Notes: generated by a model from the letters alone, not told the origin. Shown: positions 1 to 64,000, counted from the stretch's first letter. The stretch is DNA of 64,000 nucleotides from an uncultured Bacillota bacterium (GCA_948907985.1 CAQWMM010000005.1:5-64004); one strand, 5' to 3'. Translations and numbers: made by a program.

Positions 1-737
1 TGCCGCCGGTTCTGCTGGGGGGCAATCATGCTGAAATTGAACACTGGCGGCGGCGGCAAAGTCTGGAGCGTACCTATAACCGCCGGCCGGAACTGCTGAA
101 TCAGGCCAGACTGACAGCCGAAGATTTGCATTTTTTGGCGGAACTGAAACAGCGGCGCCGGGGCCAAAGCCGGGTTTGGCTGGCTTTGGTGCACTATCCG
201 GTTTACAATAAAAAGCACGAGGTTGTCAACACCTCGATCACCAATTTGGATATTCATGATATTGCCAGGGCGGCCGCCACCTTTGGGCTGGCCGGGTATT
301 TTCTGGTGCAGCCGGCAGCCGGCCAGCAGGAATTGATTGGCAGCCTGCTTAAACATTGGCAGTATGGTTTTGGCGCGCGTTATAATCCTGACCGGCACGA
401 GGCACTAAGCCGGATCAGCTTATGCGACAGTCTGACGGAGGCCGCCGCGGCGATTGAGCGGGAGGCCGGGCAAAAACCGCGTCTGGTGGCCACCTCTGCC
501 CGGCCCTGCGCTCAAATGTGCGGCTATGGGCGGATGCGGCGGCAAATTGTGGAAAGCGACGAGCCATATCTGCTGGTTTTCGGCACGGGCTGGGGGCTGA
601 CCGACGAGTTGCTGGCGGCGGCGGATTGGGTGTTGAGGCCGGTTTATGGCGCGGCCGATTATAACCACCTTTCGGTGCGCAGTGCGGTTTCCATAATTTT
701 AGACCGTCTGTTTGGCGAGGGCGGCGAACGATTTTAA
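1..737 (+). CDS. trmD: TrmD C-terminus continuous in frame with a second SPOUT-type RNA methyltransferase-like domain (TM1570/Methyltrn_RNA_4-like); 5' partial
   Basis: The frame from nt 3 reads [32 protein letters not shown] (canonical TrmD C-terminus). It has no stop before the [29 protein letters not shown] domain. The track ORF 126..737 is the same frame called from an internal TTG. Confidence 0.6.
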
Positions 738-798
738 AATAATAATCGCCGCCGTTATGGCTGACAACGGCAGCGATTAATAGAGGATTATTTGCTGT

Positions 799-1368
799 TT
801 AGTTGAGTTTTGAGCCGCAGGTGGGGCAAAACCGGCCGGTGCAGTCGCCGGTGAAACTGCCAAGATTGTGGTTGGCATGGGCGCGCGGCACAAAGATTTT
901 GTCGCCGGGGTAAACCATATCCGGATTTTGGATATGGGGGTTCACCTTTAAAAGCTCTTTCATGCTGATGTTGAAGCATTTGGCCAGCTGATAAATATTG
1001 TCGTTTTTGCGCACAACATAGATCAGCGGCCGGGGCAGATTGGCCAGTTCGCTGCAATATTCGTCCCGCTCTTCGGTTGACATGTCGTTAATGCTTTGGT
1101 TGTCCTGCGGGGCCTGGGGCGCCGGCGGCATGGGATACTGCGGCTTGTTGGGCGATTCCCACTCCGCAGGCGGCACGGTGGGCTGGGACGGCGCTGTGGG
1201 CGGCGGGCAGGTTTCGCAGCCCTCCGGCAAATAAATTTTTTCTCCTAAACTGATATTGTTAGGGTTGGTGATTTGCGGATTGGCCGCCAAAATTTCCGCC
1301 AGACTACAGTTGTGCATCTGGGCGATACTCCACAGGCTTTCTCCTTTGGCTATGATGTGGTAATTCAT
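799..1368 (-). CDS. Double LysM peptidoglycan-binding protein with Pro-rich linker and CxxC pairs (spore coat SafA-like?)
   Basis: Two LysM motifs (GESLWSIAQMH..., DNIYQLAKCFNISMKELLKVNP) separated by a PPTAPSQPTVPP linker. CETC and CPTC pairs are present. Confidence 0.7.
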   Translation of the reverse strand: MNYHIIAKGESLWSIAQMHNCSLAEILAANPQITNPNNISLGEKIYLPEGCETCPPPTAPSQPTVPPAEWESPNKPQYPMPPAPQAPQDNQSINDMSTEERDEYCSELANLPRPLIYVVRKNDNIYQLAKCFNISMKELLKVNPHIQNPDMVYPGDKIFVPRAHANHNLGSFTGDCTGRFCPTCGSKLN

Positions 1369-1577
1369 GCTTTGCCTCCTTCAAACCTTGTTGATATATA
1401 ATATTTTATAGCCGGAGGCAGGCAGTGGTTACTGAATTTGCAGAAAAAACTGTTGTAGTTTTATGAAAAAATTTTTTGTAAAGCTTTAAATTTGCAAAAA
1501 TCTATGTTATTATATATGTTGATATTGCTTGTATATATTGCTTTGCTGGATTTAAATTTTTTTTTGAGGTTTTTGTA

Positions 1578-2009
1578 ATGAATTTTGCTAAACATGAAAA
1601 GATTTTTCAAACAGCCGGCCATTTGGCCGAACTTTTGCGTGCCTGCCCGGAGTATACTCATTATATTCAGGCCCGCGAGCGTTTGTTGCAGGACCCGGTT
1701 AACCGTAAATTATTTATGGAACTGCGGCAAAAACAGTTTGATTTGGAGGAAACGCTGGACGAAAGCGATGAGTTTAACCAAAAACAGCGTTTTATCAACG
1801 ATTTGTTGATGTCGGTGGCGCTGAACCCGGTGGTTAATGATTATTTGAATGCCGAGTATAGTTTTGGCCGCATTATTGAACATATCAGCGAAATTTTTGA
1901 GCCGATTATGCCTTATGACGATTTGGACGAAGACGGCATGGAGGAATTTTATAATCTGTTGGAAACGGCGGATAAAAAGGCCCCGGGTGAAACAAGCTAT
2001 CTTAATTGA
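1578..2009 (+). CDS. ylbF: YlbF/YmcA-family regulator (UPF0342)
   Basis: 143 aa, acidic, helical; length and pattern fit the Com_YlbF family. GGAGG-like RBS upstream. Confidence 0.55.
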   Translation: MNFAKHEKIFQTAGHLAELLRACPEYTHYIQARERLLQDPVNRKLFMELRQKQFDLEETLDESDEFNQKQRFINDLLMSVALNPVVNDYLNAEYSFGRIIEHISEIFEPIMPYDDLDEDGMEEFYNLLETADKKAPGETSYLN

Positions 2010-2097
2010 GCCGTTTGGGTATTTTAATATAGAAGCCTTTTTGACAGAGAATTTTTTAATAAATAATTTTGGTAATTTATGATGGGGGTGCCCTTTT

Positions 2098-2559
2098 ATG
2101 CCAACAGCATTACACCGCATGACTAAGCAACGCCAGGCGATTATTAATATGTTGGACTCATCAGACGCCCACCCGACGGCGGAAATGGTTTATGCCGCTG
2201 TGCGCCGGGAATTGCCGGATATAAGTCTGGCGACAGTTTATCGTAATTTGCAGCTTTTGGTGGCGCAGGGAAAGGTGCGGGAAATCAGGCAGGGGCGCGA
2301 CGGCTCGCGTTTTGACAGCCATATGGAACCGCACAGCCACTTTTTTTGTCAAAACTGCGGTCGGGTTTATGATCTGCCGGCTTATTCCGTTGAACCGCCG
2401 GCCTCCTGGCTGCGTCAGGTTCCGGGGCGGCTGCTGGAACAGCGAACCGATTTTTTCGGCATTTGCCGGCATTGCCTGAATAATGATAACCTTAAAGGCG
2501 AAAATATTAATAAGAATAGTGCTGAAAAAGCTGATATGGCTGAAAATATAAATAAATAA
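2098..2559 (+). CDS. Fur-family metalloregulator (Fur/Zur/PerR type) with Asn/Lys-rich tail
   Basis: Winged-helix N-terminus ATVYRNLQLL, HSHFFCQNCG and GICRHC (two CxxC). Confidence 0.85.
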   Translation: MPTALHRMTKQRQAIINMLDSSDAHPTAEMVYAAVRRELPDISLATVYRNLQLLVAQGKVREIRQGRDGSRFDSHMEPHSHFFCQNCGRVYDLPAYSVEPPASWLRQVPGRLLEQRTDFFGICRHCLNNDNLKGENINKNSAEKADMAENINK

Positions 2560-2582
2560 GCTTGGTTTGGAGGAATAAATTA

Positions 2583-3617
2583 ATGTCGATTATGGGTATG
2601 CGGGAATGGTTCCGCAAAAACAGAGTTATGATGGTGGTGGTTTTTGCTCTGCTGCTGGTGGGTATTTTGATTTCTTACGGTCGATTTGGCAGCAGTTCAA
2701 CTTATACGGCGGCCGATTATGAAAAGATGGTGGAACAGGCTAGAGCCGCCTATGCGGAGGACCCCACCGCGCCGGAAAATGTTTTGGCTATGTATCAAAC
2801 GCTGTCTAATTATGTGCAGTTTTTAAGCGATACCAAAGGCGATCAGGAGGAGATTAAAGCTTTGGACGCCGAGGCTGTCGGCTTTTATGACGAGTATTAC
2901 GGTTTATTGGCCGAGGAGGCGAAGAGCGCCTATCAGGCCGAGCCAAATTATGCTAACGCTTATACGGTGGCCAACTATCTGTTTGAACGCTATCGGGCGC
3001 AGGCCTCTATGGAGGGCATGGAGGGCGGAGCCGCTATGCAGGCCGAGGTTACCAACTGGATGATTGTGGCTATGGGCCATAAGGTGGACGACGACCGGGC
3101 TTTGCTGGCAGAAAATCCGACAGATTCTGTTACCCTGGCGGATTTGGGCGACGCGGTGGGCGCTTTGGCCTATTACCGGCATGAGCAGGACGGCAGCTAT
3201 GATTTGACGGCCAGCTATCAGGAAGCTTTGGATCTGTTCCAGCAGGCGATTGATAACTGCCCGGCTGACGCTGAACCTGCTGTTTTGGCCAGTTATTATC
3301 TGAAGAAAGCGGAATGTGCTTTTAATATGAATGATACCGCACAGGCCGAGGAACTTTATAAAGCCGCTTTGGCCGCTGCCCCGGCAGATTTTGACGCTAA
3401 TATGAATTATGCTTCTTATCTGTTGAACGTCGGTCGTATTGACGAGTGTCTGGCGGCTCTGGAGGCGTATAAGCCCCAGATTAGCGAGGAAGACCCCAAT
3501 TACCAGTCCTTCCAGCAGTATTATGATTCGGTTGTCGCTTTAAAGGAGCAGCTGGATAATCCGCAGGTTGATGAGGAAAACGGCGGCGCTGAAAATAACG
3601 AAAGCGGCGCGAACTAA
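2583..3617 (+). CDS. Membrane-anchored TPR-like repeat protein
   Basis: N-terminal TM helix then Ala/Tyr/Glu-rich helical repeats. ATG 8 nt after GGAGGA. Confidence 0.5.
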   Translation: MSIMGMREWFRKNRVMMVVVFALLLVGILISYGRFGSSSTYTAADYEKMVEQARAAYAEDPTAPENVLAMYQTLSNYVQFLSDTKGDQEEIKALDAEAVGFYDEYYGLLAEEAKSAYQAEPNYANAYTVANYLFERYRAQASMEGMEGGAAMQAEVTNWMIVAMGHKVDDDRALLAENPTDSVTLADLGDAVGALAYYRHEQDGSYDLTASYQEALDLFQQAIDNCPADAEPAVLASYYLKKAECAFNMNDTAQAEELYKAALAAAPADFDANMNYASYLLNVGRIDECLAALEAYKPQISEEDPNYQSFQQYYDSVVALKEQLDNPQVDEENGGAENNESGAN

Positions 3618-3698
3618 ATGTCAAAATTTTCTGCTGAATAAATTTTTAGCAAGCTGAAATGATTAAAAAACTAAAGATTGAAGAAAGAGGTGGGCAAA

Positions 3699-4925
3699 AT
3701 GTTACAAGGTAATGCCGTAATTGCTCAATCCGGCGGGCCGACCGCGGTTATTAACAGCAGCGTTTGCGGCGCGGTGCAGACCTGGTTGGCTGCGGAGAAC
3801 CGGCCCGGCACAATTTATGCGGCAATTTCCGGAATCAAAGGCTTTTTTGATGAGGATTTGCTGGATTTGGCCGAGCAACCGGCTGATGTTATCGCCGGTT
3901 TGCGCTGGACGCCCGGCGCCGGTTTATTCTCCTGCCGCTATAAAGTAAGCGAGGAGGAATACCCGCGTTTGGTGGAGATCTGCCAAAAGTATAACATTCG
4001 TTATTTCTTCTATAATGGCGGCAATGATTCCATGGATACCTGCAACAAAATGAGCCTGGCGGCGGAAAAATTGGGCTATGAAATGCGGGTTATCGGCATC
4101 CCCAAAACGGTAGACAATGATTTGCCGATTACGGATCACTGCCCCGGCTTTGCCAGCGCGGCCAAGTATCTGGCGGCAACGGTTATGGAAACCGGCATTG
4201 ATTTGGCCTCGGTGGCCACCAAAAACAAGGTTTGCATTATTGAGGCTATGGGGCGCAATGCCGGCTGGCTGACCGCAGCGGCAGCCCTGGCTAAACGTAC
4301 GCCGGAAGAAGCGCCGCATCTGATCTATCTGCCGGAGGTTCCTTTTGATACGGAACAGTTTTTGCTGGACGTTAAGGCTGTTTATGACCGCCTTGGTTAC
4401 TGCTTTGTGGTGGCCAGCGAGGGTATTATGGATAAAGGCGGCAATTATATCGCCGCCGACGGACGGGTGGACGCTTTTGGCCATGCCCAGCTCTCTGGCG
4501 CGGGCGAAACGCTGAAAAACCTGGTGGAAGAAAGGCTGGGCCTGAAAGCCCGCTGCAACACGCTGGGAACGGCCCAGCGTTCCGCTATGCACTTTGCCTC
4601 CAAAACCGACGCCGACGAGGCCTACGCCACCGGCGTCAGGGCGGTGGAGCTGGCTCTGGCCGGCCAAAGCGGCCTGATGATAACCCTGAACCGTGAGCCG
4701 GGCGAGGAATACCGCTGCACTTTGGGCGAAGCGCCGCTTAGCGCCGTAGCCAATGTGGAAAAGAAAGTTCCGCGTGAATGGGTTAACGCCGAGGGCAACT
4801 ATGTTACCGAGGACTTTATCAAATACTGCCGCCCGCTGATCGAGGGCGAAGTGCCGGTGCCGATGCGCGGCGGACTGCCGGATTATGTAGCTTTGAATAT
4901 GGAACTTGGCCGGGTTAAAAAGTGA
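3699..4925 (+). CDS. pfp: 6-phosphofructokinase, likely PPi-dependent type
   Basis: Start MLQGNAVIAQSGGPTAVINSSV; MGRNAGWL; PFK fold. 409 aa is typical of the PPi-PFK group. Confidence 0.85.
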   Translation: MLQGNAVIAQSGGPTAVINSSVCGAVQTWLAAENRPGTIYAAISGIKGFFDEDLLDLAEQPADVIAGLRWTPGAGLFSCRYKVSEEEYPRLVEICQKYNIRYFFYNGGNDSMDTCNKMSLAAEKLGYEMRVIGIPKTVDNDLPITDHCPGFASAAKYLAATVMETGIDLASVATKNKVCIIEAMGRNAGWLTAAAALAKRTPEEAPHLIYLPEVPFDTEQFLLDVKAVYDRLGYCFVVASEGIMDKGGNYIAADGRVDAFGHAQLSGAGETLKNLVEERLGLKARCNTLGTAQRSAMHFASKTDADEAYATGVRAVELALAGQSGLMITLNREPGEEYRCTLGEAPLSAVANVEKKVPREWVNAEGNYVTEDFIKYCRPLIEGEVPVPMRGGLPDYVALNMELGRVKK

Positions 4926-5035
4926 ACATAAAATAATCCTGATAAAATAAATCCCTTTGCCTGGGCTGCAGAGGGATTTATTTTGCTTTGCGGGCATATA
5001 AGAATATAAATAATTTGGCAAGGATCGTGATAGCT

Positions 5036-5959
5036 ATGTTTGGTAGGGCGGCGGACGCGCACTGTGATACGGTTGGGCGGCTGGGGGCTTTGGATTTGGC
5101 TTTGGGCTGTCCCGAGGCGGCACATTTAGATTTTCCACGGTTGCGACAAAATGTTAAGCTGCAATTTATGGCTTTTTTTCTGCATCAGGCTGCGCCGGAA
5201 CAGGCCTGGCAGGATTTGCGGCGTATGCGCCGTAATTTGCAGGTGGCCATGGAACTTTGCGGTGGGCTGGAGTTGATGCTTAATTTGCGTCAGGCCGGGT
5301 TAAAGCCGGGCGTGCAGCTGGTTTTGGCGGTGGAGGGACTGGATTTGCTGGCTGGCGTTTCATCGGCGGAGGAGTTGTATCGTTTGGGGTTTCGGAGTTT
5401 GGGGCTGTTTTGGAACAACGACAATTTTCTGGGCTGCGGCGCGGACGCGGTGGGCGCGGCGGACTGCGGCCTGACTAAAGCCGGGCGGGATTTTGTGGTC
5501 TATGCCGAAAGCCGGGGGTTTTTGCTGGATTTGGCGCATGCTTCGCAGAATAGTTTCTGGCAGGCGGCGGATTTACAGCGGAAGCCCGTTTTTGTCAGCC
5601 ATGCCTGCTGCCAGGCGCTTTGTCCGCACCGGCGCAATTTATCCGATGAACAGCTGCGCCGCGTCGGCGCAAGCGGCGGTTGGCTGGGCGTTACCATGGC
5701 GCCGGGCTTTTTGCGTCTGGATGGCCAGGCGGCTTTACCGGATTTGCTTAAACATATTCAACACGCAGTGAATTTGGCGGGGGAAGACGCGGTTGGTTTT
5801 GGTTCTGATTTTGACGGCGTGGAGCATTTGCCGCAGGGCATTGCCGGTGCGCAAAGCTGGCCAGATGTGGCGGAGGCGCTGCTGGCGGCGGGGTTCAGCC
5901 AGAGGCAGGCCGAGAAAATTTTGGGCGGCAACCTGCTACGCTTTTTGCGCGAATATTGA
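5036..5959 (+). CDS. Membrane dipeptidase (peptidase M19 family)
   Basis: DAHCDT metal-binding motif near the N-terminus; 307 aa; renal-dipeptidase fold signature. Confidence 0.7.
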   Translation: MFGRAADAHCDTVGRLGALDLALGCPEAAHLDFPRLRQNVKLQFMAFFLHQAAPEQAWQDLRRMRRNLQVAMELCGGLELMLNLRQAGLKPGVQLVLAVEGLDLLAGVSSAEELYRLGFRSLGLFWNNDNFLGCGADAVGAADCGLTKAGRDFVVYAESRGFLLDLAHASQNSFWQAADLQRKPVFVSHACCQALCPHRRNLSDEQLRRVGASGGWLGVTMAPGFLRLDGQAALPDLLKHIQHAVNLAGEDAVGFGSDFDGVEHLPQGIAGAQSWPDVAEALLAAGFSQRQAEKILGGNLLRFLREY

Positions 5960-5962
5960 AAT

Positions 5963-5996
5963 AGCCCTCTCGGCTTTTGACCAGAGAGGGCTAATA
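5963..5996. terminator. Bidirectional rho-independent terminator between convergent dipeptidase and rpmF
   Basis: agccctctcggcttttgaccagagagggct hairpin with A/T runs on both sides. Confidence 0.7.
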
Positions 5997-6017
5997 AACA
6001 GTAAATCCTGTTAAGAT

Positions 6018-6221
6018 TTATTCTTCTTCAACTTTTTCCGCCTTAACAACTTTCACCGGACGGCCTTTATAATAGCCGCACTGCGGGCAGGCATGATGAG
6101 GCAGTTTGAAAGCATGGCACTGCGGACAGAGCGAAATTGCTGTAGCTGTGAAATTGGCATAACGGCCTGCACGGTTCATGCGCCGGTTAGCCTTGGAAGT
6201 TTTCCCCTTTGGTACACCCAT
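6018..6221 (-). CDS. rpmF: 50S ribosomal protein L32
   Basis: MGVPKGKTSKANRRMNRAGRY...CPQCHAFKLPHHACPQCGYY matches the L32 consensus. Confidence 0.95.
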   Translation of the reverse strand: MGVPKGKTSKANRRMNRAGRYANFTATAISLCPQCHAFKLPHHACPQCGYYKGRPVKVVKAEKVEEE

Positions 6222-6224
6222 TTT

Positions 6225-6755
6225 TTACACCTCCTTATCTTTATTCATGGCGTTAAACAAGGCTTGCAGCTTGCTTAAACGTATGTCAATATCCTGATGG
6301 TTACAAGAGCAGGTTTGCCGGTTTAAGTCCGCCCCGCAGTCAGGGCAAAGCCCTTTGCAGTCCGGCCGGCAGAGCGGCTGCATAGGCAGCTCCAGCAGCA
6401 GAGCGCGCAACAAAGCCGGTGCAATATCAATTTCATCACCGCTGAAAAAGCTGACTTCATATTCGTCATCTTCAGAGAGCGCCTCTGGTTTGTTGGTAAA
6501 CGTTTCAGCAATATCGGCGCTTATGGTCTGCTCAAAATCAGCCAGACAGCGCGAGCAGCTAAGCCGCAGTTTGGCCGAGGCGCGGCCTTGCAGTTCCAAA
6601 AAAGGGGCGGCGTTTTCAATCTGGCCGGCAAAATGCAGGCTGCCGGCCAAGGCAAGTTCCGGGTAGCCGTAAGCGGCGGCGTCCACCGGCTCCGCCAGTT
6701 TCAGCTTTTCGGAGCATTGGGTTGTGCTTTTAACTTTTGTAACATTTATTAACAT
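6225..6755 (-). CDS. yceD: YceD/DUF177 protein (23S rRNA accumulation protein)
   Basis: C-terminal CRPDCKGLCPDCGADLN...CSC zinc-ribbon-like motif; directly upstream of rpmF. Start trimmed to the MLINVTK Met. Confidence 0.8.
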   Translation of the reverse strand: MLINVTKVKSTTQCSEKLKLAEPVDAAAYGYPELALAGSLHFAGQIENAAPFLELQGRASAKLRLSCSRCLADFEQTISADIAETFTNKPEALSEDDEYEVSFFSGDEIDIAPALLRALLLELPMQPLCRPDCKGLCPDCGADLNRQTCSCNHQDIDIRLSKLQALFNAMNKDKEV

Positions 6756-6913
6756 GCTAGCTATTATACAATATTGGGGCGGGCTTGTCAAGATTAAATA
6801 ACAAAATTTTGTTATATATCCAGGCAAAAAATTTTTTTCCAAAGAATTTTTGACCAAAAGGTTGTAATGTTAAAAAACATGTGGTAAAATAACTTAGATA
6901 AGGGTTATAGGGG

Positions 6914-7897
6914 GTGCAAACGCTGTTTAATTCTTTTATTCAAAAATATAAATATACGCTTTTAACTGTGGTTTTGATGCTGCTGGTTTTGGTGTTTTTC
7001 TGGTTTATGGATGTATCTTATACAATTTATGGCGTGGCGATTGATTCGGAAACCGCCGAGTCCAATTTGCCGCTGACGCCGGAGTATCAGGCCAGCCAGG
7101 ATTATGGCGCGGTGGTGCTGATGTATCATCATATTCTGTCGGATGCTGAAATGGCCGGTGGCAAATATGCCGGCAACAACGCGATTATTTCTGAAAGCCA
7201 GTTTGCCGAAGAAATGCGCTATCTTTCCGAACATGGCTATCATACCTTTAAGATGTCGGAGGTGGCGGCGATTTTGCATAATTCCCTGCCTTTTCCGGAA
7301 AAATCCGTAATCATTACTTTTGACGACGGTTATGCCAGCAACTACACTCTGGCTTATCCTGTCTTGCAGAAGTATAATCTGAAAGCTTCTATTGCGGTGG
7401 TGGTTATTTCTTCCATTGTGGCCTCGGACGACGGCGGGCTTACACAGCAGAACATTCCACATTTAAGTTTTGACCAAATGCGGGAAATGAATGATTCCGG
7501 TTTGGTGGAAATCGGCAGCCATAGTTATGACGGCCATGGGATGATCCAGTCTTCCAAAGGCGGCGGTTTGGGCCGGTTCTTCATTGACCATAAATACCTG
7601 ACTGCGGAAAGCCGCCGGGAGAGCGACGCGGAATATAAAGACCGGATTAATCAGGATTTGCGTTTATCCAAGTATATTCTGGAATCAGAGCTGAACACTG
7701 TGGTTAATTATTTTGCCTATCCTTACGGCGTAACCAACAGCGCCAGCTACAGCGCTTTGGCTAATAACGGTTTTTTGGTGGCGGTTACGACTTCTAAAGG
7801 GACTATTAATAAGCAGAGCGATCCTTTGAAGCTGAACCGGCGCAATGTAGATCAAAATATCAGTTTGGATGAGTTTGCCCGCTTGCTTTCTAGGTAG
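6914..7897 (+). CDS. Polysaccharide deacetylase (NodB-homology) family protein, membrane-anchored
   Basis: N-terminal TM helix; VVLMYHHI and IITFDDGYASN motifs. GTG start after GGGGG RBS. Confidence 0.8.
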   Translation: MQTLFNSFIQKYKYTLLTVVLMLLVLVFFWFMDVSYTIYGVAIDSETAESNLPLTPEYQASQDYGAVVLMYHHILSDAEMAGGKYAGNNAIISESQFAEEMRYLSEHGYHTFKMSEVAAILHNSLPFPEKSVIITFDDGYASNYTLAYPVLQKYNLKASIAVVVISSIVASDDGGLTQQNIPHLSFDQMREMNDSGLVEIGSHSYDGHGMIQSSKGGGLGRFFIDHKYLTAESRRESDAEYKDRINQDLRLSKYILESELNTVVNYFAYPYGVTNSASYSALANNGFLVAVTTSKGTINKQSDPLKLNRRNVDQNISLDEFARLLSR

Positions 7898-7935
7898 CGG
7901 TTGGCATGGCTTCGCTGGGAGGCGGAATTTTGAGC

Positions 7936-8925
7936 GTGAGAATTGCAATAGACGCTATGGGCGGCGATTTGGCCCCCAAAGCATTGGTGGACGGAGCGGT
8001 TAAGGCCGCCTCCGGGGTGCAGGATGTGCAGATTATTTTGGTGGGGCAGACGGATAAACTTCCGCAGGAAAGCTCTTTGCCTGATAATGTAACCATTGAA
8101 GAGGCCGCCACCGTGATGGCTATGGATGAGTCGGTGGAGAACCTGCGCAAAAAACGCGACAGTTCTATTTGGGTGGCTACCAAGATGGTTAAGGAGGGGC
8201 GTGCGGACGCTGTGATTTCGGCTGGCAGTACCGGTGCGCAGATGGCCTCGGCCCTGCTGCTTTTGGGGCGAATCCCCGGTATTACCCGGCCCGGAATCTG
8301 CACGGTGTTTCCCACGGTTAAGGGAGGTTCCATTTTGCTGGATATTGGCGCCAATCTGGAGTTGGATGTGGAACAGTATGTTCAGTTTGCAGTTTTGGGC
8401 AAAGTGGCAGCGCAGGCGCTGCTTAAAGTGGAAAATCCCACTATTGGTCTTTTAAATAATGGTACTGAGGAACATAAGGGCACTGATAAACTGGTTGAGG
8501 CGCATCAGCTGTTGAAAAAATCCGGCTTAAATTTTGTAGGCAACTATGAAGCCCGGGATTTGATGTCTGGACAGGTGGACGTGATTGTTACCGACGGTTT
8601 TACCGGCAACGCGGTGTTGAAGACCTCGGAGGGCCTGGCCAAAACCTTTATGAGCCTGCTCAAACAGGAATTGTCCGCTGGTATGACGCGGCGTTTGGGA
8701 GCGGCTTTGATTATGCCGGGCCTAAAGAAACTGAAACAGATGTTGGATTATAAGGCTATTGGCGGCGCGCCGCTTTTGGGGGTTGGCGGGTTAAGTTTGG
8801 TTTGCCATGGCAGTTCTGACGCGCAGACGATTGAATCCGCTATTAAGCAGACTGTCGGTTTGCAGCAGAGCGGTTTTATTGAATCGCTGCGGGAACAGGC
8901 GGCTAGCTTTTTCCAGCAGAAATAA
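7936..8925 (+). CDS. plsX: Phosphate acyltransferase PlsX
   Basis: VRIAIDAMGGDLAP N-terminus; full PlsX length. Confidence 0.9.
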   Translation: MRIAIDAMGGDLAPKALVDGAVKAASGVQDVQIILVGQTDKLPQESSLPDNVTIEEAATVMAMDESVENLRKKRDSSIWVATKMVKEGRADAVISAGSTGAQMASALLLLGRIPGITRPGICTVFPTVKGGSILLDIGANLELDVEQYVQFAVLGKVAAQALLKVENPTIGLLNNGTEEHKGTDKLVEAHQLLKKSGLNFVGNYEARDLMSGQVDVIVTDGFTGNAVLKTSEGLAKTFMSLLKQELSAGMTRRLGAALIMPGLKKLKQMLDYKAIGGAPLLGVGGLSLVCHGSSDAQTIESAIKQTVGLQQSGFIESLREQAASFFQQK

Positions 8926-8953
8926 AAAATAAAATAATGAAAGGCGATTTAAT

Positions 8954-9184
8954 ATGGATACGATTGAAGTATTGCAAAATGCGATAAAAAAAGAATTGGG
9001 CCGTGATTTGGGCGATTTGACTGTGAACACCACCTTTGAAGAACTGGCTTTGGACTCTTTGGACGTGGTGCAGATGGTTATGGCTATTGAAGAGGCCTTT
9101 GAAATTGAAATTGCCGACGAAGATGTGGACGGTATCAAAACAGTTGGCCAGCTGGTGGAATATATCGAAGAAAAAAGCAAATAG
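8954..9184 (+). CDS. acpP: Acyl carrier protein
   Basis: 76 aa; LALDSLDVVQMVMAIEE (phosphopantetheine Ser in the DSLD motif). Confidence 0.95.
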   Translation: MDTIEVLQNAIKKELGRDLGDLTVNTTFEELALDSLDVVQMVMAIEEAFEIEIADEDVDGIKTVGQLVEYIEEKSK

Positions 9185-9237
9185 TATAAACAAATAATAT
9201 ATTTTGTAAAAACACAAGTGTTATATGGAGATTTGAT

Positions 9238-9975
9238 GTGAATACAGAGGGAGTCAATAAAAATAGAATAGAAAAACTGGGCGAACTGGCCGAAAAACTG
9301 AATTGGCAGGGCGACTTGCATTTGTTGCAGCAGGCGCTGACTCATCCCACTTATTTTGAGGGGCAAAAGACGGTCGGCGATGAGGACAACCAGCGGTTGG
9401 AATTTCTCGGTGATTCTATTTTGGGTTTTGTGGTGGCAAGAGAACTTTTTAAGCGCAATCCTGCCGCCGATGAGGGTTATTTAAGCAAAACCAGAGCGGC
9501 TTTGGTTTGTGAGGGTTCCTTGGCGGATTTGGCCCGGGAGCTTGGCCTGGGTGATTATATCATCATGGGCAAGGGCAGCCTGAAAAACGGCGAGCAGAAC
9601 CGCAATTCCATTTTGGCCGACGCTTTTGAGGCGGTGGTGGGTGCAATGTATCTGGCGCAGGGGCAGGACAAGGTGGAGGCCTTTTTGCTGGCGCGCTTTA
9701 CAACAGAACTGGAAGAAAAGGTGGGCGACCGCTATGAGGATTATAAGGGCTTGATGCAGATGTTGGTGCAAACCCTTTCTGAGCGGCATATTACCTATCA
9801 GCTGCTTTCGGCCACCGGGCCGTCGCACCAGCGCACCTTTACGGTGGCTTTGGTCTATTGTGGTGAAACTTTGGCCTCGGCCTCCGGCCCCAGCAAAAAA
9901 GAGGCGGAACAAAAGGCCGCCCGGCTGGCCTGGCAGCGGCAGGATGAATGGGTGGCGCGGCTGGCGCGCGGTTGA
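9238..9975 (+). CDS. rnc: Ribonuclease III
   Basis: ERLEFLGDSILG RNase III signature; C-terminal dsRBD. Confidence 0.95.
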   Translation: MNTEGVNKNRIEKLGELAEKLNWQGDLHLLQQALTHPTYFEGQKTVGDEDNQRLEFLGDSILGFVVARELFKRNPAADEGYLSKTRAALVCEGSLADLARELGLGDYIIMGKGSLKNGEQNRNSILADAFEAVVGAMYLAQGQDKVEAFLLARFTTELEEKVGDRYEDYKGLMQMLVQTLSERHITYQLLSATGPSHQRTFTVALVYCGETLASASGPSKKEAEQKAARLAWQRQDEWVARLARG

Positions 9976-10008
9976 TTAAATTGCTAAAAATGAGAAGTGA
10001 GGTGGAAT

Positions 10009-11079
10009 ATGGCGCAGGCAAAAAAACATATTCTGCCTTTTTTTATTCCGCATTTGGGCTGTCCGCAGCAGTGCGTTTTCTGTGATCAGCATAAGATTAC
10101 CGGGCAGCAGCCGCCGGCGGCGGAACAAATTGCCGCGGCTATTGTTGCTTTGCCGCCGGAATTGGCGGCTGATTTTGAGTTGGCGTTTTATGGCGGCAGT
10201 TTTACCGCCTTGCCGCTGGATTTGCAGACATATTATTTGGAACCGGCGCGGCGCGCTCTGGCCGAGGGCCGGCTTGGCTCGGTGCGGGTTTCTACCCGGC
10301 CTGATTGCATTAACCCGCAGATTTTAACGGTTTTGCGTCAATACGGGGTTAATACGGTGGAATTGGGCGTACAGTCGATGCTAGATGAGGTTTTGCAAAA
10401 AGCCCGGCGCGGCCATACGGCGGCGCAGGCGTTGGCGGCGCTCCGTTTGTTGCAGCAGGCCGGCTTTACCGCCGGGGTTCAGCTGATGCCCGGCCTGCCG
10501 GGTGAAAGCCCGGCAGCTTGTCTGGCGGGGGCCGGGCTGCTGCTGCGGGAGCGGCCTGCTATGCTGCGCATTTATCCGACTGTGGTTTTGCAGGGCTCTG
10601 GCCTGGCTGCTTTATATCAGCGGGGGCAATACCAGCCGCTGACTCTGGACGAGGCGGCGGCGGTTACGCTGGCGTTGAAAATTATGGCCGATGATTTGGG
10701 GATAAAAGTGATCCGGATGGGCTTGCAGCCAAGCGAAACCCTGAACAGTCAGGTGTTGGCCGGACCCTATCATCAAGCCTTTGGCAGTTTGGTGCAGGGA
10801 CTTTACTGGCGGAATAAAATTCTTTGGGCGCTGCAAAAATGGCCGGGCGCGCAGGTGGTTGCTCTGGCCCGGCAGGATATATCGGCGGCGGTTGGCCATA
10901 AACGGCAGAATACGGCTTTTTATCAACAGCTTGTGCCGGGATTGCGGATTACGGCCGCTGACCTACCGGTCGGTTCATCATTGCTTATTTGGGCGGATGG
11001 CCGGCGGCAAATGTTTACGGATGTTGATTTTCGGCGCGGTTGTGATGTTATAGGCTGTGTAATGGCGGGGATCGTTTAG
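10009..11079 (+). CDS. Radical SAM protein (the conserved rnc–smc intervening gene of Clostridia-like genomes)
   Basis: CPQQCVFC = CX3CX2C motif near the N-terminus. Located between rnc and smc. Confidence 0.75.
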   Translation: MAQAKKHILPFFIPHLGCPQQCVFCDQHKITGQQPPAAEQIAAAIVALPPELAADFELAFYGGSFTALPLDLQTYYLEPARRALAEGRLGSVRVSTRPDCINPQILTVLRQYGVNTVELGVQSMLDEVLQKARRGHTAAQALAALRLLQQAGFTAGVQLMPGLPGESPAACLAGAGLLLRERPAMLRIYPTVVLQGSGLAALYQRGQYQPLTLDEAAAVTLALKIMADDLGIKVIRMGLQPSETLNSQVLAGPYHQAFGSLVQGLYWRNKILWALQKWPGAQVVALARQDISAAVGHKRQNTAFYQQLVPGLRITAADLPVGSSLLIWADGRRQMFTDVDFRRGCDVIGCVMAGIV

Positions 11080-11098
11080 AGAGGGAGTTTTTATTGGT

Positions 11099-14000
11099 AT
11101 GTACTTAAAGAGCATTGAGTTGTCCGGGTTCAAATCTTTCACTAACCGTACGGTTATTAAGCTGGAGGACGGAATTTCCTGCATTGTGGGGCCAAACGGC
11201 AGCGGCAAGTCCAATATTGCCGACGCTGTGCGCTGGGTTTTGGGGGAACAAAGCGCCAAAATTCTGCGCGGCCACAAAATGGAGGATATTATTTTTGCCG
11301 GCTCGGACAAGCGCAAACCGCTGGGTATGGCGGAGGTTACCTTGCATATTGATAATTCGGACGGCAGTCTGCCTTTGGAATTTTCGGCGGTCAGCGTTTG
11401 CCGGCGCGCCTATCGCGACGGGGATTCCGAGTATTTGCTTAATGGGCGGCAGTGTCGCCTGACGGACATTCGCGAACTTTTTATGGACAGCGGTATTAGT
11501 AATAATTCTCTGGCGCTGATTGGCCAGGGACGGATTCAGGAAGTTGTGAATATGAAACCGGACGAGCGCCGGCTGCTTTTGGAGGACGCCGCCGGTATTG
11601 TGAAGTATCGGGCGCGCAAACAGACTGCGCAGCGCAAGCTGGCTGATACGGAACAAAATTTGACGCGTCTTTGGGATATTATCAGCGAGCTTACGGTGCG
11701 TTTGGCCCCTTTGGCGGAACAAAGCAGCCAGGCGGAGACCTTTTTGCGCCTTAAGGAACAGGCGGATAAGCAAGAAATTAACCTGATTTTACAAAATATG
11801 CAGGAAAATCGCCAGAGTTTGCAGGAAAACGCCGCCGCTCTGGCCGAAACTCAACTCTTGCTTGAACAGGCGGACAGCCGCCGCCTGCATTTGGAGGCTG
11901 ATTTAGCGGCGGCAAGGCTGGCCAGTGATCAAGCGGAGGGCCGGCTTGTGGAGGAGCGGCAGCAGTTTTTTGATTTGAAATCCAAACGTGAACAGGCCGA
12001 GGCGCAAAGCCGGCTTTGGCAGGAAAAGCTGCATACGGCGGAGGACAATATTCAGCGTTTGCAGGGGGAGCTTGCGCGGCTGTTGCAGCAGGACAGCGGT
12101 TTTATGGCCGAGGTGGAACGCCTGCGCCAGGGTGCGGCAACGGCTAAGGAAGATTGGCAGCGCCAGGAAGAGAGCGTCAAAGAGCAGGAACAGACCTTTG
12201 CCGCCAGGCGGGAAGAGGTGGAAAATTTGCAGGCCGAGCAGGAGATTGCCCGGCAGGAAATTTTGGATAACACCGGCCAGTTGGCTAATTTGCAGAACGA
12301 GCAGACTTTTTTGGCCAGATCGGCAGCGGAAATTGAGCAGAATATGTTAAACACGCGGCGGGATATAAACGCCTTGCTGGGCGAGAAACAGGAACTGGCG
12401 CGGCAAACCGGGCAGTTGCAGGCTAACTTGCAGGCTTTGCAGCAAAAACGCGCCGCTAACCAAGAGCGGCTTTTGCAGCTGGGCCAGGATTTGGACGCGC
12501 AGGAGGCGCGCATTGTGCAGGCTAATGAGGCCAGCGTGGCGGTGCGTATGAAATTGAACAGTGAGGAATCGCGCTTAAAAATTTTAACGGAGATGGCGGA
12601 AAACAAAAGCGGCTTTTATCCCGGCGTGCGCGCGGTACTGCGGGGGCGGCAGCAGGGGCGTTTGCAGACCGACGGCGTTTTGGGCGTGGTTCTGGATTTG
12701 ATTGAGTCGGAGAGTCGGTATAGTTTGGCATTGGAGGCCGCGGTGGGCGCCGGCTTGCAAAATTTGGTGGTCAGCGACGACCGGGCGGCGCGCGCCTGCG
12801 TGGCTTATTTGAAAAAGGAAAAACTGGGCCGCGCGACCTTTTTGCCGCTGGCCAGCCTGAAGTGGCGGCTTAATGCCGAACTGACGCAGGCGCTTGCGCA
12901 CCCCGGCGTGATTGGCCGCTGTTCTGACGTGGTTCAATGCCGGCCGGAGGTGCGCCCGGCGGTAGAATTTTTGTTTGCGAATATTTTGTTGGTGGAAGAT
13001 TTGGACGTGGCCGCCGAGGTGGCGCGTTTGCACCGTCAACAGTTTAAGATTGTTACGCTGGCCGGGGATATAATTTCGCCGGGCGGTTCAATTACCGGCG
13101 GCAGCCGGCAGAAAAATGCCGGCGATTTGCTGCAAAAGAAAAATCAGCTGGCCGAACTTAAACACAGCGTGCAGCAGTTGAAACAGCAGGGCGAACAGGG
13201 ACAGCAGAATTTGTTGGCTTTGCAGGCCGACCGGGACAGGCTGGCGGCGGAGCGCGGCAGCCTGGCGGAGGCCGACCGGGAACTGGAACTGCAATATCTT
13301 GGTAAGGTTAAGGATATAAGCCATCTGCGCGATAATCTGGCCGATAAAGAGGAGCAAACGGTGCAGTTAGAGCGCGCCCTGGCCGATAGTGAGCGCGAGC
13401 GCGGGCTGGTGCTTGGCCGGCAGAAAGAACTGGCCGGAGAGCTGAAAAGCTGGGATGACATCAGCCGGCGCGCCAATCAGGCGCTGGCCGATTTGCAGCG
13501 GCGGCAGGAAGAACAGAACAAGGCCCTGGAGCAGGGGCGGCAGGCATTAGAGCAGGGCCGCTTGCAGGCTTTGGCCAAACAGCAGGAGTATCAAACATTA
13601 GCCAATGATTTGGCGCGCTTGCAGGCGGAAAAGGGGAGCCTTTTTGCCCAGAAAGAGGAAAAAGAACAGGCTTTGCTGGAGTGGCAGACGCAGCAGGGCG
13701 CAATGCAGCAGGCCTGGCAGGGCAAGCAGCAGGAAGTTCAGGCTTTTTTTGCCCAAATTGAACGGGCCGAAGAGAATTTGCAGCAGCTAACCGAGGAGCT
13801 GGGCGGGCGCAGGCGGCAGATTGAAGACTGGGATCGTCAGGTGGCGGCCCTGCGTCAGGAGTCGGCGCGCTTTAATCAGGAACTTACGCAGTTGAAGGTG
13901 AAAGAGGCGCGTTTGCAGGCGGAGGATAACGCCGACAGCCAAAAGCTGGCCGAGGGCTTTGAACTCAGCTATGAACAGGCCCTGCCGCTTCTGGACACGA

Positions 14001-14677
14001 AACTGGGCCGCCTGGAACTGACGCAAAACCTTAAACAGCTGAAAAAACAGCTGGCGACGCTGGGTAACGTTAATCTGGAGGCCATTGAGGAATATCGTCA
14101 GGTGCGGGAGCGGCACGAATTTTTGTCAACGCAGCGGGAGGATTTGTTGGAGGCGCATGCTTCTTTAAATAACGTGATTCAGGAAATGGATGAAATTATG
14201 GCCAAACGCTTCCGCGAGACCTTTGAACAGGTTAACCGCAATTTTGGCCAAACCTTTGTGCAGCTTTTTGGCGGCGGTTCCGCCTCGCTGTTTTTAACCG
14301 AGCCGGACGAAATTTTGAATACCGGCGTGGATTTGCTGGTGCAGCCGCCGGGCAAAAAACTGATTAATTATAACCTGCTTTCCGGCGGTGAAAAGTCTTT
14401 AATCGGCGTGGCGCTGGTGTTGGCTATTTTTCAGTTTAGGCCCAGCCCGTTCTGTATTCTGGACGAGGTGGACGCCGCCCTGGACGAGGCTAATGTGGAA
14501 AGGTTCGCCGATTATATCAAAATGTTTAAGCAGAAAACCCAGTTTATTGTGGTAACGCATCGCCAGGGCACTATGGAAGCCGCCGACCGGCTTTGGGGCG
14601 TTACTATGGAGAAAGACGGGGTTTCTAAAATTGTATCGGTGCGGCTGACTGACGATTTGCAGCAGTATGTTTCCTGA
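11099..14677 (+). CDS. smc: Chromosome segregation protein SMC
   Basis: 1192 aa; Walker A GPNGSGKSN; long coiled coils; hinge; C-terminal LSGGEKSL and DEVDAALD. Confidence 0.97.
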   Translation: MYLKSIELSGFKSFTNRTVIKLEDGISCIVGPNGSGKSNIADAVRWVLGEQSAKILRGHKMEDIIFAGSDKRKPLGMAEVTLHIDNSDGSLPLEFSAVSVCRRAYRDGDSEYLLNGRQCRLTDIRELFMDSGISNNSLALIGQGRIQEVVNMKPDERRLLLEDAAGIVKYRARKQTAQRKLADTEQNLTRLWDIISELTVRLAPLAEQSSQAETFLRLKEQADKQEINLILQNMQENRQSLQENAAALAETQLLLEQADSRRLHLEADLAAARLASDQAEGRLVEERQQFFDLKSKREQAEAQSRLWQEKLHTAEDNIQRLQGELARLLQQDSGFMAEVERLRQGAATAKEDWQRQEESVKEQEQTFAARREEVENLQAEQEIARQEILDNTGQLANLQNEQTFLARSAAEIEQNMLNTRRDINALLGEKQELARQTGQLQANLQALQQKRAANQERLLQLGQDLDAQEARIVQANEASVAVRMKLNSEESRLKILTEMAENKSGFYPGVRAVLRGRQQGRLQTDGVLGVVLDLIESESRYSLALEAAVGAGLQNLVVSDDRAARACVAYLKKEKLGRATFLPLASLKWRLNAELTQALAHPGVIGRCSDVVQCRPEVRPAVEFLFANILLVEDLDVAAEVARLHRQQFKIVTLAGDIISPGGSITGGSRQKNAGDLLQKKNQLAELKHSVQQLKQQGEQGQQNLLALQADRDRLAAERGSLAEADRELELQYLGKVKDISHLRDNLADKEEQTVQLERALADSERERGLVLGRQKELAGELKSWDDISRRANQALADLQRRQEEQNKALEQGRQALEQGRLQALAKQQEYQTLANDLARLQAEKGSLFAQKEEKEQALLEWQTQQGAMQQAWQGKQQEVQAFFAQIERAEENLQQLTEELGGRRRQIEDWDRQVAALRQESARFNQELTQLKVKEARLQAEDNADSQKLAEGFELSYEQALPLLDTKLGRLELTQNLKQLKKQLATLGNVNLEAIEEYRQVRERHEFLSTQREDLLEAHASLNNVIQEMDEIMAKRFRETFEQVNRNFGQTFVQLFGGGSASLFLTEPDEILNTGVDLLVQPPGKKLINYNLLSGGEKSLIGVALVLAIFQFRPSPFCILDEVDAALDEANVERFADYIKMFKQKTQFIVVTHRQGTMEAADRLWGVTMEKDGVSKIVSVRLTDDLQQYVS

Positions 14678-14753
14678 TTTTGGCTAAAAACTTGCTATAA
14701 ATAAAAAATTGTGTTAAAATAAATGTATAATATAGAAATAAGGGGGCTGCGGT

Positions 14754-15728
14754 ATGGGTTTTTTTGCAAAGCTGAAACAGGGTTTGACGAAAACACGCGA
14801 TGATTTTAATAATAAGCTTGCCCAGGTTTTTTCTCTGGGGCGTAAAATAGATGAAGAATTTTATGAGGATTTGGAAGAGACACTGATTCAGGCGGATGTT
14901 GGCGTGCAGACAGCGATTGAGCTGACCGAGCGCCTGCGCGAGATTGAGAAAAAGGAGCATATCCGCGAGGCCGAACCTTTGCGCCAGGCTTTGCAGGACG
15001 AGATTGTTAAAATCATCAAAGGCTCGGAGGAGGGCGAAAATAAAAACCGCTTTCTGCTTAAGGGCGGCCGATTGAATATCATTTTGGTGGTGGGCGTAAA
15101 CGGCGCCGGCAAAACCACCACCATTGGCAAGATGGCCGCTTATTATCACAGTATTGGGCATAACGTTTTGCTGGCGGCGGCTGATACTTTTCGCGCTGCG
15201 GCGATTGAACAGCTTTGTATGTGGGGCGAGCGGGCCGGCGTAGATGTGATCCGGCAGAACAGCGGTTCTGATCCGGGGGCGGTGGTTTTTGACGCTTGCC
15301 AGGCGGCGGTATCGCGCGGCACTAACATTTTGATTGTGGATACGGCCGGGCGGCTGCAAAATAAAACCAACTTAATGGAAGAACTGCGCAAAATCAACCG
15401 GATTATTGAGCGTGAGGCGCCGCAGGCCAATGTGGAAGTTCTGCTGGTGTTAGACGCCGGCACCGGTCAGAACGCTATCAGCCAGGCCAAGCTTTTTGGC
15501 GAGGTTGTGCCGCTTTCCGGCATTATTTTGACCAAGCTGGACGGTACGGCTAAGGGCGGCGTGGTGATTGGTATTGCCAACGAGCTGAATTTGCCGGTGA
15601 AGATGATTGGCGTTGGCGAGGGCGTTGATGACCTGCGCGAGTTTGTGGCGGCGGACTTTGCGGCGGCGCTGTTTGCCGACGACCATGAAGAGACTAGCAA
15701 TTATGATGTTTTGCGGGAGGAGGAATAG
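14754..15728 (+). CDS. ftsY: Signal recognition particle receptor FtsY
   Basis: MGFFAKLKQGLTKTRDDF N-terminus; GVNGAGKTTTIGK; DTAGR; TKLDGTAKGG. Confidence 0.95.
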   Translation: MGFFAKLKQGLTKTRDDFNNKLAQVFSLGRKIDEEFYEDLEETLIQADVGVQTAIELTERLREIEKKEHIREAEPLRQALQDEIVKIIKGSEEGENKNRFLLKGGRLNIILVVGVNGAGKTTTIGKMAAYYHSIGHNVLLAAADTFRAAAIEQLCMWGERAGVDVIRQNSGSDPGAVVFDACQAAVSRGTNILIVDTAGRLQNKTNLMEELRKINRIIEREAPQANVEVLLVLDAGTGQNAISQAKLFGEVVPLSGIILTKLDGTAKGGVVIGIANELNLPVKMIGVGEGVDDLREFVAADFAAALFADDHEETSNYDVLREEE

Positions 15729-15731
15729 AAC

Positions 15732-16469
15732 ATGTTGGCTTTGATTGCCGGAACCGGCTTTTATGATTGGGACGCTCTGCGTAATCAGCAGGAAAAACGA
15801 ATTGTTACTCCGTATGGCGAGGCGAATGTTTTTCTGGGCGAGGTGGAGGGGCCGGCCGGCCCCAAACCGCTGGTGTTTTTGCCGCGCCATGCCCGCAACC
15901 ACAGCATACCGCCGCATCTGATTAATTATCGTGCCAATATCTGGGCGCTGCAAAGTCTGGGAGTGCAGAAGATTATTGCGGTTAACGCGGTGGGCTCGCT
16001 GCTGCGCGAGGTGCCGCCGGGCAGCATTGTTTTAGTTGATGATTTTATCGACTTCACCTATGGGCGGGAGCATACTTTTTTCACCGGCGGCGAAACCGGC
16101 GTCAGACATACGGATATGACGCACTGCTACGACGAGGACTGGCAGAGCCAGATTAAGGCGGCGGCGGCGCGTGCGAAAATTCCCCTGGTGGAGGGCGGGG
16201 TATATGTTTGCGTGCAGGGGCCGCGTTTTGAATCCCGCGCCGAGATCAGGGCTTATGCCCGGATGGGTGGTACGATTTCCGGCATGACCGGCGTGCCGGA
16301 AGTTACGCTGGCTAACGAATTGGGTATTAAGTATGGTTCGTTGGCCATGGTAACCAATTTTGCCTGCGGCCTGGCGGATAAAGTAACCCATGAAGAGGTT
16401 ACGGAGTTGATGGGGATTAACGCTGAACGCCTGGCTAAAATATTGCTGGAGCTGGTTTGGACTTATTAA
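15732..16469 (+). CDS. mtnP: 5'-methylthioadenosine/purine nucleoside phosphorylase (MTAP family)
   Basis: 245 aa PNP/MTAP fold (LIAGTG...; ...MTGVPEVTLA). Confidence 0.75.
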   Translation: MLALIAGTGFYDWDALRNQQEKRIVTPYGEANVFLGEVEGPAGPKPLVFLPRHARNHSIPPHLINYRANIWALQSLGVQKIIAVNAVGSLLREVPPGSIVLVDDFIDFTYGREHTFFTGGETGVRHTDMTHCYDEDWQSQIKAAAARAKIPLVEGGVYVCVQGPRFESRAEIRAYARMGGTISGMTGVPEVTLANELGIKYGSLAMVTNFACGLADKVTHEEVTELMGINAERLAKILLELVWTY

Positions 16470-16522
16470 AAGTGCTAAAATTAAATTTCGCTGCATATGC
16501 TTAAACATCCTAAATAAAGCAG

Positions 16523-17053
16523 GTGAGCATAATGGCGGAAAATATCGTTTTGGTTGGTATGATGGGCGTGGGCAAAACGGCGGTGGGCCGGCTGTTGGCT
16601 GAAGAGCTGGATTTTGATTTTGTCGATTTGGACTCGGAACTGGAGCGGGTTTGCGGGCTTAAGCTGCCGCAGATTTACAGCAAGTACGGAGCGATTCGCT
16701 TTTATTCAGAGGATAAGCTTTTGCTGCGCAAACAGCTGGGCAAAAGCGGTTTGGTGCTGGCCGCTGACGGAGCTCTGCCGCCTGACGAGCAGCAGCTTGA
16801 ACTTTGGCGGCAGCTGGGCTGCGTTATTTGGTTAAAAGCTGATCCTGACACTATTTTCCGGCGGGTAAGGCGTAAAAATAACCGGATTTTTCTGCCCAGA
16901 CAGGCTGACGCCGAAAGTGTGCGGCAGATGGCGGAGGCGCGCGCCGCGCTATACGCCGCTGCGGCGGAGTATAGTATTGACGTTGATAAATGGGCGCTGG
17001 AAGAAGTTGCCAGTAAAATATTGGGATTTTATCACAACAAAGCGCAAAGTTAG
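16523..17053 (+). CDS. aroK: Shikimate kinase
   Basis: NIVLVGMMGVGKTAVGRLLA Walker A; 176 aa. Confidence 0.9.
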   Translation: MSIMAENIVLVGMMGVGKTAVGRLLAEELDFDFVDLDSELERVCGLKLPQIYSKYGAIRFYSEDKLLLRKQLGKSGLVLAADGALPPDEQQLELWRQLGCVIWLKADPDTIFRRVRRKNNRIFLPRQADAESVRQMAEARAALYAAAAEYSIDVDKWALEEVASKILGFYHNKAQS

Positions 17054-17259
17054 CTTTTGTTGGCAAAAAATGATTCGATATTGCGGTAAATACCGCGGCA
17101 GGACTTAAATAATACCTGCGCAGCGGCCCTGGCCGCCCCGGTCAGGGCGCAGATAACGGCGAATAAATATAACAGAAAAGCGGCAATCAGGCTGATTGCC
17201 AGCCAGACGGCGATTAGTCCGGTGATTATTAAGGCGGTTAACGCCCAAAATTTGTCCAC
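17050..17259 (-). CDS. Small two-TM membrane protein, unknown function
   Basis: 69 aa with two hydrophobic helices; no recognisable family. Overlaps the aroK stop by 4 nt. Confidence 0.35.
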   Translation of the reverse strand: MDKFWALTALIITGLIAVWLAISLIAAFLLYLFAVICALTGAARAAAQVLFKSCRGIYRNIESFFANKS

Positions 17260-17383
17260 GGCAACAGGCCCCCTATGTCAGTTTTCTGTGCTGTTTGTTA
17301 TATAATATGCAGGTTTTTGGCGGCAAGCTAATGTGTTTGTAAAATTATCCAGGATAAAGTTTGCACTTTCTTTGCCTAAACGC

Positions 17384-17412
17384 TTGACAAGTTTGTCTTA
17401 AATATATAAAAT
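17384..17412 (+). promoter_or_regulatory. Strong sigma-A-like promoter (TTGACA-17-TAAAAT) about 330 nt upstream of rny
   Basis: cgcTTGACAagtttgtcttaaatataTAAAAT. Confidence 0.5.
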
Positions 17413-17739
17413 AATAGGTAGTTATAAAAATACAGAATAATTTTTATGGCTTTTAGAATAAATTTTTACATTCCTTTGGTTTTATTCTGATTTATATATT
17501 GGCTGTTTGCGGCCTGATTCTTATAGCATGATTGTTGCGTATTATTGAGCAGAACTTTTAAAGCAAAGTTTAAGCAAGATTGTTGAGATAAGTTGATTAT
17601 TGGAATATTGGGGGAAGATTGTGTTCTTTTGCCCACCAGGTTGTTATGTACAAATTTATTCTGATGGCCCATCACTTCTGGTGATTGGGCTATTTTTATG
17701 AAAATCAAAAAAACAAAAATTACCAAAGGAGGTGAAGGA

Positions 17740-19299
17740 ATGCCGCAATTTTCAATTAGCAGTGTACTTATTAATCTTGTGTTTCTGGTGGTTGGTCTGG
17801 CGCTGGGCTATTTTGCGGGTTCGGTTTTTTACCGTAAAATAGTGGAAGCTAAGTTGGGCGCGGCCAAAGGAACTATTGATAAAATGCTGGATGATGCGGC
17901 TAAGGACGCGGAATCCCTGAAAAAGGAGGCTCTGTTGGAAGCTAAAGACGAAATCTTCAAGCAGCGCACCCAGGCGGAGGACGAGGCCAAAGCGCGGCGC
18001 AATGAGTTGAACCAGATGGAACAGCGCCTGCTGCAAAAGGAAGATACTCTGGATAAAAAACTTGATGGGATTGAGCGCAAAGAGGCCAAGCTGCATCAAA
18101 AAAATATTGAGCTGGATTCACAGCGGGAGAAAATTCAGGCATTGGAACAGGAACAGATGGCCGAACTGGAAAAAATATCCGGTTTGACGTCTGAACAGGC
18201 CAAGGAGCAACTGTTGGCCGACGTTAACAAAGAGGTTCAGGTGGATATGGCCACTATGATCCGGGAAATGGAGGCCGAGGCCAAGGACGAGGCCGAAAAT
18301 AAGGCGCGGGAGATTATCACCGAGGCCATTCAGCGCGTGGCCGCCGACCATGCGGTGGAAAGTACGGTTTCGGTGGTGGCGCTGCCTAACGAGGAAATGA
18401 AAGGCCGGATTATTGGCCGCGAAGGGCGCAACATCCGGGCGCTGGAGAATTTGACCGGCATTGATTTAATTATCGACGATACGCCGGAGGCTGTGATCCT
18501 TTCCGGCTTTGATTCGGTGCGCCGCGAAATTGCCCGCATTGCCCTGGGCAAACTGATTTTAGACGGCCGGATTCATCCTGCCCGCATTGAGGAAATGGTG
18601 GAGAAAGCCAAAAAAGAAGTGGAGCAGAAAATTCGTCAGGAGGGCGAACAGGCGGTTTTGGAAACCGGTGTGCGCGGCTTGCATATTGAGCTGGTTAAGC
18701 TGCTGGGGCGTTTGCATTATCGTACCAGCTATGGCCAGAATGTGCTGAAACATTCTATTGAGGTTTCGCATCTGGCCGGGGTTATGGCCGCCGAGATTGG
18801 CGCCGATGTTGCCCTGGCTAAGCGTGCCGGTTTGCTGCATGATATTGGTAAGGCGTTGAATCAGGAAATGGAAGGCTCACATGTGGAGATCGGCGCGGAT
18901 ATTGCCAAAAAATATCATGAAAGCAAACAGGTTGTGCATGGTATTTTGGCGCACCACGGCGACGTGGAGGTGGAATCCGTGGAGGCGGCTTTGGTGCAGG
19001 CGGCCGACGCTATTTCAGCAGCCAGACCGGGCGCGCGCCGGGATACGCTGGAATCTTACATCAAACGTATGGAGAAATTGGAATCCATTGCCAACGATTT
19101 TGAGGGCGTGGAAACGGCCTATGCTATCCAGGCCGGCCGTGAACTGCGTATTATCTTAAAACCGGAGAAAGTGGCGGAGAGCCGCGCCGAGGTTATGGTG
19201 CGCGAGATTGTGAAACGCATTGAGGCCGAATTAGATTATCCCGGCCAAATCAAGGTGGTTCTGATCCGCGAAACCAGAGTTACGGATTACGCTAAATAG
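17740..19299 (+). CDS. rny: Ribonuclease Y
   Basis: N-terminal TM helix, coiled coil, KH domain ([15 protein letters not shown]), HD domain (LLHDIGKA). ATG 7 nt after AAAGGAGGTGAAGGA. Confidence 0.95.
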
Positions 19300-19319
19300 T
19301 CGGTTTGTGAATTAAACTG

Positions 19320-19357
19320 TTAAAGCCGTCTTTGTATCTGCAAGGACGGCTTTAATC
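19320..19357 (+). terminator. Rho-independent terminator after rny
   Basis: ttaaagccgtctttgtatctgcaaggacggctttaatc. Confidence 0.7.
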
Positions 19358-19397
19358 TATATATAACGTTTGTTATAGGAGGAATACGTTTTATATT

Positions 19398-20036
19398 ATG
19401 CTTTATTTCTGGCAGGGGTTCAGCGTGGGCCTGGCTTATTCCGCGCCGCTTGGCCTGCAAAATCTATTCATCATAAATTCGGCGCTTAGCTGCCGTTTGC
19501 GTCGCGCTCTGCTGATTGCTTTAATCGTGCTGTTTTTTGACGCGGCGCTCTCTTTGGGCTGCTTTTTCGGCATTGGCGCGATTATGCAGCGCTGGTTTTG
19601 GCTGCAAATGTTGGTTTTGCTGGCCGGCGGTTTGATTGTCGGTTTTATTGGCTTGCGCCTGCTGCGCTCGCAACCGCCGGATATTACTTTGAACGCCAAA
19701 CCGCCGTCTGTTCGCCAGACTATTGCCACGGCCTGCGTGGTAACCTGGTTTAATCCACAGGCGTTGATTGACGGCACTATGATGTTAGGCGCTTTTCAGG
19801 TTGGTCTGCCGCCTGGGCAGGGGGCGGCCTTTATCGAGGGCGTGGTTTTGGCCAGCCTGTGTTGGTTTGTGATTTTGACTTTGCTGGTTTCCGGTCTGCG
19901 TGCCAAATTTAACGCTAAAGTGCTGCATATCATCAATTTGGTTTGCGGCGCGGTGATTATTTTTTATGCCGGCAAACTGCTGTGGAATTTTGGACGGTTG
20001 TTGAGTAATTGCTTTGACAACGGCAATGCGTTTTAG
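19398..20036 (+). CDS. LysE/RhtB-type amino-acid exporter
   Basis: 212 aa polytopic; LysE-family N-terminus MLYFWQGFSVGLAYSAPLG. Confidence 0.7.
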   Translation: MLYFWQGFSVGLAYSAPLGLQNLFIINSALSCRLRRALLIALIVLFFDAALSLGCFFGIGAIMQRWFWLQMLVLLAGGLIVGFIGLRLLRSQPPDITLNAKPPSVRQTIATACVVTWFNPQALIDGTMMLGAFQVGLPPGQGAAFIEGVVLASLCWFVILTLLVSGLRAKFNAKVLHIINLVCGAVIIFYAGKLLWNFGRLLSNCFDNGNAF

Positions 20037-20084
20037 GTGAGAAATATAGTTCCAAAAAAATATGACAAATAAGCTACATATAGC

Positions 20085-20345
20085 CTATTTGTCATAATGA
20101 TCCTTGCAGTTGGCGATAATTATTGCGCCGTCTTTTTCCTGGTATACGATGCGATTATAGTCGTCAATACGGCGGCTCCACCAACTGCTTAACTCATCTT
20201 TCAGCGGTTCTGGTTTGCCTATGCCCTCATAGGGGCAGCGCATAATATCTTTAATCAAGGCATTGATACGTTTTAAGGTTTTTTTATCTTCTTGCTGCCA
20301 TTGGCAATATTCCTGCCAGGCCTTTTCTTCCCATAATAAACGCAT
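20085..20345 (-). CDS. yoeB: Type II toxin, YoeB/Txe (RelE superfamily)
   Basis: 86 aa; W..Y..WQ..DKK..KRIN.LIKD..R.P.EGIGKPEPLK..LS.WWSRRI...NRIVY YoeB consensus. Confidence 0.85.
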   Translation of the reverse strand: MRLLWEEKAWQEYCQWQQEDKKTLKRINALIKDIMRCPYEGIGKPEPLKDELSSWWSRRIDDYNRIVYQEKDGAIIIANCKDHYDK

Positions 20346-20350
20346 CGGCT

Positions 20351-20611
20351 TTATTCCTCCAGCAAATCATGCTCTTGTAAGTTTGCCCGGCCGGCTTCAA
20401 TATCAGCAATAACTTTTTTTAAGTATTCCATATTGCTTGGCGAGTAGAAATGATTGACGCTAACCTCAAACGGTATCCGTTGTTCGACTGCCACCTTGCG
20501 GGCAAAGATAGTGAAAGCGGTTGTCATGCTTAAACCCATTTCAGCGCAGGCTTTTTCCATTCTTTTTTTTAAATCCTCATCCATGCGAAAATTAACCATA
20601 ACCTGTGCCAT
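20351..20611 (-). CDS. Type II antitoxin with RelB/DinJ-like RHH N-terminus and YefM-like acidic C-terminus
   Basis: MVNFRMDEDLKKRMEKACAEMGLSMTTAFTIFARKVAVEQRIPFEV is DinJ/RelB-like. Immediately upstream of yoeB, 5-nt gap. Confidence 0.8.
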   Translation of the reverse strand: MAQVMVNFRMDEDLKKRMEKACAEMGLSMTTAFTIFARKVAVEQRIPFEVSVNHFYSPSNMEYLKKVIADIEAGRANLQEHDLLEE

Positions 20612-20657
20612 AGTTTTCCCTCCTTATTAAAACGCTTCTTGGGCGTTGTTCGGATAT

Positions 20658-20686
20658 ATTATAGCTGATTTTGCTTTGTTTGTCAA
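20658..20686 (-). promoter_or_regulatory. Putative promoter of the TA operon (TTGACA-17-TATAAT on – strand), with an adjacent gctttacat direct repeat (20704..20723)
   Basis: Reverse complement of tgtcaa(20681-86) and attata(20658-63) with a 17-nt spacer. Confidence 0.45.
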
Positions 20687-20799
20687 GAATTTATCTAACT
20701 ATTGCTTTACATATGCTTTACATTCTGTCAAAAATTTATTAAAAAAATTATAGAGAACAAAATTTCTATAATTTATTTTTAATTTGCCGGATAGATGTA

Positions 20800-20829
20800 T
20801 TGATTTTGGTGTGGTAGATATGGTATAAT
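20800..20829 (+). promoter_or_regulatory. Putative carAB promoter TTGATT-18-TATAAT
   Basis: tattgattttggtgtggtagatatggtataat. Confidence 0.45.
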
Positions 20830-20881
20830 AAATCAATTTGGAGTAGTTTTTTTGCATATTTTTAGAACGGGAGTGAGGTCT

Positions 20882-21958
20882 ATGCAGGAGTTATATCTGG
20901 TTTTAGAAAACGGCCAGGTATTTGCGGGCCAGTCTTTTGGCTGGCAGGGAGAAGTTACTGGCGAACTGGTTTTTACAACGGCTATGGTCGGCTATTTGGA
21001 AACGCTGACTGATCCCAGCTTTTATGGACAAATGGTTATCCAAACATTTCCATTAATTGGTAATTATGGGGTGATTCCTGCTGATTTTGAAAGCACGAAA
21101 CCACACCTTTGTGCTTATATTGTTCGTGAATGGTGCCAGGAGCCTTCTAATTTCCGTATGGAGGGTAATCTTGACACCTTTTTAATGGAAAATAAGATTG
21201 TCGGCTTATGCGGTGTTGATACGCGGGCGCTGACCAGAATTATTCGGGAAAAGGGCGTGATGAACGCTAAGATAACCGCCAACCCGGAGGTTACGCCGGA
21301 GCTTTTGGCAGAGATTAAGGCTTATACTTTGAAAGATGCCGTAAACGCCGTGAGCAGCCGCGATAAAGAGCCGGTGGGCAGCGGCCGCCGGGTAGTGCTT
21401 TGGGATTTCGGCGCGAAGAATAATATTGCCAAAAATTTGGTTAAACATGGCTGTCAGGTTATCAATATGCCGGCAGACAGCACGGCGGAACAAATTCTGG
21501 CACAGCGTCCGCAGGGTATCATGCTTTCTAACGGGCCGGGGGACCCGGCGGATAATATGCCGATTGTGGCTGAGCTGCAAAAGCTGTTGAACTCCCAAAT
21601 CCCGATGTTCGGTATTTGTATGGGGCATCAGCTGTTGGCGCTGGCCTGCGGCGCTAAAACCGGTAAACTGCATTATGGCCACCGCGGCGCTAACCAGCCG
21701 GTTAAAGATTTGCAGACCGGGCAGGTTTTTATTTCCAGCCAGAATCACGGCTATGAGGTTTTAAATGACAGCCTGCCTGCGGGGGCGCGTCTGCGTTATG
21801 TTAACGCTAACGACAACTCCTGCGAGGGCATTGATTATCTGGACAAGCCGGCTTTTTCGGTGCAGTTTCATCCCGAGGCCGCAGCTGGCCCGCTGGATAC
21901 CGGTTTTTTGTTTGACAGATTTATGGAAATGATAGACGCTAATGGGGAGGGAAGATAA
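20882..21958 (+). CDS. carA: Carbamoyl-phosphate synthase small (glutaminase) subunit
   Basis: MQELYLVLENGQVFAGQSFG; GICMGHQLL catalytic Cys; class-I GATase domain. Confidence 0.95.
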   Translation: MQELYLVLENGQVFAGQSFGWQGEVTGELVFTTAMVGYLETLTDPSFYGQMVIQTFPLIGNYGVIPADFESTKPHLCAYIVREWCQEPSNFRMEGNLDTFLMENKIVGLCGVDTRALTRIIREKGVMNAKITANPEVTPELLAEIKAYTLKDAVNAVSSRDKEPVGSGRRVVLWDFGAKNNIAKNLVKHGCQVINMPADSTAEQILAQRPQGIMLSNGPGDPADNMPIVAELQKLLNSQIPMFGICMGHQLLALACGAKTGKLHYGHRGANQPVKDLQTGQVFISSQNHGYEVLNDSLPAGARLRYVNANDNSCEGIDYLDKPAFSVQFHPEAAAGPLDTGFLFDRFMEMIDANGEGR

Positions 21959-24900
21959 ATGCCGTTAAAATCCGGTATTAAAAAAGTATTAGTGATTGGC
22001 TCCGGCCCGATTGTGATCGGCCAGGCGGCTGAATTTGATTATGCCGGCACGCAGGCCTGTCGGGCTTTGAAAGAAGACGGCCTGGAGGTGGTGTTGGTTA
22101 ACTCTAATCCGGCTACGATTATGACCGACAGCGCTATGGCCGACAAAATTTATATTGAACCGCTGACACTGCCGGTGTTAAAGCGGATTATCCGCAAGGA
22201 AAAGCCGGACAGTATTCTTTCCACCCTGGGCGGGCAGACCGGCCTGACGCTTTCCATGCAGCTGGCCAAGGAGGGTTTTTTGGCGGCTAACAACGTGCGC
22301 TTGCTGGGCGCTCGGCCAGATACGATTGAGCGTGCCGAGGACCGTCAGCTTTTTAAAGAAACCATGCTGAAAATCGGCCAGCCCTGTATACCCTCGGATA
22401 TTGTTACCAATGTGGAGGATGCGGTTAAACTGGCGGAACGCCTGCAATATCCGGTAATTGTGCGCCCGGCCTTTACGCTGGGTGGCAGCGGCGGCGGTAT
22501 TGTTAACAACGAAGCGGAACTGCGCGAAATTGCCGATAACGGCCTGCGCTTATCGCCGATTCACCAGATTTTGCTGGAAAAATCTGTGGCTGGCTGGAAA
22601 GAGATTGAGTTTGAAGTGATGCGCGATAGCAAGGGCAATAACATCACCATCTGCTCTATGGAAAACTTTGATCCGGTGGGCGTGCATACCGGCGACAGCA
22701 TTGTGATTGCGCCGGCGGTTACGCTGGCTGATAAGGAATACCAGATGCTGCGCACCGCGGCTTTGGATATTATCAACGAGTTGCAGGTGGAGGGCGGTTG
22801 CAACTGCCAGTTTGCACTGAACCCGGATAGTTTTGAATACGCTGTGATTGAGGTTAACCCGCGTGTTTCTCGCTCTTCGGCGCTGGCCTCTAAGGCCACC
22901 GGCTACCCGATTGCCAAGGTGGCCACCAAAATTGCAATCGGCTATACTTTGGACGAGATTAAAAATGCGGTTACCGGCAAAACGGCGGCTGCCTTTGAGC
23001 CGGCGCTGGATTATGTGGTGGTTAAATTCCCCAAGTGGCCGTTTGATAAGTTTGTTTATGCCAAACGCGATTTGGGAACCCAGATGAAAGCCACCGGCGA
23101 GGTTATGGCGATTGGCCTGAATTTTGAGCAGGCCTTGATGAAAGCGGTACGCGGGGCGGAAATCGGCCTGAGCGATTTGAACGCCCACCGGCAGCTGGCA
23201 ATGTCGCCGGAAGAAATCCGCGCTGCCCTGCACAGTTGCACTGACGAGCGGCTGTTTGTGATTTATCAGGCCATTAAGCAGGGCGTGGAGCTGGCCGAGA
23301 TTCATAATATCACTAAGATTGATATGTGGTTTTTGCATAAGCTGGCGAATATTGCCCGTATGGAGGCCGAGCTGCGCCAGGGTTATGACCGCGCTAAGTA
23401 TCTGGCGGCCAAGCGGCTGGGTTTCCCGGATAAGGTGATTGCCGCGCTTTCCGGCCAGCCGGTGGATGAGCCGGCGCGCGCGGTTTATAAAATGGTGGAT
23501 ACCTGCGCGGCGGAGTTTGCGGCGGAAACGCCTTATTTTTACTCCACATATGATGAAGAAAACGAGGCCGCGCTTTTCCTGGCGGAGCGGGAAAATCCCA
23601 AACCAACGATTATGGTGTTAGGCTCCGGCCCGATCCGCATCGGCCAGGGCATTGAATTTGACTATGCCTCGGTGCACTGCGTTTGGGCTTTGCAGCAGGC
23701 CGGTTATGAGGTTGTTATTGTCAACAATAATCCGGAAACGGTTTCCACCGATTTTGATACGGCGGACAGGCTTTATTTTGAACCGCTGACCGAGGAGGAC
23801 GTGAGCAATATTATTGCTACCGAAAAGCCCTATGGCGTGGTGGTGGCCTTTGGTGGCCAGACGGCGATTAAGCTGACCGGTTTTCTGGATAAGCAGGGAG
23901 TGCGGATTTTGGGTACCTCGGCTGACAGTATTGACCGGGCGGAGGATCGTGGCCGCTTTGACGAGTTGCTGACCAAGCTGAATATTCAGCGCCCCAAAGG
24001 CGAAACAGTGAAGACCACCGACGAGGCTTTGGCGGTGGCCGAGCGGATCGGTTATCCGGTTTTGATGCGCCCCTCCTATGTGCTGGGCGGCCAGAATATG
24101 ATTATTGCCTTTACGGAGGCGGATATTCGGGAATATATGGCAATTATCCTGGAGCAGAATGTGGATAATCTGGTGTTGATCGACAAATATCTGCAAGGCG
24201 TGGAGCTGGAAATTGACGCGATCTGTGATGGTGAAGATATCCTGATTCCCGGCATTATGGAACACGTTGAGCGCACCGGCGTACACTCCGGCGATTCGAT
24301 TGCCGTTTATCCCTCCTTTAATATTAACGACGATATGGTGCAGGTGATTATTGAAACCACCCGCAAACTGGCTGTGGAGTTGGAAACCCGCGGCCTGGTG
24401 AATATTCAGTATCTGATTAAAGATAATCAGCTTTATGTGATTGAGGTTAATCCCCGCTCTTCGCGCACCATTCCGTATTTAAGCAAGGTTACCGGCGTGC
24501 CAATGGTGGATTTGGCTACCCGCGCGCTGCTTGGCGAAAAGCTGGCTGATATGGGCTATGGCACCGGGCTTTATCCTACGCCGGTATACTGCGCGGTTAA
24601 GGTGCCGATTTTCTCCTTTGAAAAACTGCTGAATGTGGACAACCAGCTGGGGCCGGAAATGAAGAGCACCGGCGAGGTTCTGGGTATCGGCTCTAATTTT
24701 GAGGAGGCTATTTATAAAGGCCTGGTGGCGGCTGGCTATAATCTGGAGCAAAAGGGCGGCCTGTTCGTTACCGTTAACGACCGCGACAAGGCGGAGATTG
24801 TGCATGTGGTGAAGAAGTTCGCCGATATGGGTTTCGCGATTTACGCCACCGCCGGCACCCGCAAGGTTTTGCAGGACGCCGGTATTGAGGCGGTTTTTGT

Positions 24901-25996
24901 GGAAAAAATTCATGAGGGCGCGGAAAACGCCGTTAAATTGATGGAAGAGGGCAAGCTGAATTATGTAATTTCCACCTCGGCCAAGGGGCGCAACCCGCAA
25001 AAAGACAGCGTCATCACCCGGCGTAAGGCGGTTGAGCGGGGCATTCCCTGCCTGACCTCGATTGATACGGCTAACGTGCTGGCCGACAGTCTGCATAGCC
25101 TGTATACCCAGGAAAGTATTGAGCTGGTGGATATTAACAACCTGCGGCGCGAACTGATTAAGCTGCCTTTTACCAAAATGCAGAGCTGCGGCAATGATTA
25201 CATTTATTTTAACTGCCTGGAGCGCCAGTTGGACAATCCTGCCGGGCTGGCGGTGCGTTTGTGCCGCCGCAACCGTGGTATCGGCGGCGACGGTGTGGCG
25301 ATGATCTGCCCGTCGGACAAGGCGGACGTTTATGTTAAAGTTTACAATGTTGACGGCACTAACGGCGGTATCGGCGGCAACGCTATCCGCTGCGTGGGCA
25401 AGTATCTTTATGATAACGATATTGTGCATAAAGATGAAATCAGCATTGAAACTGATTACGGTATCAAACGTCTGAAACTGATTAAGCGCAACGGCAAGGT
25501 TTGGGGGGCCTCGGTTTTGATGGGCAAACCCCAGCTGACGCCGGCGGCGCTGCCAATGCTGGCCGCAGGCGAGGATTTTATCAATAAACCGATTGAGGTT
25601 TTGGGCAAGATTTATCTGGCGACCTGCCTTTCGGTGGGCAACCCGCATATGGTGATTTTCACCGATGATTTGGAGGCTGTGCAGCTGGAAAAAATTGGCT
25701 ATCATTTTGAACACCATGAATGGTTCCCGGAGCGGGTGAACGTGGAGTTTGTGAAAGTGTTCAGCCGGGACATTCTCTATATGCGTGTTTGGGAGCGGGG
25801 TAACGGTTATACCAACGCCTGTGGCACCGGCTCCTGCGCGGCGGTGGTGGCGGCGGTTTTGAACGGCTATTGTGATAACGGCCGGGAAATTACCGTTAAA
25901 CAGCCCGGCGGCGATTTGATCATCAGCTATGACGGCGAGAACATCAGTATGACCGGCAGCGCGGAAAAGCTGTTTGAGGGTGTTGTCGAAATATAA
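21959..25996 (+). CDS. carB: Carbamoyl-phosphate synthase large subunit fused in frame to a C-terminal DapF-like (diaminopimelate epimerase fold) domain
   Basis: 1345 aa. Residues about 1-1070 are canonical CarB (two ATP-grasp halves, oligomerisation domain, MGS-like domain ending ...ESIELVDINNL). It continues without a stop into FTKMQSCGNDYIYF...ACGTGSCAA (DapF motifs). Confidence 0.85.
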   Translation: MPLKSGIKKVLVIGSGPIVIGQAAEFDYAGTQACRALKEDGLEVVLVNSNPATIMTDSAMADKIYIEPLTLPVLKRIIRKEKPDSILSTLGGQTGLTLSMQLAKEGFLAANNVRLLGARPDTIERAEDRQLFKETMLKIGQPCIPSDIVTNVEDAVKLAERLQYPVIVRPAFTLGGSGGGIVNNEAELREIADNGLRLSPIHQILLEKSVAGWKEIEFEVMRDSKGNNITICSMENFDPVGVHTGDSIVIAPAVTLADKEYQMLRTAALDIINELQVEGGCNCQFALNPDSFEYAVIEVNPRVSRSSALASKATGYPIAKVATKIAIGYTLDEIKNAVTGKTAAAFEPALDYVVVKFPKWPFDKFVYAKRDLGTQMKATGEVMAIGLNFEQALMKAVRGAEIGLSDLNAHRQLAMSPEEIRAALHSCTDERLFVIYQAIKQGVELAEIHNITKIDMWFLHKLANIARMEAELRQGYDRAKYLAAKRLGFPDKVIAALSGQPVDEPARAVYKMVDTCAAEFAAETPYFYSTYDEENEAALFLAERENPKPTIMVLGSGPIRIGQGIEFDYASVHCVWALQQAGYEVVIVNNNPETVSTDFDTADRLYFEPLTEEDVSNIIATEKPYGVVVAFGGQTAIKLTGFLDKQGVRILGTSADSIDRAEDRGRFDELLTKLNIQRPKGETVKTTDEALAVAERIGYPVLMRPSYVLGGQNMIIAFTEADIREYMAIILEQNVDNLVLIDKYLQGVELEIDAICDGEDILIPGIMEHVERTGVHSGDSIAVYPSFNINDDMVQVIIETTRKLAVELETRGLVNIQYLIKDNQLYVIEVNPRSSRTIPYLSKVTGVPMVDLATRALLGEKLADMGYGTGLYPTPVYCAVKVPIFSFEKLLNVDNQLGPEMKSTGEVLGIGSNFEEAIYKGLVAAGYNLEQKGGLFVTVNDRDKAEIVHVVKKFADMGFAIYATAGTRKVLQDAGIEAVFVEKIHEGAENAVKLMEEGKLNYVISTSAKGRNPQKDSVITRRKAVERGIPCLTSIDTANVLADSLHSLYTQESIELVDINNLRRELIKLPFTKMQSCGNDYIYFNCLERQLDNPAGLAVRLCRRNRGIGGDGVAMICPSDKADVYVKVYNVDGTNGGIGGNAIRCVGKYLYDNDIVHKDEISIETDYGIKRLKLIKRNGKVWGASVLMGKPQLTPAALPMLAAGEDFINKPIEVLGKIYLATCLSVGNPHMVIFTDDLEAVQLEKIGYHFEHHEWFPERVNVEFVKVFSRDILYMRVWERGNGYTNACGTGSCAAVVAAVLNGYCDNGREITVKQPGGDLIISYDGENISMTGSAEKLFEGVVEI

Positions 25997-26118
25997 CCTA
26001 AAAATTTTAGAAAAAAATAAGCTAAAAAATAACAGAAAACATTTTAGCACGGCAAGTGTAATATTAATAGAAGAAAAAATTTAAGGCAAAAGAATTTGCA
26101 ATTAAGGTGGGGTTATTG

Positions 26119-26619
26119 ATGATAGAAAAGCCGGCAGAGATTGACTTGCGGCCACTGGAGCCTGTTCTGGCGGAGTATGCCGCCAAACCGGGCTCTCTGA
26201 TTACAATTTTGCAGCAGACGCAGGATATTTATGGTTATCTGCCCAAAGCGGCGCTGGCGGAAATCAGCCGGGCGGTGGGCGCAACGCCGGCCAAGGTGTT
26301 GGGCGTGGCCTCGTTTTACACCCAGTTTCGGCTGGAGCCGGTGGGGCGTTATCTGATTATGCTCTGCCAGGGAACGGCCTGCCATGTTAACGGCTCGGAA
26401 AGTATCAGCGCGATTATCAGCGAGGAGTTGGGCATTGCCGACGGCCAGACGACGGCGGACGGGCTTTTCAGCCTGAAGCACGTCGCCTGTTTGGGCTGCT
26501 GCTCTTTGGCCCCGGCCATGATGATTAACGGCGAGGTTTACGGTAATTTGACTGCCGATTCAGTCCGCAAGGTTCTGCGCGGCCTGCGTGATTCGGCTGT
26601 GTCGGAGGAGGAAAAATAA
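26119..26619 (+). CDS. NuoE/HydC-like [2Fe-2S] thioredoxin-fold subunit (StnA-like)
   Basis: CQGTACHVNGS....CLGCCSLAP cysteine pattern of NuoE-family 24-kDa subunits. Confidence 0.85.
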   Translation: MIEKPAEIDLRPLEPVLAEYAAKPGSLITILQQTQDIYGYLPKAALAEISRAVGATPAKVLGVASFYTQFRLEPVGRYLIMLCQGTACHVNGSESISAIISEELGIADGQTTADGLFSLKHVACLGCCSLAPAMMINGEVYGNLTADSVRKVLRGLRDSAVSEEEK

Positions 26620-28380
26620 ATGGCAATACGCGTGAAAATTGGTTTGGGCAGCTGTGGTATGGCAGCCGGCGCCCGACAGACGCAGACCGCTTTGGACGAG
26701 GCTCTGACGGCGGCAGGCTCGGATATTCGCAGTGAGCGCACCGGCTGTATCGGCCTGTGTTTTGCCGAGCCGCTGGTAGAGGTGGTTGACGAGGCGGCGG
26801 GACAGAGCTGGTTTTATGGCCGGGTGGACGCGGCGGCGGCGGCCAAAATTGTGGACGGCCATATTTTGGGCGGTCAGCCGCAGACTGATCTGCTGCTGAC
26901 TGATGAGGAACTGCATTTTTTACGCAGTCAGCACCGGGTGGCTCTGCGCAACTGCGGCGTAATTGATCCGGAAAATATCGACCACTATATTGAGCGGGGC
27001 GGCTATCAGGCTTTGCGCAAGGCGGTTGTGGAACTGGAGCCGGAAAAGATAATTGAGATTGTTAAAACCTCCGGCCTGCGGGGCCGGGGCGGGGCCGGGT
27101 TCCCCACCTGGTTTAAGTGGGACGCCTGCCGTAAAGCCGAGGGCGACGTGAAATATGTGATCTGTAATGCGGACGAGGGCGACCCCGGCGCGTTTATGGA
27201 CCGCAGTGTTTTAGAGAGCGACCCGCACAGCGTTTTGGAGGGCATGGCGATTGCCGCGCGGGCGATTGGCAGCAGCCAGGGCGTAATTTATGTGCGCGCT
27301 GAATATCCGTTGAGTATTCACCGGCTGGAGCTGGCGATGCGGGCGGCCAGAGAACGCGGCTTTTTGGGCCAAAATATCTTTGGCAGCGGCTGGGATTTTG
27401 ATATTTACATCAAGGCCGGCGCGGGCGCTTTCGTCTGCGGCGAGGAAACGGCGCTGCTGGCCTCGCTGGAGGGTGAGCGCGGCATGCCGCGGCTGAAGCC
27501 GCCTTTCCCGGCGCAAAAAGGTTTTTGGCAACGCCCCAGCAACATCAATAACGTGGAAACTTTTGCCAATGTGGCCTGGATTATCAATAACGGCGGAGAG
27601 GCCTTTGCCGCTATGGGAACGGCAACCAGCAAAGGCACCAAGGTTTTTGCGCTGGCCGGTAAAATTAAGCGCGGCGGCCTGGTGGAGGTGCCAATGGGTA
27701 TGACTCTGCGCGAGGTGATTTTTGACATTGGCGGCGGCGTTAAAGGCGGCGGCCAGTTTAAGGCGGTGCAGATGGGCGGCCCCTCCGGCGGCTGTATCCC
27801 GGCCAGCCTGCTGGATACGCCGGTGGATTATGAAAGCATTAGCCAAACCGGGGCGATTATGGGCAGCGGCGGTATGATTATTATGGACGACAGCACTTGT
27901 ATGGTAGATATGGCGCGGTTCTTTTTGGACTTTACGCAAAAGGAAAGCTGTGGCAAGTGTATTCATTGCCGGATTGGCACCAAACGAATGCTGGAAATTT
28001 TGGAGCGTATCACCAAAGGCGAGGGGCAGCCGGGCGATGTGGAGCTTTTGCAGGAGCTGGGGCGGCAGATTCAGGCTGGCTCGCTCTGCGGATTAGGCGC
28101 GTCGGCCCCCAACCCGGCGCTTAGCACAATTCGCTATTTTGCCGACGAGTATCGGGCGCATATTGAAGAGCATAAATGCCCCAGCCATAGCTGCCGGCCC
28201 TTGCTGCAATATCGTATTAAGCCGGATAAGTGCCGGGGCTGTTCGCTTTGCGCCCGCAAATGCCCGGTAGGGGCGATCAGCGGCGAACTGCGCGAGGTTT
28301 TTGTCATTGATATGGATAAATGTATTAAATGCGGCAACTGCGCTGCAACCTGCCGTTTTGGCGCGGTGGAAACAGTATAA
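26620..28380 (+). CDS. NuoF/HydB-like NADH-binding FMN/Fe-S subunit with extra N-terminal [2Fe-2S] and C-terminal 2x[4Fe-4S] domains (StnB-like)
   Basis: GRGGAGFPT (FMN/NADH site); CGKCIHCR (N3 cluster); CRGCSLCARKCP and CIKCGNCAATC ferredoxin motifs. Confidence 0.85.
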   Translation: MAIRVKIGLGSCGMAAGARQTQTALDEALTAAGSDIRSERTGCIGLCFAEPLVEVVDEAAGQSWFYGRVDAAAAAKIVDGHILGGQPQTDLLLTDEELHFLRSQHRVALRNCGVIDPENIDHYIERGGYQALRKAVVELEPEKIIEIVKTSGLRGRGGAGFPTWFKWDACRKAEGDVKYVICNADEGDPGAFMDRSVLESDPHSVLEGMAIAARAIGSSQGVIYVRAEYPLSIHRLELAMRAARERGFLGQNIFGSGWDFDIYIKAGAGAFVCGEETALLASLEGERGMPRLKPPFPAQKGFWQRPSNINNVETFANVAWIINNGGEAFAAMGTATSKGTKVFALAGKIKRGGLVEVPMGMTLREVIFDIGGGVKGGGQFKAVQMGGPSGGCIPASLLDTPVDYESISQTGAIMGSGGMIIMDDSTCMVDMARFFLDFTQKESCGKCIHCRIGTKRMLEILERITKGEGQPGDVELLQELGRQIQAGSLCGLGASAPNPALSTIRYFADEYRAHIEEHKCPSHSCRPLLQYRIKPDKCRGCSLCARKCPVGAISGELREVFVIDMDKCIKCGNCAATCRFGAVETV

Positions 28381-28394
28381 GGGAGGCTGGATTA

Positions 28395-31300
28395 ATGGCA
28401 GAAAATAAAAAAATGTTTACATTAACCATCGACGGCCAAAAGCTGACGGCCACTGCCGGCGAAACCATTTTGGCGGTGGCGCGCCGGGCCGGGATTGAGA
28501 TCCCCACCCTGTGCCATAACGACAGTCTGAAGCCTTACGGCGCCTGCGGCCTTTGCGTGGTGGCTATGGAGGGCAGCCCGCGGCTGTTCCGCGCCTGTGC
28601 GACGGAGGCGGCTGAGGGGCAGGTTATTTATACCGATACCGAGGCGGTGGTGAGCGCCCGCCGTACTGCTTTGGAGCTGCTGCTTTCCAATCATAAGGGG
28701 GATTGCGCCGCCCCCTGCCAGCTGGCTTGCCCGGCCGGAACCGATTGTCAGGGCTATGTTGGGCTGATCGCCAATAATCGCTTTGCCGAGGCCTTGCAGC
28801 TGATTAAAGAGAGTTATCCGATTCCGGCCTCTTTGGGGCGGGTTTGCCCGCACCCCTGCGAAACGGCTTGCCGCCGCGCCAAGGTGGAGCAGCCAATTAG
28901 TCTGGCACGGCTGAAACAATTTGTCGCCGACGTGGATTTGAACACCGGCAGCCCTTATCTGCCGGCTAAAAAGCCGGCCACCGGTAAGCGTGTGGCGGTG
29001 GTGGGCGGCGGCCCCGCCGGTTTGACGCTGGCCTATTTTATGGCGCTGGCCGGTCATCAGGCGGTGATTTTTGAGATGATGCCCCAAGCCGGCGGTATGC
29101 TGCGCTATGGCATACCGGAATATCGCCTGCCTAAAAATATTCTGGATATGGAAATTGCCCTGATTGAAAAGTTGGGCGTAGAAATTCGCACTAAATGTAT
29201 GCTGGGGCGGGATGTGCAGTTTGCGGATTTGCAGCGGGATTTTGACGCTGTTTATCTGGCCAACGGCGCCTGGCAGAGCGCCGGCCTGCGCTGCGAGGGC
29301 GAAACCCTGCCCGGCGTGGTGGGCGGCATTGACTTTTTGGGCAATGTGGCCCTGGGCAAGCTAAGCAAATTGGGCGGCCGCGTGGCGGTGGTGGGCGGCG
29401 GCAACACCGCTATGGACGCCTGCCGTACGGCGGTACGCCTGGGCGCGCAGGAGGTTTATGTGCTTTACCGGCGCACCGAGGCGGAAATGCCGGCGGAGGA
29501 TGTGGAAATTCGCGAGGCCCGCGAGGAGGGCGTGCAGTTTAAGTTTCTGGTAGCGCCCACCCGGATTATTGGCCATGCCCAGCATGGCCGCGCGGTGGCG
29601 ATTGAACTGCAAAAAATGGAACTGGGCGAGCCGGACGAAAGCGGCCGCCGCAAACCGGTGCCGGTGCCGGGCGGTATTGAAACCCTGCCGGTGGATCTGG
29701 TGATTGCGGCGATCGGCCAAAAGGTGGTGCCGCTTAACCTGGGTGAGGGCGCGCCGGAGCTGCAATATACCAAATGGCAGACGATTGCCGCCGACGAACG
29801 CACCTACGCGACCTCTATCCCCGGGGTTTTTGCCGGCGGCGACGCGATTAACGACGGCCCGGGTATTGCGGTGCAGGCGGTGGCGCATGCCAAACAGGCC
29901 GCCAAGGTTATCGACGAATATTTGCGCACTGGGCAGGTTGACGCGGCTTTAAATGCAGAAAAATATTTGCATAAAAACGGCGAACCGGACGCGGAATTTT
30001 TCAAAACCAAATCGCGGGTGCAGCGGGTTTCAATCAGTTATCTGCACCCGGAATACCGCAAGAGCAATTTTATGGAAGTGGCCAAGGGCTTTGAGCCAAT
30101 GGAGGCTATGTATGAGGCCAGCCGCTGTTTGGAGTGCGGCTGCGGCGATGTTTTTGAATGCCGTCTGCTGCATTATGCCCGACAATATAATGTACAGCCG
30201 CAAAAATACGCGGGTGAGATTAATATAACGCCTAAGGATGACAGCCACCGTTTTATTGTGCGGGATATGAGCAAGTGTATTTTGTGCGGTAACTGCGTGC
30301 GCGCCTGCGAGGAAGTGGCCGGCGTGGGAGCGCTGGGCTTGGATGGGCGCGGTTTCCCCACGGTGGTGGGCGCTGATTTTGGTCTGCCGCTGGGCGATAG
30401 CAGCTGCCGGGGCTGCGGCCAGTGCGTGGCGGTGTGCCCCACCGGCGCTTTGCAGGAACGCCAGCCCTGGGAAAAGCCGGTGCCGCTGGATTGTGAAACA
30501 CAGAGCGGCGTTTGTAACTTCTGCGGCAATGGCTGTAACTTGCAAATTAAACATAAAGGCGACTATCTGGTTAAGGTAGAGCCAGCCGAGGGCGGCAGAC
30601 TTTGCCAGACCGGGCGTTTTGGCTATCCGCACGCCATGACGGCCACCGGCGCGCCGACCGCCGGTATTGATTTTGGGCAGGGCATGACGGAGGCCCGGGC
30701 GGCGGACGCTCTGCGCGCGGCGGCCGCGGCGATTAATTCGCTGCGCGAAACCGACGGCACCGACACCATCGGCGTGGCGGTGGGCGATCAGCTGACCAGT
30801 GAAGAACTGTTCCTGTTGAAGTTTATGGCCGAAGAAGTTATTGGGACGGAATATATTTATGCGCCTAATGCGGAAAGCGGCGGCCTGGGCGACGTCTGGG
30901 GTTTTGACGCATCTACGGCCACCGTGGCCGATGTGGAGGCGGCGGATTTGCTGCTGGTCTTTGGCGATGAACTGGCAGAAAATTACCCGATTTTGGGTTC
31001 TCGTCTGCAAAAGGGCGTTAAAGCCGGACAAAAACTGCTGTTGGTGGCCGATAAACCGGGCGTACTGGCGGACTTTGCGGCCAGTCTGTATCAGCCGCAG
31101 GGTAATTTGCAGCTTTTAAGCCAACTGGCGCAGGGCGGAGAGAGCGCGGCGGCGCAGGAAATTTTGGCGGCTTTGGCCGGGGCGAAACGCCCGGTTTTGC
31201 TGCTGGACCGAAGCCGGCTGACGCGTGAGGCGGCGCAGTGTGTGGCGGCGCTGGCGGCTGGGGGCGGCAAACAGCTGCCGGTTTTGCAGTTGCAGGCCAG

Positions 31301-31889
31301 AGCCAACAGCCAGACGGTGCGCGCTTTGGGAATCCAGCGGAATATGCGGCAGCTGGCGGCGGATATTGCTGCCGGCAAGCTGAAAGGTCTGTTGCTTTTC
31401 GGTGTGGATTTGCCGGCGGAATTGGCCGAAAATATGGAATTTGTGCTGGAGGCCGACGCTGGTTATGGCCGGGCTTATCCTTATGCCTCGGTGCTGCTGC
31501 CGCTGGCCGGGTTCGGCGCGGTAACCGGCAGCTACGTCAATTTTGAGGGCCGTTTGCAAAAGGTTCAGGCGGCGGTGCGTCCCAATTTGGGCGAAGAGAA
31601 CTGGCAGCTTTTGGCCGGCCTGGTCAACGCCTTAAATCGCAATTACAAATTTACGGATTTACAGCAAATTCGCGACGGTTTGGCGGCAGCCTGCCCGGAA
31701 TATGCGGCGGCCTTGTCAGCAGCTGCCGGCGCGGCGGTTTATTTGAGCGCGGACGGTAAATTGCCCCAAACCCCGGCAGTTTTGCCGGCGGAACTTAAGC
31801 TTGCCGATAATTTGGCGGCACTGCCTTTTGCCCGGGAATATGAGCAGGCCAGCACGGCGGTAAAAAGCTGGCAAAAAATGAAGGTGTGA
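28395..31889 (+). CDS. NuoG/HydA-N-terminus-like Fe-S subunit with inserted GltD/NfnB-like NADPH:FAD oxidoreductase domain and degenerate FDH/molybdopterin-like C-terminal domain (StnC-like); no H-cluster
   Basis: N-terminal plant-type 2Fe-2S (CHNDSLKPYGACGLCVV). GltD-like Cys cluster plus two Rossmann motifs (VAVVGGGPAGL, VAVVGGGNTAMD). CILCGNCVRAC and CRGCGQCVAVCP ferredoxin motifs. CNFCGNGCNL molybdopterin-oxidoreductase Fe4S4 motif. Truncated MoCo-like domain without catalytic Cys/Sec. Confidence 0.8.
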   Translation: MAENKKMFTLTIDGQKLTATAGETILAVARRAGIEIPTLCHNDSLKPYGACGLCVVAMEGSPRLFRACATEAAEGQVIYTDTEAVVSARRTALELLLSNHKGDCAAPCQLACPAGTDCQGYVGLIANNRFAEALQLIKESYPIPASLGRVCPHPCETACRRAKVEQPISLARLKQFVADVDLNTGSPYLPAKKPATGKRVAVVGGGPAGLTLAYFMALAGHQAVIFEMMPQAGGMLRYGIPEYRLPKNILDMEIALIEKLGVEIRTKCMLGRDVQFADLQRDFDAVYLANGAWQSAGLRCEGETLPGVVGGIDFLGNVALGKLSKLGGRVAVVGGGNTAMDACRTAVRLGAQEVYVLYRRTEAEMPAEDVEIREAREEGVQFKFLVAPTRIIGHAQHGRAVAIELQKMELGEPDESGRRKPVPVPGGIETLPVDLVIAAIGQKVVPLNLGEGAPELQYTKWQTIAADERTYATSIPGVFAGGDAINDGPGIAVQAVAHAKQAAKVIDEYLRTGQVDAALNAEKYLHKNGEPDAEFFKTKSRVQRVSISYLHPEYRKSNFMEVAKGFEPMEAMYEASRCLECGCGDVFECRLLHYARQYNVQPQKYAGEINITPKDDSHRFIVRDMSKCILCGNCVRACEEVAGVGALGLDGRGFPTVVGADFGLPLGDSSCRGCGQCVAVCPTGALQERQPWEKPVPLDCETQSGVCNFCGNGCNLQIKHKGDYLVKVEPAEGGRLCQTGRFGYPHAMTATGAPTAGIDFGQGMTEARAADALRAAAAAINSLRETDGTDTIGVAVGDQLTSEELFLLKFMAEEVIGTEYIYAPNAESGGLGDVWGFDASTATVADVEAADLLLVFGDELAENYPILGSRLQKGVKAGQKLLLVADKPGVLADFAASLYQPQGNLQLLSQLAQGGESAAAQEILAALAGAKRPVLLLDRSRLTREAAQCVAALAAGGGKQLPVLQLQARANSQTVRALGIQRNMRQLAADIAAGKLKGLLLFGVDLPAELAENMEFVLEADAGYGRAYPYASVLLPLAGFGAVTGSYVNFEGRLQKVQAAVRPNLGEENWQLLAGLVNALNRNYKFTDLQQIRDGLAAACPEYAAALSAAAGAAVYLSADGKLPQTPAVLPAELKLADNLAALPFAREYEQASTAVKSWQKMKV

Positions 31890-31891
31890 TT

Positions 31892-32818
31892 ATGCGGCAA
31901 AATTTTGATGCGGCCGCTTATGTGCAGGCGCGGCAAAAGCTGATTAACAACGCGCTGGCGGCGGAAATGGAGAGGGCGGGCCGGACGGCCCCGCCCGGCG
32001 CTGGTGTGGAGCGGCTGCTGGCGGCTATGGAATACAGCCTGCTGGCCGGTGGCAAAAGGCTGCGCCCGTTGCTGTTTCTGGCGGCGCTGGAAAGCATCGG
32101 CCAGGTGGAGGAGAACGAACTGGCGGCTTATCTGCCTTTCGCCTGCGGCATTGAAATGCTGCACACCTATTCTTTGATTCATGACGACCTGCCGGCGATG
32201 GATAACGACGCTCTGCGGCGGGGGCGGCCCAGCTGCCACAAAGCTTTTGACGAGGCGACGGCAATTTTGGCCGGCGACGGCCTGTTGACGCATTGTTTTT
32301 GCTGCCTGCTGGCGGCCGGCGCGCCGGCGGAGCGGCTTGTTCAGGCCGGGCGGTATTTCGCCTGGCAGGCCGGCATTGGCGGTATGGTGAGCGGCCAGGC
32401 GCTGGATATTGATGCGGAAACGGCTGCGGAGCCGCTGAATTTGGCCGGTTTGCGCAAAATTCACGCCAGTAAAACCGGCGCGCTGTTGGAGTCTGCCATA
32501 GTTTGCGGCGGTATTCTGGCGGGAGCTGATGAGGCGCAAAAGCAGGCATTGAAAGAATTTGGCCGGCAGTTTGGTTTGGCTTTCCAGATAACCGACGATA
32601 TTTTGGATGTCGTGGGGGATGAAGCTAAACTGGGCAAACCGGTGGGCAGCGATGCGGCCAACAATAAAACCACTTATGTTTCGCTGTTGGGCCTGGCGGG
32701 AGCCGGGCAGGCGGCGCAGGCGGCTATGACAGCGGCCCGGGATGCTTTGGAGCCGTTGGGCGAGTCGGGGCGGCTGCTTGGGGCTTTGACGGATTATTAT
32801 TGCAGGCGGGATAACTGA
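31892..32818 (+). CDS. ispA: Short-chain polyprenyl diphosphate synthase (FPP/GGPP synthase)
   Basis: LIHDDLPAMDNDALRRGRP (first DDxxD/FARM) and ITDDILD (second Asp-rich motif). Start overlaps the stnC stop (gtgTGAttATG). Confidence 0.9.
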   Translation: MRQNFDAAAYVQARQKLINNALAAEMERAGRTAPPGAGVERLLAAMEYSLLAGGKRLRPLLFLAALESIGQVEENELAAYLPFACGIEMLHTYSLIHDDLPAMDNDALRRGRPSCHKAFDEATAILAGDGLLTHCFCCLLAAGAPAERLVQAGRYFAWQAGIGGMVSGQALDIDAETAAEPLNLAGLRKIHASKTGALLESAIVCGGILAGADEAQKQALKEFGRQFGLAFQITDDILDVVGDEAKLGKPVGSDAANNKTTYVSLLGLAGAGQAAQAAMTAARDALEPLGESGRLLGALTDYYCRRDN

Positions 32819-32839
32819 AAAACAGGAGGGGGAAGCACT

Positions 32840-33187
32840 ATGCCTTATATCAGAATGGCAACGTCTCAACAACTGACTGCCGCGCAAAAGGACGATTTTA
32901 AAAGCGGGCTGGCGGAGATTATCGGCTTGATACCGGGCAAAACTGAGGCGGCCTTGATGGTAGAAGTCGACGACGGCATAACGATGTATTTTAAGGGTGA
33001 AAAGCGCGCTTTGGCCTATTTGGACGCTAAATTTTCCGGCGATACGGAGTTTGAACATAAAAAACTGTTCACCGAGGCTGCCTGCGCTTTGACGCAAAAG
33101 GTCTGCGGTCTGCCGCCGGACGCGGTTTATCTGACTTACAGCGTCTTTAATGAATGGGGAACCGGCGGAACCTTAAAGGCGCGTTAA
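32840..33187 (+). CDS. MIF/tautomerase-superfamily protein (Pro-1 tautomerase)
   Basis: 115 aa; Met-Pro N-terminus (MPYIRM); C-terminal VYLTYSVFNEWGTGG resembles the MIF ...YINYYDMNAANVGWNG region. Confidence 0.6.
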   Translation: MPYIRMATSQQLTAAQKDDFKSGLAEIIGLIPGKTEAALMVEVDDGITMYFKGEKRALAYLDAKFSGDTEFEHKKLFTEAACALTQKVCGLPPDAVYLTYSVFNEWGTGGTLKAR

Positions 33188-33293
33188 ATACTTGCTGAAA
33201 ATACTTGATTAATTGCGGCGGGCGTTATATAATAAGGCTTTATAAAAGGTCTTTAATTTAGCCTGAATTTAGTATGGGAGGAAGATTTGACAT

Positions 33294-34433
33294 ATGAAAT
33301 ATCGGGATCTGGGTAAGACCGGTCTTAAAGTCAGCGAGATTGGCCTGGGCTGCGAGGGTTTTATTAATCAGCCGGCGGCGAATGAAATGTTTGCGCAGGC
33401 CCTGGCGCAGGGCGTAAACTGCATGGATTTATACAGCCCTAATCCAGATTTGCATCGCCTGGTGGGCAGAAATATCACTGGCCGGCGGGCGGATTTTGTG
33501 TTGCAGGCGCATCTTTGTACTGCCTGGCAGAATGGGCAGTATAAAGCTACGCGTGATTTGACCGAGGTTCAGCAGGCTTTTGAATTGATGCTGCAAAATT
33601 TAGGTACTGATTATATTGACATTGGTATGATCCACTATGTGGATTCGGTGCAGCTTTGGCGGCAGATTGCCGAAGGCGGCATTTTGGCTTACGCCCGGGA
33701 GTTGAAAAAACAGGGGCGGATTCGGCATATCGGCGTTAGCAGCCATAACCCGGAGGCTGCGCTGGCCGCGGTGGCAAGCGGGGAGATTGAGGTTGTGATG
33801 TTCAGCGTTAACCCTTGCTATGATTTGCTGCCGGGTGATGAAGATTTGGAAAAACTCTGGGCGGATGAGAGCTACGCCCAACCCCTGTTAAATTTGGAGC
33901 CTAAGCGTGAAGAACTGTATGAAACCTGCCTGCGTTTGGGGGTGGGTATAACGGTGATGAAAGCTTTTGGCGGCGGCGACCTGCTGACTGACGATTCGCC
34001 GGCGGGGCGAAAGCTGACGGTTTGCCAATGCCTGCAATATGCGCTGGACCGACCGTCGGTGGCGGCGGTGATGGTGGGCGCTCATTCTCCGGAGGAGCTG
34101 GCGGCCAGCCTGCATTATGTCGAGGCCGACGCGGCAGAGCGGGATTATACGGCGGCTTTTGCCGATTTTCCGCGGATTAGCTGGCAGGGGCATTGTATGT
34201 ATTGCGGCCATTGCGCGCCTTGCCCGCAGGGGATTGATATTGCCGCGGTAACTAAATTTTTGAACCTGGCCCGGGCGCAGGGAGAAATCCCGGAAACTGT
34301 GCGCGAGCATTACGCGGCGCTGCCAGTTACTGCCAGCGCCTGTATCGCCTGCGGAGCCTGCGCGCGCCGCTGTCCGTTTATGGTGGACGCGCCGGCCAAT
34401 ATGCAGGCGGCCAGAGAATTATTTGGTTATTAA
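33294..34433 (+). CDS. Aldo/keto reductase fused to a C-terminal 2x[4Fe-4S] ferredoxin domain
   Basis: MKYRDLGKTGLKVSEIGLGCEGF AKR N-terminus. C-terminal CMYCGHCAPCP and CIACGACARRCP motifs. Confidence 0.85.
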   Translation: MKYRDLGKTGLKVSEIGLGCEGFINQPAANEMFAQALAQGVNCMDLYSPNPDLHRLVGRNITGRRADFVLQAHLCTAWQNGQYKATRDLTEVQQAFELMLQNLGTDYIDIGMIHYVDSVQLWRQIAEGGILAYARELKKQGRIRHIGVSSHNPEAALAAVASGEIEVVMFSVNPCYDLLPGDEDLEKLWADESYAQPLLNLEPKREELYETCLRLGVGITVMKAFGGGDLLTDDSPAGRKLTVCQCLQYALDRPSVAAVMVGAHSPEELAASLHYVEADAAERDYTAAFADFPRISWQGHCMYCGHCAPCPQGIDIAAVTKFLNLARAQGEIPETVREHYAALPVTASACIACGACARRCPFMVDAPANMQAARELFGY

Positions 34434-34470
34434 AATAGCGGGCGTAAATAAACCAAAACAGGAGATAGTT

Positions 34471-36054
34471 ATGCTGGCAATTATAAAAAGCTGCTCGCTG
34501 CAAGGCGCTGACGCCTATTTGGTGAATGTGGAGGTGGACGTTGCCAAGGGCCTGCCGGCTTTTGACATCGTCGGTTTGCCGGATACGGCGGTACGGGAAA
34601 GCCGCGAGCGCGTACGCACCGCTATTCGCAACAGCGGTTTTGATTTTCCATATGAGCGTATTACGGTAAACCTGGCGCCGGCGGATGTGAAAAAAGAGGG
34701 CGCAAATTTTGATTTGGCGATTGCGGCGGGTATTCTGCTGGCCACCGGGCAGCTGAACGAGGCGCGGACTGGTAAGCCCGGCCTGACCATGAATGACAGT
34801 GCTTTGCTGGGCGAACTTTCTCTGGATGGCAGTCTGCGCCGGGTGAACGGCGTTTTGCCCATGTCGCGCATTTTGCCGGAGCAGGGCGTTGCCAATTTGA
34901 TCTTGCCGCAGGTTAACGCGGCGGAGGGTGCGCTTTTGGGACGGACGGCGGTTTGGGGAATTGACAGCCTGAGCCGGTTTGTGCAGTGGTGGCGCGGTCA
35001 GATTGAGCTGGAACCATGCCGGGTTGACGTGGCGGAACTTTTCCGCCGGTCGGCCAGCCGGGCGCAGGGTTTGGATATGGCGGATGTCAAGGGGCAGCAG
35101 CTGGCGAAAAGGGCTTTGGAGATTGCGGCGGCCGGACGGCATAATCTGTTAATGCTGGGTTCGCCCGGTTCCGGCAAAACTATGCTGGCCAGGCGTTTGC
35201 CGGGGATTCTGCCGGAACTGACTTTGGCCGAAAGTTTGGAGATCACCCGCATATACAGTATTTGCGGCCTGCTGCCGGAGGGCCAGCCTTTGATAACGGA
35301 GCGGCCTTTCCGCGCGCCGCACCACACCTCGTCGGCGCAGAGCGTGATTGGCGGCGGGCGGACGCCCCGCCCGGGCGAGGTCAGCCTGGCGCATAACGGC
35401 GTATTGTTTTTGGACGAACTGCCGGAGTTTAACCGGGCTGTGCGGGAGAGCCTGCGCCAGCCGCTGGAGGATAAGGTGGTTACGGTATCGCGCGTGCAGG
35501 GGCGGATGGATTTTGACGCCGCCTTTCAGCTGATCGCGGCCATGAACCCCTGCCCCTGCGGCTTTTTGGGGGACCCGGTTAAGCCCTGCACCTGCACTCC
35601 CTATCAGATTTCCCGTTATTTGGGGCGGGTTTCCGGGCCGCTGCTGGATCGGATTGATTTGCAGGTTAATGTTCAGCGGGTGGAATTTGCGGATCTGAAC
35701 AATGACACCAAGGCGGAATCTTCGGCGGAGATTAAGGCCCGGGTGGTGGCGGCGCGGCAAATTCAGCTGCGGCGTTTTGCGGCTGAATCTGCGCCCGGGC
35801 AGGAGCAGCGGATTTTTGCCAATGCGGATATGAACCGCGCCCAACTGGAAAAATACTGCCGCCTGCAACCGGCGGCGGAAAATATTCTGGCCAAAGCTTT
35901 TGCCCGCCTTAATCTAAGCGCCCGCGCCCATGATCGTTTGCTGAAAGTGGCGCGGACGATTGCCGACCTGGCGGGCAGCGAACTGATTGAGGCGGCGCAT
36001 ATTGCCGAGGCGGTGCAATATCGCGGTCTGGAAAAATTTGCGGAATATAAATAG
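34471..36054 (+). CDS. comM: YifB/ComM-family Mg-chelatase-like AAA+ ATPase
   Basis: MLAIIKSCSLQGADAYLVNVEVD N-terminal Lon-like domain; Walker A LMLGSPGSGKTM; C-terminal MCM/chelatase region. Confidence 0.9.
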   Translation: MLAIIKSCSLQGADAYLVNVEVDVAKGLPAFDIVGLPDTAVRESRERVRTAIRNSGFDFPYERITVNLAPADVKKEGANFDLAIAAGILLATGQLNEARTGKPGLTMNDSALLGELSLDGSLRRVNGVLPMSRILPEQGVANLILPQVNAAEGALLGRTAVWGIDSLSRFVQWWRGQIELEPCRVDVAELFRRSASRAQGLDMADVKGQQLAKRALEIAAAGRHNLLMLGSPGSGKTMLARRLPGILPELTLAESLEITRIYSICGLLPEGQPLITERPFRAPHHTSSAQSVIGGGRTPRPGEVSLAHNGVLFLDELPEFNRAVRESLRQPLEDKVVTVSRVQGRMDFDAAFQLIAAMNPCPCGFLGDPVKPCTCTPYQISRYLGRVSGPLLDRIDLQVNVQRVEFADLNNDTKAESSAEIKARVVAARQIQLRRFAAESAPGQEQRIFANADMNRAQLEKYCRLQPAAENILAKAFARLNLSARAHDRLLKVARTIADLAGSELIEAAHIAEAVQYRGLEKFAEYK

Positions 36055-36116
36055 ATTGCGCTGAATAAGATTAGTCAGAAGCAGATAGTGTTTTTTTGTG
36101 ATAAGAGGGATCGAAA

Positions 36117-37112
36117 ATGCAGAATATGGACAATAGCAGTTGGGGGCTGAAACTGACGGCTTTTTTGGCTTTGGCGGCGGCGATGATTTTAGCCGGCCTG
36201 ACCTTTTATTGCAGCACGGCGGGCGGCGGGCAGGCCGAGGCCGATCAGCGCGTGGTTTTGCGCAGTCTGCCGCCGGATTTGCGCCAGCTGGCCTTGGACA
36301 TTTTTGATGAAACCTATATTGTCCGCCCGCACCTGGACAATGATTTTAAGGTGGAAAGCGGGCGTTATGATTTGTTTTTGCGCAATCAGCAGACGGCGGA
36401 AAGCGAAGCGGCCCGGGTTTATATGCAGGGGGCGGCTTTGCAGGAATATACTTTGAGCTGTGTTTCCCGCGGCTCGGTGTTTTCTAACCGGGCGGCTGGC
36501 AAAATGGTTGCGCTGACCTTTGACGACGGATTGTTTGCCAAAAAAACGCCGCAGATTTTGCAGATTTTACAGGACAATGACTGCCGGGCGACTTTTTTTG
36601 CTTTGGGCAAATATGTACATAATAATCCGGAACTTGCACAGCAGGTTTTGAACGCCGGCTGTGAGCTTGGCAGTCATTCATGGTTTCACAGCAAACAGAC
36701 GGCATTATCCGCAGCCGAGCGGGAGGACGATTTTGCCCGTGTGGCTAAGGCCTTTGGCGAAGCAATCGGCACGCCGCCTTATCTTTTCCGGGCGCCTTAC
36801 GGGGCTTTGGATGATGAGGTTAAGGCGGATATTGCCCGGCAAAATATGATTTCCGTTTTGTGGTCTTTGGATACCGAAGACTGGCGGGCCAAATCAGCCG
36901 ACGCAGTTTATAATTCGGTGCTGGATGTGGTGAGGGACGGGGACATTATCCTGATGCACGAAAACGCCGAATATACTATTGAGGTTTTGCCGCGGATTTT
37001 AAAAGATCTTAAGGGCAGAGGTTATCAGGTGGTTACGGTGAGCGAACTGGTTTATGCCGGCAGCGATATTAAGGCGGCTGTGGACGACGGCAGAATAAAA
37101 AATAACAATTAA
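36117..37112 (+). CDS. Polysaccharide deacetylase (NodB domain) family protein, second copy
   Basis: MVALTFDDG...GSHSWFH NodB motifs; N-terminal TM/signal. Confidence 0.8.
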   Translation: MQNMDNSSWGLKLTAFLALAAAMILAGLTFYCSTAGGGQAEADQRVVLRSLPPDLRQLALDIFDETYIVRPHLDNDFKVESGRYDLFLRNQQTAESEAARVYMQGAALQEYTLSCVSRGSVFSNRAAGKMVALTFDDGLFAKKTPQILQILQDNDCRATFFALGKYVHNNPELAQQVLNAGCELGSHSWFHSKQTALSAAEREDDFARVAKAFGEAIGTPPYLFRAPYGALDDEVKADIARQNMISVLWSLDTEDWRAKSADAVYNSVLDVVRDGDIILMHENAEYTIEVLPRILKDLKGRGYQVVTVSELVYAGSDIKAAVDDGRIKNNN

Positions 37113-37120
37113 AAAATCTA

Positions 37121-37933
37121 ATGATGAAAGCAGGAAAAATGGGCGTACTTGGAAAATACATTTATACAGCGGATGGACGGCAGCAGCCGCTTTATTATTT
37201 GGAGGGCGGCAGCGGCTGGCCGGTTTGGCTGCTGCATGGCTGGGGCTGCTCCAGCGAAACGATGCTGCCGGTGTTTCAACATCTGGCGGCGAATTTTCAT
37301 GTTTATTGCTTTGATTTGCCTGGCTTTGGCTTAAGCCCGGAACCGCCGGCCGCCTGGGATACGGTGGCCTATGCGGCTATGCTGGCCGATTTCTGCCGCC
37401 AGACCTGTGAAAGGCCGCCGGTTCTGTTGGCCCATTCCTTTGGCGGCCGTTTGAGCCTGCGCCTGGCGGCACAGGGCGTTCCGCATAAAATGATTTTAAC
37501 CGGCTGCGCGGGGCTGAAGCCGCACCGCGGCGTGGACTATTACGCCAAGGTTTACAGCTATAAGGCGGCGAAAAAACTGCTTTCTCTGCCGGGGCTGGGC
37601 GCTAAAAAACAGGAGTGGCTGGCCAAAGCCAGAGCCAAAAGCGGTTCCAGCGATTACCGGCAGGCCTCGGAGGTTATGCGCTCTGTTTTTGTTAAAACGG
37701 TGAACGAGGATCAAACCGCCAATCTGCCGAAAATTAAAGCGCCGACAATTTTATTTTGGGGCGCGCAGGATTCGGCTACGCCGCTGGCCGACGGCCAGCT
37801 GATGGCCGGTAAAATGCAGGACGCGGCTTTGATTGTGAAACAAAACGGCACGCATTTTGCCTTTTTGGAGTTTCTACCGGAATTTTTGGCGATTTGCGAC
37901 AGTTTTCTGGCGCCGGAAAAGGCGCGGGCGTGA
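37121..37933 (+). CDS. Alpha/beta-fold hydrolase
   Basis: HGWGCSS..., AHSFGG (GxSxG nucleophile elbow); 270 aa. Confidence 0.75.
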   Translation: MMKAGKMGVLGKYIYTADGRQQPLYYLEGGSGWPVWLLHGWGCSSETMLPVFQHLAANFHVYCFDLPGFGLSPEPPAAWDTVAYAAMLADFCRQTCERPPVLLAHSFGGRLSLRLAAQGVPHKMILTGCAGLKPHRGVDYYAKVYSYKAAKKLLSLPGLGAKKQEWLAKARAKSGSSDYRQASEVMRSVFVKTVNEDQTANLPKIKAPTILFWGAQDSATPLADGQLMAGKMQDAALIVKQNGTHFAFLEFLPEFLAICDSFLAPEKARA

Positions 37934-37967
37934 ATGAACCTGACGAATAGGGAAGGAGCAGTTTTTG

Positions 37968-39617
37968 ATGCTTGGCTTAAATAATTATGAACTTATTTTT
38001 ATTGGCGCGGCCTTGAGCTGGCTTTTCTATGTTCTTTATGCCGGCCGGCGGCTGGCCTATTATTTGCAGATGGCCCAGCAGACCGGCTACCGGCCGGAGC
38101 GCTACTGGCGCTGGCTGCGCCCGCGTTTTAACAGCGAACTTTTCTGGCTGGATTCGATTGCGGTGCTGGCCCTGCTGGCCTGTCAGCTTTGGTTGGGCGG
38201 TTGGCTGCTGCCCTGGCCGCAGATAACCGCCGATTGGCAGATTTATTTGCTGATTGCTCTGCCGCCGCTGCTGGCTTTGCTCTCGCTGCTGCTTTGGCGG
38301 CGGCCGCCAGTGAAAAAGCCGCTGGTTTGGACAGCGCGCGCCAAGCGCCTTTATGCGGCGGCCCTAATTCCCTGGGCGCTGCTGCTGGCGGTGCAGCCGC
38401 TTTGCGCTTTTCGGGTGGAGGTCGATTGTTACTGGGGTTTCTTAAACCCTGTGCTGGCCGGCAGCCTGCCCCTGCAAATGTGGCTGGCCGTTTTTTGGCG
38501 GCAGCCTTGGGAAGAGGCGCGCAACCGCAAATTTGTAGCCGAGGCCGCCCGGATTATCAAAGACGCGCCCAACCTGCTGCGTATCGGCATAACCGGCAGT
38601 TATGGCAAAACCAGCAGTAAAATGTTGGTGGGGCGGGTGCTTTCGGAAAGCAAATATACGCTGATTACGCCGGACAGCTATAACACGCCGATGGGGGTTA
38701 CGCTGACTATTCGCCAGCAGCTTAAACCGATTCATCAGGTTTTTGTGGCCGAGATGGGCGCGCGGCAGAGGGGCGATATTAAGGAACTCTGCGATTTGGT
38801 GCAGCCGGAAATTGGTATTTTGACTTCGATTGGGCCGCAGCATCTGGAAACCTTTGGCAATATTGAAACGGTGGCGGATACCAAATTTGAATTAATAGAT
38901 AGCCTGCCCGCTTACGGCCTGGCAATTTTGAATTTGGATGACCCGCTGATTGCCGAACGCCTGCCCAAAATTAAGGTGGCCTGCCGTACTTACGGCGTGG
39001 AGCGCCAGGACGCTGATTATACTGCCTCGGATATTAGTTTCTCGCCGCAGGGCATGGATTTTGTCCTGCATACCGCCGAGGGCGGCAGCCAGCCGATTCA
39101 CACCCGGCTGTTGGGGCGGCATAACATTGCTAATATTTTGGCGGCGGCGGCGGTGGGCGAATATCTGGGCCTGGGTTTAGCCGAGATTGCCCGGGCGGTG
39201 GCGCAGGCTCCGCCGGTGGAACACCGCCTGACGCTGAAACAGGCCGGCGGCTTTACGATTATCGACGATGCTTTTAATTCCAATCCACAGGGCAGCAAGG
39301 CGGCGGTGGACGTGCTGGCGGCTATGCCCGGCGGGCGTAAAATGATTATTACTCCCGGCATGGTGGAGCTGGGCAGCGAGCAGGAACGCCTTAATCAGGA
39401 GTTTGCCGCCTATTGCGCCCGAAAGCTGGATTATGTGCTGATTGTGGGGCAAAAGCAAAGCGCGCCGCTGTTGGCCGGCCTGCGCCAGGCGGGAATCTCG
39501 CCGGAGCGTTGGCGGGTGGCGGCTGATTTGGCCGAGGCCAGCGCGTTTATGCGCAGTTGGGTGCGGCCCGGCGATTATGTATTGTTTGAAAACGATCTGC
39601 CGGACAGCTACTTATAA
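37968..39617 (+). CDS. murF: MurF-like UDP-MurNAc-tripeptide:D-Ala-D-Ala ligase with about 190-aa polytopic N-terminal extension
   Basis: Mur ligase P-loop IGITGSYGKTSS at about residue 205; YNTPMGV, EMGA, DDAFNSNP MurF-like motifs. Residues 1-190 are four predicted hydrophobic helices. Immediately upstream of ddl. Confidence 0.7.
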   Translation: MLGLNNYELIFIGAALSWLFYVLYAGRRLAYYLQMAQQTGYRPERYWRWLRPRFNSELFWLDSIAVLALLACQLWLGGWLLPWPQITADWQIYLLIALPPLLALLSLLLWRRPPVKKPLVWTARAKRLYAAALIPWALLLAVQPLCAFRVEVDCYWGFLNPVLAGSLPLQMWLAVFWRQPWEEARNRKFVAEAARIIKDAPNLLRIGITGSYGKTSSKMLVGRVLSESKYTLITPDSYNTPMGVTLTIRQQLKPIHQVFVAEMGARQRGDIKELCDLVQPEIGILTSIGPQHLETFGNIETVADTKFELIDSLPAYGLAILNLDDPLIAERLPKIKVACRTYGVERQDADYTASDISFSPQGMDFVLHTAEGGSQPIHTRLLGRHNIANILAAAAVGEYLGLGLAEIARAVAQAPPVEHRLTLKQAGGFTIIDDAFNSNPQGSKAAVDVLAAMPGGRKMIITPGMVELGSEQERLNQEFAAYCARKLDYVLIVGQKQSAPLLAGLRQAGISPERWRVAADLAEASAFMRSWVRPGDYVLFENDLPDSYL

Positions 39618-39751
39618 AATTTTTTATTTGGCAGGAAAATTCAGACAAAAATTAAAATAATATTTACAAAGCGTATATATAATAGTAGAAACAATCAAAA
39701 AAGTATGCTGCCGGTAAAGTATACTGGCAGCAATATGGGGGAGTTTAAAGA

Positions 39752-40984
39752 ATGCAGAAAATCCGTTTGGGCGTGCTTTATGGTGGCCCCTCGGTGGAAC
39801 ACGAAATTTCAATAATCTCTGCCGTACAGGCTATGTCGGCGGCGCTGGAGGGCGCTAAATATGAAATAACCCCGGTTTATATCAGCAAGGACGGCCTTTG
39901 GTATACCGGCCAGGAGCTTTTGAATATGGCGGCTTATGCGGATTTGCCAAAGCTGCTGGGCAAATGCCAACAGGTGCATATGTTGGCCGACCGGGGGGCG
40001 CATAGGCTGGTGGCGCGGGGCAGGGGGCTCTTTGCCAAAACGCAGGAGATCTCTCTGGATGTGATTTTGCCGGTTATGCACGGCGCGCATGGCGAAGACG
40101 GCTGTTTGCAGGGTTTTTTGGAGCTGCTGAATATTCCTTATGCCGGGCCGGGCGTTTTGGCGGCGGCGGTGGGCATGGATAAAATTATGATGAAAAACGT
40201 TCTGGCGGCGAATAATCTGCCGGTGCTGCCGTCAATCTGGTTTACGGCGGACGAATGGTTTGCCGGCCGCGCGGCTAAATTGCAGGAGGCGGAACAAAAG
40301 CTGGGCTGGCCGATTATCGTTAAACCGGCCAATTTGGGCAGCAGCGTCGGTATCAGCCGCGCCGCTAATGCCGACGAACTGGCGGTGGCGTTGGACGAGG
40401 CCGCCGGTTTCAGTAATCGTTTGCTGTTGGAAACCTGCCTGACGGATTTGCGGGAGATCAACTGCTCGGTGTTGGGCTATGGCTCTAAAATCCGCGCCAG
40501 CGTTTGCGAGGAGCCGCTTACGGATAATGCTTTTTTGACTTATCAGGATAAATATTTGGCCGGCGGCAAGGGTTCTAAAGGCGCAAGCGGGGTTAAAGGG
40601 GCCAAAATTACCGGCGGTGTTAAGGGCAGCGGCGGCATGAGCGACGCCCGCCGCCAGGTGCCGGCTGATTTGCCGGCAGAGCAAACGGCGGAAATGCAGC
40701 GGCTGGCCTGCCAGGCTTTTACCGCCTTGGACGGTTGTGGCGTGGCGCGGGTGGATCTGCTGTTGGATAAAACCAGCGGCCGCAGCTATATTAATGAAAT
40801 CAACACGATTCCCGGTTCGCTTTCTTTTTATCTCTGGCAGGCCAGCGGTCTGGATTTTGCCGGGCTGATTGACGAACTGGTAGAATCCGCTCTGTGGCGG
40901 CAGCGCAGCAAGGCCAAGCTGACCTATTCTTATGATACCAATATTTTGGCCTCCTTTGCCGGCGGCAGCGGCTCAAAGGGGTGA
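39752..40984 (+). CDS. ddl: D-alanine--D-alanine ligase with Gly/Lys-rich insertion
   Basis: MQKIRLGVLYGGPSVEHEISIISA N-terminus and ATP-grasp fold. A 30-aa GGKGSKGASGVKGAKITGGVKGSGG segment sits between KY and RRQVPADL. Confidence 0.9.
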   Translation: MQKIRLGVLYGGPSVEHEISIISAVQAMSAALEGAKYEITPVYISKDGLWYTGQELLNMAAYADLPKLLGKCQQVHMLADRGAHRLVARGRGLFAKTQEISLDVILPVMHGAHGEDGCLQGFLELLNIPYAGPGVLAAAVGMDKIMMKNVLAANNLPVLPSIWFTADEWFAGRAAKLQEAEQKLGWPIIVKPANLGSSVGISRAANADELAVALDEAAGFSNRLLLETCLTDLREINCSVLGYGSKIRASVCEEPLTDNAFLTYQDKYLAGGKGSKGASGVKGAKITGGVKGSGGMSDARRQVPADLPAEQTAEMQRLACQAFTALDGCGVARVDLLLDKTSGRSYINEINTIPGSLSFYLWQASGLDFAGLIDELVESALWRQRSKAKLTYSYDTNILASFAGGSGSKG

Positions 40985-42123
40985 TGGCTTTGGCTTTAAG
41001 CCATTTGCTGGCCTTACACAGCCTGCCCGATATTGGCAGCGTGCGCCTGTCAGCCTTGCTGGATTATTTTGCGGGCGATGCGGAGGCGGCCTGGCAAAAT
41101 TTTGCCGAGTGGCCCAAGGCGCTGCAAGGTTTAATCCAGCCGTCTTTGCTGCCCAAACTGTCGGCTGATTGGCAGGCGGTGGAACCGGCGGCGCTCTATG
41201 AAAATTTTTTGCTTGCCGGCGCTAAGGTGGTAACCAGACCGGAGCCGCATTATCCCAGGCTTTTAGCCGAAATTAAAGACGCGCCTTATCTGTTGTTTTA
41301 CCGGGGCGATCTGCCTGAGCCGGAGGATTTGTGTATCGCGGTTATCGGCTCGCGCAAAGCCTCTGCCTACGGGCGGGAAGCGGCGCGCTTTATTGCCGGC
41401 GGCCTGGCCAGAGCCGGGGCCTGGGTGGTGGGCGGACTGGCCAGAGGTATTGACAGCATGGCCCATCAGGGGGCGCTGGACGGCGGCGGCAAGACAATCG
41501 GCGTTTTGGGCTGCGGTATTGATATTGTCTATCCCCGGGAAAATCGCCGGCTTTTTGCCGATGTTGCGCAAAGCGGCTGCATTATCAGCGAGTATCCGTT
41601 GGGTATGCAGCCTTTGGGCAAAAACTTCCCCATTCGCAACCGAATTGTCAGCGGTTTAAGCCAGGGGGTTATTGTGGTGGAATCCGGGCTGAAAAGCGGC
41701 ACCCAGATTACGGTGGGCTATGCTTTGGAGCAGAACCGCAATATTTACGCTGTGCCGGGCAGTATCTTCAGCCCAAACAGCCGGGGAACGCATAATTTAA
41801 TTCAGAAATACGGCGTTAAGCTGGTTGGCTCGGCGGACGACGTTCTGGAGGATTTTAGAGGCGGCACGGTTTGGCCGGCCGCTGGCGTTCAGCAAACGGC
41901 GGCGGCAAGTTATCAGCCAGCGCTTTTTGCCGCCCCGCCGCCGAACCTGACTGAACAGGAACGCCTGCTTTGGCAGGCCCTGGGCGAACAGCGGCATTTC
42001 AATGACTTGCTGGCGGCGCTTAATCTGAACGCTGCCGAATTGGGCGGGCTTTTGACCAGCTGTGAGTTGGACGGCTGGGTGGAACGTCTGGACGGACAAT
42101 ATTTTATTAGAAAAAATAGTTAA
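40984..42123 (+). CDS. dprA: DNA-processing protein DprA (Smf)
   Basis: Rossmann-like DprA core (IAVIGSRKAS..., GLARGIDS..H); 4-nt overlap with the ddl stop. Confidence 0.9.
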   Translation: MALALSHLLALHSLPDIGSVRLSALLDYFAGDAEAAWQNFAEWPKALQGLIQPSLLPKLSADWQAVEPAALYENFLLAGAKVVTRPEPHYPRLLAEIKDAPYLLFYRGDLPEPEDLCIAVIGSRKASAYGREAARFIAGGLARAGAWVVGGLARGIDSMAHQGALDGGGKTIGVLGCGIDIVYPRENRRLFADVAQSGCIISEYPLGMQPLGKNFPIRNRIVSGLSQGVIVVESGLKSGTQITVGYALEQNRNIYAVPGSIFSPNSRGTHNLIQKYGVKLVGSADDVLEDFRGGTVWPAAGVQQTAAASYQPALFAAPPPNLTEQERLLWQALGEQRHFNDLLAALNLNAAELGGLLTSCELDGWVERLDGQYFIRKNS

Positions 42124-42146
42124 ATTTGGGGTGTTTAATATCAATC

Positions 42147-44318
42147 ATGGGAAAAACGCTGATTATTGTTGAATCGCCGACAAAGGCCAAAACGATTGGC
42201 AAATATCTGGGCGCAAATTATACGGTTCTTTCTTCAATGGGCCATGTTCGCGACTTGCCTAAAAGCAGCCTGGGCGTTGATGTGGAGAGCGAGTTTGAGC
42301 CGCATTATATCACGATTCGCGGCAAGGGCGATATTTTGAAAAATCTGCGCAGCGAGGCCAAAAAGGCCGACCGCGTGCTGCTGGCCAGCGACCCTGATCG
42401 TGAGGGCGAGATGATCGCCTTTCATCTCAAGGGCTATTTGGATAATGTTGATGAAAAATGTCGGGTGGAGTTCCATGAAATCACCAAAGATGCGGTGAAA
42501 AAAGCGGTGAAGGCCCCCCACGAACTGGATATGGACAGAATTTACGCCCAGCAGGCGCGGCGGATTTTGGACCGTCTGGTGGGCTATAAGCTCTCCCCCC
42601 TGCTGTGGGTTAAAGTGAAAAAAGGGCTTTCCGCCGGGCGGGTGCAGTCGGTAGCGGTGCGGATGATCTGCGACCGCGAGGCGGAAATTAACGCTTTTGT
42701 GCCGGAGGAGTACTGGACGCTGGGCCTTAGCCTGCAAACCGGCGGCGGCCCGCTTAACGCGCAGCTGGCGCGAATTGACGATAAACCGGCGCATATCCCG
42801 GATCAGCAGACGGTTGAGCGGATTATGGCGGAGAGCCGCCGGGAACCGTATCGTATTGCTAAAATTACCAAAAAGGAGCGCAAGCGCAACCCGGTTGCGC
42901 CCTTTACCACCAGCAGCATGCAGCAGGAAGCTTATCGCAAGCATGGTCTGCTGACGAAAAAAACCATGCAGATAGCGCAGCAGCTTTTTGAGGGTATCAG
43001 CTTGGGCAAGCAGGGCGTGGTGGGCTTAATTACCTATATGCGTACCGATTCAACCCGCATTGCGCCGGAAGTGCAGCAGGCTGCCCGCGAATTTATCGTC
43101 AGCCAGTACGGTGAGGATTATGTGCCGGAAAAGCCGCGTGTTTTCCAGAGCAAGGGCAAAATTCAGGACGCGCACGAGGCTATCCGCCCTACCGACGTCA
43201 GCCGGCGGCCGGCGGATATTCGCCAGTTTTTAACCCCCCAGCAATATAAACTTTATAAACTGATTTGGGAGCGTTTTGTGGCCAGCCAGATGGCCTCGGC
43301 GGTTATCGATACCACCACGGTGGATATAGCTAACGGGCGCTACACTTTTCGTGCCAATGGTTCGGTGATTCATTTCCCGGGTTTTATGCAGCTTTATATA
43401 GAGGGCCGGGACGACGTCGAGGACAAGGATGGCGGCGAGCGCGACGAACTGGGCCTGCTGCCGGAGGTGGCCGAGGGGCAGCAGCTGGCGGCGGAAAAGC
43501 TGGAGCCAAAGCAGCATTTTACTGCGCCGCCCCCGCGTTATACCGAAGCCATGCTGGTTAAGACGCTGGAAGAAAAGGGTATTGGCCGCCCCAGTACCTA
43601 TGCGCCGATTGTGGATACCATTTTGGGGCGCGGTTATGTGGTGCGGGAGGAGAAACATTTTTATTCTACCGAGCTGGGCATGGTGGTGGTTAACCTGCTT
43701 AAGGAGGGTTTCCCGGACATCATTGATATTGGTTTCACAGCTGGCCTGGAGGAGCGGCTGGACGATGTGGAGGAGGGCAAGCGCAACTGGCGGCAGACGG
43801 TCAGCGAGTTTTATCAGCCCTTTGCCGAAGAACTGGCCAAGGCCGAGGCCGAACTGGAAAAGGTGGATCTGGAGCCGGAATACAGCGGCGAAAACTGTGA
43901 GCTTTGCGGCAAGCCGATGATTTATAAGCTGGGCAGGTATGGCAAGTTTCTGGCTTGTTCCGGTTTCCCGGAATGCCGCAACACCAAGCCGATTGTGATT
44001 AGCGCCGGGGTAAAGTGCCTGGCCTGCGGCGGCGAGATTATCCAGCGCAAAAGCCGGGGCGGGCGCGTGTTCTACGGTTGCAGCAACTATCCGCAGTGCA
44101 AATTTGTTTCCTGGGATAAGCCGATTGAGGAGGCCTGCCCGGAGTGCGGCAAGCAGCTGGCCGAGCGGACGCTCCATTCCGGTCAGACGCAAAAGGTCTG
44201 CCCTAATGCTGATTGCCCCAGCAACGCTAACAAGAAAAAACGCAAAAAGGCCTCGGCTGACGTGTCGATGCAGAAAGCGGCGCAGCAGGCGGCCAAAAAG
44301 ATAAAGAAAGAAAGCTAG
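42147..44318 (+). CDS. topA: DNA topoisomerase I with C-terminal zinc ribbons and Lys-rich tail
   Basis: MGKTLIIVESPTKAKTIGKYLG Toprim N-terminus; C-terminal CELCGKPM, CLACGGE, CPECG zinc-ribbon motifs. Confidence 0.95.
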   Translation: MGKTLIIVESPTKAKTIGKYLGANYTVLSSMGHVRDLPKSSLGVDVESEFEPHYITIRGKGDILKNLRSEAKKADRVLLASDPDREGEMIAFHLKGYLDNVDEKCRVEFHEITKDAVKKAVKAPHELDMDRIYAQQARRILDRLVGYKLSPLLWVKVKKGLSAGRVQSVAVRMICDREAEINAFVPEEYWTLGLSLQTGGGPLNAQLARIDDKPAHIPDQQTVERIMAESRREPYRIAKITKKERKRNPVAPFTTSSMQQEAYRKHGLLTKKTMQIAQQLFEGISLGKQGVVGLITYMRTDSTRIAPEVQQAAREFIVSQYGEDYVPEKPRVFQSKGKIQDAHEAIRPTDVSRRPADIRQFLTPQQYKLYKLIWERFVASQMASAVIDTTTVDIANGRYTFRANGSVIHFPGFMQLYIEGRDDVEDKDGGERDELGLLPEVAEGQQLAAEKLEPKQHFTAPPPRYTEAMLVKTLEEKGIGRPSTYAPIVDTILGRGYVVREEKHFYSTELGMVVVNLLKEGFPDIIDIGFTAGLEERLDDVEEGKRNWRQTVSEFYQPFAEELAKAEAELEKVDLEPEYSGENCELCGKPMIYKLGRYGKFLACSGFPECRNTKPIVISAGVKCLACGGEIIQRKSRGGRVFYGCSNYPQCKFVSWDKPIEEACPECGKQLAERTLHSGQTQKVCPNADCPSNANKKKRKKASADVSMQKAAQQAAKKIKKES

Positions 44319-44334
44319 TTAGAGAAATAATTAT

Positions 44335-45675
44335 ATGAGAGAAATTAAAATTGTCGGCGCCGGCCTGGCCGGGGCCGAGGCGGCCTGGCAGGCCGCTAAT
44401 GCCGGCTGCCGGGTTCAGCTTTATGAGATGCGCCCCAAGCGGCGTTCTCCGGCGCACCAAACCGCTTATTTTGCCGAACTGGTTTGCAGTAATTCTCTGC
44501 GGGCCGCCGGGCTTGGCAATGCGGTTGGGCTGCTTAAAGAAGAAATGCGGCGGCAGGATTCTTTAATCATGGCCTGCGCCGACGCTTGCCGGGTGCCGGC
44601 GGGCGGCGCTTTGGCAGTGGACAGAACCGTCTTTGGCCAGCTGGTTACAGAAAAAATTCTGGCGCACCCCGCGATTGAGGTACGTTATGCCGAGGTGGAA
44701 AGTCTTGAGCCATTGCTGGCTGACGACAGTCTGGTGATTGTGGCGGCCGGTCCCTTGCTGGAAGGCGCTTTGGCCGAGGATCTGCGGCGGCGTTTTGGTG
44801 CGGAGCAGGGCGACTATCTGCATTTTCATGACGCGGTGGCTCCGATTGTGGACGGCGCTACCATTGATATGGACAAGGTCTACTGGGCGTCGCGCTATGA
44901 TAAAGGGGTTGCGCCGGGCGAGCGGGGCGATTATCTGAACTGCCCGCTGGACAAGCAGCAATATGAGCGCTTTTATCAGGAGTTGTTGACGGCGGAGCGG
45001 GCGCCGCTGCACGCCTTTGAGCAGGAAAAGGATTTTGAGGGCTGCATGCCTATTGAAAGTATGGCGCGCCGGGGACAGGATACAATCCGGTTTGGCCCGC
45101 TGAAGCCGGTGGGCCTGCCTGATCCTCATGCCGGCGGCCGGGAGCCTTACGCGGTGGTGCAGCTTAGGCAGGATAACGCAGCGGCCACCATGTTTAATCT
45201 GGTGGGTTTCCAAACCAGACTGACCTGGGGCGAGCAAAAGCGGGTGTTTCGGCTGATTCCCGGCCTGGAGCAGGCGGAATTTCTGCGTTTTGGTGTGATG
45301 CACCGCAACAGCTTTATTAATTCGCCGCGCCTGCTTAAGCCGGAGCTTTGCCTGAAGACCGACGAGCGGATTTATTTTGCCGGCCAGCTAACCGGGGTGG
45401 AGGGTTATGTGGAAAGCGCGGCCTGCGGGCTGGCCGCCGGGCGCAACGCCGCCCGCGCCGCTTTGGGGCTGCCGCCGCTTTGCTGGAGTCGCCAAACCGC
45501 GCTGGGCGGGCTTTTGGGCTGGCTGCAAACGCCTAACGCCAATTTTCAGCCGATGAACGTAACTTTTGGCCTGATTGAGCCTTTGGGTTATAAGGTACGC
45601 GGCAAACAGAATAAAAACCTGCAAATTGCCCAGCGCGCTTTAGCCGCTCTGGCGGAAATGTATGAGCAGAAATAA
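44335..45675 (+). CDS. trmFO: Methylenetetrahydrofolate--tRNA-(uracil54-C5)-methyltransferase TrmFO
   Basis: IKIVGAGLAGAEAAWQAA FAD motif; TrmFO/Gid length (446 aa); synteny topA-trmFO-hslVU. Confidence 0.9.
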   Translation: MREIKIVGAGLAGAEAAWQAANAGCRVQLYEMRPKRRSPAHQTAYFAELVCSNSLRAAGLGNAVGLLKEEMRRQDSLIMACADACRVPAGGALAVDRTVFGQLVTEKILAHPAIEVRYAEVESLEPLLADDSLVIVAAGPLLEGALAEDLRRRFGAEQGDYLHFHDAVAPIVDGATIDMDKVYWASRYDKGVAPGERGDYLNCPLDKQQYERFYQELLTAERAPLHAFEQEKDFEGCMPIESMARRGQDTIRFGPLKPVGLPDPHAGGREPYAVVQLRQDNAAATMFNLVGFQTRLTWGEQKRVFRLIPGLEQAEFLRFGVMHRNSFINSPRLLKPELCLKTDERIYFAGQLTGVEGYVESAACGLAAGRNAARAALGLPPLCWSRQTALGGLLGWLQTPNANFQPMNVTFGLIEPLGYKVRGKQNKNLQIAQRALAALAEMYEQK

Positions 45676-45769
45676 AAAGTTTAGTATTTAGCTAAGAAAT
45701 TAATATTTAATATGAAAAAACACTGGCTTATTATGGAAATTAGTGTATAATATAAGGAGGAATTGCTGA

Positions 45770-46306
45770 ATGGTAGAAATTAGAGGCACAACAATCTGCG
45801 GCGTTAAACGCAACGGCAAGGTGGCCATTGCCGGCGACGGGCAGGTTACCATGGGGCAGAGTATCGTAATGAAAAACACCGCGCGCAAGGTGCGCCGCCT
45901 GTATAAAAACCAGGTGGTGGTGGGCTTTGCCGGGGCGGTGGCCGACGCTTTTACGCTTTGCGAAAAATTTGAGGGCTATCTTGAGGAGTATAACGGCAAC
46001 TTAACCCGCGCGGCGGTTTCGCTGGCCAAGGAATGGCGCACCAACAAAGTTCTGCGCAATTTGGAGGCCCTGATGGTAGTGGCATCCGGCCAGGACATGC
46101 TGATTATTTCCGGCAACGGCGAGGTTATTGAGCCGGACGACGGCGTGGCGGCCATTGGCTCCGGCGGGCCTTACGCTCTGGCGGCGGCCAGAGCTATGTT
46201 GGCCAACACCGAGCTTTCGGCTGTTGATATTGCTTATAAGGCCATTGATATTGCCTCGGATATTTGTATTTTTACCAACAAAAACATTATTGTGGAGGAG
46301 GCTTAA
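45770..46306 (+). CDS. hslV: ATP-dependent protease subunit HslV
   Basis: [16 protein letters not shown] with Thr N-terminal nucleophile context; 178 aa. Confidence 0.95.
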
Positions 46307-46345
46307 TCATTTAAGCCTGATTTTCAGTTGAAGGAGGCTGCGAAT

Positions 46346-47728
46346 ATGCAAGAACTGACGCCGCGACAAATTGTGGCAGAATTGGATAAATATATTATCG
46401 GCCAGCTGGACGCCAAAAAAAGCGTGGCCGTTGCACTGCGCAACCGTTATCGCCGCAAATGCCTGGGGGCGGGGATTCAGGACGAGATTATGCCCAAAAA
46501 TATCATTATGATTGGGCCGACGGGCGTTGGCAAAACCGAGATCGCCCGGCGTTTGGCCAGACTGGTGAGCGCGCCTTTTATTAAGGTGGAAGCTACAAAA
46601 TATACGGAAATTGGCTATGTTGGCCGTGATGTTGAGGGGATTATCCGCGATTTGACAGAAACTGCCGTGCGAATGGTTAAGGCAGAGCAAATGGAGCAGG
46701 TGCGCCCCAAGGGCGAAGCCGCTGCAGAAGAGCGCTTGGTGGAACTTCTGGCCCCAACCAAGCGGGAGAAAAAGCCCAAAAATCCGATGGAGATTTTCTT
46801 CGGCGGCGGCAACAGCGACGACAAACCCAGCGACGAAGAACGCCAGTTTATGGAGGATAACAAAAACCTGCGCGAACAGGTTCGGCGAATGTTGGCGCTG
46901 GGCGAGCTGGAAGACAATCTGGTGGAGATTGAGGTTGAGGAGCAAAACAGCTATCCGGTTTCGGCCAGCATGGAAGAAATGGGGCTGAACTTTCAGGATA
47001 TGTTGGGCAGCATTATTCCTAAAAAAACCTATAAACGCCAGTTGACCGTCAGCGAGGCGCGCAAGATTTTGATTCAGGAGGAAAGCGCCAAGCTGCTGGA
47101 TATGGACGACGTCAAGGCTAAGGCCATAGAGCGGGCCGAGCAAAGCGGCATTGTGTTTATTGATGAGATTGATAAAATTGCCGGGCGTGGCAGCAACAGC
47201 ACCGCCGACGTGGCGCGTGACGGCGTGCAGCGCGATATTCTGCCTATTGTGGAGGGCAGCACGGTAATGACTAAATATGGCCAGGTTAAAACCGATTACA
47301 TTTTGTTTATTGCCGCCGGGGCCTTTTCAATGAGCAAGCCCTCCGATCTGATCCCGGAATTGCAGGGGCGTTTCCCGATCCGGGTGGAACTGGAAAGTCT
47401 GACGGAGGAAGATTTTAAACGGATTTTGCTGGAGCCGCAGAACTCGCTGGTTAAACAATATGAGGCGCTTTTGCAGGCCGATGGCGTGGAGGTTTGTTTT
47501 ACGGAAGACGGCATTGAGGCTTTGGCGCGGATTTCTTATCAGGTGAACGCCACAACCGAAAATATCGGCGCGCGCCGGCTGCATACAGTACTGGAAAAGG
47601 TGCTGGAGGAGCTGTTGTTTATTGCGCCGGATGCTTCGCTTAGCCGGGTGATTATTGACCGGGAATATGTTGAGAGTAAGTTGGCGGCTCTTGCCGATAA
47701 CGAGGATATGAGCAGGTTTATTTTATAG
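46346..47728 (+). CDS. hslU: ATP-dependent protease ATPase subunit HslU
   Basis: [20 protein letters not shown]; [18 protein letters not shown] Walker A; [11 protein letters not shown] Walker B. Confidence 0.95.
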
Positions 47729-47882
47729 TTTTTCAGTTCGCTGGCGGCACAGCTGCTTGGTTGTTTTCTTATTCAGTTCGTTGGCGTATTACAGTACGCC
47801 TGCCGCGTACTCATAAGTTGACTTCGCGCAGCCATACCACTATCGAATGGAAACAATTTTTGATAAATGGAGGATGAACGAA

Positions 47883-48611
47883 ATGAAAAAATTAGTTTTA
47901 TTAGTGATGGGATTGCTGTTGGTGGGCTCTTTAGCGGCTTGCTCCGGGGATAACAATAACAGTCAGCCAGCCAACAACAATCAGCAGAATCAACAGCAAA
48001 ACCAGCAGCAGGTTGAGCAGAACCAAAACGACGCACAGACGGTTGGCTGGAAAGAGGCGGCTAATCTGGAGATTGAGGCCGGCAAAGCCGATGGCGTAAC
48101 CCTGGATATTGCTGAATTGCAGGCCGATCCGGAGAACACCGTTCTGGCTGACTGCGACGCTGATGTTCAGGCCAAGGTGGCCGCTTGGCTTAACCAGCTG
48201 GGCGAGGGCGAAACCCTGTATGTTAAGGCTTATGTTCTGGATACGGATAATTATCTGAACGTGGTACTGACGCAGTCGGTCGGCCCCAATTATGGCAGCG
48301 ACGGCGATGTATATTCTTATGTTTATGATAAAACAACCAAAACGACCATGGACACAGAGTATGCCAAGGCCTGGAAAGCTTTGACTGATGAAACCATTAT
48401 TGAGGCGATCAAGGCTACCCTGGAAGAAAACCAGAAATGGCGCAGTTTCAATGTGGACGCTTTCTTTGTGGATACCGATAACGAGCCGGTTTATTTGCTG
48501 AGCGCCAAAATCGGCCAGGAGGGCGCTGACGACTGGACGTATCTTTATGTGCTGAAAAATGGTGTGATTTTGGGCAATCTGTCCGGTTATATGGAAGAAA
48601 AAGTTCAATAA
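47883..48611 (+). CDS. Lipoprotein with Asn/Gln-rich linker, unknown function
   Basis: MKKLVLLVMGLLLVGSLAACSG lipobox, then NNNSQPANNNQQNQQQNQQQ. Confidence 0.6.
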   Translation: MKKLVLLVMGLLLVGSLAACSGDNNNSQPANNNQQNQQQNQQQVEQNQNDAQTVGWKEAANLEIEAGKADGVTLDIAELQADPENTVLADCDADVQAKVAAWLNQLGEGETLYVKAYVLDTDNYLNVVLTQSVGPNYGSDGDVYSYVYDKTTKTTMDTEYAKAWKALTDETIIEAIKATLEENQKWRSFNVDAFFVDTDNEPVYLLSAKIGQEGADDWTYLYVLKNGVILGNLSGYMEEKVQ

Positions 48612-48837
48612 AAAAATCTGCTGCAATAAACTTTTAAAAACTTCTAAAAAATAGCTGCATTGTGGGCATTTTATGAAAAAAATGCTTGCAGTGCGGCTTT
48701 TTTTGTGCTAAAATATAGAACGTATGATAAAACACACGACGGCGGATTGGTTTCGCGCGTGTTTTGCCACCGCAGGCGGTGCAAAATGTGGGGCTTTAGA
48801 GGCTGTCGGAGGTGTAACAAAAAGGAGGAATTTTATT

Positions 48838-49596
48838 ATGGCAGTAATTTCTATGAAACAACTGCTGGAGGCCGGCGTTCATTTCGGCCACCAAACCAGA
48901 AGATGGAACCCTAAAATGGGGCGTTTTATCTTCACTGAAAGAAACGGTATCTACATTATTGACCTGCAAAAGACGGTTCACAAGGTGGACGAGGCTTATA
49001 ACTTTGTGAAATCGGTGGCCGCCGAGGGCAGGGATATTTTGTTTGTAGGCACCAAAAAGCAGGCGCAGGAGGCTATTAAAGACGAGGCTTTGCGTTGCGG
49101 TATGTATTATGTTAACGAACGCTGGCTGGGCGGCATGCTGACCAACTTTAACACCATCCAGGCCAGAATCCGCCGTTTGCGTGAACTGGAAAAAATGGAA
49201 GAAGACGGCACTTTTGACAAGCTGCCGAAAAAAGAAGTGGCGATGCTGAACCATGAAAAGGAAAAGCTAGAGCGTTTCCTGGGCGGCATTAAAGATATGA
49301 AGAAAAAGCCCGGCGCTATGTTCATTGTGGACCCCAGAAAGGAACGTATTGCTGTGGCCGAGGCTAAACGTTTGAATATTCCGATTGTGGCGATTGTGGA
49401 TACCAACTGCGATCCGGACGAGATTGATTATCCTATCCCCGGCAACGATGACGCTATTCGTGCCGTACGTTTGCTGACCGGCAAAATGGCCGACGCGGTG
49501 ATTGAGGGTAACCAGGGCGTTTCTATGGCGGAGGCTCCGGCGGCGGCTGAAGAACCCGCTGCTGCCGAGGCTGCGGAAGCACCGGCCGAGGCCTAG
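48838..49596 (+). CDS. rpsB: 30S ribosomal protein S2
   Basis: [30 protein letters not shown] 7 nt after AAAGGAGG. Acidic Ala-rich C-terminal tail. Confidence 0.95.
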
Positions 49597-49622
49597 AATA
49601 TAACATTAGGAGGAATTAAGGC

Positions 49623-50534
49623 ATGATTAGTGCAGCAATGGTTAAAGAACTGCGCGAGAGAACCGGCGCAGGCATGATGGATTGTAAAAAAGCGCTGACC
49701 GAAACCAACGGCGATATGGAGGCGGCTATTGATTATCTGCGTGAGAAAGGTCTTTCGCAGGCTGCTAAAAAATCTGGCCGGATTGCCGCTGAGGGTATTG
49801 TCGGCTTGGGCTTTTCCGCTGACGGCCGGCAGGGCGCTATTGTGGAGGTAAACTCGGAAACCGACTTTGTGGCCAAGAATCAGGAATTTGTCGATATGGT
49901 AAATTCTTTTGTTCAGGTTATTTTGGATAATGATTTTGCCAATACGGACGAGCTGTTGGCAGGTAAACTGGGCGAGGGCACTGTGCGTGATGAACTGACC
50001 GCCAAAATTGCCAAAATCGGCGAGAATATGACGGTTCGCCGTTTTGCCAAGTTTGCTGAACCTGGTACCGTAACCGCCGGTTATGTGCACGGCGGCGGTA
50101 AGATCGGCGTTTTGGTGGAGTTTGCCACTGCGGCTGCCGATGTGGAAACCGTTAAGAGCATGGGCCGCGATGTGGCTATGCAGGTAGCCTCAATGAATCC
50201 GCAGTTTGTGGATGAAAACGGCGTTGATCCGGCTTATCTGGAGCGAGAAAAGAAGATTTTGGTACAGCAGGCTTTGAACGAGGGCAAACCGGCCGATATT
50301 GTGGAAAAAATGGTAGTTGGCCGCCTGAAGAAAGAGTTGAAAGAAACCTGCCTGTTGGAGCAGAAATTTGTTAAAGACGGCGATATTACAGTTGCCGATT
50401 ATGTTAAACAAATTGCTAAGGCTGTGGGCGCTGATGTGGCTGTTAAATCCTTTGTCCGCTATGAGGTGGGCGAGGGCATTGAAAAGCAGGTTGACGATTT
50501 GGCGGCTGAAGTTGCCAAAATGACTGCACAATAA
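49623..50534 (+). CDS. tsf: Elongation factor Ts
   Basis: MISAAMVKELRERTGAGMMDCKKAL UBA-like N-terminus; 303 aa. Confidence 0.95.
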   Translation: MISAAMVKELRERTGAGMMDCKKALTETNGDMEAAIDYLREKGLSQAAKKSGRIAAEGIVGLGFSADGRQGAIVEVNSETDFVAKNQEFVDMVNSFVQVILDNDFANTDELLAGKLGEGTVRDELTAKIAKIGENMTVRRFAKFAEPGTVTAGYVHGGGKIGVLVEFATAAADVETVKSMGRDVAMQVASMNPQFVDENGVDPAYLEREKKILVQQALNEGKPADIVEKMVVGRLKKELKETCLLEQKFVKDGDITVADYVKQIAKAVGADVAVKSFVRYEVGEGIEKQVDDLAAEVAKMTAQ

Positions 50535-50561
50535 GCTTAGCTGAATAGTTAAACAGATAAC

Positions 50562-50600
50562 AAAGCGGTAGGCCGGACTGGGGCATACCGCTTTTGTGTT
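50562..50600 (+). terminator. Rho-independent terminator after tsf
   Basis: aaagcggtaggccggactggggcataccgcttttgtgttt. Confidence 0.75.
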
Positions 50601-50625
50601 TGCATAATAGTTTTTTCGTTTTGAG

Positions 50626-51327
50626 GTGCTTAAATTGCGTTTTTCCAATCCGTTTGCCGATTTGTCTCGCTTTGAACTGCTGCTTTGGCTGGGTTCGATG
50701 GCGTTGATTTTGGCGGCCTTTGGGCTGGCCGGCGGTCGGGAGCCGCTGAATCTGCTTTCGTCGCTGTTGGGGGTTACCTCGCTGATTTTTATTTCCAAGG
50801 GCTATGTGTTTGGCGAGGTTTTAACGGTTTTTTTCTCGATATTATACGGCATTGTGTCGTACTTTTTTCATTATTATGGCGAAATGATAACCTTTATGGG
50901 GATGACCGGCCCGGTGGCCCTATTTTCAATTTTTGCCTGGCTGCGCCATCCTTATGCGGACAGCGGGGAGGTAGAGGTCAGCCGGCTTTCCCGGCGGCAG
51001 GCCTTGCTTTTGGCTGTGTTGGCTGTTGCGGTTACCGTTGTTTTTTATTTTATTTTGGGCGCGTTGGGCAACGCTAATCTGTTAGTCAGCACAATTTCGG
51101 TTACGGCCAGCTTTGTGGCCTCCAGTCTGGCCTTTTTGCGCAGTCCGTATTATGCGCTGGTTTATGCGGTCAACGATTTGATTTTGATTGTGTTATGGCT
51201 GCTGGCAACTCTGGAAAGCGTGGCCTATTTACCCATGACGGCCTGCTTTGTTACTTTCTTTTTCAATGATCTGTATGGTTTTTATAACTGGCGGCGGATG
51301 CAGCATCGGCAGTCTGTTGCGCCTTAG
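50626..51327 (+). CDS. pnuC: Nicotinamide riboside/NMN transporter PnuC family
   Basis: 233 aa, about 7 TM; PnuC-like helix pattern including the W-rich C-terminal segment. GTG start. Confidence 0.65.
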   Translation: MLKLRFSNPFADLSRFELLLWLGSMALILAAFGLAGGREPLNLLSSLLGVTSLIFISKGYVFGEVLTVFFSILYGIVSYFFHYYGEMITFMGMTGPVALFSIFAWLRHPYADSGEVEVSRLSRRQALLLAVLAVAVTVVFYFILGALGNANLLVSTISVTASFVASSLAFLRSPYYALVYAVNDLILIVLWLLATLESVAYLPMTACFVTFFFNDLYGFYNWRRMQHRQSVAP

Positions 51328-52477
51328 AGCGGCGCCTGCGGTGTGAAGATGCTGTCTGATTAACATTTTGCGGCTGCCGCCATTTTACCGTAACTTTTAT
51401 TCCTTTTCTTTCTACTACAAAATGCAGGGAGCTTTGAACGTTGCGGCCCAGCTGCCAGCTGGCGCGTTCTGGCTGCTGTTGGCATGGCAGGACAATTTCC
51501 TGATAGAAAAGCTCGATAATGGCGGCAGGGTCCGGCTGGGCCTGGGCGATGGCGGTCAGCTGGCGGTAGGGGCGCGAGGTTTGCGGCAGCAGCCGGCGCA
51601 TAATCAGCAGCAGACCGACCAGGCAGTAGCCGATTACCACTAAAATGATTAGCAGCAGGAAAACGACTCCTGTCAATTCATCGCCGCTTAATTTGCTCAA
51701 ATCCGGCCAGCCGCCGTATTCGTCCCAAATAATCCAGCCAAAAAAGCCGGCGACGCTGAAACCAAAGATAAACAGGCAAACCCCCAGCGCCAAATAATCG
51801 GTGGTTAAATATTGCTGCGCCTGTTTTTCATAGAAGCTTTGCTTATCTAAATAATCGTCTGGGTTGGGCAGCGGGCGGCGGCGCTCATAAAGCAACGTGC
51901 CAATCAACAGGCCGCAAAAAAGCACAAAATTTTTGAAAATTATCATAAACAGGCCATAAATTGGGAATTTTACCCAAAATGTGCTGGCCAGACAAAGGTG
52001 GAGGATCGTAAAGGGGAAGTTATCAATCAGCAGGCCGCCGTATAGCACCAGCAGGGCCAGCGCGGTGATAATTTCCAGCCCAAAAGTCAGCAGCCATTCG
52101 GAGAGCCGGGGACGATAGAGCAGAGAGTAGGCCAGGGTGAGCAGGGCAAACAGGCCGACCCAGCCCAGAGTTTCGTAGACAAAATCATAGCTTAGCGTGC
52201 TTTCCACCAGGTGCAGCATTTCCGTCGCGCTCCAATAGCTGGAGAAAAAGGCGCCGAAGACGATACTGGCCGCGATTATGTAGGTGCCGCCTATAACCAT
52301 GGGGATCAGACTGGCCATAACTTTCAGCAGCAGTGAGCGCCGGCGCATAGCGCCAAACAGGGTGCGCAACACAAAAAAGGCTGAGGCAAAGGTTTGCGCC
52401 AACACCAGAAAAAGACTGTTGGCATAACCAACGCCGCCCAGCAAAATGGCGATAAACAGATTAAAAGCCTGCATTTT
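51263..52477 (-). CDS. Polytopic membrane protein with soluble C-terminal domain, unknown function
   Basis: About 404 aa; many hydrophobic helices; ATG preceded by AGGAGA. 65-nt convergent overlap with pnuC. Confidence 0.5.
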   Translation of the reverse strand, partial: KMQAFNLFIAILLGGVGYANSLFLVLAQTFASAFFVLRTLFGAMRRRSLLLKVMASLIPMVIGGTYIIAASIVFGAFFSSYWSATEMLHLVESTLSYDFVYETLGWVGLFALLTLAYSLLYRPRLSEWLLTFGLEIITALALLVLYGGLLIDNFPFTILHLCLASTFWVKFPIYGLFMIIFKNFVLFCGLLIGTLLYERRRPLPNPDDYLDKQSFYEKQAQQYLTTDYLALGVCLFIFGFSVAGFFGWIIWDEYGGWPDLSKLSGDELTGVVFLLLIILVVIGYCLVGLLLIMRRLLPQTSRPYRQLTAIAQAQPDPAAIIELFYQEIVLPCQQQPERASWQLGRNVQSSLHFVVERKGIKVTVKWRQPQNVNQTASSHRRRRSKAQQTADAASAASYKNHTDH

Positions 52478-52614
52478 CTTGTTCTCCTGTATATTGCATT
52501 TGTTTATATTAATTATAACATAAAAAAAAGAAAAAAACAGGTGCAATAAGAAAAATTATGTGTTATACTAAATTAAAGGCTTTTATTTTGAATATTTGGA
52601 GGAGGTTTTTTATT

Positions 52615-53415
52615 ATGGGGTTTTTGCAGGGTAAGACGGCGATTATTACTGGCGCAGGCCGGGCGGTTCTTAGCGATGGGCGCTGTGGTTCTATCGGCTA
52701 TGGCATTGCCACCGCCTATGCCAAGGAGGGCGCTAATCTGGTGATAACCGGGCGCAATGTCCAGAAGTTGCAGGACGCTAAAGAGGAACTGGAGAGGCTT
52801 TATGGAATTGAGGTTTTGACCGTGGCGGCAGACGTTAACGCCAAGGCGGATAATAAAGCGGTGGTGGCGGAAGTTGTGCGCCAGACTATGGAAAAATTTG
52901 GCAGGATCGACGTGTTGATTAATAACGCGCAGGCCTCGGCCTCTGGCGTTACGCTGGCCGATCATACTACCGAGCAGTTCGATTTGGCAATTTATTCAGG
53001 CCTTTATGCCGCCTTTTATTATATGCAGGCCTGTTATCCGCATTTGGTGGAAACTAAAGGTGCGGTTATCAACTTCGCTTCCGGCGCCGGTCTGTTCGGC
53101 AATTTTGGGCAATGCGCCTATGCGGCGGCCAAAGAGGGTATTCGCGGCCTGACGCGTGTGGCGGCCACCGAGTGGGCCAAGGACGGCGTTAATGTGAATA
53201 TTATCTGCCCGCTGGCCTGGACTGCCCAGTTGGAGGGTTTTGCTAATCAGTACCCAGAGGCTTTTAAAGCCAATGTTAAGATGCCTCCGGCCGGCCATTA
53301 CGGCGACGCTGAATTGGAAATTGGCCGCGTTTGCGTGCAGCTGGCCTCGCCGGACTTTAAGTATATGACTGGTGAAACAATTACGCTGGAGGGCGGCATG
53401 GGCCAGCGTCCGTAG
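52615..53415 (+). CDS. SDR-family oxidoreductase
   Basis: TAIITGAGRAV Rossmann motif; NNAQ; YAAAK catalytic YxxxK. Confidence 0.85.
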   Translation: MGFLQGKTAIITGAGRAVLSDGRCGSIGYGIATAYAKEGANLVITGRNVQKLQDAKEELERLYGIEVLTVAADVNAKADNKAVVAEVVRQTMEKFGRIDVLINNAQASASGVTLADHTTEQFDLAIYSGLYAAFYYMQACYPHLVETKGAVINFASGAGLFGNFGQCAYAAAKEGIRGLTRVAATEWAKDGVNVNIICPLAWTAQLEGFANQYPEAFKANVKMPPAGHYGDAELEIGRVCVQLASPDFKYMTGETITLEGGMGQRP

Positions 53416-53693
53416 GCTGTAAAAATTTTAAAATTTATTTAAATAGAAGTTTTAAAGCAGGCGCTGATTAATGGCGTCTGCTTTTATCCGCTGGCCGGTG
53501 TTATTATCAGGTTGGGCGGCAAAATTTTTTGCGAAAATTGCCTTGGAAAATCTTCAACTGACTTGCTTTTTTTCACAGGATAAAGCCAGCTTGCTTTGGT
53601 TATGGTATAGATACAGGCGTTGACGACTGGGACGCCTGTGTTAAATGCCAGATGGGGAGGTGTTACAAAAGCAAGCTCAAAGGAGGTGTTAGT

Positions 53694-54755
53694 TTGTTTC
53701 AGACAAATTTTGGCAAAAAATTTGTGTGTTCCCTGCGTTCAAGCATAGTTTTTACGGCTTTGCTGGTTTCTATGCTTATTTCTGGTTTATTAACGCCGCA
53801 AATTTCCTGGGCCTATGACGTGCTGGCGGGCGGCCAATCTCTGGGCATCGTTTTAAAAAGCGAGGGCGCGATTGTGGTGGGCTTTACGCCGGTGCAGACG
53901 GCTGACGGCCGGGAATTATATCCGGCCAAAGAGGCCGGCGTGGAAATTGAGGATATGCTGATTGCTATTAACGACCAGCAGGTGAGTTATAATCAGGAAG
54001 TGGCCGATTTGATCGACGAACTGGGGCGCAGCGGCCAGCCTGTTGAGTTGACTCTGCGGCGCGGCGGCGCGCTGAAAAAGCTGGCGGTGGAACCGGCCCT
54101 GTGCGCGGAAAGCGGTACCTGGCGTATCGGCCTTTATATCCGCGACGCTAACGCCGGCATTGGCACGCTGACCTTTTATGACCCCGCCACCGGCGCTTAT
54201 GGCGCGCTGGGGCACCGGGTGGAAGATAACAGCGAAGAGGGCGCGGATGTGTTGGGCCGCGTGCTGGCGGCAAGGGTTCAGTATGTGCAGAACAGCGCGC
54301 CCGGCGAACCGGGCGAAAAAGTGGGCGTTTTTGACAGCGAAAGCCTGAACGGTTCAATTAACAAAAACTGTGATCTGGGTATTTACGGCTTGTTGGAACA
54401 GCCGGTGAGCAATTCGCTTTATCCGCAGCTTTTACCGGTGGCCGACGCTTCCGAGGTTAAACCTGGGCCTGCCACTATGCTGACGGTTTTGGAGGGCGAA
54501 AAGCTGGAAGAGTTCGCCATAGAAATTACCAGGGTTTCGCCCCAAAAACACGCCGCTGATAAGGGCATGGTGATTAAAATTACTGACGAGCGTCTTTTGG
54601 CCGAGGCCGGCGGTATCGTGCAGGGAATGTCCGGCAGCCCGATTATTCAGAACGGAAAACTGGTTGGGGCGGTTACGCACGTTTTTGTGAATGACGCCAG
54701 CTCCGGATACGCCTGTTTTGCGGAATGGATGCTGGAGGAGGCCCAAAGTTTGTAG
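53694..54755 (+). CDS. spoIVB: Stage IV sporulation protein B (SpoIVB, peptidase S55, PDZ + serine protease)
   Basis: GIGTLTFYDPATGAYGALGH hallmark; PDZ segment; C-terminal GMSGSPI serine motif. TTG 6 nt after AAAGGAGGTG. Confidence 0.9.
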   Translation: MFQTNFGKKFVCSLRSSIVFTALLVSMLISGLLTPQISWAYDVLAGGQSLGIVLKSEGAIVVGFTPVQTADGRELYPAKEAGVEIEDMLIAINDQQVSYNQEVADLIDELGRSGQPVELTLRRGGALKKLAVEPALCAESGTWRIGLYIRDANAGIGTLTFYDPATGAYGALGHRVEDNSEEGADVLGRVLAARVQYVQNSAPGEPGEKVGVFDSESLNGSINKNCDLGIYGLLEQPVSNSLYPQLLPVADASEVKPGPATMLTVLEGEKLEEFAIEITRVSPQKHAADKGMVIKITDERLLAEAGGIVQGMSGSPIIQNGKLVGAVTHVFVNDASSGYACFAEWMLEEAQSL

Positions 54756-54899
54756 TTTGTTCATCTTTGGCTGGGTGGCCGGAAAAAATCCGGCGGCCCG
54801 GCCGTTACTTAAAAGTCAGATAATGCAGGCTGCTGTGGTTTTAAGTTGAACGCCGCTGAATAAAGCTGATTGCCGCTGAATGGTGTTGAGATATGCAGC

Positions 54900-55090
54900 T
54901 TGTGGAAAAAAAATTGTATTGTGGAAAAAAGTTTGAAAACTTTTGTCGATTTGGTGGAAAAAAAATGTTGAAGTCTGGATTATGCTGTTAGATTTTTTTC
55001 CTTACTGTCGAATAGAGCAAAATAATACCGAAAAAAGTCTGACTTTTGCATATAAGCGGTAGAGGAAAGTCTTTAGGGATGTCGAAAACT
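54900..55090 (+). promoter_or_regulatory. spo0A control region: three Spo0A-box-like TGTCGAA/T elements, triple GTGGAAAAAA direct repeat, candidate sigma-H-type promoter
   Basis: TGTCGAT 54944-50; TGTCGAA 55006-12; TGTCGAA 55080-86. GTGGAAAAAA at 54902, 54921, 54954. AGAGGAAAG (55061-69) followed by GTCGAAAA. Confidence 0.5.
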
Positions 55091-55224
55091 TTATTACAGG
55101 ATTAATCCTCAAAAATATTTTTAATTTATATTAAAAGCTACTTAATAGGCCTCTAAGGTATAAAATGAAACAATAACTTTTCAGGACTGAAACTCATGGT
55201 AGCATTTGGAAAGGAAATGAGATT

Positions 55225-56007
55225 ATGATGGGCGAAAATGGCAAGAAAAAAATTAATGTAATGCTGGCGGATGACAACCGGAGTTTCTGCGCTGAACTTA
55301 AGGAATTTTGGGATATGCAGGAAAACATAAACGTCTGCGGTATTATGAACAATGGCGAACAAGTGCTGGAACAGCTGGAAACCCTGAGGCCGGATATTAT
55401 TGTTTTGGATGTGGTTATGCCTAAAGTGGACGGCTTCGGCGTGCTGGAGGCTATCCGGGAACTGCCGGAGCAGCAGCGCCCGCAGGTGGTGGTGCTGTCG
55501 GGCCTGATGCAGGACGATATTATGCGCAGGGCTATTGAACTGGGCGCAAAATATTATATGATGAAACCAATTGATTTTCAGGTTTTAACCAACCGCATAC
55601 TTTCGCTGATGTCGGCCCCGGTTAAGGCAACCACCGGGTTCTCGCCGATGGTGCGCAACCTGGATATCGAGGTTACCAGGGTTATTCAGCAAATGGGCGT
55701 GCCGGCGCACGTTAAAGGCTATCAGTATGTGCGTGATGCGATCATTTTAGTGGTGGAGGAAATGAACCTGCTGGGCGCTGTTACCAAAGAACTTTACCCG
55801 CTGATTGCTGAAAAATACAACACCACCGCCAGCCGGGTGGAGCGGGCGATTCGCCATGCAATAGAACTGGCCTGGGACCGGGGCAATGTGGATATGATGA
55901 ACAAATTCTTTGGTTATACGGTGAACATGGAGCGCGGCAAGCCGACCAACAGCGAATTTATTGCCATGGTGGCCGATCGCCTGCGGATTGGGGAAAAAGT
56001 AATCTAG
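55225..56007 (+). CDS. spo0A: Sporulation master regulator Spo0A
   Basis: Receiver domain (VMLADDNR...DVVMPKVDG). C-terminal Spo0A_C with [20 protein letters not shown] and [15 protein letters not shown], near-identical to the Bacillus consensus. Confidence 0.97.
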
Positions 56008-56064
56008 TAAAAATAATTTATTAAAAATAATTTTAAAATTAATTTGAATTGATTATAGAATTTT

Positions 56065-56098
56065 GAGCGTCCCAAAGGCCGGGGACGCTCATTTTTTC
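56065..56098 (+). terminator. Rho-independent terminator after spo0A
   Basis: gagcgtcccaaaggccggggacgctc + attttttcc. Confidence 0.75.
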
Positions 56099-56155
56099 CA
56101 TATTGCGGCATATCTTTTAAAGCCTAAATTTATCTGTTGTGGGAGGGACTTTGCA

Positions 56156-56623
56156 ATGATTATGCTGACTGTTACCAAGCCGCGCCGTAAACTGAAAAAG
56201 TTGTTGAAAGGCGGCGCTTTGCTGCTGCTGTTGGGGGTGGTGGTGCCGGGGATTTATTATAGCCTGCAAACGGTGGGTGCGATGAGCCTGTTTGTGGCGG
56301 AGGATGAAACGGCGCAGGTTGAGCAGAGCACACCGGCTGAACCGGCTGAACCGCAGGCACAGACCGGGAGTGAAGAAACAATGGCGGCGGATTCTGGCGC
56401 GGAGAACGATAATGCCGGTGAAGAAGAAAATAATGAGGAACAAATTGATGAAACGCAAGTTAATGCGGAGCAGGCCGCCGCTGCTGACACTGCCGAAAAT
56501 CCGGCTGAAGATTCGGCTGGGGAACTGACCGCAGAGCAAAAGGGCGGCGGGCTGTGGGCCGCTTTGCAGGCGGTGTTGTTTGGGGAAAAAGCGCAGGTGA
56601 TACCTTACGCGCCGGGCAGTTGA
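56156..56623 (+). CDS. Membrane-anchored, highly acidic low-complexity protein
   Basis: One N-terminal TM helix, then an E/A/Q/D-rich disordered tail. ATG 8 nt after GGGAGGGA. The track ORF begins at an upstream TTG inside the terminator. Confidence 0.5.
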   Translation: MIMLTVTKPRRKLKKLLKGGALLLLLGVVVPGIYYSLQTVGAMSLFVAEDETAQVEQSTPAEPAEPQAQTGSEETMAADSGAENDNAGEEENNEEQIDETQVNAEQAAAADTAENPAEDSAGELTAEQKGGGLWAALQAVLFGEKAQVIPYAPGS

Positions 56624-56749
56624 CAGCGCCGCCCGCCTTGAGCGGCGAAAAAACTAAAAAAGCAGGAGATGAACAATTTTTCACGAATTAAGCATATAAG
56701 AAACGCCCTAACGGCAAAATTAAAATTAAGGCTAAGGGAGTTGATTTAT

Positions 56750-57964
56750 ATGGCTGAAAAAAATTTAGCGGAAAAAAGAGTGATTTTGATTGTTCTGGAC
56801 AGCGTGGGCGCTGGCGAGGCCCCGGACGCGGCGGCCTACGGCGACGCGGGCAGCAACACGCTGGGCCATATTGCGGAGGCGCTGGGCGGGCTGAACTTGC
56901 CCAACCTGCAAAAAATGGGCCTGGGCAATATTTTGCCTTTGCGGGGCGTGGCCCCTCAGGCCGCGCCGAAAGCCGCCTTTGGCCGGATGCAGGAGGTTTC
57001 CTGCGGCAAGGATACCACCGCCGGTCATTGGGAACTGGCCGGAACGCCGCTGCTGCGGCCCCTGCCCACTTATCCCGACGGTTTTCCGGCTTCTTTGCTG
57101 GCCGAGTTTGAACGCCGGATTGGCCGGGGCACGCTGGGCAATGTTCCGGCCTCTGGGACGGTGATTATTCAGGAGTTGGGCGAGGAGCATATGCGCACCG
57201 GCCAGCCGATTGTTTATACCTCGGCGGACAGTGTTTTCCAGATTGCGGCGCACGAGCAGGTGATCCCGCCGGAACAGCTTTATGAGATGTGCGGGATTGC
57301 CCGCCGCCTGCTGGTGGGCGAACACGGCGTTGGGCGGGTGATCGCCCGGCCCTTTGTCGGCGAGCCGGGCCATTTTAGCCGCACCGAGAGGCGGCGCGAT
57401 TTTTCGCTGCTGCCGCCGGACGGTAATCTGCTGGCCGCCGTGCAGGCGGCAGGCCTGCCGGTGGTGGCGATTGGCAAAATTCACGATATTTTTGCGGATC
57501 AAAATATTGATTTCAGTTATCCGACTTCTGATAACGCGGACGGTATGGTGAAAATTTTGGCCGCTGTGGACAAGCACTCCGCCGGTTTGATTTGGGCTAA
57601 TCTGGTCGATTTCGATATGCTTTATGGGCACCGTAACGACGCTGCCGGTTATGGGGCGGCGCTGGAGGCTTTCGACGCCTGGCTGCCGCGGCTGCTGGCG
57701 GCTCTGCGCCCGGCTGATTTGCTGCTGATTACGGCTGACCACGGCAATGATCCGACAACGCCCAGCACCGACCATTCCCGCGAGTATGTGCCGGTGTTGG
57801 CTTATGGCGAGCCAGCGGCGGCCGGGATTGATTTGGGCGTGCGCTCCTGCTTTGCGGATTTGGGGGCGACGGCGGCGGAATATCTGGGCGCGCCCGAACT
57901 GCCCGCCGGGCGTAGTTTTTTGGCGGATATAACTAAAGTTGGCGGCGCGGCAAGGGGTGAATAA
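56750..57964 (+). CDS. deoB: Phosphopentomutase
   Basis: [32 protein letters not shown] (alkaline-phosphatase-like Mn site). Start is approximate (±2 nt); my hand read of the printed bases near 56700 shows a frame break not present in the ORF track. Confidence 0.9.
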
Positions 57965-57965
57965 T

Positions 57966-59330
57966 ATGGCGGCTGATAAATTTAATATGTATGGTCTGAT
58001 TGCCAAAAAGCGGGACGGCGGCCTTTTGCAGGCCGAAGAAATCCGCTTTTGGCTGCGCGGTATGCTGGACGGGTCTATTCCCGACTATCAAACGGCGGCC
58101 ATGCTGATGGCGATTTTTTGGCGCGGTTTGACTGAGGCGGAAACTTTCGCCCTGACCGAGGAGATTGTGGCTTCTGGCGAGCGGCTGGATTTAAGCGGTA
58201 TTGACGGGGTTTGTGCGGACAAACACTCTACCGGCGGGGTGGGGGATAAAACCACGCTGATTGCTATGCCGCTGGCGGCGGCCTGCGGGCTGAAGATTGC
58301 CAAGATGAGCGGCCGCAGTTTGGGCAAAACCGGCGGCACGGCGGATAAACTGGCCTCTGTGCCCGGTTTTAGGCTGGAACTGCCGGAGCCTGCGCTGTTG
58401 GCGCAGGTGGCAGAAATTGGCCTGGCGGTGGTGGCGCAGACCAAGAATTTGACGCCGGCGGATAAGCGTCTTTATGCTTTGCGGGATATGACGGCTACGG
58501 TGGATTCGCTGCCGCTGATTGCCGCCAGTGTGATGTCGAAAAAAATCGCGGCTGGCGCGGGAGTGATTGTGTTGGACGTGAAGTTTGGTTCGGGCGCTTT
58601 TATGCCGGACGCGGCCAGCGCGGCGGAACTGGCGCGGCTAATGGTTAAGCTGGGGCGCAGCGCCGGCCGGCGGGTGGAGGCGGTGATTTCTTCTATGGCG
58701 GCCCCTTTGGGCGCGGCGGTGGGCAATGCGCTGGAGGTGGCCGAGTGTGCCGATATTTTGCAGAATAAGCCGGATTTGGCGGTTTCGGCTGACTTGCAGC
58801 GGCTGGCGGTGGTTCTGGCCGGGGAAATGCTGTATTTAGGCGGTTTGGCGGAATGCCGGCGGGACGGCTGGCAGCAGGCCGAGGCGGCTTTGCAGGACGG
58901 CCGGGGCTGGCAAAAGCTGTTGGCATTTTTGCAGGCGCAGGGCGGAGATACCGAAAGTTTGCAGGCCGGCGAACTGGTACAGGCCAAACACGTTGTGCCG
59001 GTTTTGGCGGCTAAAAACGGCTATCTGTCGGCGGCGGACGCGGCGCAGGTGGCGGAGATTGTGCAGCGCCTGGGCGCAGGCCGCGAGCGCGTGGAGGATG
59101 AGATTGATTATCAGGTGGGCGTGCGGATGATAAAACCTGCCGGCGCTCAAGTTGTGGCCGGGGAACGCCTGGCCGAGGTTTACGCCAGCGATTTGGCGCA
59201 GGCCGAGGCGGCCAAAAAGGATTTGCAGCGGGTTTTGCAGGTTTTGCCGGAGCCGCCGCAGTTGGAGCCGCTAATTTGGGGACTGGTGGACGAACGGGGG
59301 AACGTTGTTCCCTGGGCGGAAGTTAAATAA
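57966..59330 (+). CDS. pdp: Pyrimidine-nucleoside (thymidine) phosphorylase
   Basis: MYGLIAKKRDGG...; DKHSTGGVGDKTTL glycosyltransferase family 3 motif; ATG 1 nt after the deoB stop. Confidence 0.92.
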   Translation: MAADKFNMYGLIAKKRDGGLLQAEEIRFWLRGMLDGSIPDYQTAAMLMAIFWRGLTEAETFALTEEIVASGERLDLSGIDGVCADKHSTGGVGDKTTLIAMPLAAACGLKIAKMSGRSLGKTGGTADKLASVPGFRLELPEPALLAQVAEIGLAVVAQTKNLTPADKRLYALRDMTATVDSLPLIAASVMSKKIAAGAGVIVLDVKFGSGAFMPDAASAAELARLMVKLGRSAGRRVEAVISSMAAPLGAAVGNALEVAECADILQNKPDLAVSADLQRLAVVLAGEMLYLGGLAECRRDGWQQAEAALQDGRGWQKLLAFLQAQGGDTESLQAGELVQAKHVVPVLAAKNGYLSAADAAQVAEIVQRLGAGRERVEDEIDYQVGVRMIKPAGAQVVAGERLAEVYASDLAQAEAAKKDLQRVLQVLPEPPQLEPLIWGLVDERGNVVPWAEVK

Positions 59331-59337
59331 AAATTAG

Positions 59338-59366
59338 TTGCCCTTTTTTTGTTTCTATGGTATAAT
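59338..59366 (+). promoter_or_regulatory. Promoter TTGCCC-17-(TGg)TATAAT with extended –10
   Basis: agTTGCCCtttttttgtttctaTGgTATAATaaaa. Confidence 0.55.
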
Positions 59367-59502
59367 AAAAATTGCACAAAGACTGAAAATTGAATTGGCG
59401 GTTAGCCCTCAGGAAGATAATTATACCCAAGTGATTGGTTTATAGTTGGCAGAATGAGGGATTGGGGCCCTCTCCACTTTGTAAGACGGGGAGGTGATGT
59501 TT

Positions 59503-59598
59503 ATGTTTTGGTTAAACATAGCGGCTTTAGTTATGCAAGCTGTTCAGCTTGGCATACAGGTTGCCGAGTTTATATTGAATCATGGCAAAAAAAAATAA
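59503..59598 (+). CDS. Small hydrophobic peptide (31 aa; 33 aa if the 59497 ATG is used), type-I-toxin-like / small membrane protein
   Basis: MFWLNIAALVMQAVQLGIQVAEFILNHGKKK. GGGGAGGTG SD 7 nt upstream. Own promoter and about 125-nt leader. T-run terminator follows. Below the ORF-track size cut-off. Confidence 0.5.
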   Translation: MFWLNIAALVMQAVQLGIQVAEFILNHGKKK

Positions 59599-59640
59599 CC
59601 GCCCTCCCAGCAAAAGGTTGCGGTTATTTTTAACCAAATT
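59599..59640 (+). terminator. Putative terminator after the small peptide gene
   Basis: aaccgc...gcggtt stem then atttttaa. Confidence 0.4.
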
Positions 59641-59795
59641 CCTAAGGGCTGACCCGATTTAAGGATCAGTTCTTTGTGCTTTTATTATACTAGAAAAGCT
59701 GAAAAAAGTCAAGATGAATTTTAAGAGTGGCCAAACGAATAGTTTTAAGCCTATCTGTTCTCACCCTCTCCGTCATATCTTCCCTAACGGTCAGA

Positions 59796-59888
59796 TATGC
59801 CACCTCCCCCTCTGGGGGAGGCAAGTTTTCCTGCTTATAAGATGAATATTTAAACCTGGCTCCCCCTTTGGGGGAGCTGTCAGCGGCG
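59796..59888. repeat. Two near-identical GC-rich palindromic hairpins (cCTCCCCC-tYt-GGGGGAGg) about 50 nt apart in an AT-rich spacer
   Basis: cacctccccctctgggggaggc (about 59800-59822) and ggctccccctttgggggagc (about 59858-59878). A third GGGGG run at about 59911. Confidence 0.6.
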
Positions 59889-59963
59889 ACTAATAGGGAG
59901 CCGATGACTGAGGGGGCTGGAAGAAGATAAAACAATGCATTTTGTCCAATCCTCAAAAAATAA

Positions 59964-60000
59964 CCCTCTACCTGCGGTTTTGCAGATAGAGGGCTTTTTT
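59964..60000. terminator. Bidirectional rho-independent terminator
   Basis: ccctctacctgcggttttgcagatagaggg flanked by a T-run on + and an A-run (a T-run on –). Confidence 0.7.
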
Positions 60001-60206
60001 CAACTTTCAACAAGTTCGACGTTTTCTAAAGCATAACGTAATGCCATACACATTACCTCGTTTCGAGAATAGCCGGTTCGGTTTGCCAGATCCTCATAAG
60101 AGTCTAGCAAGGCCTTTTCTATTCTTATGCTTGTATTGACAGGCTCGTATATACTTTTCCCTAATCGTTTAGGTTTAACAATAAATTTTTCTTCCATTGT
60201 CATCAC
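60000..60206 (-). CDS. Ribbon-helix-helix (CopG/Arc-like) DNA-binding protein
   Basis: 68 aa; KPKRLGKSIYEPVNTSIRIEKALLDSYEDLANRTGYSRNEVMCMALRYALENVE shows the beta-strand then two-helix RHH pattern. Confidence 0.65.
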   Translation of the reverse strand: MMTMEEKFIVKPKRLGKSIYEPVNTSIRIEKALLDSYEDLANRTGYSRNEVMCMALRYALENVELVES

Positions 60207-60338
60207 CTCGTTTGAATTATAAGCTAAATATAGTATATATTAAATATAAAACATAATATATACCAAAAACATATTGAAAACATATTGAAGATATACTGAA
60301 AGAGTGTTATAATTATAAAAAATTATGGAGATGATATT

Positions 60339-60812
60339 GTGGATGAAAAAAAAGAAAAACGAAAGATAACTGCCAAATTAGTTAATGATATGGATGATTT
60401 GATTAAAGATCCTCTGTTAAAAGATAAATTGACAGAAGAGGAACGGGCAATTTTAAAAAATATTGATAAGCAGGAAATATTTACGTTAGTTAAATTTTTT
60501 TCTCTCAAAGAAATTGCAAACATGCAAAAGATGAGAGATAATAAACAATATCAGAATGTGTTGGAACTTTTAGGCAAAATTGATTTTGCGGCGATAAGCA
60601 GACTGTGCAGAAGTTCAGAAATCAGTTCGATAATGCGCCAGGCCAATTTTAGTATAAAACTAAAGGCGATAGACGCGGAACTGGCTAAGGAGTTTGACGA
60701 AATTTTGCACGAACGTTTGGCTTATAATAAACTGCGCGGATTTGATAGTTTTGTTATGGCGCTGCGCACCGGCGTTAGGGCAATAATAAAGTTATATATT
60801 GAGGACTATTAA
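60339..60812 (+). CDS. Hypothetical 157-aa helical protein, no recognisable family, in AT-rich islet
   Basis: Lys/Glu-rich; codon usage and GC clearly different from neighbours. Divergent from the RHH gene, sharing a repeat-containing promoter region. Confidence 0.5.
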   Translation: MDEKKEKRKITAKLVNDMDDLIKDPLLKDKLTEEERAILKNIDKQEIFTLVKFFSLKEIANMQKMRDNKQYQNVLELLGKIDFAAISRLCRSSEISSIMRQANFSIKLKAIDAELAKEFDEILHERLAYNKLRGFDSFVMALRTGVRAIIKLYIEDY

Positions 60813-60918
60813 ACTTATTTGCAAAATTTGTATAAATTTAGTGATTGATTTTTCTGCCGAAATTTGTTATAATAAAAAACAGAATAGTTGTAAAAAATTT
60901 GGCAGGAGGTTTGACAAA

Positions 60919-61665
60919 ATGCTTTTAGAAAATAAGGTGGCGGTGATTACCGGCGGCAGCCGCGGGATTGGTTTGGCAACGGCCAGGGCTTTTTTGGCCG
61001 AGGGCGCGGTTGTTGTGCTTTGCGCCAGCCGGCAAACTACCGCTGACCAGGCTGTGGAAAGCCTGCAAGCTGCGTATCCCGACGGAAAGGTGGAGGGCAT
61101 TTGCCCCAAGCTGGCCGATTATGATGCTGTTAAACAGGCTTTTAGCCGGATTTCGGAAAAATATGGCCGGATAGATATTTTGGTGAACAATGCTGGAATG
61201 TCTGACAGTACGCATTTTGTCGAATACAGTGAGGAAACCTTTGATAAAGTGTTGGATTTGAACATTAAGGCGGTTTATAACTGCACGCGCGCCGCGGTTG
61301 ATTATATGGTGGCGCAGGGCGCGGGCGTTATTTTGAACACCTCTTCGATGGTCAGCATTTATGGCCAGCCCAGCGGCGTTGCTTATCCAACGTCTAAATT
61401 TGCGGTTAATGGCTTTACGGTATCTTTGGCCAGAGAGTTGGGGCCGAAAGGTATCCGGGTGAACGCCGTGGCGCCGGGGATTATCGAAACCGATATGATG
61501 CGCGCTGTACCGCTGGAGGTTATCGAGCCGATGATCGCCCAAATTCCGCTGCGCCGTTTGGGGCAGCCGGAAGATATTGCCAACGCCTTTGTTTTCCTGG
61601 CCTCGGATAAAGCTTCATACATAAACGGCGCGGTGCTGAACGTGGACGGTATGGCGCGCGTTTAA
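60919..61665 (+). CDS. SDR-family oxidoreductase, 3-oxoacyl-ACP reductase (FabG)-like
   Basis: VAVITGGSRGIGLATA Rossmann motif; NNAG; YPTSK catalytic motif. Confidence 0.85.
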   Translation: MLLENKVAVITGGSRGIGLATARAFLAEGAVVVLCASRQTTADQAVESLQAAYPDGKVEGICPKLADYDAVKQAFSRISEKYGRIDILVNNAGMSDSTHFVEYSEETFDKVLDLNIKAVYNCTRAAVDYMVAQGAGVILNTSSMVSIYGQPSGVAYPTSKFAVNGFTVSLARELGPKGIRVNAVAPGIIETDMMRAVPLEVIEPMIAQIPLRRLGQPEDIANAFVFLASDKASYINGAVLNVDGMARV

Positions 61666-61673
61666 AAATAAAA

Positions 61674-61703
61674 AACCTTGGGCAAATTGCGCCAAGGTTT
61701 TTC
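61674..61703. terminator. Bidirectional terminator shared by the SDR gene (+) and tRNA-Arg (–)
   Basis: aaaaaccttgggcaaattgcgccaaggttttt. Confidence 0.7.
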
Positions 61704-61708
61704 CGCAT

Positions 61709-61783
61709 TGGTACGCCTGATAGGAATCGAACCTACGCTTTCGGCTCCGGAGGCCGACGCTCTATCCACTGAGCTACAGGCGC
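61709..61783 (-). tRNA. tRNA-Arg (anticodon CCG), CCA encoded
   Basis: Reverse complement GCGCCTGTAGCTCAGTGGATAGAGCGTCGGCCTCCGGAGCCGAAAGCGTAGGTTCGATTCCTATCAGGCGTACCA. Cloverleaf with D-arm GCTC/GAGC, anticodon loop CUCCGGA, T-arm GTAGG-TTCGATT-CCTAT; G1-U72. Confidence 0.85.
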
Positions 61784-62153
61784 ACGATTAAATGCAACTT
61801 ATATTTTAATATATTTTGGGCTGGAAGTCAATGGTTTTTTGAAATAAATTTTTTTGCGGAATTTTTATGGATAAAATGAATAAAAATAATGCAGAATTAA
61901 TAAAATTTTTCGCAAAATTGTATTGCTAAAATTTGTGATTAATGTTATCATATAACTAGTGTAATATATAATTAAGAAATCTATGGGGCTTTGATTGTTG
62001 ATTTGGCTCAGAATTTGGCAGAGGTAGGAACAAGCAGGTTTTTAATCCATGCTTTTCTTATATAAATCCTAATCATTTTATTAAAACGCAGGGTTATGGT
62101 TATACTGTCCAAATAACCATGGTTCTGCCAAAAAAACTTGGAGGTGAAAAGAT

Positions 62154-62561
62154 ATGTTCAAGGTAGAAAGAATTGATCATCTGGGTGTGGCAGTTAATAA
62201 CATTGACGAGGCTATGGCTTTTTGGGGCGAGGCTTTGGGTTTGAAGCTGGACTTCAAGGAAACTGTAGAAGAACAGAAAACCACCACTGGCTTTATTCCG
62301 GTAGAGAACAGCTGGGTGGAATTGTTGGAATCCACCACTCCTGATGGCCCCGTTGCCAAGTTCTTGGAAAAGAACGGCGAGGGTATCCAGCATGTTGCGT
62401 TCAAGGTTGATAATATTGACCAGGCTTTGGCTGATTTGGACGCTGCAGGTGTTCGTCTGATCGACAAAACTGCTCGCAATGGCGCTGGCGGCGCAAGAAT
62501 CGCTTTCTTGCATCCGAAGGCAACACGCGGCATTTTGCTGGAACTTTGCGAACACAAATAA
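62154..62561 (+). CDS. mce: Methylmalonyl-CoA epimerase (VOC/glyoxalase-fold)
   Basis: 135 aa; IDHLGVAV...HVAF...GILLEL metal-binding pattern of MCE. Confidence 0.85.
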   Translation: MFKVERIDHLGVAVNNIDEAMAFWGEALGLKLDFKETVEEQKTTTGFIPVENSWVELLESTTPDGPVAKFLEKNGEGIQHVAFKVDNIDQALADLDAAGVRLIDKTARNGAGGARIAFLHPKATRGILLELCEHK

Positions 62562-62582
62562 GGATCTTTAGGAGGTAAAAGG

Positions 62583-64000
62583 ATGGCTACAGATAAGTTG
62601 GCTCAGTTGATCAAAAAACGTGAAGAAGTTATTTTGGGCGGCGGGCAAGAGAAGATTGACAAACATCATGCTAAGGGCAAATATACTGCCCGCGAAAGAA
62701 TTGATAAGATTCTGGATGATGGCAGCTTTGTAGAGTTGGATCAGTTCGTGGTACACCGCGGTACTGCTTTCGGCTTTGATAAAGTTAAAGCTCCGGGCGA
62801 AGGCGTTGTTACCGGCTACGGCACTGTTGACGGCCGTCTGGTTTATGTATTCTCCCAGGACTTTACGGTTCAGGGCGGCTCCCTGGGCGAGATGCACGCT
62901 GCTAAAATCTGCAAGGTTATGGAACTGGCTGTTAAAAACGGCGCTCCCTGCATCGGCATCAACGATTCCGGCGGCGCTCGTATTCAGGAAGCGGTTGACG
63001 CTCTGAACGGCTATGGCCGTATCTTCAAACTGAACACTTTGGCGTCCGGCGTTGTGCCGCAGTTGTCCATCATCATGGGCCCCTGCGCTGGCGGCGCTGT
63101 GTATTCCCCGGCTTTGACTGACTTTATCTTCATGGTGGATAAATGCCAGATGTTCATTACCGGTCCGGCTGTAATTCAGTCCGTAACTGGTGAGGTTGTT
63201 ACTGCGGAAGCCCTGGGCGGCGCCCGCACTCATAACACCAAGAGCGGCAACGCTCATTTCTATGCAGCAACTGAGGACGAATGTATTGAGCAGGTTAAAA
63301 CCTTGCTTTCCTTCCTGCCCAGCAACAATATGGAAGGCGCTCCTGTATTTGCTTGCGATGATCCGGTTGAACGCTGCGAGGAATCCTTGCTGAGCATTAT
63401 TCCGGATAACCCGAACAAACCCTACAACATGAAAGACGTTATCACCGCTATTGCTGATAATGGCTATCTGTTTGAGGTACATGAAAACTTCGCCAAGAAT
63501 ATCGTAACTGGTTTCATTCGTCTGAATGGCCGTTCCGTAGGCGTTATTGCTAACCAGCCCTGCGTTGGCGCTGGCTGCTTGGATATCGACTGCTCAGACA
63601 AAGCCTCTCGCTTTATTCGTCTGTGCGACGCATTTAATATCCCGATTCTTACCTGTGTTGACACCCCTGGCTATCTGCCTGGTGTTGCTCAGGAGCATGG
63701 CGGCATCATTCGTCATGGCGCTAAATTGTTGTACGCATACTCCGAGGCTACTGTTCCGCTGCTGGTTCTGATTACCCGCAAAGCATACGGCGGCGCTTAT
63801 CTGGCAATGTGCGGCAAATCCTTGGGCGCTGACGTGGCTATCGCCTGGCCGACTGCTCAAATCGCTGTTATGGGTGCTTCCGGCGCTGCTAACATCGTAT
63901 TTGCTAAGGATATCAAGAACTCCTCTAACCCCGAGAAAACCCGCGCTGAAAAGATTGCTGAATACGAAGAAGAATTCGCTAATCCTTATAAGGCTGCGGC
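62583..64000 (+). CDS. mmdA: Methylmalonyl-CoA decarboxylase alpha subunit / propionyl-CoA carboxyltransferase; 3' partial at window end
   Basis: Reading frame open from ATG 62583 to the window end. Carboxyltransferase N and C subdomains (GGARIQE..., ...GGAYLAM). Not in the ORF track because no stop is reached. Confidence 0.9.
   Translation, partial: MATDKLAQLIKKREEVILGGGQEKIDKHHAKGKYTARERIDKILDDGSFVELDQFVVHRGTAFGFDKVKAPGEGVVTGYGTVDGRLVYVFSQDFTVQGGSLGEMHAAKICKVMELAVKNGAPCIGINDSGGARIQEAVDALNGYGRIFKLNTLASGVVPQLSIIMGPCAGGAVYSPALTDFIFMVDKCQMFITGPAVIQSVTGEVVTAEALGGARTHNTKSGNAHFYAATEDECIEQVKTLLSFLPSNNMEGAPVFACDDPVERCEESLLSIIPDNPNKPYNMKDVITAIADNGYLFEVHENFAKNIVTGFIRLNGRSVGVIANQPCVGAGCLDIDCSDKASRFIRLCDAFNIPILTCVDTPGYLPGVAQEHGGIIRHGAKLLYAYSEATVPLLVLITRKAYGGAYLAMCGKSLGADVAIAWPTAQIAVMGASGAANIVFAKDIKNSSNPEKTRAEKIAEYEEEFANPYKAA

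Follow-up and report, generated by a model that had tools for sequence, protein, structure and literature searches.

The pdp gene and the fabG-like (SDR) gene of this uncultured Bacillota bacterium are separated by an AT-rich islet of about 1.5 kb, in which the first-pass annotation noticed a small "toxic-like" peptide, a ribbon-helix-helix (RHH) regulator and an orphan 157-aa protein. The locus raises the question of whether these parts form one module, or what else the islet consists of and where it came from. The drop in base composition was confirmed: GC content falls from 0.60–0.66 in pdp to 0.25–0.46 over 59250–60900 and rises to about 0.53 in the SDR gene. In the window, i.e. the whole 64-kb stretch of DNA analysed (mean GC 0.526), block 60001–61000 has the lowest GC content (0.337) of the 64 1-kb blocks. 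All three open reading frames (ORFs) were recovered, the small ORF and the 157-aa ORFan on the plus strand and the RHH gene on the minus strand. Their GC3 values amount to 0.40 (small ORF), 0.318 (RHH gene) and 0.348 (157-aa ORF), whereas the 38 other window genes measured all range from 0.52 to 0.70.

The insert comprises ~1.48 kb of low-GC DNA between the stop codon of pdp and the ancestral SDR promoter (Table 1). Its limits, given as 59338–60900 in the first-pass annotation, were revised to about 59332–60807; 60808–60918 represents the SDR promoter and lies outside the islet. The explanation that we favour, with moderate confidence in it as a whole, is that the islet is a composite of two unrelated, self-contained small units and a spacer within a species-specific foreign low-GC insertion, with Unit A as a type I toxin-antitoxin-like cassette and Unit B as a putative RHH repressor next to the ORFan.

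Table 1. Features of the islet in window coordinates. The start codon and every promoter and RNA end are predicted.
Feature	Position	Strand	Description and evidence
Low-GC islet	59332–60807		BLAST homology edges versus sister species; pdp–SDR junction in relatives; GC and GC3
Promoter of putative toxin mRNA	59338–59366	+	TTGCCC-17 nt-TATAAT with TG extension; 10/12 matches in promoter scan
GGCGGTTAGCCC motif in 5' UTR of putative toxin mRNA	59397–59408	+	Also in 5' UTRs of family members
Predicted RBS-sequestering hairpin	59468–59494	+	CCCTCTCC (59468–59475) pairs with GGGGAGG (59488–59494); MFE and centroid fold of 59373–59642
Small hydrophobic peptide gene	59503–59598	+	31 aa, MFWLNIAALVMQAVQLGIQVAEFILNHGKKK; alternative starts 59494 (GTG) and 59497 (ATG)
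Bidirectional intrinsic terminator	59591–59631		12-nt perfect arms AAAAATAACCGC / GCGGTTATTTTT; A-run on one side, T-run on the other; inverted-repeat search, folds
Antisense RNA, putative RNA antitoxin	59589–59683	-	~90 nt; 5' hairpin and terminator; covariance model
Antisense promoter	59684–59712	-	TTGACT-17 nt-TATAAT; 11/12 matches, best promoter match in the region
Structured spacer	59713–59956		~240 bp; two 17-nt palindromes (59804–59820, 59860–59876) inside a long imperfect hairpin
Intrinsic terminator of RHH gene	59962–59995	-	14-pair stem followed by T-run; terminator scan
Ribbon-helix-helix (CopG/Arc-type) protein, very likely	60000–60197	-	65 aa from start codon with ribosome-binding site; Pfam, PHROG, AF2/Foldseek
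Divergent promoter region, putative RHH operator	60234–60301		11-bp periodic repeats; core 60266–60301 (AAAACATATTG, 3.3 copies)
Predicted all-helical ORFan	60339–60812	+	157 aa; own promoter and ribosome-binding site

A small-peptide and antisense-RNA cassette

Unit A (59338–59712) combines two convergent promoters, a hydrophobic peptide with a KKK tail, a bidirectional terminator and an antisense RNA. The putative toxin mRNA promoter repeats the antisense promoter in inverted orientation. It can be aligned with the TTGACT-17-TATAAT promoters of the cassettes in Monoglobus, where four tandem copies are homologous to Unit A. Hairpin 1 of the antisense RNA has a sequence related to the GGCGGTTAGCCC motif, CGGTTAGCC, in its 3' arm; CGGTT is almost invariant in the antisense alignment, and the hairpin motif CGGUUAGCC is common to both RNAs. 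Hairpins of the anti-SD/SD type equivalent to the RBS-sequestering hairpin of the islet occur in family members, often with a GAAA closing loop. The sequence GGAGG is located 8 nt upstream of the ATG at 59503, and the peptide comprises 31–34 aa depending on the start used. It has a GRAVY of 1.37 over the first 26 residues, contains no Pro and a single Trp, which is residue 3 of the 31-aa form, and is longer and less hydrophobic (GRAVY 0.65–0.76) than most of its relatives. The A-run of the terminator and TAA supply its KKK tail and stop codon, following the design of the family, in which the terminator A-tract and the first stem bases encode the KK tail and the stop codon.

Both RNAs are predicted to end at the same bidirectional terminator, which would give their 3' ends ~47 nt of perfect complementarity that takes in the last codons of the ORF. 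The antisense RNA gave a fold z-score of −2.7. Outside the 3' overlap, pairing of the two RNAs of the islet copy was not better than that of shuffled sequences (RNAduplex −21.1 kcal/mol versus a shuffle mean of −22.4), and the Monoglobus copies gave borderline results (shuffle fractions 0.02–0.06). The constitutive-looking promoter would yield a ~265-nt mRNA (about 59373–59636) for the 31–34-aa membrane peptide, translation of which would be restrained by the hairpin burying its ribosome-binding site, and the stronger convergent promoter would yield the ~90-nt antisense RNA (about 59677–59590). By analogy with the 3'-overlap layout of Gram-positive type I families (PMC6563280, PMC8594479), pairing at the 3' ends may trigger degradation of the toxin mRNA or block its translation.

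Unit A belongs to a conserved family of RNA-plus-peptide cassettes with a covarying structure. A covariance model (R1) built from nine sequences, with the islet excluded, matched the antisense RNA of the islet at 50.8 bits (E 7e-7), its sole match within the 64-kb window, and found 61 relatives besides the islet copy. The family thus defined counts at least 62 copies spread over 44 sequences (the window, the Monoglobus record and 42 stretches of metagenome DNA), often arranged in tandem multi-copy arrays, on host contigs of 36–60% GC. The 42 metagenome stretches fit a 25-base specified pattern with an estimated chance expectation of ~0.06, and the islet antisense RNA shares 69–73% nucleotide identity with the Monoglobus copies. 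In the covariation analysis, 93% of cells were paired and 11 of 17 pairs showed double changes, a result reached by none of 500 shuffles, versus 26–46% paired cells in slid controls. The pair at the foot of the terminator stem covaries as well, being G-C in 24 and A-U in 21 of 48 sequences. RNAalifold recovered only the terminator from the raw MAFFT alignment; hairpin 1 emerged with the model-guided alignment. The −35 and −10 boxes of the antisense promoter are invariant over the family alignment. A convergent 22–40-aa ORF ending in KK and preceded by a ribosome-binding site was present in 48 of the 62 loci, and all 31 unique family peptides are hydrophobic and KK-terminated at the terminator (for an example, see MEYVYIIIFMIVFITLIESIKK).

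The family is widespread and apparently undescribed, with no entry found in Rfam, Pfam, NCBIfam or the literature searched. The antitoxin models OrzO-P (26.3 bits on the islet, threshold 60) and ohsC (28 bits on a Monoglobus copy, threshold 50) in Rfam remained below their thresholds, the islet peptide matched no toxin family of Pfam or NCBIfam, and a scan of viral contigs with the antisense pattern retrieved none. The sampled cassettes are mostly situated between core chromosomal genes, not on mobile elements or prophages.

The earlier impression of a toxic-like peptide is borne out insofar as the peptide is part of a conserved cassette with a type I toxin-antitoxin layout. Type I toxins are defined as having <60 aa, a transmembrane domain and a charged C-terminus (PMC6563280), and the islet peptide fits in size, hydrophobicity and charged tail. 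We infer from this layout that 59338–59712 is a type I toxin-antitoxin-like cassette, with the peptide as the presumable toxin and the RNA as its presumable antitoxin. Alternatively, the cassette could encode a benign small membrane protein, e.g. one regulating a transporter or a stress response, tuned by a cis-antisense RNA, or the RNA alone could be conserved and the ORF be incidental. This would account for a terminator and antisense RNA that are conserved at the nucleotide level next to freely diverging peptides, for a ATTGAATCA element that is conserved yet placed in different reading frames, for the location mostly between core genes, and for the 14 of 62 loci that have no intact ORF. 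We regard it as unlikely, if by no means far-fetched, since the 48 other loci keep a strongly hydrophobic KK-tailed ORF and its ribosome-binding site despite their divergence; together with the sequestration of that site and the tandem arrays, these traits are the hallmarks by which type I toxins are defined (PMC6563280, PMC8594479). The frequency of loci without an intact ORF indicates that decay is common, so that the islet copy of the type I-like cassette could be inert.

Among known systems, par/Fst-RNAII of pAD1 encodes a small hydrophobic peptide whose tail is charged, and has convergent promoters, a bidirectional terminator and an RBS-sequestering hairpin (PMC7472228), and Unit A has the same promoter, terminator, hairpin and tail features. 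Unlike par, Unit A has no PXXXG(C) motif in its peptide and no second complementarity of the DRa/DRb type was found at the translation start of the islet copy; Fst-type peptides carry a conserved Trp, and the islet peptide has one Trp at position 3. In further contrast, the antisense RNA of Unit A overlaps the last codons of the ORF, whereas that of Fst/RNAII does not (PMC8594479), and the two systems share no sequence or Rfam match. A convergent antisense RNA at the 3' side that overlaps the toxin mRNA in part, reaching into the end of the ORF, and toxins with a hydrophobic N-terminus and a lysine-rich C-terminus are also features of TxpA/RatA, BsrG/SR4, YonT/SR6, C. difficile CD2517.1/RCd8 and similar systems of Bacillus and Clostridioides, families that have no sequence homology with one another (PMC6563280, PMC8594479). 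The Unit A family differs from these by shorter peptides (22–40 versus 30–59 aa), a short overlap of ~47 nt that is essentially the terminator, a location mostly between core chromosomal genes instead of in prophages, and a KK tail and stop codon derived from the A-tract of the terminator itself.

The probable ribbon-helix-helix gene and the 157-aa ORFan

The 65-aa protein is very likely a ribbon-helix-helix protein, as proposed in the first-pass annotation; sequence, profile and fold all point to this family, and each line is weak alone. The match to Pfam RHH_1 (E 0.004, 17.5 bits) is below the 20.5-bit cut-off on its own, whereas a homologue with 36% identity passes it at 30.8 bits. PHROG 5118 was matched with an E of 2.7e-5, and the family profile compared with the PDB gave EndoAI (E 0.017) and NikR (E 0.27). 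The single-sequence AF2 model of the monomer has two confident helices but lacks the ribbon strand. Its top Foldseek matches were CdbA, Arc, CopG and VapB, all of which are RHH proteins, at E values of about 0.5.

Plasmid pRGI00522, viral contigs and Monoglobus carry homologues, each with a divergent neighbour of its own: a DUF6809 protein with Rep_3, an Ltp-type lipoprotein, a choline-binding protein, or small proteins that are acidic or hypothetical. The three direct repeats reported at about 60258–60292 were confirmed, TRF placing them at 60266–60301 with a period of 11, 3.3 copies and 84% matches; they consist of two exact AACATATTGAA units and, by manual count, one 8/11 copy. Instead of the one promoter region assumed for the RHH gene and the ORFan, separate divergent promoters were predicted at 60243–60216 (-) for the former and at 60285–60313 (+) for the latter, with the repeats overlapping the −35 box of the ORFan promoter. 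An AACATAT-like motif also occurs upstream of several RHH homologues with weak enrichment. By its position and periodicity, the region is assigned as a putative operator. RHH dimers would bind the 11-bp AACATATTG repeats that span the −35 box of the ORFan promoter and repress the 157-aa ORFan and probably the RHH gene too, which would make the protein a repressor of the mobile-element type.

This resembles CopG, Arc and Mnt, in that a small 65-aa β-α-α protein is encoded beside a divergent promoter with short direct repeats at helical-turn spacing and has homologues on a plasmid and viral contigs. It differs from them by a ~20-residue N-terminal extension, the Pfam score below cut-off, the putative status of the operator, and an ORFan as neighbour instead of a rep, ant or toxin gene. 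A type II toxin-antitoxin operon with an RHH antitoxin, in which both genes would be co-transcribed, was rejected: the genes are divergent with separate promoters, and the 157-aa protein matches no toxin family.

The orphan status of the 157-aa protein was upheld. It found only itself among 5.8 billion clustered proteins and 1.84 billion representatives (word-indexed search, full phmmer), nothing significant in Pfam, PHROGs, NCBIfam, PADLOC or PDB sequences, and no tblastn match in phages, plasmids or viral contigs. When this AT-rich DNA was simulated with a Markov model, 0.03% of the runs contained an ORF of such length (chance ~3e-4). The AF2 single-sequence model had a pLDDT of 39. The product may be a soluble helical accessory ("moron"-like) protein, possibly with a DUF6809-like C-terminal domain.

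The latter possibility relates to the proposal that the RHH gene and the ORFan are a decayed remnant of plasmid or ICE replication control, i.e. of an RHH-repressed DUF6809-type/Rep operon that lost Rep and left an ORFan without present function. The gene for the closest plasmid homologue of the RHH protein, from pRGI00522 (40% identity, E 3e-8), lies divergently to that of a true DUF6809 protein (E 2.4e-18), after which comes a Rep_3 initiator, and residues 93–150 of the ORFan match DUF6809 (PF20648) at 15.5 bits (E 0.033) and align pairwise with the DUF6809 protein over the same region with 24% identity (shuffle p 0.045). The profile score is, however, far under the 27-bit threshold, the spurious EarP and TRM matches are equally weak yet ranked higher, and BLASTP finds nothing. 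Moreover, an intact reading frame, preceded by a good promoter and ribosome-binding site, has become fixed at 100% identity, and no Rep, relaxase or integrase fragment was detectable. We consider such a remnant decidedly unlikely. Compared with DUF6809 proteins such as the 91-aa one of pRGI00522, the ORFan shares the divergent orientation to a homologous RHH gene and the weak profile and pairwise similarity over its C-terminal 60–90 residues; it differs by its sub-threshold score, an extra N-terminal extension of ~70 residues and the absence of a Rep gene after it. Neither tblastn nor two scans of viral contigs gathered further DUF6809 relatives for a profile-profile comparison, and the literature searched does not mention the domain; the link is therefore a lead only. 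To our knowledge, DUF6809 has no known function.

Probable independence of the two units

Units A and B are probably unrelated and independent. Promoters and a terminator of its own serve the cassette, and between it and the RHH gene lie a terminator and the ~240-bp spacer. The spacer is itself structured, with a fold z-score of −3.6 for one strand and −4.5 for the other. Its palindromes are unique within the 64-kb window, a 34-nt stretch is 88% identical to L135, and it contains the GCTCYCCCTTTGGGRGAGC element. An 88-aa gene called here by gene finders (59690–59956, minus strand) is doubtful; the call has no homologues or family match and an intermediate GC3, crosses both palindromes and overlaps a promoter.

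The first-pass annotation suggested that the RHH regulator, the unknown effector and the peptide might be one undescribed defence or addiction module, with the RHH protein controlling the effector and the peptide acting as toxin or co-effector. The joint location of all three within a single insert and their fixation in the species fit this proposal, as does the Ltp-type lipoprotein that is the divergent partner of an RHH homologue in one viral contig. Ltp-type lipoproteins act in superinfection exclusion; therefore, RHH-controlled accessory genes of this kind may exist. Nevertheless, relatives of the RHH or the 157-aa protein were found neither at the 42 metagenome cassette loci nor at the Monoglobus cassette locus, and the cassette model had no match in the RHH-homologue loci searched (L098, L100, L101, L105 and L107, five of nine). 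The partners of RHH homologues all differ, the best hit among the PADLOC-DB v2 defence models (PDC-M60B, 13.6 bits, E 0.011, 34 residues) was not meaningful, and the cassette is self-contained and set off from the RHH gene. With no component co-occurring with another elsewhere, a three-part defence module is not supported, and we judge it very unlikely. The first interpretation was only partly right, because the islet is composite.

A bolder proposal joins the two units by function: the RHH-controlled ORFan would be an effector of a new type, perhaps an anti-phage or exclusion protein or a regulator interfering with host development, and the type I toxin-antitoxin cassette would keep the tiny islet, which is free of mobility genes, fixed in the chromosome. 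We hold this to be a long shot. If it were true, the islet would be a minimal addiction-stabilised accessory-gene unit and not a chance juxtaposition.

Origin of the insertion and its significance

The presence/absence comparison at the pdp–SDR junction, called for at the outset, showed that in the sister species (pdp 78–81% identical) the islet is absent and pdp directly adjoins the SDR promoter; BLAST homology to the sister loci ends at ~59320–59331 and restarts at 60808–60821. The gap between pdp and the SDR gene is only 98–182 bp in the relatives L087, L088, L089, L092, L093 and L097. These close pdp relatives were obtained by a protein search plus contig look-ups, whereas a contig scan with pdp gave, among the matches listed, relatives of ≤49% identity. 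Within the species, three metagenome-assembled genomes (MAGs) and seven sequencing runs carry the islet at 99.7–100% identity, and it is present in every strain sampled; the strain copies used for the junction comparison were 99.9–100% identical.

The horizontal origin suspected earlier is supported by this absence from the sister species, by the deviant GC3, and by the fact that relatives of the insert occur only in the Monoglobus record, a rat-gut plasmid and viral contigs. The notion that the region is native and its low GC content that of ordinary regulatory or intergenic DNA of this genome can be dismissed: the window does contain other AT-rich intergenic stretches (54900–55300, GC ~0.30; 61800–62100, GC 0.26), but in the islet the low GC runs through two coding genes with GC3 values of 0.32–0.35, outside the range of the 38 other genes, and the orthologous junction of the sister species lacks the segment entirely. 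Furthermore, neither of the two outcomes named beforehand as refuting the first reading was seen: the family does not share the islet, and no housekeeping family matches the 157-aa protein.

As noted in the first-pass annotation, an integrase is absent; the ORF list and Pfam gave no integrase-sized ORF and none with a recombinase match. The junctions share only the 5-bp sequence TTAAA, compatible with chance, and no att-type direct repeats were found. The nearest tRNA gene (tRNA-Arg) is 900 bp away beyond the SDR gene, so that the islet is not inserted in a tRNA gene. On these three counts (integrase or recombinase, att repeats, tRNA insertion), the islet does not qualify as a classical genomic island or integrative element. 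A fragment of a known phage or plasmid was likewise rejected; the only DNA match was that of the antisense region of the cassette in Monoglobus.

The islet itself appears as a small, ordinary-looking piece of horizontally acquired DNA. It contains a true ORFan that is intact, promoter-bearing and species-fixed, with no homologue among ~15 billion proteins. Its RHH protein belongs to a family of gut-Clostridia mobile elements that pairs with a different divergent gene in each context, and these varied partners call for caution in reading an RHH gene plus an unknown neighbour as a module. Finally, the islet led to a widespread family of small-peptide/antisense-RNA cassettes, the loci of which can now be annotated with the covariance model.

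Composition and insertion of the islet

Windowed analysis (300 bp) revealed a GC content of 0.60-0.66 in pdp that fell to 0.25-0.46 at about 59250-60900 and rose to ~0.53 in the SDR (fabG-like) gene. The block 60001-61000 had the lowest value (0.337) of the 64 one-kilobase blocks, the mean of the window being 0.526. The drop extends beyond intergenic DNA into genes: GC3 was 0.348 in the 157-aa ORF, 0.318 in the ribbon-helix-helix (RHH) gene and 0.40 in the small ORF versus 0.52-0.70 in all 38 other genes measured. The AT-rich islet of the first-pass annotation was thus confirmed, and the three ORFs it reported were recovered in place. When the same AT-rich DNA was simulated with a first-order Markov model, 0.03% of the runs produced an ORF of 157 codons by chance, and the 157-aa gene has the coding-type pattern GC1 > GC3 > GC2.

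Predicted features of the islet, from left to right
Feature	Position	Strand	Remark
Predicted toxin promoter	59338-59366	+	promoter scan
Toxin mRNA 5' UTR	~120 nt	+	between promoter and small ORF
Small ORF	59503-59598	+	GGAGG 8 nt 5' of ATG; in-frame alternative starts at 59494 and 59497
Predicted bidirectional terminator	59591-59631	both	perfect 12-nt arms
Predicted antisense promoter	59712-59684	-	11/12, best match of the region; directed into the 3' end of the small ORF
Structured spacer	59713-59956		240 bp
RHH terminator	59995-59962	-	predicted
RHH gene	60197-60000	-	65 aa; repeat-bearing divergent promoter region next to it
157-aa gene	60339-60812	+	GGAG ribosome-binding site 8 nt 5' of GTG 60339

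The pdp homologues were ordered by identity, and the neighboring contig sequence was then inspected. Three sister-species lineages (L087/88/89, L092/93 and L097), with pdp genes 78-81% identical, share with the window the order spoIVB, spo0A, deoB, pdp, SDR, epimerase and methylmalonyl-CoA decarboxylase genes; their pdp-to-SDR gap is only 98-182 bp. As BLAST homology with them stops at 59320-59331 and restarts at 60808-60821, the insert was assigned to about 59332-60807 (1.48 kb); its left edge lies directly after the pdp stop codon, its right edge is the stop codon of the 157-aa gene, and the SDR promoter region (60815-60918) is alignable by eye with the relatives. Within the species, sampled by three MAGs (GCA_949935695.1, GCA_948746715.1 and GCA_949069005.1) and seven independent sequencing runs, the islet was 99.7-100% identical wherever contigs cover the locus. 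The islet is fixed in the host species and missing from the sister species. With the pdp-SDR junction of the sister species empty and the composition deviant, the proposed foreign origin holds. As annotated previously, no integrase was found in the islet; a search for target duplications at the insert ends yielded none that convinced, only TTAAA being common to both junctions.

Within the clade, synteny breaks just 3' of pdp. In locus L090, pdp is followed by a two-component system (histidine kinase and response regulator, 3227-5224), and in L094 by a GNAT acetyltransferase and ABC transporter genes (two permeases, substrate-binding protein and ATPase, 6431-10421). Relatives in the protein database reached 78-84% pdp identity; the closest pdp among the matches listed from species-representative genomes (genome_contigs) was at 49%. 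The host lineage, uncultured spore-forming Bacillota, is known solely from MAGs and read assemblies.

Unit A and its cassette family

In Unit A (59338-59712), comprising the small hydrophobic peptide and its predicted antisense RNA, a weak DNA match (59574-59689) was found to a Monoglobus pectinilyticus record (L099) with four tandem cassettes at a period of ~334 bp. Each of these contains a TTGACT-17-TATAAT promoter, a 5' UTR with CCUCCC paired to the GGGGG ribosome-binding site, a 22-aa peptide (MEYVYIIIFMIVFITLIESIKK), a terminator (TAACCGCCC...GCGGTTA) and a convergent TTGACA-17-TATAAT promoter. The segment common to both is the antisense side (59589-59689, 69-73% identity to three copies); the peptides have no sequence relation. 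The string ATTGAATCA (59567-59575), just 5' of the terminator A-tract, is kept in the window and in Monoglobus in different frames (L-N-H versus I-E-S), and is therefore conserved at the RNA or DNA rather than the protein level. Right after the four cassettes, L099 (NZ_OY725742) carries a second, unrelated tandem repeat (4813-5574, period 393 bp, 1.9 copies, 91% matches) with no gene in the record's distributed gene table. L099 and a second Monoglobus record, L098, are labeled 'plasmid 19' and 'plasmid 18' (~176 kb each); they carry DAHP synthase, glycogen phosphorylase, ComEC and a potassium channel and may be chromosome fragments. Given these housekeeping genes, no plasmid context can be deduced from the labels.

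A search pattern based on the alignment (TATAATAAAARCA, 50-80 nt, GGGCGGTTAYTTTT) was found in 42 metagenome stretches, in several of them as 2-3 tandem copies, and gave no match in viral contigs. A covariance model of the antisense RNA, built from nine non-window sequences, gave a single match in the 64 kb, the window element (50.8 bits, E 7e-7), and 61 further matches elsewhere. In the model-guided alignment, standard pairs occupied 93% of cells versus 26-46% with slid partners; such an alignment is biased towards its model, but the values still exceed those of the slid controls by far. Both-sided changes occurred in 11 of 17 pairs, and none of 500 shuffles reached any of these measures. Hairpin 1 showed covariation in all nine pairs, and the pair at the terminator foot is G-C in 24 sequences and A-U in 21.

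At 48 of the 62 loci, an ORF of 22-40 codons preceded by a ribosome-binding site runs convergently and stops at the terminator. All 31 distinct family peptides end in KK and are mostly of GRAVY 0.8-1.9; the terminator A-tract and first stem bases code for the KK tail and stop (AAA AAR TAA CCGCC). Decayed copies also exist, in which the ORF is interrupted by a stop codon, frameshifted or lost. The earlier description of the small peptide as toxin-like stands.

In the predicted toxin mRNA of the window, the ribosome-binding site (59488-59494) pairs with CCCUCUCC (59468-59475) in both minimum-energy and centroid folds. The antisense RNA is predicted to form a 5' hairpin and the terminator (z-score -2.7). 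The two predicted transcripts are perfectly complementary over ~47 nt (59590-59636), a stretch that covers the final three codons; a search for complementarity beyond this 3' overlap could demonstrate none. The toxin promoter and 5' UTR start (59338-59416) are an inverted copy of the antisense promoter and RNA start (59639-59712; 33 nt at 76%, or 75 nt at about 75% by BLAST), which explains the CGGUUAGCC-type hairpin motif in both RNAs and hints that the antisense gene derived from an inverted duplication of the toxin leader. Short-read contigs of other strains all break inside the cassette (L150 and L151 at 59481, L152 at 59543 and L153 at 59388), and the inverted repeat may cause these breaks.

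Neighbors at 11 cassette loci were mostly core genes, including flagellin (twice), PFOR, RecN, an aminoacyl-tRNA synthetase, RimM, AhpC and MerR; several had no Pfam match, and one was a Fic/DOC-domain protein. In two unrelated metagenome contigs (L110, 253-4838; L140, 5068-8927), a flagellin gene is flanked by cassettes on both sides. Host contigs range from 36% to 60% GC. The family has no entry in Rfam, Pfam, NCBIfam, PHROGs or PADLOC, and its peptides were not found in the literature searched. It may belong to the >2000 candidates without names that Fozo et al. 2010 predicted (summarized in PMC8594479).

The spacer and Unit B

The spacer fold is unusually stable on both strands (z -3.6 and -4.5). 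Two CTCCCCCTNTGGGGGAG palindromes, found nowhere else in the window, lie within a doubtful 88-aa ORF placed here by gene callers; its GC3 is intermediate, and a homologue search found none. Positions 59857-59890 (34 nt) are 88% identical to a double-hairpin element (5255-5300) of an unrelated metagenome contig (L135), 5 kb from the cassette of that contig.

The 65-aa protein matched Pfam RHH_1 with E 0.004 (17.5 bits, below the 20.5-bit cut-off). Its homologues (34-48% identity) share the pattern xS(I/V)R(I/V) ... SRNE(L/V)(I/M) ... Y(A)(L/V)(E)N, and one exceeds the RHH_1 cut-off with 30.8 bits. A profile built from three members of the family gave weak PDB matches to the RHH antitoxin EndoAI and to NikR. 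An AF2 single-sequence model contained two confident helices (pLDDT 84-94), with CdbA, Arc, CopG, VapB, AmrZ and FitA as top structural neighbors at non-significant E-values. The sub-threshold profile, the passing homologue and the structural neighbors together make the RHH assignment very likely.

The divergent neighbor of the RHH homologue is a true DUF6809 protein (E 2.4e-18), followed by a Rep_3 initiator, in the 3.7-kb rat-gut plasmid pRGI00522 (L100); an Ltp-type lipoprotein in viral contig L105; a choline-binding-repeat protein in viral contig L107, which has a 620-aa ORF that is TraG/VirD4-like by eye; a 57-aa acidic protein in viral contig L101; and a 56-aa hypothetical protein in L098. 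Further homologues lie on viral contigs L102-L104 and L106. Because this neighbor differs at each of L100, L105, L107, L101 and L098, the RHH protein is taken as a generic mobile-element regulator, not half of a fixed pair. In two of the viral contigs (L101, 2740-3081; L105, 3061-3321), the homologue has as neighbor a protein that consists of the Spo0A C-terminal DNA-binding domain alone (Pfam E 1.9e-30 and 5.5e-33), and in the window the host spo0A (55225-56007) is located 3.3 kb upstream of the islet. This nearness is probably coincidence; the phage-borne Spo0A_C proteins are notable.

Of the three direct repeats annotated between the divergent genes, TRF verified the array (60266-60301, period 11, 3.3 copies, 84% matches) with two exact AACATATTGAA units, the third copy matching at only 8/11. 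The repeats cover the -35 box of the TG-extended promoter predicted for the 157-aa gene (60285-60313). The candidate RHH promoter is reached by a less strict 11-bp periodicity and by an inverted copy (60232-60247 versus 60282-60297). RHH dimers on one face of the helix at this putative operator would repress the divergent promoter. AACATAT-like motifs recur upstream of several RHH homologues in AT-rich DNA, which is only suggestive of an RHH site.

The 157-aa protein, predicted to be all-helical, retains its orphan status, as searches of 5.8 billion clustered proteins and, by full HMMER comparison, of 1.84 billion representatives retrieved only the protein itself. The only lead was a match of residues 93-150 to DUF6809 (E 0.033, 15.5 bits, below the 27-bit cut-off). 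Pairwise alignment extended over this region as well, with a shuffle p of 0.045 (24% global identity), and the lead gains some weight because the true DUF6809 protein of pRGI00522 holds the same position beside an RHH homologue.

Proposed function and relation of the units

Unit A would be a selfish or stress cassette that works autonomously. Its peptide mRNA would be transcribed but kept untranslated by its own fold, while the more strongly promoted antisense RNA would pair with the mRNA 3' end at the common terminator and, we infer, direct decay or block translation of the mRNA. The logic would be that of par and the 3'-overlapping Gram-positive type I systems (PMC7472228, PMC6563280, PMC8594479). 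Unit B would be an accessory gene under repressor control, of mobile-element origin.

The first-pass annotation had suggested a single new module of RHH regulator, effector and peptide. This is unsupported, since Units A and B occur independently at all other loci examined and the RHH partners vary. Their adjacency is best explained by joint carriage as cargo in one or two acquisitions, not by a functional triad. Unit B is an ordinary RHH regulator with an ORFan. These findings overturn no expectations, and all functional statements are inferential. Unit A appears, from sequence, to represent a new family of type I toxin-antitoxin-like cassettes, whose compact terminator-encoded design would be of interest to toxin-antitoxin and small-RNA specialists.
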